Shown in pieces: positions 1 through 25,175 of a DNA stretch of 25,175 bases (positions are counted from its first letter, which is position 1; the number at the start of each line of letters is the position of its first letter). The notes under the pieces are model-generated. The model was not told the origin of the DNA, searched no databases, and was given only the letters and a program-made list of their open reading frames with translations. Location of the stretch: the NCBI GenBank assembly GCA_010093745.1, contig MU005999.1, forward strand, positions 117,809 to 142,983. The letters run 5' to 3'. The position numbers and the translations under genes are program-made. The DNA comes from Piedraia hortae CBS 480.64. Taxonomy: Eukaryota.

Positions 1-1003
1 ATGTATGTATGCCCATTGCCTTGGTTCCAAGGAGGTGTCGCAAGACGCGTTTGGCTGCATCGATAGAATATGGCCGTTGTGGACCGCAGCCTCATCTTGC
101 TTATCCAAGCGAGCCATGAGTGCTCTGTGTGCTTGGAGTTCTCGAGCCAAAAACCGCCAGCTTCTTCCTGATATTTCTATCAGCTCGGGATGACACCATA
201 TGATGCACTCTGCAAAAAAAGTGAAAAACATGATGTTGGCAACAACATGGATCGTTGGAACCGTCCATCAGCCGGGTGTAGAGTGACACTAGTTCAGCAT
301 GGTGTCATCGTCGTCTAGCTCGCTCATTCGGGGGAGAGTGACCCCTCCAGTCATTACTGGTGCTGGACGCACCGAGAGGGAACTTGCCCATAAAGTGCGT
401 TCCTAGCTTTGGCACTATTGTACATATCTCGCGTCAAAACGATTGGCAACGAGTTTCCCGAGTGAGGGTAGGTCATCTGATGACCTCATTCCATCTGCTG
501 TGAGATCAAATTTCGCGTAGTGGTGACTGGAGCATATTCCATTTTTCCAGGACGATCAATAACTTCCAGCCAATTAACATTTGGCGTCTGACGGATGTCC
601 AACGCCACTCTCTGCTGCCGTTCCCTGTACGGAATCATTGCAATTTGCAAGGAGATTTGAAGCTGGCGCAGTTTCTCCAGAACGCTTCCATCAGCCTTGT
701 GTAAAGTCCACCCCTTGTTTAGGATGACCCGATTTTTGTGGTTATATTCATCAACAACATCGACCTCCGTTGCTAGCCTGACTTCGGGCCAGGCCATTCT
801 CACCCATTTCTTTCACTGCCTTCGAGAATGTCAGTCGGTCATCAGGGCTACCCAACTCGACGCTCGTCATCGGTCCAGGTCGGGAGTGTAGACTGACTTG
901 CCGGACCGCTTGGCGGATAGGCTTCCGTGAGGTGGTCATATATCTCCTCAAACGTTTGAAGCATTAAGGCGATGGAGGGGACTGCACGAGAGCGGCTTTT
1001 ATA
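1..1003 (-). pseudogene. Possible decayed gene of unknown family
   Basis: TATAAAA at 1003-997, ATG at 939, and overlapping protein-like frames (951-751, 803-486) that would need frameshifts. No recognisable domain. Confidence 0.25.
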
Positions 1004-1891
1004 GATGCATTCCTGGCGTGACATTGGGTATATACCCCCTCATGGAGTTTCGCGATTGTGAAAGGTGATACTGCGTCGAACAAGAGGATAGTTAGTCCCA
1101 TTTGCTCACTGCCTTCTTCGACTTATCGCCCACATTTCTCAGTTTGTCGTCGTACATTGTGCCTTTGATAACCAGGTCCAGCGCGGGGACAGTCGCTTGA
1201 TCTCAGGAGACTCAAGTCTTCATACAACGGCCCGTGGCCTTTGCGTATCTCTTTGTGGCAGCCACTCATAATTTCAAGCTCACCGCGAATGGGATGCTGC
1301 TTCCAGATAGGGCGTACTGTGGACGTTGTGGATACGTCGAAGGAAATGTGCGCATCTCCTAACCATCTGAGGTAGGTCAGTACGATTAACGGCACTGTGG
1401 AACCCATAATGCACCATAACGGGCACACTGGATGGCCTACAGGCGTCCGGCTGCGTGTATGTGATGTCGCCTTCGATGAGGAATAATTCCAATGGGTGTG
1501 CTTGTGGTTCTTCCGCATTCTTCGAGGCGGCGCAAGGGTTGAACCCGCACAAGGCAAAAGAGCCATGCTGATCTTCTTCCGGCGTGGTGGTATCAAGTTC
1601 TTCGGAAAGGGCGACACTTTTGGCTGTGCCCAGCTCTTTCAAGAGAAATCTGGGCCGGTAGATAGTCTGAAAACCACATTTCACGACCCAACACTGCATT
1701 TGACAGGCGCATGCAAGCGGGCAAACGCCTTGTACGATTTTTGGGACCAGTCCAAGCCAAACTTCGTACAAAGGACACTCCTTCCGATAGCTGCTCTGTG
1801 CTGCGCTGCAACGTGCAGAAGCGGAGGATGCAACATGGCCAAATCAAAGATTCAGAAACATACCTGCCGAATGGAACGCCAAACGCGCAAC

Positions 1892-1918
1892 GACGAACGA
1901 GACGAACGAGACGAACGA
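1892..1918. repeat. (GACGAACGA)x3 minisatellite
   Basis: Three exact 9-nt units read directly from the sequence. Confidence 0.9.
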
Positions 1919-2387
1919 GTTTGGTTGGTGCGACGTTGTGTTGTGTCGCGAGGTTTGGTGAGGTTTTGGTGGGGGTTACCCCCAGAAATGGCCCTTTGGG
2001 ACTTTGTATCGTGAAGCTGACCGTCCCAGTGCTTCCCTTCAAAATCTCAGCCAAAAAAACATCACCATAGATCTCTCGAAGTTTTTGCACAGATGCTGAT
2101 CATGGGAAGTGCACATGGAATCCCGGCGCACCCTACGCCACCACAGAGCGTGGAGACATCCACAGCACGACGCGGCCGAGGACTGGCATCTGCCTGTAAA
2201 GGAACTTAACAAGGCCCTTTCCTCATGTGGTCTGGCGGCGATGACCGTATCGTGAATTGCATCGGTTCTCCCTATGGAAACATTCACGGCAGATTCAAGA
2301 AAGAGCTACAAATGTAGCGGCACGGACCGACTGTATCGCTCAGTAAAGGAATCGGGACCGTTGGGAATTGAATAAGTTCAGTCTCAT

Positions 2388-5300
2388 TCAGAAGGGAACT
2401 TTGCCCGTGAGATACAGAACAGTAAAACCAGTCTCTCTGTTGCGGAAAACCATTGTTCGCCTGCACGAGAACCAATCATATCCTCGCAGCTGGCCAGGGG
2501 GTTTGAACATCTTCCGACCATCGACAGTGATCCAGTCTTTCGTGTTGTCCAAGGCCCAGATTTGTCGGCCTTGGAACAGCGAAATGGACTCTGTCGAGGC
2601 GGAAGAGTCCGCCTGCGTTTGGGGCTGATCGTCTTCGTTGGCTGCTAACCTGTCCACGACAGGCAGGAACGTTGACGACACAAAGCGACCATCGATAAGT
2701 ATCGAACCATTCCGAGGGCCCCGATCGAGTGTGCGCACAATGCACGCCTTTTCAATGTCCCATTCAGATATGCAATCCTTGGAGTCATGAGTGTAGAGCA
2801 TCCGACCGTCTGCTGAGAAACATGCCCCATACATTTCTTTTTCAGAGCTCAGTACCTGCGGGTTTTGTGACTTCGGTCCCCAGATCCTTATTGTGTCATC
2901 GCCTGATGCCGATGCAAAGTTCTGCCCATCTGGAGAAATCGCTATATCCCAGATCCGTTCCGTATGACCGGGGAATTCTTCTCGCAAAAGTCCACGTTCC
3001 AGATCAATAGCCCGTATCTGATCGTCGCGCAAACCGCAAAGGAGTGTTTTGTTGTCTGCGGATAACGCAAGAGCAGTAATATATCTCGGTCTGTCTTTTA
3101 ACTCTCTCAGTTCATCTGCATCCGTGTCCCAAATCAAAACCGCCTTGTCCGAGGATTGGTATAGGGAGGCAACAACCACGAAACGACTGTCCGATGAGAT
3201 CAGGATCCGGGGTAATCAGGTTTCGGAAGCCTGTGATCTGTTAACCGCCGTTCGCATATTCGCGTTTCAATGTTCCAAAGGCTGAGCTGGTTTCCCTGAG
3301 TCAATGAGGCGAGTGATCGTCCATCGGTTGACAGTGCGACTTCAGTGTCGCCAGCCCGATGCTGCGGGCTCTTCAAGAGTAGATGCAGGTCCAGCTGTGT
3401 AATTTGTCCACTTTCATACCCCGCCCAGATTGTCTTCCCGTCGGGCGATGATGTCATGGCTGTGACGCCGCTTCGCAATCGCAGCTTCATCGGCTTTTGT
3501 TGCGTTTGAAAGTCGTAGAGAAAAAGACTAGACCCGTCAAAAAACAAAATATTCTGGCTGTCTGGCGTAACCATGAGAGAATAGACACGAGAATTTCGCT
3601 TGATCTGGTCCACTTGGTGGGTGGTGCAGTGAAACACCGATATCGTGCCGTTTTCCAAGGGATACACAACTTTCGTGCTGTTTTCCAAGCGATACGCAAC
3701 TCTCGTGCCAGCACAAAAGACAACGAACTTGCGGTTTGGCGAAATGGCGATGCGCTCGATATCAGCACCAACTTGGTATACCATCTTATGCGCAGCTTGT
3801 GGGCTCCATTTCCAGATGTCTGTGGATCCCGACACCAGCGTCTCACTATCCGACGAGAAGTGCAGGCACCGCACTCGAGACTTATGACCCTTGAGCACCT
3901 GTCCGGCGTCCTCATCGGCGTCCCAGATGTAAATCTCGCCGGTGTCCAAGCCCCAAGCGGCATATCGGCCGTTCGGAGAGACGGAAACGCTTGCTGCAAC
4001 GCCTGGCAGTTTGATATTAATTGGCCTGGCGTCGTCTTCCAAGTTCCACCTCCAATAACCTCCGGTCAACTCGGCAATGACCACAATGTCTTTTTCAGGG
4101 AACGCTGAAGCGGCGTCGCGAAGATAACCTACTGACGACGTTTGGACCACACTTATTACAACTTCCGTACGTTTTTCTTCGGTGCCGCTTTCAACATCCC
4201 ATAGTCGCACTGTGTTGTCCTCGGCAACGGTGACAAGCCGTCTCCCGTCGATTGAAGGCGTTATCGACAGTATCCTTCCAGTATGCCCCCTCAGGGTTTG
4301 CAACTCAAAGCCCCAATCAGTCGCGACTGGCGGCCAAACTTGCAAAAACTCTTCCATCTCACTTCTGAAGGTATTTCGCACAACACTGTTGCTCGGCGCA
4401 AAAGCCAGTGCTGAAAGATATGTCTGAAGCGGTGTATCGCTGATCAGCTTTCGGTTTGCTGGTACCCATCTTAGCGCATCGGCGACAAAGGCGTGTAGCT
4501 TGGGCGAAGATTTCGACTGCGCACGGTTAGGCATACTTTCGGCAGACTGAAACGGAAGCAATACATACGTCGATGGCCTTTTGCAGCTGCTTTAGGCATA
4601 CCACCATTCCCCCAAGCTTGTCCAGCCACGCCATTGCCTCTGTCCAACAAAGAAGAAATGCGCGTAGGAAAAGATCTACTTGTCCACCATCTTTGATTGC
4701 CTCGTTGCTATCGATCGCATGGCTGACCCAGTAGCGGCAGGCGTACTGTACGGACTCTGGGATGCGCTTTTCGACATGCTCTGCGGACACATCTTTGCGT
4801 TTCGTTACTAGATCTTTCTGCTTGCAGACGTCGCGGACCAGCTTTTTCTCGAGCAAGTTTCGACATTTGCTCATGAGAACGCCATGTACTTTCCCTTGAT
4901 CAATCCAGAATTCAGGATGATCCTTGAGACTAGAATTCATGAGAAAGTCTCGGAAGGATTCATGATAAATCCGTACCGTGGCCCGAGAGCCTTTTTTCAC
5001 CTCGTTTCCACTGGGAAAGTCGATTACCGAACTCAACGGTTTAAGAGCATTGGGAACAACCATGTTCTTTCCTCCACCGAGCAGGTCCGTCAGCGCCGGA
5101 ATGGTGAGTGGAGCAAGCAGAACGGCAATTGGCTTGATGATTCGATTAAATTGGTCGAGCCACTTTGGATCAGCCTTAGCAGCCTGCTCAAGAATGCCCG
5201 AATAGATGCAGTTCAACCCTTCCGAGCCAGCGAAGCTGAGCCGGTTGACCCATTCCTGAAGTTGCTCTCGTGGATCATTGCTTACTTCTCGGAATATCGT

Positions 5301-7418
5301 GGAGGCCGCGATAAATAGTGGCTTTGATATCTTCACAAGTTTGTCGACAACGCTTTCCCCTGGCCAGTCATCCTCGAGCTCATCATAATCGGTTCTGCTC
5401 TGCTCGCGGAGCTTCCCCAGCTCATCGTAACAGAACAACCTCAGGTCATGCTCGATAGTGCTCGATTGCCAGTCTTCAAGCCTCTCGTGCTGGAGATCCT
5501 TGCGCTCCACCTTGGCGAGCGCATTGCCAATCTTGTTGTCGGACCGGCTCGTCACGAAAACTCTTAGGTTCATGGAGCTTTGTGCACGAAGTCTCAGCCA
5601 AAGAGTCATGGCATAGCCTATCGCTCCCCAGTCCTCGCACTCGTCGAGAGCATCGATGACAATCGCCCTGACATCGGTTGCAGACCCCGTCTTATACCCT
5701 GAAAGCGGTCCCTCAATGAGCATCTCGAACTGAGTTGTCAGCGCCCTTTCATTCACCGGAGGGGATCCTTTGGAGGCGGCAGCAATCTTGTGGCTGATGC
5801 TGGGTACAAAGTCTGCCATATGACGGGCAATGGTGGGAAACAGACTGCCAGCGCGGCCCAACTCACCACGGCCGCGCTTGAAGAAGAAGCTTCCCACCAG
5901 GTACCCTTGCCTCGCAAGTTCATCGGCAACGGTTCGCGCAATTGTCGATTTGCCTGTTCCTGCCTTTCCAGATAGCCAGAAGATCCTTTGGTCATCGTTG
6001 GTGGTGGCCCAGTCCAGGATCTTCTCCCTGATCTGCACCCGGGTATTTTCTAGACATAGCTGCAACTCGCCATTTTCGTCGGCATTACCATTGTTTATCG
6101 AATCGTAAGCTGCCCCGGCAGCCGCCTGCAGAGCGCTAAGATCCAGCGCTTGTTGAACGCCTTGGACTCCTTGATTGATCTCCTGCTGGGCCTTCTCCAG
6201 CGTGTTCAGCTTTTGTTTGACCCAGTTCCCTTGCTCTTGTGAGATTATGCGATCGACAGCATTTGCATGGTATTCAACCGTCTTCAGCATCCCGTCGTGT
6301 TTAGTCTTGAACTCTTTTATGACACCACCAGTCAGAGATTGCAAAGCTTGTTCCAGCGGTTTTCTGTCGCATATGTGTTGGGATTGCGCCAAGAATTCCA
6401 GAATGCGACTGTAGAGTTTGACGATGCTGTGGTACAGATCGCGGTAAAGTTTGAAAATACTTTCATCATTAATCGTGGGCGTTCCACTGTAGATGGAAAA
6501 GTACGCGGAAAGTAAAGTGTTGGTATCTAGCACCGTTTCGATTCCCTCCAAAATTGATTCGTCCTGCTCGTGAGCCATCTGAGCCACCTAAAGAAATGGT
6601 GTCAACCAGGATCGCAGGTGGTGAGGTCTACTCCTTACCATCAAGACAGACCGGATACCAGCCCACGGAAGGCTTAGCACCTCCGCTTGGGCATTAGTCG
6701 CCACATCAAACACCGGCGCAAAGTTCATAATTTGAGTAGAAATCTTTTTCATCTTGGCCATCCATTGGTGGTTACGTTTTCTCTGATTCAGGCCTCTCAA
6801 GGCCTGGACCTTGGCGGCGTCAATGTCAAGATCACTATCCAAATCTACGTGCTCCGCAACAAGCTTAAGCTCGTCCGACGGAATATTAGCAAGAGCATCA
6901 ATTCTCAACTGCCGCTGACCTTGAAAAGGATTTCTTCGAGCTGGCACCTCAGATGAAGCCTGTACAAGCGTACTGTTTGGCTGTGTTGGCTGCAAGGGAT
7001 GCAAGGACCGTGGGCTAGATGCCAACACTTCCGCAGGTATACTGTTTGGCTGCAATGGTTGCGATGGCTGTGGAGCGGGAGAGGAAATCTCTACAGGGAC
7101 ATTGTTTGACTGCAGAGGCTGCGGAACAGAAGCTGAAGCCTCTGCAAGTGCATTGTTTGGCTGCGAAGGCTGCGATGGCTGTGAAGCGGGAGGGGACGCA
7201 TCTACAGGCACATTGCTTGACTGCGAGGGCTGTGAGGGCTGTGGATCGGAACGTGACACCTCTTCCGGCGTATTGTTTGGCCGCAAAGGTTGGAAAAGCT
7301 GTGAGGCGGGACCTGGAGCCTCTGGCGTGGCATCTTTTGATTCTTGTGATTTGTGAGGTCGTAATTTCGAGACCAGTGAATAAATATACGCTTTGAAGGA
7401 CTCCCAGCATCCGGACAT
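2388..7418 (-). CDS. NACHT-WD40 NLR (HET-E/NWD-like STAND protein); exons 7418-6639, 6587-4569, 4516-2388; ~1640 aa if the 1-nt frameshift near 3210 is repaired, otherwise truncated at 3200
   Basis: Walker A IFWLSGKAGTGKSTIART, GSFFFKRG, Walker B IVIDALDEC, VFVTSR, PLFIAAST, YHESFRDFL, YACRYWVSH, TPLQTYLSALAFAPSNSVVR and LQTLRGH...LWD followed by WD40 blades. LPWAGI...LM resembles the NWD NACHT N-terminal domain. Introns 6638-6588 (GTAAGG..TTGAC..TAG, 51 nt) and 4568-4517 (GTATGT..CTAAC..CAG, 52 nt) join the three ORFs in frame. Start at 7418 (MSGCW) is preferred over 7568 but not proven. Confidence 0.9.
3643..3709. repeat. 30-nt in-frame tandem duplication (~2.2 copies) inside a WD40 blade
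   Basis: tcgtgccgttttccaagggatacacaactt / tcgtgctgttttccaagcgatacgcaactc / tcgtgcc; encodes RVAYRLENST / KVVYPLENGT. Confidence 0.85.
6948..7307 (-). repeat. About 6 degenerate coding tandem repeats (~60 nt / 17-23 aa, PQPSQPxQPNNxPxExS) in NLR exon 1
   Basis: ASQLFQPLRPNNTPEEVSRS / DPQPSQPSQSSNVPVDASPP / ASQPSQPSQPNNALAEASAS / VPQPLQSNNVPVEISSP / APQPSQPLQPNSIPAEVLAS / SPRSLHPLQPTQPNSTLVQASSE; recurring TGTTTGGCTG..GGCTG on the + strand. Confidence 0.85.
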
Positions 7419-7976
7419 GCTGGGCACGTTTAAATGGCAATGAGAGAGGGCAGTTTGAGAAGGTTTGGCATGAAGAAGCCGTTGCAAGGCTTTGCCGTGT
7501 TCAAGGCTGAGCTTTGATGAAGTGGAATAAGAGTGGGGTGCATGCATGAGCCTACTGTTAGCATGCATGAGCGGATTTCACTAATGAGGCATATCATATG
7601 CCTCGTTTTATGCGTGCGCCGTAGGCATGCGCAGGCAAGCAGACAGGGTTACCCCGGCTAGATCACCTGGGAAGAAATTGGAGAGATCCTGCAGAATGAC
7701 CTTCTTGTGTAACATTGGCCACAACGGTTAATCGCAACATCTTGTTTCTTTTAGGTGAGGACGAGGCTTTCACACTCCATAGAGCTGATATGGTTTGAAA
7801 GTCAAAAGGGGAGCCGTGATAAGTGCATTCTAGATACATAGCCGGAAATATCCCAAGGGGTAAGGTGACAAGCAACCTCGCCTCTCGAAAGTCTTGGTAG
7901 CAAAGTAGGTAAAACAACATCATCTTTCGCGTCACCCCCCATTTCTATTCTCACTACTTGAATTGAATACATCACG

Positions 7977-8022
7977 TGTGGGGCTGGTCCCCCCTGACAT
8001 ACCCGCTGTGGGGCTGGTCCCC
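7977..8022. repeat. Two copies of the 16-bp TGTGGGGCTGGTCCCC at 30-nt period, upstream of the NLR
   Basis: Exact copies at 7977-7992 and 8007-8022; each is quasi-palindromic (GGGG..CCCC) and contains GTGGGG, which fits the CreA consensus SYGGRG. Confidence 0.8.
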
Positions 8023-8764
8023 GCATATCGTGTTTTCATGCGTTTTTCCTTTTGTTATGCACGTTGCGCATTATCCCTTCCGGGACTGGTCTTTAGCTGA
8101 GTACTTAGCCGAGGAATCATCCCCCGAGGGGAGGCGTATGCATCTCTCTTTTCCGTTCGCATCATCGTCCATCTTCCCTCTATTGTAGTATCAGCTAATT
8201 CTCTGCTCAGCCTCAGCTCGCTGCCATAGCTGTCGTATCATGGCTACCACAGAACCTCCATACCAAAGTGAAACGGTGCACATATGAGTATGGATTACTG
8301 GAGCGCTCGATAAACGGTTTCAACTTGTGGAACAGTGTTTAGATGATGAGTTACGGTGTTGTGACAATTTAGGTGCGCGCTAAGTCTAGCGATAAACCCA
8401 TGTCATGATACCACCTTTGCAGCTTAAATGGCTAAGGTATGGCGTTGTCTCTTAGCCATTCCTTGCCCTCCATTGGTGCACCGCGAAGTCCGATTCGGCT
8501 GGGTTGTCGCGAATCGTAGCGAGAGGCGAGACATACACTGACATAACTCAGTGTTTCTGCCGATCATGGTGGTGGTGATAGTGACGGCGGAGGTGGCAAT
8601 GGCAACGGTAAGATAACGGAGAGTCATGATGATAGTGTTTATGGTAGCCCCCAGAACCTCGTCGGCGCTTCAGTGTTGTGACTAAGCCGACGCTGGTCAT
8701 GTTGGCATGCCTAGACTCGCCAAGACCAATCACACGCTTATCCAATTTGAACTGGCTCTAATCT

Positions 8765-8797
8765 GAAGAGGTTGGGAAGAGGTTGGAAAGAGGTTGG
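8765..8797. repeat. (RAAGAGGTTGG)x3 11-nt tandem repeat
   Basis: gaagaggttgg gaagaggttgg aaagaggttgg. Confidence 0.9.
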
Positions 8798-8836
8798 GCT
8801 CCTCAACGGAAGGCTGGGAGGCATAGAAGTGTAATG

Positions 8837-10010
8837 TATATAAAGCCGGTCCTTGAGAGACTTGGAACTTATCTTTTTCACCCTCCACAGTCGTCCAATC
8901 TATCTATTCAAAACATTCAGCTACGCGACATGGACTTAACTCAATAAGCGGGCTACACCACCGTCCTCACCGAGCGCGTCCTAAAACTGCTCACTGACGC
9001 CAGAGGACCCTCTACCGAACGCGTCTCAACCCAAGAAACGGCGCGAAATTTCCCCGTCGCGTGTTTACTTGCTATCTCATCTGGGCTGTATAAGTCCTAA
9101 ATCTCCTTTGTAGTCTGCACCGTGTCAATAGCGCAGACGTATTCAGTAGGATAAAATCTTGCACCCTGTGCATCACAATCTTCCAATCATGACGTGTGCA
9201 ATAGCGAAGCGATCTGAGCTCGAACAATCGATTGAATCGTTTTGACGTGCCGTTTGATGTGTGTGAAAATGGTGGGGTGATGTCGGATATCACCCCCTTT
9301 TCCCTGGTGAGGAGCCATAGCTTATTGTTTGTAAGGAAGCATGTAACAACGAGCTTCATCCGTAAAACCACCAGCCCCGGACGGCAAGATGGATTTAGCC
9401 CTGCGATGTCAAAGGAGTTTGCCTGATGGTTTAGATGCTGATTAAGCGACTCTGGAGTTTCTGGGGACACATCGTGCGCACCCCGTCGGGAACATGGACG
9501 ACCATCAGTAGTGCCGCTTTTTTTCTGGTGGACTTCAAGCGCCGATATATAGTTCAAGCACACTTTTATAAAGCTCAGCTTCTTCGACTGCACAATTTCT
9601 GCCGGATCTGCCTTACCTTGGTGGGTGCCCTACGTCTGCTGAGGTAAACATTGTTCGAGAAACCCATTTTGCCGCTCCTTCACTGAGAAAATTGACAATT
9701 TCCCGATCCGTGTGGCCGATCTACCCGTTCATTTGGCATTGCCACTCGTCCGAATCAGTCCTTGGCAATCCCACAACTTCAGCGAGATCCCACCGCTGTG
9801 AAACGCAAAACTATAAGAAGACCTCCCTCCATCCCTCTCATATTCTTTTCCTCTCAACTCCAAAGTGCGCGCTTCCCTTTGAAGAGACAGATAGTATGTA
9901 CGAGTGAGAACGATGAATGGAGAGTTAGAGATCTGTTTATGAGTGAATACAAAAATTATCTTCGAGGGAACATCAGAGAATATATTCTGGGCTGGAAGGC
10001 CCGTGCGTAG
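8837..10010 (+). pseudogene. Possible decayed gene of unknown family
   Basis: TATATAAA at 8837-8844, ATG at 8930 closed by TAA at codon 6, broken reading frames, and a protein-like end (ENDEWRVRDLFMSEYKNYLRGNIREYILGWKARA*). No recognisable domain. Confidence 0.25.
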
Positions 10011-10021
10011 CCTCGTATAAA

Positions 10022-10146
10022 GAGTCATCAATTGTATGACCGTAAGCAAGTGGTCATACATGCAGTAAGACTGTCAGCATGCAGTCTTACTCCATGACTC
10101 ACCTCAAACAGTAGCAGGGCGCATTCACCATGTCGCATGCGACATG
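10022..10146. other. Nested inverted-repeat cluster (three-way-junction-like) plus an 18-bp perfect palindrome
   Basis: GAGTCAT (10022-28) pairs with ATGACTC (10094-100) and encloses TGTATGACC/GGTCATACA (10033-60) and AGTAAGACTG/CAGTCTTACT (10064-91); CATGTCGCATGCGACATG at 10129-10146. Confidence 0.75.
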
Positions 10147-10411
10147 ACCTTGAGGGAAACCTCTGTGAGGACAAAACCTAGGGTGCAGCTACTGGTGTAA
10201 GAGGTGTCGCGCAGTGGCATCGTACACTGATAGCAACGAGACTTCATGCCAACACCCTATCCTTCGATCCGGCCCGTTCCCCACCAACCTCAAGATGGCT
10301 GGGCCGCAGAATTCGAATCCACTCACCTCTACAACCAAACCACCGAAACGCCTTCTGATGCAATAACGCTGACCGAACACCATCATCCCCCCCCCTCCCT
10401 CATAGACCACA

Positions 10412-11894
10412 ATGCCAGCCCTCACCCTCACAAACCTCAACATCGTCTGCGCTGTTCTAGGCGGCTTCATCACCATCTTCGGCCTCATCTCCTATCTACT
10501 CAAAGAACACTTCTACCTCTCTGAGGCCCTAACCTCCACCCTCACGGACATAATCTTCAGCCCCCACGCCACAAACTGGATCCGACCGTCACAACTCGTG
10601 GGTCGCGATTCGGATCCCGAAACCCCCGAACAAGTAACCCTGTACTTCAGCCGGCTAGTCCTAGGCGTGCAGCTCGTCCTCGCTGGCGTCCAGCCACCGA
10701 GTAAATACCTCTAAAAAGAATGGCGGAATCTGAGTTTACTGCTAGGTCCTGGCATGTGCGTGATGTGGATGATTATGAGTCTGTTGGTCTGGGGTCTGAC
10801 GCCGCATTGTGAGGTTTTGCAGGCGTTGGCGGTGGGAGCGTGCATGACGCTGACAGATCCGGTGTTGTCGAATAGTACTGTTAAGGGGAAGTTTGCGGAT
10901 AAGAATATCATTGTGAGGTTGCAGAAGGTGGTTATTGCTGATTCGGGGGCGAATGATGGGTTGGGGTATCCGTTTTTGTTTCTCGCGTTGTATTTGATTA
11001 GGGGGAGGGGGATGGGGGTTTGGTTTTATGAGACCTGGGCGTATGAAATCCTCATGTCGGTTGCGTATGGGGCGGTGGTGGGTTGGTTGGCGAAGGAACT
11101 CCTGCATTGGGCGGAGGAGAGGAAGATTGTGGATAGAGTGAGTTTTCTTGTGTTTGCGATTACGCTTGCGGTGAGTGGTTTCCATCCTACAGGGGGAAGT
11201 GGGGTGTTGGGATTGCTGACGTCTTCAGTTGTTTATAACAGGGACGTGCGGTCTGCTTTCTACGGATGCTGTGCTGGCATGCTTCATCGCGGGAAATGTT
11301 TCTACCTGGGATGATTGGTTCATGGTGGAGACGGAAGATGATAGTTTTCAGCCGACTATTGATATGATCCTCAACGTCGCTGTGTTCATGTGGATTGGAG
11401 CGACTTGTCCGTGGCACAAATTCGCACACAACGAGGTCATCGGTATTGGCAGGTTGACTGGATTGGGGATTTGTGTCCTCTTGCTGAGACGACTACCTTT
11501 TATTCTGTTGCTGAGGAGGTGGATAGATCAGATTGGGAGCTGGAAGGAGGCGTGTTATATGGGATTTTTCGGGCCGGCCGGTATTTCTGCCGTGTTCTAT
11601 CTCTTCATCGCGAGGGAGTTCTTGAGGGAGGAAAAACCTCATAAACACTCAGAGGACACATTGGCTAAAATGTTGGAAGTCGAGGTTTGGTTTCTGATCA
11701 TTTGTTCCATCTTCGTTCATAGACTGGCTGTGCCACTGACGAAGTTGGGCGTTGCTCTGCCGAGGAACTTGAGCAGGGCTGTGGGGGAGAATTTATCCAC
11801 CTCGGTGGACGAGCGTCGGGGAGTGGACGGCCTGAGAGGAGAGGAGTTAAGAAACGCAGTTTCTGCACCTGTTCCTGCACGGGTATCTAGCTGA
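10412..11894 (+). pseudogene. Na+/H+ antiporter (CPA1, Nha1/Sod2-like) with an in-frame premature TAA at 10712-10714; exons 10412-11170, 11229-11894
   Basis: SYLLKEHFYLSEAL, YFSRLVLGVQLVLAGVQ, SKYL*KEW..LLLGPGM, TDPVLSN..VKGKFA, SGANDGLGYPFLF, TWDDWF, LLLRRLP, GFFGP.GISAVFY. Intron 11171-11228 (GTGAGT..GCTGAC..CAG). The ORFs either side of the TAA are in the same frame. Confidence 0.88.
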
Positions 11895-11930
11895 CATGAT
11901 ATATACAAGATAGACATGAAGTTATAATTT

Positions 11931-12113
11931 TCACGATTTCCTCCCCATCCTCCCCTCTGCCGCCCTCGCCAACGTCTCCCTACTCAACGACTCATTCTCC
12001 CCTCCAAGAGTACGCCCCGTCCACCCTCCCTGATCGACATGCTCGTGGCCCTCATCATTGGGATTAAAAAACTCATCTCCCCCAATAGATCTGCCTCCTC
12101 TTGTCCAATCATA
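11931..12113 (-). pseudogene. 3' fragment of a WLM-domain (Wss1/Wss2-like) metalloprotease gene
   Basis: DWTRGGRSIGGDEFFNP..DQGGWTGRTLGG..LSRETLARAAEGRM matches my recollection of the C-terminal tail of filamentous-fungal WLM proteins and contains the VIM-type motif Rx5AAx2R. The upstream HELAH zinc motif is absent. Confidence 0.6.
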
Positions 12114-12992
12114 CGATAGGCTCGCCGCTGAATAGGGGAGCGTCCGCTCGGGAGGACAGGGGAAAGGACTCAAAGCTGGAGCGAGGACGGACACAATATA
12201 GGAAGGAATTTTACATGCACTTGGATGATCATGGGCAAAATCTTGCTCTCGACATAGATTGCGGATCATGTGTTCATAGACGCTTTGGGGAACCATATAG
12301 CATATTGATTTAATTGGGATATATCGACTATCACTGAACATTTCCCAACGCAGACTATTTATACGGCGATGAACTCCATCTCGACTAATCGCGACCGTCC
12401 GCACTGCCAGCTCCTTCAAGGCCGCTTTAACGGGAAGATCTAACTCTGACGAAACTTGAAATATTCAAAAGGAGAACGCAATGCAAAATCGCGTAAGGGA
12501 AATTTTGACGGAGGTCAAAGCCAGGGATGTGATACCAGCTCCATTTCCGCTCTTTGGCCTCAGCCTTACCTTATGAGCACCCCCGTAACACCATCGAGAC
12601 GCGTGTGGGACCAGGTGTGATCGAATCACTCCAGCTCACTATGTATCTGTGACCCCTCGACGACGCATTTGACACCAAAGATGACTCGGCAGCTTATGTC
12701 TAGCATGAGTGGCGTTAAGACTCAGGTACATCGCTATGTTCTTAATCATGGTAGACCAAATCACCCACTACTCGGGGGCTGGAAGACTGACGGCCATCAA
12801 GGAATGGGACGATGGATGAAAATTTGTCTGTAAGCCACTACCATTTAAATTTTAAGTCTAATCAAGTGGACTTGCATGGCCTCCTAACTAAAATAGCTGA
12901 GAGTATCTGCAAAACTGCCCAACGAGAGCCCCTTGCGCTGACTATCCCGAAAAAGGTGTTGACTTGGCCAACAGGCAAAGTCGGATTTAGAG

Positions 12993-13316
12993 CAGGGCAG
13001 TGAAAGTTGAAAAATTCGTTGTTTCTGATCATCTGGCTTCTGTTTTTGGCAATGAATTTGTATTGGGAAGTATACCGGATTTTCTCGAGAGATGAGAAGC
13101 ATGGTAGCCTGATTCAAAGCCAACGAGCAATTCCTTATGCTTTATCCCCTCAGTGTTGTAAGGCCTTGCAATGGTGTATCCATCCCGCCAACTCTCGTTT
13201 GCATTCAAAAACATTAGCGCCTCAAACGTCCGATCTGACATCGATTTGCGATAGTCGGTTTTTACCCTCTTCGCCTTGCTGAAAAGCCTCACACATATGT
13301 TCGAGGTAGGTAGAGT
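12993..13316 (-). mobile_element. hAT DNA transposon relic (C-terminal dimerization domain; candidate terminus near 12993)
   Basis: LPTSNICVRLFSKAKRVKTDYRKSMSDRTFEALMFLNANESW fits the hAT PxTSxxxERxFS...R.....E.L.FL signature, with the catalytic Glu replaced by Val (GTG). CAGGGCAGTG at 12993 is only a candidate TIR. Confidence 0.8.
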
Positions 13317-13699
13317 CCGACTAGATTGACGGAGCCCAGGCTTTTCGTCTTTTCCTTTCCGCCCACTGTAGCATATCAGTGGACCGGTGGAGCTGGTCGC
13401 CGTCGACCTCGCGCAATTGGAGTCGTTTGTTACCCAGCTGCAGTCCTATCTGCTAACCTTAATGCAACGTATTACCATGCTGCTGCTGTCCCCTATTGTA
13501 TGAACCTCGCGGCCATATTAGACGGCATGTTCGCCATTAGACAGTTCCAAGATAACTCCCAGCCAGGCACCAAACGCCCTTCGCCAATATTCAGGGTGTT
13601 CATTTGTCGGAGAAATTGACGTTCCAATCACCACTTTTCATCGCGCCACATCTCCGAGCAGGCCTCCTGATCATCACCTTCTGCGGTGGGTTCGGGCGA

Positions 13700-16050
13700 C
13701 AGCCCCTCAGGATATTGTACCAGTGTCGTTCCGGGCCTACTGGCCTCCATGCGCAAAGAATCGATAAGACTTATTTTGGTAGAATGGTAGCCCCGCCGGT
13801 GTTGCGCGTCGCTGTACTTCTGTTGTAGGTATTATCGTTATGTATTTCCTTAGTTTCGACAGGCCTGGCAAGGCCTGTTGATGAGGTAACCTGTGATTTG
13901 TTTTCACTGCATCAAGAGTTAATTTAATCAGATCTAGTGCGGACTGCATCCTCTTATCGCTGATAGGGGCTTTTGTGGAGCTGTAGTAGACAAATAACAG
14001 GGTGTCCACCGCAGAATTAAAGGGGAACTAGTCATGCCCCGGCGGAGCGAGATGAGGAAGCCTAAGGGGGCTGATTCGGGTCGGCTTCCCCGGTGAATCG
14101 TCCTCTTCTTCGTATTCGGGGAAGTCATTGTCCTCATGTTCATCACCTGGGCAACCATGGCAGCCGTGAAGACTTCACCAGCGTCGTTGTCGGTATGTAG
14201 TCCATTATTCACAGGATCTACCTCGAGATTGTCGTCATTGCTATCATAGGCGGTTTCTTCAACATTGCTGTTGCGGTTTGCCTCTGCATAAGATGCGTCG
14301 GCCTCAAGAGAGTCGGCCGCCCGGCAACATGTTCTGCCAGGCTATACTCTTACTTGCAATACGACGGCTCAGAGCAGTCGTCGCTCCAACACGGCACCTA
14401 CAAGAAGACGATATGAGCTTGGGGCCAAGCTTTATCCTGAAGTTCTGAGGACCAGACTCTGGAAGCTTTTTCGGAGACTCGCCGGATAAGGCCACTGCCA
14501 GGGAAGAGCAGGGGCGTCGTCCGTGGCACCTACCTGGCCTGCCGTTCTAGGCATTGAACGAGCGAGAGAACAATGGCGAGGTACTGTGCGAGCAATTGCG
14601 ATTCTGTCTCATGCAGTGTATGCACATACTGGTATTGCTTGCCTCGGAAAAGAGATGTGTGCATCCTTCTTGTCACCAGCACCAACCTCCCGCCAAGGAC
14701 GAACACATTGCGGAACACATTGCGGGGAAGCCTTTGTGTGTTCGACATGCGCATCCTGAGGAGATACTTGATCCCGGGCGGCAAGCCGCTCCGCAGGTAG
14801 ATCGAAAATGAAAGGACCTTTCGCAGCTCCCTGGCGAGCTGCAGGTACCGCGCGACTTACAGCCGCCTCCACCAATTATTCGCCATGCAATCCATGCAGA
14901 CCAGGGCGAATAGTTCCTCATCAACGGGGAGGTGGTTATGCGCATCTCGCAGGAAATTGTAACTGGCTTCCTCCTCCAACAAAAGATCAGCCATGTCCTG
15001 CAAGTTCACACGGCGCTCAAGTCCATACAAGCGTTGTTCCAGCAGCTCCTGGACGTCCGATCGCGCCCGTCAACCAAGCTGTCAAAGCTCGGCAGTTGTG
15101 ATTGACCCACTTTGCCAAGTGATATCATTGTCAGACTGCACAAAGCTAAAGCGGCCTATATTGTGGCACTGGCCAAAAGAATACTCCATCAGCGTTAGCA
15201 GCTCACCGACAACTGACTGGGAAGACGATTTCAGAATGTCGTGGTGGATTGGACTAAATGCATCCGGGTTGCCATCCTACGGTCTCGACTAGCCAAGTCT
15301 GGCATGAGGCTGTGACAAAAAGGTTGATTCCAGGATAACCAACTGACATGTGTATAGCAGGCTGCCATGTACTGGCGCATAGTAGACGGACCTCTGCATT
15401 TGACACCATCTGGGCAAATGGAGAACGCCGCGAGGACAAAACACAACAAGGAGATGTTGAACCTGCAATCGTCCCCTCCCTCCTTCGCAACAAATGCTGA
15501 AAAGCTGGCTATACTGTCCTCTGTTCCTACTGTGTGGGGGGATCGGAACTGCTTGCGGTGCTTGTAGCCTAACATCTTCTTTGAGCTGCTTGTCACACTC
15601 GTCTTCCAACTCAGCTTCCGAGTCGAGATCTTCAGCCTCAGCTGATTCGTCGACCCTTTCAGCCTGAGCCATCATTGCAAACGGGACATCTGTAACCGTT
15701 CTCTAGGCGGTACTGTCGTAGAGTTGAAGGGTTCGTTGCGTCATTGTGCGTTATTGGTGATATCCAGTTGATGAGTTTAAGTAGAGCTGCCTTGGCTGTC
15801 TGCGCGAAAGTATAATCGTGCTCCTCCTCTAATGCTTCAGTGGCTGAACTGTTGCACAGCCTTAGCGCGCTCAGGCAGCTTCTGCCTCCTGCCAACGACG
15901 ACGTTGTATGACGTACGCGCGTGGTGCAGATGGGCGAGAACAGCGCCAGCAACCTGATGCTTAACCTATAAGTCCAGGTGCCGGGATTGGCTCCATGCAT
16001 TCATATGGTTTGCCGCTTTCAGGACATTACTCAGTGGCGTCCTTGGAAGC
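13700..16050 (-). pseudogene. Decayed gene resembling the non-helicase core of telomere-linked RecQ helicase (TLH)/DUF3505-associated proteins; best supported part 14300-15520, outer limits approximate
   Basis: One frame runs 15675-14530 with stops at 15289, 15277, 15082, 15070, 14857 and 14530: SLLYTCQLVILE..VVGELLTLMEY..YNFLRDAHNHL..VARYLQLARELRKVLSFSIYLRSGLPPG..LLRMRMSNT..RNVFVLGGRLVLVTR..SQLLAQYLAIV. This matches the recalled family pattern HxxxGQPARGxE..N....RN.F...G....VT.Y.K. No helicase motifs were found. Confidence 0.65.
14701..14724. repeat. 12-nt exact tandem duplication (RNVF RNVF)
   Basis: gaacacattgcg gaacacattgcg. Confidence 0.9.
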
Positions 16051-16932
16051 ATTGCAATGGCTTCGCGGAGGAAGCCCAATCTGAAAGCTTTTCGGCTGAC
16101 ACGACGCTTCTTGGGAGCTGGGGAAACGCTCATGAGCCTGGGAAACTGTCGAGATTTGGGGGCCATTGAATATTTAGAGAGAGATATTAGATGTAAGAAT
16201 TGGAATATCCAGTCGAGGTTTCCTGATCGACTCTGTGGCTGGGCACCTCGTAGTGCGAGAAATCATTTCGAGCGAATTGAGGGTTATGTCGAGAATTTGA
16301 TTTGAATTGGTAGTAAAGGAGCAGGGGTAGGGATGGAGGGTGAGAGAGCTGCCGCCATCGTCTCAGAGGCACTTGCAAAATTGGTGGGGGCGGAGTCACC
16401 ACAGGCAAGATTTGCATTTAAGACTCCGCAGGTAAAGAGAAGAGCATTATTAAGCTGGATTGAAAGTCTGGAGGGTTGGCATCTTCGTAGCGCGCTGTCG
16501 GTTTGTTTCCATAAGCCCCCATACCAATTCTGGGTAGGCAGATAAAGTTACGGCTGTGGCTTAGTGGTACGAATCTCTCCAGTGCAGGCCCTTGTTTCAG
16601 AGGATGATGGCCAGGACGAAGTCAGATCTAAGATTGTACATAATTTTCCCGTAACCGAGCCAGGTATATGTTCATCTTCTTTTGAACGGACCTCCATGTA
16701 AGACAGAATGCTAGGGTCCGATTGATTGCGACCTTGCTCAATCGCTTTTTGCAAAGTGCAATGAAAAGACCCTAGGATCGCTCAAGAAATTGGCATCCTT
16801 GGCATGTCGTCACTCGTACACAGTGTAAGCCCCCGGCGTTACGGCAGTAAAGCGGGTTGCGCGTGTGCGCAAAATTTGTGCAAGCCAAAAATCCCCGACG
16901 CGGAGAAAATTCCACGCGGGGCAAGATCTTCC

Positions 16933-16963
16933 TGCCTGAGGCATTCTTGCCAAGCCCTAGGGC
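16933..16963 (+). promoter_or_regulatory. Candidate ribosomal-protein promoter elements
   Basis: Palindromes TGCCTGAGGCA (16933-43) and GCCCTAGGGC (16954-63; TAGGGC is a Tbf1/IFHL-like core) lie 70-100 nt upstream of the RPS21 ATG. Confidence 0.4.
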
Positions 16964-17033
16964 AAACCACACCACAGTCGACTTCACGTCACCCGAAACA
17001 ACTGCTCTAGCAAGCAAACACTAGGCAAGCATA

Positions 17034-17341
17034 ATGGAGAACGAAAAAGGCGAACTCGTCGATCTGTATGTCGCGAAGCATCCTTACTCGCACGCCTACT
17101 GATCCGGGACAGGTACGTTCCGCGGAAATGCAGCGCCACGAACCGGATCATCAAGGCCAAGGACCATGCGTCTGTGCAGCTGTCGGTGGGCAAGGTGGAT
17201 GAGAATGGAAAGTACACGGGCGAAAACCAGGTGTATGCGCTGAGCGGGTTCGTGCGCGCCATGGGCGAATCGGATGACTCGGTGAACCGCCTCGCGCAAA
17301 AGGATGGGTTCCTTAAGAAAGTTTGGAGCGCTACTCGTTAG
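17034..17341 (+). CDS. RPS21: 40S ribosomal protein S21 (eS21), 86 aa; exons 17034-17065, 17113-17341 (absent from the ORF track)
   Basis: [86 protein letters not shown]; intron 17066-17112 (GTATGT..CTGAT..CAG). Confidence 0.97.
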
Positions 17342-17350
17342 AAAAGCCAG

Positions 17351-17401
17351 GTGAGTTGGTTGAACGAGGTTTGCTCTGCCCGTGGGCTGATGGATGGGCA
17401 G
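17351..17401 (+). other. Putative 3'-UTR intron of RPS21
   Basis: CAG|GTGAGT donor 9 nt after the stop, GCTGAT branch at 17386-91, CAG acceptor at 17399-401; 51 nt. Confidence 0.7.
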
Positions 17402-17745
17402 GTAGTAGCGTGTACGGTCTTCATGTCAAACTGATCTCATATTTTCTCCGTAACAAATGGCTACATAATGGCCTTCTCTTTCGAGTCTCAACGAGGCTAC
17501 ATAGATGAAAGATGGAGGAAAGGCAAACACTTTTAGCCTAGAACAAAGAGAAACGTTTGAAAAAGTCCGCTCTGAGAGGTCAGTTTGGAGCGAATACAGA
17601 TACGGACGTTACAGTCGTTGAACATGCTGGTGTATCCCTTCCACATCCAACCATTTGTCGACCCCCACCAGACAATTCAAAACGCCAAAGTTCAACAGTT
17701 TGCTGTGCCGCCATCGTTTCCGTTCGTTAATGGCTGATAAGGAGA

Positions 17746-20481
17746 TTACTTGTGATTATTATTAAGTCCCTCTTCAGCGCTCGTCTTCCCGCTTAAGCTC
17801 TCGCGCCGCAGTCTATCCGCTCGCGATTGCAGAACTTTTGCCTCGTGCGCCGCCTTTTGCGCCCGCACCTGCTTCTCCCACATGCCCGCATACCGGCCGT
17901 TTTGCTCGAGCAGCTCAAAGTGCGTACCGCGCTCCACTACCCTGCCTTGGTGCAAGACCAGAATCTGGTCACACATGGTGATGGTGCTAAGCCGGTGTGC
18001 AATCACCAGCATTGTCCGCCCCTTTGCCAGCCTCCGCAGGGCGTTCTGAATGTGTTCCTCCGTCTCCGTATCAAGGGCAGCCGTGGCTTCGTCTAGTAGT
18101 ATGATGCGCGGGTCCTTGATGATAGTCCTCGCAATCGCTACTCGCTGCTTCTCACCGCCGCTCAGTCGTAGTCCCCGTTCGCCCACTTGAGTTTGGTAGC
18201 CGTCCGGGAAGCTGAGGATCTTTTCGTGAATGCTCGCCGCCTTACAGGCCTCAAAGACCTCGGCGTCTGTTGCCTCCTGTCGCGCATATTTCAGATTGTA
18301 CATGAGGCTCTCGTTGAAGAGGACCGTATCTTGCGGTACAACCCCAATGTGACTCCGCAGACTTTCAATCGTTACATCTTCGGCATCCTTGTCGTCAAAG
18401 TACATGCGTCCCGAAGTCGGGTTGTAATAGCGAAAGATAAGTCTGAATACGGTGCTCTTGCCGCCGCCAGATTCACCTACAAGGGCCGTCGTAGTTCCAG
18501 GAGCGCACCTAAACGACAGCCCCTGCAATGCAGGACGTCGGGCGTCGTATGAAAAGTGCACGTCCTCAAAGCGAATGTCCCCTTTGCAGGTCCCAATCGG
18601 ACGGGCGTTTGGCGAATCGACAACCGCAGGGGATTCCTTGAATAGCTCAAGCATGCGCTCGGAATTGATCATGTTATTCTGAATTACGCGATAGAATGAT
18701 CCAAAGAAGTTCAGCGGCCCCTGCAGCTGCGTCATGTACGTCAACAGCGTGACGAAGTCGCCTACCCGCAGCCTGTCTGTGGTCACCTGGTAAGCCGCAA
18801 TTAGACAGGCCACAACCAGTCCAAGCATGAAGATGAGGTTCTGTGTCGTGTTCAACAACGCAAGCGACAAGGTTACGTGGTACTCGGCGCTTTGGTAGTT
18901 CTGCACCGCTTGCCGATATCTTTGAAACTCGTATGCTTCTGCGTTAAAGTACTTGACCGTCTCGTACGACATCATTGAGTCGTTTTTCACCGCGTCTTCC
19001 TCCCGCCGTGCGTTGGTCGCCTGTCGCCGAATGTCGGCTCGCCACGACGCCATGCGTATGGTGATGTATACATACCAGAACGTGACGGCCCCCATGACAA
19101 GGGCATAGTAAGAATCAAACTTGAGCAGAAAGTAGACCATGGCAACGTTCAAGTCGACAATCATCGGCAGTACGCTGAAGGTCAACGACTCTAGGAACGT
19201 GTTCAGCGCAGAACCCTTGCCCAGCGCCGACAACACCTCGCCCGTCTTCTTGCCCAGATGGAACTCGAGGCTGAGAGAGTGGACATGCTCGAATGCAGCT
19301 ACCGACAGTTCGCGGTAAGAGTACTGCTCGATTGGGATCCAAAGCACCTGCCGCACTGCGCCCAGCAAACCGTTAGAGCCCTGGAAGATGCGGTAGGTTA
19401 TGTAAAGCCCAATCGACGCCCAAGGCATCCTTACCGGGCCATCCTCTCCCGCCAAAATGTCGGTGATACGTCCGGCCTGGTAAGGCACAAGAATCTGGAC
19501 TCCGCGCTGGAGGAAAACGATGCCAAAGCAGAGGATGAAGTTGATCTGCAGCTTTTGGTCCTTGCCGGGCCATGTGTAAGGCATAAATATTCTGTAAGCG
19601 CGCAGATACTCCCACCAACTAGTTGACGGTAGTCCCTTTGGCTTCTCCCATCCAGCCGGGCCCTGTTCTTGGACCCCATTTGGCTGTTGCCCCTCCTCGC
19701 ACCCATACCCAGGGCTGCTGCCGTTAGCGAGCAAACCCTGACGCTCCGGACTCTTCGCGTCTCGATGCGAGCGTGATATCAGGAGAAAGTAGTATCCAGA
19801 AAGAGCAGACGCAATCAAGGTACGCAGCAAATCACAGGCAACTTCGGCTAGTTCCCATTCGGTCATGTTCCGAAGCAGAACGCCTCCTCGGGGGTTCCCC
19901 ACAACTGGCTCATGGTGCAGGTTCGTGTACAAGGCCAGGGAAGAGGCGAGCAGTATAAGCTCCAGGGCAGTCGTAACTATCCATGTTATCCAATGGGCGA
20001 TGTGGGGCGAAGATCTTCTGTCGACAACGGTCAAGAGAACGAACGAGTGTACCATGAAGCCGCCGACGAGGTAAATGGTAGTGACTGGTCCACACCAGTA
20101 GTGCTCGTGGCGGTCTTTTAACACGTGCATTATGACATTTGCGATATTGCCAAGATATGTGAGGCAAATGCCCACAGACAGCCATTGGAAGAGCAGCGAT
20201 CTCACAGAGTCTGATTGGGCAAAAACAATTTTGCTGGGCTTCTTTGGGGGTAACGGTTTACCGCCGGGACCCAACCGGGGAGGCGTGGAAGGCGCATCTT
20301 TGGAGCGGGCAGAGGCAATGCTGTAGCCGGTAAAGACTCCAACGTAGACTGCAAGTACCACTATCGGATACACAACTTGGACGGCGGACAAGACACTGCG
20401 AGCTTGTGAAGAAAATTTCTCCATCGAGTTTGTAAAATCATGCTTCAAGGCCCTCGCCATGGCGGGGAATGTGTTGTCCAA
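17746..20481 (-). CDS. hmt1: Heavy-metal-tolerance half-size ABC transporter (HMT1/ABCB6 family), single exon
   Basis: N-terminal hydrophobic extension; AAFEHVHSLSLEFHLGKKTGEV; Walker A GESGGGKST; VVPQD; signature LSGGEKQR; Walker B ILLDEATAALD; IAHRLST. Start may be 20481 or 20460. Confidence 0.93.
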   Translation of the reverse strand: MDNTFPAMARALKHDFTNSMEKFSSQARSVLSAVQVVYPIVVLAVYVGVFTGYSIASARSKDAPSTPPRLGPGGKPLPPKKPSKIVFAQSDSVRSLLFQWLSVGICLTYLGNIANVIMHVLKDRHEHYWCGPVTTIYLVGGFMVHSFVLLTVVDRRSSPHIAHWITWIVTTALELILLASSLALYTNLHHEPVVGNPRGGVLLRNMTEWELAEVACDLLRTLIASALSGYYFLLISRSHRDAKSPERQGLLANGSSPGYGCEEGQQPNGVQEQGPAGWEKPKGLPSTSWWEYLRAYRIFMPYTWPGKDQKLQINFILCFGIVFLQRGVQILVPYQAGRITDILAGEDGPVRMPWASIGLYITYRIFQGSNGLLGAVRQVLWIPIEQYSYRELSVAAFEHVHSLSLEFHLGKKTGEVLSALGKGSALNTFLESLTFSVLPMIVDLNVAMVYFLLKFDSYYALVMGAVTFWYVYITIRMASWRADIRRQATNARREEDAVKNDSMMSYETVKYFNAEAYEFQRYRQAVQNYQSAEYHVTLSLALLNTTQNLIFMLGLVVACLIAAYQVTTDRLRVGDFVTLLTYMTQLQGPLNFFGSFYRVIQNNMINSERMLELFKESPAVVDSPNARPIGTCKGDIRFEDVHFSYDARRPALQGLSFRCAPGTTTALVGESGGGKSTVFRLIFRYYNPTSGRMYFDDKDAEDVTIESLRSHIGVVPQDTVLFNESLMYNLKYARQEATDAEVFEACKAASIHEKILSFPDGYQTQVGERGLRLSGGEKQRVAIARTIIKDPRIILLDEATAALDTETEEHIQNALRRLAKGRTMLVIAHRLSTITMCDQILVLHQGRVVERGTHFELLEQNGRYAGMWEKQVRAQKAAHEAKVLQSRADRLRRESLSGKTSAEEGLNNNHK

Positions 20482-20934
20482 TTCAGATCGATGGCATGGT
20501 GTAGCTGGGTGCGTTCAGGTTAGATGTAGGAGTCGGTTGCCGGGCACGCGCTAAGTGCCGGCGCCACTGCCGATCAGGTAAGACTCCCGAAGGGGGGGCG
20601 GTGGCGGGGATACGGGTAGGGGCAAAGATTGTCGGAGAATTAGGGTTGAGAACCACCGGATGTGCTAGCACTGCGGGCCAAAGGGTGGAAGGAGCAACGG
20701 TAGATGCCTCCCCCCCCCCGTCTTGCCCCAGATCCAGATGGGAAAAGCCGCGGTCGAGACCAGGCCGGTGGCCGTATGCAGCGGTGCCGGCCCGACCCGC
20801 TGTCCCCCACGCACTCTATAACTCTAACAACTGCCTATTGGCGTTCTGAACGCCCTCTTCCCCCTGTCCGCAGCCTTCCTCTTTGGCCCACCGCCTCAAA
20901 CAGCTTTCTCCCTCACCGTAGCCAATCCCGTCTG

Positions 20935-20940
20935 CACGTG
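20935..20940. promoter_or_regulatory. CACGTG PHO box (Pho4/NUC-1/PalcA-type bHLH site) upstream of the alkaline phosphatase
   Basis: GCACGTG in the divergent hmt1/PHO8 intergenic region, with CCAAT at 20922; the context fits phosphate regulation. Confidence 0.5.
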
Positions 20941-20973
20941 TACGCATCTGTGTTTGTCCAGGGGGAGGCGCAG

Positions 20974-21040
20974 GTGAGTCAGCCCTACAGGTTATCCCAC
21001 ACCCGCGCGTCTCCCTTAAATTGTGACATCTGTCTTGTAG
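20974..21040 (+). other. Putative 5'-UTR intron of the alkaline phosphatase gene
   Basis: CAG|GTGAGT donor, GTGAC branch-like motif, pyrimidine tract and TAG acceptor; 67 nt. Confidence 0.6.
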
Positions 21041-21079
21041 CCCCCTTTGCATGGAAGTGCAGTAGGTTCCACCTCAGAA

Positions 21080-22627
21080 ATGGCCGCCCACCGCATGCGT
21101 TCGCGCTCGGGCTCCCGAGACGAAGAAGATTCCCTGCTGAGCGGCCCTGTTCGCCGTGATAGGCGGCAGCGTTGGCGCGAGCTCAGCCTGCTAGCCTGGG
21201 CAGTGGCGGCCACTGTCATTGTCGTGATCCTCTCCGTTCTCAATTGCCAAGGCCATGGTCACGGAGCGGACGGGAGAAAGCGCGAGTTCAGTGGTAAACG
21301 GAATCTCGTGTTCATGGTTAGCGATGGCATGGGCCCCACCAGCGTGGCGCTCTCCCGCAGCTGGCGGCAGTACCGAGATGGCCTTGCCGTGGACGATGTG
21401 CTCGAGCTTGATAAGCTGTTGATAGGTCAAAGCCGCACGCGCAGCAACAGTTCCCTGGTCACCGACTCCGCGGCCGGGGCAACGGCCTTTAGCTGTGGGG
21501 AAAAGAGCTACAATGGTGCCATTTCCGTGCTCCCTGATGGACGTCCTTGTGGCAGCGTCATGGAGGCTGCCAAGCGGGTCGGCTACGCTACTGGCCTGGT
21601 AGTGACGACGTGGATCACGGATGCCACCCCTGCCGTGTTTGCTTCTCATGTCCGCACCCGCGAGATGCAGCCGGAGATTGCACTGCAAATGGTAGGCGCA
21701 ACCCATCCTTTAGGCCGGGTTGTCGACCTCATTCTTGGCGGCGGCCGCTGCTTTTTCGAGCCAAACGGGACAAGTGGAAGCTGTCGACCAGACGACACAG
21801 ACGTCATTGCAGCTGCCAGAAAGCTCGGTTGGACATATGCGGACCGCTTTGAGGCAGTGTCGTCAAAGTTACCGTCCATAGGGCTTTTCGAGGATGGCGA
21901 ATTTCCGTATGAGATTGACCGGCCTGATGATAAGCCCAGTCTTGCACAAATGACAAAGAGGGCGCTGGAAATCCTAGCTAAAGCGACGGAAAAATCCGAT
22001 CATGGCTTCTTCATCATGATAGAAGGCTCCCGCATCGATCATGCTGGTCATGCCAACGACCCAGCAGCACAAGTGCGTGAGGTTGAAGCGTACGACCAAG
22101 CCATGTCTGCGGTGGTGGATTTTGCCAAAAAGTCCAAGACACCGACGCTGATGGTAGCCACATCAGACCACGAGACTGGTGGCTTAGCAGCGGGAAGGCA
22201 GCTTACGGCCGCGTATCCCGAGTACCATTGGCTGCCCGAGGCCCTCAACAAAGCCAAGCAGTCTGCCTATAAAACGGCGAATCAAATTAGAGGACATGAG
22301 GACGATCTGGAGTACGTAAGGAAAGTCGTTTCGAATCGGCTGGGCATTACCGATGCCAACTCAACAGAGCTGCAGACTGTTGCCAAGGGTGGACAGATTG
22401 CATTGGCTGATCTCATCTCGAGACGTGCTCAGACAGGCTGGACTACCCATGGTCATACTGGAGCAGATGTCAATATATACTCGTCAGATCTCGAGCTGGC
22501 TGCAGATCTGGCGGGCAACCATGAAAACACTGACGTGGGTAGGTTTCTGCGCAAGTTTCTTGGTGTGGATCGTGAAGTCGAGAAGGTCACGGCCGAGTTG
22601 AGAGAGAAGATGAAGAAGTACCTGTAG
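21080..22627 (+). CDS. PHO8: Vacuolar repressible alkaline phosphatase (type II membrane protein)
   Basis: NLVFMVSDGMG, active site TDSAAGAT, TDATPA, EGSRIDHAGH, TSDHETGG, THGHTG; one N-terminal TM segment; first in-frame ATG at 21080. Confidence 0.95.
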   Translation: MAAHRMRSRSGSRDEEDSLLSGPVRRDRRQRWRELSLLAWAVAATVIVVILSVLNCQGHGHGADGRKREFSGKRNLVFMVSDGMGPTSVALSRSWRQYRDGLAVDDVLELDKLLIGQSRTRSNSSLVTDSAAGATAFSCGEKSYNGAISVLPDGRPCGSVMEAAKRVGYATGLVVTTWITDATPAVFASHVRTREMQPEIALQMVGATHPLGRVVDLILGGGRCFFEPNGTSGSCRPDDTDVIAAARKLGWTYADRFEAVSSKLPSIGLFEDGEFPYEIDRPDDKPSLAQMTKRALEILAKATEKSDHGFFIMIEGSRIDHAGHANDPAAQVREVEAYDQAMSAVVDFAKKSKTPTLMVATSDHETGGLAAGRQLTAAYPEYHWLPEALNKAKQSAYKTANQIRGHEDDLEYVRKVVSNRLGITDANSTELQTVAKGGQIALADLISRRAQTGWTTHGHTGADVNIYSSDLELAADLAGNHENTDVGRFLRKFLGVDREVEKVTAELREKMKKYL

Positions 22628-22924
22628 AGAATTACTAGCTAAACAACTGGTTGTTCAGCCAGCGGATCTCTGGACAGTCGGGGATAGTGTTTAACTAGAG
22701 GGTAGTCTGAAGGTCGGACGAAGCCCAGCAGCAAGCAAGCCTATGATTGGTATCTCTACTGCCCTCTCCTCCCATTGTGAGCTACGATTGCACAATGAAT
22801 TGACCATGTCGTACTTCATAACTGTCGTAACGCTTTTTAGGGCATTAGCTATGTACCGCCTTGCAGACACGCCGAATTCGGTCGTCATTCCCGTAAACGG
22901 ACACCCCCGGCCTTATGCACAGGC

Positions 22925-23760
22925 TCAGTACTTCCGCTTTTCCTGCGACCGGTCCCGGAACTGGTTCTCCGCAGCATTGGCTCCGAGGCCACCCAGCACA
23001 GCTCCGACAAGCATATCGCGGTTCACCTTGTCCTTTGACTTCTTGCCGCTGCCAAGCTCGCGAGCGGCGAGTCCACCGACCACAGCTCCAGCAATCGAGG
23101 CGCCGAGGCCCTGCAGGGATGTGTCGAACGTGTCGTCGATGCGATCCTTGATGTCGTTTCCAACCCCGCGGTCCTTGGAGCGCGAGTCGCGGCGACGCGA
23201 ACGGTCCCTGGAGCGCTTGCTGCTGCGGCGCCTGTCGCGCGAGCGCGAGTAGGAGCGCGAATACGGCTCTACGTCATAGCCTCCACGGTCTTGAGAGTAG
23301 CTGCCACGACGGCTATCGCGGCCGGACTGAAGCTTGTTAGTAAAACTCAGGAGATGACAGGCTGACTTACGCGTCGATCGTCATAGTCACGCTCGTCATA
23401 GTAGTAGTCGCGCGAACGTCCGTAGCCGCTGTCACGTCCATAATCCTCGTCGCGCGCGTAATCCACATCGCGAGGATAGTCGCCATCGCGGTAGCCACGT
23501 CCGGAAGAGCGGTAGCGGCCGCCGTCGCGCTCGTCGTAGTCGCTGTCATCGTCGTAGCGACGCGTGACGTCGCGCGAGCCGTCCATGCTGTACGCGGACT
23601 TCTCGGGGGGAGGCAAGGAATTGCGGTGACGACGCTCGCCTTTCTTGTTCTTGGACTTGCTGCCCTGCGCAGTATCACGAACGTAGTCCCAGCCGCTATC
23701 CCAGTACCTTTCGCAAAGATGGTTAATGCCAGTGGCACCGAGCTCGATGAAGTCAGCCAT
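22925..23760 (-). CDS. Arg/Asp/Ser/Tyr-rich protein with a C-terminal glycine-zipper 2TM-like domain, ~263 aa; exons 23760-23371, 23326-22925
   Basis: Intron 23370-23327 (GTAAGT..ACTAAC..CAG, 44 nt, phase 0); exon 2 is open to TGA at 22925; GLGASIAGAVVGGLAA..LVGAVLGGLGANAAE. Confidence 0.85.
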
Positions 23761-24773
23761 TACGTCAGCCAGACGTCAGCCCGGTGGTTTTGAGTTTAGC
23801 TGTGTCGAATGGAACGGGAAGAAAGAGGTCTGACGCGGCGCGCGGGACAAGCCAACTTTTTCTAAATGCACCCACCCCACGTCATTTGCGTCCTTGGGCA
23901 TCAGCGACACATGAAACACCTCACCAACGTCGTGATCTTCCCCACCCATGTGTTTGTGCTTTTTGGCTGCATCAGGGACCTTTGGTCTTGCATAAATATC
24001 CCAACGAGAGCTTCGAGAAGCCCCGTCCTTGCCTGTCAGTGCCCGAGGTTAGGTTGTCGCAGTGAGTCGGTTCCCTCGCCTTCTGTGCCCGAGTGATCGG
24101 GTCCTCTTCTTGTCCCCGAAGACGGATCATTGTGCTTCTGGCCCGTAAGGACTACAATCATAGTCGGACCGTTTTGCGGCGGCTCCATCGGGAACTAGAA
24201 ATCTGGCCATGCATTCAACGATATTTCCCTTTTCATGACACCCAAATCGTGGCAAACGTGTGCTGTCCTTGGAGAGTCTCTAACGGAGACTTGTCCACTG
24301 TAGGATTGCAGGAGACAAGGGTGATGGGGGCGGAAAGTTGAATTGGCCGATATTCTCAAGCCCGTCCATAGGACCACGTACTAGAACCTTAACGGCCATT
24401 CTTATCACGTGGTGTGCAAAAGTCGACTGGAAACCTGCAGAACTGATTCGGTTGCTAAAGTTACAAAAGCAAGTAAAACTCGGGTGAACGAAAATAATAT
24501 CAGACTCTGGGAAGGAGGTAAAAGTGTAGGCAGGCCGGTTTTCTGGTGTGACAAGATGCGCTGCCTAGCAAATAATGCAAAAACGCAGTGAAATGCCAAG
24601 AAGCGCTGCTGGGCACATCATGCCCATGAGCTCTTGCTTCACGCCGAATCTACTTATAATTGGTAATCTACACCAAGTTCTTATCAACGTCCATGATCTA
24701 CAGCGTCAATTTAGGGTCGAAGCCACAATATCACTTCTTTGTGAACTAATTCGTGCAAGGAAGCAGAGAGTTT

Positions 24774-25175
24774 TGTTGTGCGTATAGCCTGTATAAAGGT
24801 TGTACAAGCTTCAACCTCACCTCGAAGTTGCCACCCACAACAAACCACAGCAAAAGGTGCAATGGATCGCCTGCTCTAAGCTCCAAAACGGTCGCCAAAA
24901 TCACAAGCCTACTAGCTTAGTACTCGTCTGTCTCAAGACAGACCGTAGCTTCATTCCTCGTCATGGTGGGAGAGCCCCAGGGATGTAAGGGGAATTATTA
25001 TAATTGTGAGCAGATGTGTACCTGCATACAAATCTCTACGGAAAACTAGTTGACGCGTGAAGTCGAGAGCCGAGCGACGGTTACTAATAATGCGCGTAAT
25101 ATACCGCATATTCACAACACTCCCCCTTGCTGATTCGATTCAGCACTCCACGGTGCGCGGTTTCGATCAAAAGAT
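24774..25175 (-). mobile_element. 3' LTR (24774-25119, 346 bp) plus PPT of an LTR retrotransposon, probably Ty1/copia, continuing beyond the window
   Basis: The minus strand reads AAGGGGGAG|TGTTG (PPT 25128-25120 abutting the LTR start); terminal inverted repeats TGTTGTG (24774-80) ... CACAACA (25113-19). Confidence 0.8.

Follow-up and report, generated by a model that had tools for sequence, protein, structure and literature searches.

A dead DUF3505/TLH-type recombinase-like relic and a probably younger NLR-bearing duplication in an accessory island of Piedraia hortae

The accessory island described here is probably a patchwork that arose from several independent events, in which the dead relic of a tyrosine-recombinase-like gene of the DUF3505/TLH family lies next to a younger local duplication with an NLR gene. 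The window, i.e. the whole stretch of DNA that was analysed, comprises the last 25,175 bases of contig C43 in an assembly of 16.9 Mb and 132 contigs. The first-pass annotation had read the block as the remnant of a cargo-carrying element led by its TLH-like gene. This reading was not supported, as the segment with the NLR is a separate duplicate of a region on contig C18, a terminal module of the gene family is missing and short repeats common to the candidate island ends do not exceed chance. The alternative of a repeat graveyard, mentioned in the same annotation, fits best.

The island extends over approximately 22 kb (about C43:112,000 to 134,600) with core genes on either side. Genes for GH16, kinesin, Rad17, XLF and HMG-CoA reductase are located to the left of the window, and an RPS21-like gene, an ABC transporter and an alkaline phosphatase are located to the right of 17 kb. 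The name of the RPS21-like gene is the one we presume from its sequence. Pfam matches to NCH2, 7tm_1 and CoV_nucleocap (E 0.005-0.04) were taken as chance. A LINE relic suspected by eye immediately to the left of the window found no confirmation in a tblastn search with a single reverse transcriptase. The features of the window are as follows.

313..12112, no strand assigned: segmental duplicate of G000:C18:208572-220634 (six collinear blastn blocks, 79-92% identity)
2388..7577 (ORF bounds), minus strand: NACHT-WD40 NLR gene (Pfam NPHP3_N, NACHT and WD40) with a Q/P/S-rich repeat N-terminus
8674..8915, no strand assigned: insertion of 242 bp that has TG...CA ends, is flanked by a 5-bp target duplication and is not present at C18
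9879..10254, no strand assigned: dispersed repeat of 376 bp that is flanked by a 4-bp target duplication and is not present at C18
10412..11894, plus strand: Na+/H+ antiporter pseudogene (Pfam Na_H_Exchanger), lightly decayed, one premature stop
11931..12112, minus strand: 3' fragment of a WLM-domain gene (WSS1-like), 94% DNA identity to C18:220422-220634
12880..14318, minus strand: internal relic of a DNA transposon, 73-78% DNA identity to the inside of an element on C42
13127..13416, minus strand: hAT dimerisation-domain scrap of about 290 bp, an insertion within the transposon relic (sub-threshold Dimer_Tnp_hAT match, E 0.003)
14494..15648, minus strand: DUF3505(OrsD)/TLH-domain tyrosine-recombinase-like relic, cut at both ends (profile match plus upstream limit)
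15831..16188, minus strand: DUF2293 pseudogene fragment (Pfam E 0.0014; 83% DNA identity to C1)
17034..17341, plus strand: RPS21-like gene with start and stop located, the first core gene, pointing away from the island

The window copy of the DUF3505/TLH gene is dead, since both its open frame and its catalytic residues are gone. The minus-strand frame at 14302-15702 contains eight stops in 467 codons. Its translation, with X at the stop positions, served as the query for a search of 1.84 billion representatives, which returned 71 homologous proteins at E<=1e-3; the named relatives are from filamentous ascomycetes. A profile of 141 relatives matches the relic over profile positions 21-350, corresponding to 15471-14494 of the window, with E 2e-46, and an N-terminal profile extends it upstream only to 15648. 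The pseudogene had thus been recognized correctly as an inward-reading TLH homologue, but its span is approximately 14494-15648 instead of the proposed 13.7-16.1 kb. Nor is it the first gene after the core block, as had been stated, because the DUF2293 pseudogene at 15831-16188 intervenes. The relic does read inward at the edge of the island, a layout that counts against a patchwork.

In the profile alignment the relic carries Gly at the first Arg position and has lost the Lys. Its C-terminal half was undetectable by a frameshift-aware search, the scores of 14.3 and 11.5 being at shuffle level (equalled by 12/60 and 35/60 shuffles, respectively), and a degenerate R/H/Y half seen by eye at 14.2-14.4 kb was rejected on these scores. 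The family motifs (GQPARGxE / RH / GH..Y), whose order the annotation had likened to a tyrosine-recombinase active site, are not in the window copy, whereas intact relatives keep R-K-R-H-Y. We also rejected the stretch 12880-14318 as the tail of the recombinase gene, because no fetched protein matches it and its relative on C42 sits between inverted repeats. None of seven OrsD matches in the genome lies at the relic locus, where the N-terminal profile reached only E 0.19, and a zinc finger was undetectable in the relic. DUF3435 gave no Pfam match at E<=0.05 in the relic, in the protein P0002 or in 45 of the 71 relatives; a genome-wide DUF3435 search returned zero matches, and its control likewise matched nowhere. 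Further relics of the family were found on C2, C39 (two) and C68, at internal sites on several contigs, and they lack the NLR-antiporter segment of the window in the stretches fetched.

For the family itself, the fold predicted for intact relatives provides good support for a domain of the tyrosine-recombinase type. With the AlphaFold model of relative P0003 (pLDDT 85.9), nine recombinases were the top nine of 48,161 chains, and XerA was the best match (Z 11.3, rmsd 3.4, 167 residues aligned). The model of the catalytic part of P0022 (pLDDT 83.6) also matched XerA (Z 11.8, rmsd 3.4, 172 residues aligned), and its first 27 rows consisted of recombinases, topoisomerase IB, Ndc10 and SroF, the last of which we presume to be related, before the first unrelated chain appeared at rank 28 with Z 5.7. 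Structural matches of both models are headed by XerA, XerH, XerD and Cre. The fold check proposed for intact homologues thus turned out in favour of a tyrosine-recombinase fold in two models, and the likeness of the TLH family to these enzymes, suggested in the annotation from motifs, is supported by the XerA matches together with the conserved residues. Foldseek ranked XerH and Cre first, with neither model reaching E<=0.001 (best XerH E 0.0055, topoisomerase IB 0.028). A profile search of PDB sequences yielded low-complexity matches only, and Pfam assigned OrsD (formerly DUF3505) to 26 and a DEAD helicase to three of 45 relatives examined out of the 71, and an integrase family or DUF3435 to none of the 45. 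Sequence-only searches of these two kinds were blind to the recombinase link.

Five residues stand out in the 141-row alignment, where, counting rows with a residue, R268 is kept in 139/140, K302 in 139/139, R391 in 131/133, H431 in 123/126 and Y440 in 125/127. Judging from their order and spacing, these would be the catalytic positions. Position 388, where the His of an H-x-x-R motif is expected, is occupied by Q in 82, R in 31 and A in 11 of 133 rows. Intact relatives may therefore be predicted, from models and conservation, to cleave and join strands through the conserved Tyr.

How these relatives sit in DNA was assessed by a metagenome scan for the family that provided 49 loci. Three of them (L049, L055 and L057) have a sharp left end in common, located about 1.65 kb upstream of the core and marked by two 17-bp palindromes, beyond which the flanks are unrelated, that of L055 being a broken helicase frame. 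A second subfamily has a related left-end module with three or four palindrome copies. Among the 23 loci whose upstream sequence extends over 1,750 bases or more, 14 have a module at E<0.01, a count in which 10 loci had built the models and two were duplicates, so that only L030 and L070 are independent. Similarity among intact relatives ends near the stop codon, and L049, L055 and L057 have about 4.8 kb in common. No downstream genes are common to L049, L055, L057, L034 and L036, while helicase genes follow downstream in L030, L041, L063 and L065. Short downstream segments common to L049, L051 and L068 were judged by eye to be retroelement tails and not right ends. In L057 a 12-bp direct repeat is spaced 5.9 kb from the left end; the flanks of this repeat join into no known empty site, and it is absent in L049 and L055, so that one of the three loci with the same left end has it. 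The expectation of intact relatives with common boundaries and variable cargo is thus borne out for the left boundary, given the fixed left ends at unrelated sites, but no common cargo was seen among intact relatives with long flanks. Considering fold, residues and ends, the intact relatives most likely represent recombinase elements that mobilise themselves. At the family level, the left-end 17-bp palindromes would be binding sites of the protein, whose conserved Tyr would serve to cut and rejoin DNA. With their common 4.8 kb, the three loci look like the short single-gene recombinase elements of the Crypton type, whereas the TLH relatives differ by an OrsD zinc finger, a long helical insert and a left end with two to four repeated 17-bp palindromes.

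The other half of the block has a plain source. Identity between the duplicate and C18 reaches up to 94.5% in its last 635 bp, and its right end at position 12112 lies inside the WLM-domain gene, with no C18 match beyond and 2.4 kb short of the recombinase relic. On C18 an intact antiporter without a stop, 91% identical to the window copy, adjoins an NLR gene in the same arrangement and is followed by the whole WLM-domain gene (WLM E 1e-48), which we take to be WSS1, and then by core genes. The window retains the last 180 bases of the WLM gene and then diverges from C18. The NACHT-WD40 NLR and the decaying antiporter of the first-pass annotation are indeed present, and its neighbour fragment could be traced via C18 to the 3' end of the WLM/WSS1 gene. 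Both the 242-bp and the 376-bp insertion, which may be labelled solo-LTR-like, are found here but not on C18, and C18 accordingly represents the older state. Copies of the 376-bp repeat occur on C40 (96%), C69 (94%), C12 (92%) and C43 (88%); no further copy of the 242-bp insertion was found in the own-genome stretches fetched. A RIP-like bias of the window versus C18 was not seen (C>T plus G>A 40 versus T>C plus A>G 34).

The NLR gene has a history of its own. In comparison with C18, its WD40 part has lost 1 nt near 3211 and is thereby frameshifted, and the gene has 67 matches in the genome, 27 of which are near-full-length at >=57% identity. Paralogues have flanks in common with the window that end in a staggered manner between 6734 and 8100, versus 12112 for C18. 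The NACHT part diverges from C18 by 15.6% and the flanks by 5.7-9.9%; as other paralogues are as close as C18 or closer, the NLR gene is a mosaic, and the pattern of divergence points to exchange among paralogues. Fungal NACHT-WD40 NLR families such as NWD/HNWD of Podospora expand by ectopic recombination. The NLR family of the window is similarly dispersed and multi-copy, with mosaic similarity and staggered common flanks. It differs from the Podospora families in that a core antiporter and part of WSS1 were copied together with the NLR gene of the window, and in that its WD40 repeats are not of high identity, none being among the largest internal-repeat families listed.

The likeness to Starships deserves the closest comparison. 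Starships have been described, in the accessible parts of the sources, with a DUF3435 captain at the 5' end, cargo, direct repeats and sometimes TIRs (PMC11162782, PMC10104507), and their captains with an RKHRY pentad (PMC10104507). Like these, the window has an inward-reading gene of the tyrosine-recombinase type at the edge of an NLR-bearing accessory island. In contrast to Starships, neither the relic nor 45 of its relatives contain DUF3435, no ends were found, the supposed cargo is a local duplicate, and the TLH family has Q, R or A for the His of H-x-x-R. The block has no Starship captain, its recombinase relic is not the first gene, and in the genome stretches fetched relic and supposed cargo do not travel together.

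A single large element, mobilised by a DUF3505/TLH recombinase and with the NLR-antiporter segment captured as cargo, is nevertheless the alternative that survives best, although we regard it as very improbable. It would agree with the recombinase fold and residues of the lead gene family, with the fixed left end and variable downstream sequence of intact relatives, which are Starship-like, with the core genes that bound the island and with the truncation of the WSS1 piece, as captured genes often are truncated. However, the 5' part of the gene is missing and so is the left-end terminal module, two models of which gave at best E 1 and 0.59 in the window and matched no own-genome stretch fetched. 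The donor on C18 is plain, with no match to the recombinase profile in six 10-kb stretches (60 kb) near it, and intact relatives with long flanks have no common cargo. Candidate ends of the island shared 3, 1 and 4 10-mers, versus 3.2, 1.5 and 6.6 in shuffles, and no 12-mer, a comparison too coarse for short target repeats. Furthermore, the recombinase relic shows more decay than the antiporter copy, with 6 stops in 326 aligned codons versus 1 in about 490 (Fisher p=0.018; the test rests on seven events and on an estimated antiporter length of ~490 codons), and 106 of 1,858 positions separate the antiporter/WSS1 part from C18. This is unlike a recombinase that brought the cargo in question, although a block with a dead gene of its own could still be moved by a recombinase supplied in trans.

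Slightly less probable still is a former subtelomere that was internalised by chromosome fusion and retained the remnant of a telomere-linked helicase together with the NLR. TLH genes of fungi combine a TLH domain, C2H2 motifs and a RecQ helicase (10.1101/2024.02.27.582403), and OrsD genes with and without helicase have been reported in subtelomeres (10.1101/721753), both as far as the accessible text of these sources extends. The relic corresponds by homology to the part of these genes that precedes the helicase, and the 141-relative profile covers positions 2-465 in four of four helicase-fused proteins tested (E 6e-60 to 6e-110), which equates the relic region with the TLH domain region. One of the 49 related loci ends in a TTAGGG telomere array. 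On the other hand, the window copy has no detectable zinc finger, no telomere repeat nearby and no helicase, with neither a DEAD nor a Helicase_C match by Pfam in the three minus frames of 12900-14401 that would represent a RecQ remnant. The nearest relatives of the relic are mostly without a fused helicase (3/45 have one), and relics of the family occupy internal sites. The subtelomere alternative, already raised in the annotation, is further weakened by the core genes on both sides of the island. (TTAGGG)3 is absent from the whole assembly, so that telomeres cannot be placed in it.

The transposon relic at 12880-14318, which matches no Pfam family, corresponds to the inside of a 4.0-kb element on C42 that is bounded by 358-bp inverted repeats (72%). 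The hAT relic claimed for this region is backed by a weak match, but it amounts to a scrap that was inserted in this different TIR transposon and is absent from the C42 copy. DUF2293 has seven matches in the genome, two of them above the cut-off, and the fragment in the window is one of several dispersed pieces. On C39 a piece resembling the transposon relic follows a recombinase relic of the same orientation at a downstream distance of about 1.7 kb, and this recurrence suggests that the pair may have travelled together. That the TIR transposon carried or triggered the C18 duplication, by Pack-type capture or repair of an excision break, is the least probable of the alternatives: the transposon relic does occupy the interval from the recombinase relic to the end of the duplicate, and long inverted repeats bound its C42 relative, but the window lacks these repeats (best E 0.73) and an identity of 73-78% to the relative makes it far older than the duplicate with its 5.7% divergence.

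Under the preferred reading of a patchwork island, an old tyrosine-recombinase element of the DUF3505/TLH type would have left a dead internal relic of 1.15 kb with both ends lost, and the TIR transposon relic, the hAT scrap and the DUF2293 fragment would have come to adjoin it. Later, the 12-kb piece of C18 with the NLR, the antiporter and the end of WSS1 would have been copied in, most likely when the many NLR copies and their common flanks recombined ectopically or served in the repair of a break, and would then have gained the two solo-LTR-like insertions. While the homologies, the C18 source, the break inside WSS1, the insertions and the loss of catalytic residues are observed, the succession of these events and the way in which the C18 piece was copied are what we infer.

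At the level of the locus the result is ordinary, a relic graveyard with a local duplication, and it advises caution, as an inward-facing recombinase relic beside an NLR does not make a Starship. At the level of the family, the TLH domain, which had long lacked an explanation, appears to be a domain of the tyrosine-recombinase type that has retained its key residues, and relatives without a helicase have defined ends at unrelated sites. In the literature searched, the coverage of which is incomplete as most subscription papers lie outside it, nothing joins TLH/DUF3505 to recombinases, and in one candidate paper the terms occur only in the reference list. The accessible main text of the 2024 description of TLH genes contains neither 'recombinase' nor 'integrase' (10.1101/2024.02.27.582403), the accessible part of the report on subtelomeric OrsD genes leaves recombinases unmentioned (10.1101/721753), and DUF3505/OrsD has 0 occurrences in the part consulted of a 2026 listing of eukaryotic recombinase families (PMC13465315). 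We tentatively propose, as a possibility with the odds somewhat against it, that DUF3505/TLH proteins provide the recombinases for a hitherto unrecognised lineage of DNA elements in fungi apart from Starship captains and Cryptons, with a palindromic left end, unrelated insertion sites and passengers such as RecQ helicase and HET-domain genes, of which the window would hold a dead copy; that the block itself was the cargo of such an element is very unlikely. The finding allows the spread of telomere-linked helicase genes to be tested directly, and it hints at a further lineage of recombinase elements that tools based on DUF3435 would miss.

Left-end modules with repeated 17-bp palindromes lie upstream of intact genes of the recombinase family at the metagenome loci L049, L051, L055 and L057, and they fall into two subfamilies, one with L049, L055 and L057 and one with L051:

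L049:8322-8440, left-end module, repeated 17-bp palindromes
L055:150-270, left-end module, repeated 17-bp palindromes
L057:4020-4130, left-end module, repeated 17-bp palindromes
L051:4590-4800, left-end module, repeated 17-bp palindromes

At L049 a second module is present approximately 260 bp past the stop codon of the recombinase gene. The recombinase gene of L057 is bracketed by a 12-bp direct repeat at 4017 and 9954, 5.9 kb apart, and directly past this repeat the sequence switches to the interior of another family member. At a further metagenome locus (L065:8612-18235), a helicase-less recombinase gene, a TLH helicase gene and a telomere array follow one another on a single strand.

The following features were recorded in the Piedraia hortae assembly itself:

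window 24984-25175, LTR-like repeat with TG...CA ends, at the contig end
window 6951-7341, imperfect repeats of 51-111 nt in the Q/P/S-rich coding region of the NLR N-terminus
L007:4900-6300, two small tandem paralogous frames immediately left of the window
L007:7761-8121 (C43:115569-115929), multi-copy 360-bp repeat
C39:141262-141672 (L091), further recombinase-family relic, matching profile positions 287-430
C42:36035-40063 (L011/L012), degenerate 4.0-kb element bounded by inverted repeats of 358 bp (72%)

On the opposite strand, a purine-tract-like stretch comes after the LTR-like repeat. Copies of the repeat sit beside NLR paralogues on contigs C18, C25, C40 and C64, at their 3' ends, and several contig ends carry it as well. 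The N-terminal repeats differ in copy number between the NLR in the window and its C18 paralogue. For the 360-bp repeat, at least 39 near-identical copies (93-96%) were found elsewhere, with 40 of 379 candidates scored.

No Pfam family was identified in those frames of the C42 element that were scanned; the element is possibly a transposon of the TA-flanked kind. A piece of a C42-type transposon lies 1.7 kb downstream of the recombinase relic on C39.
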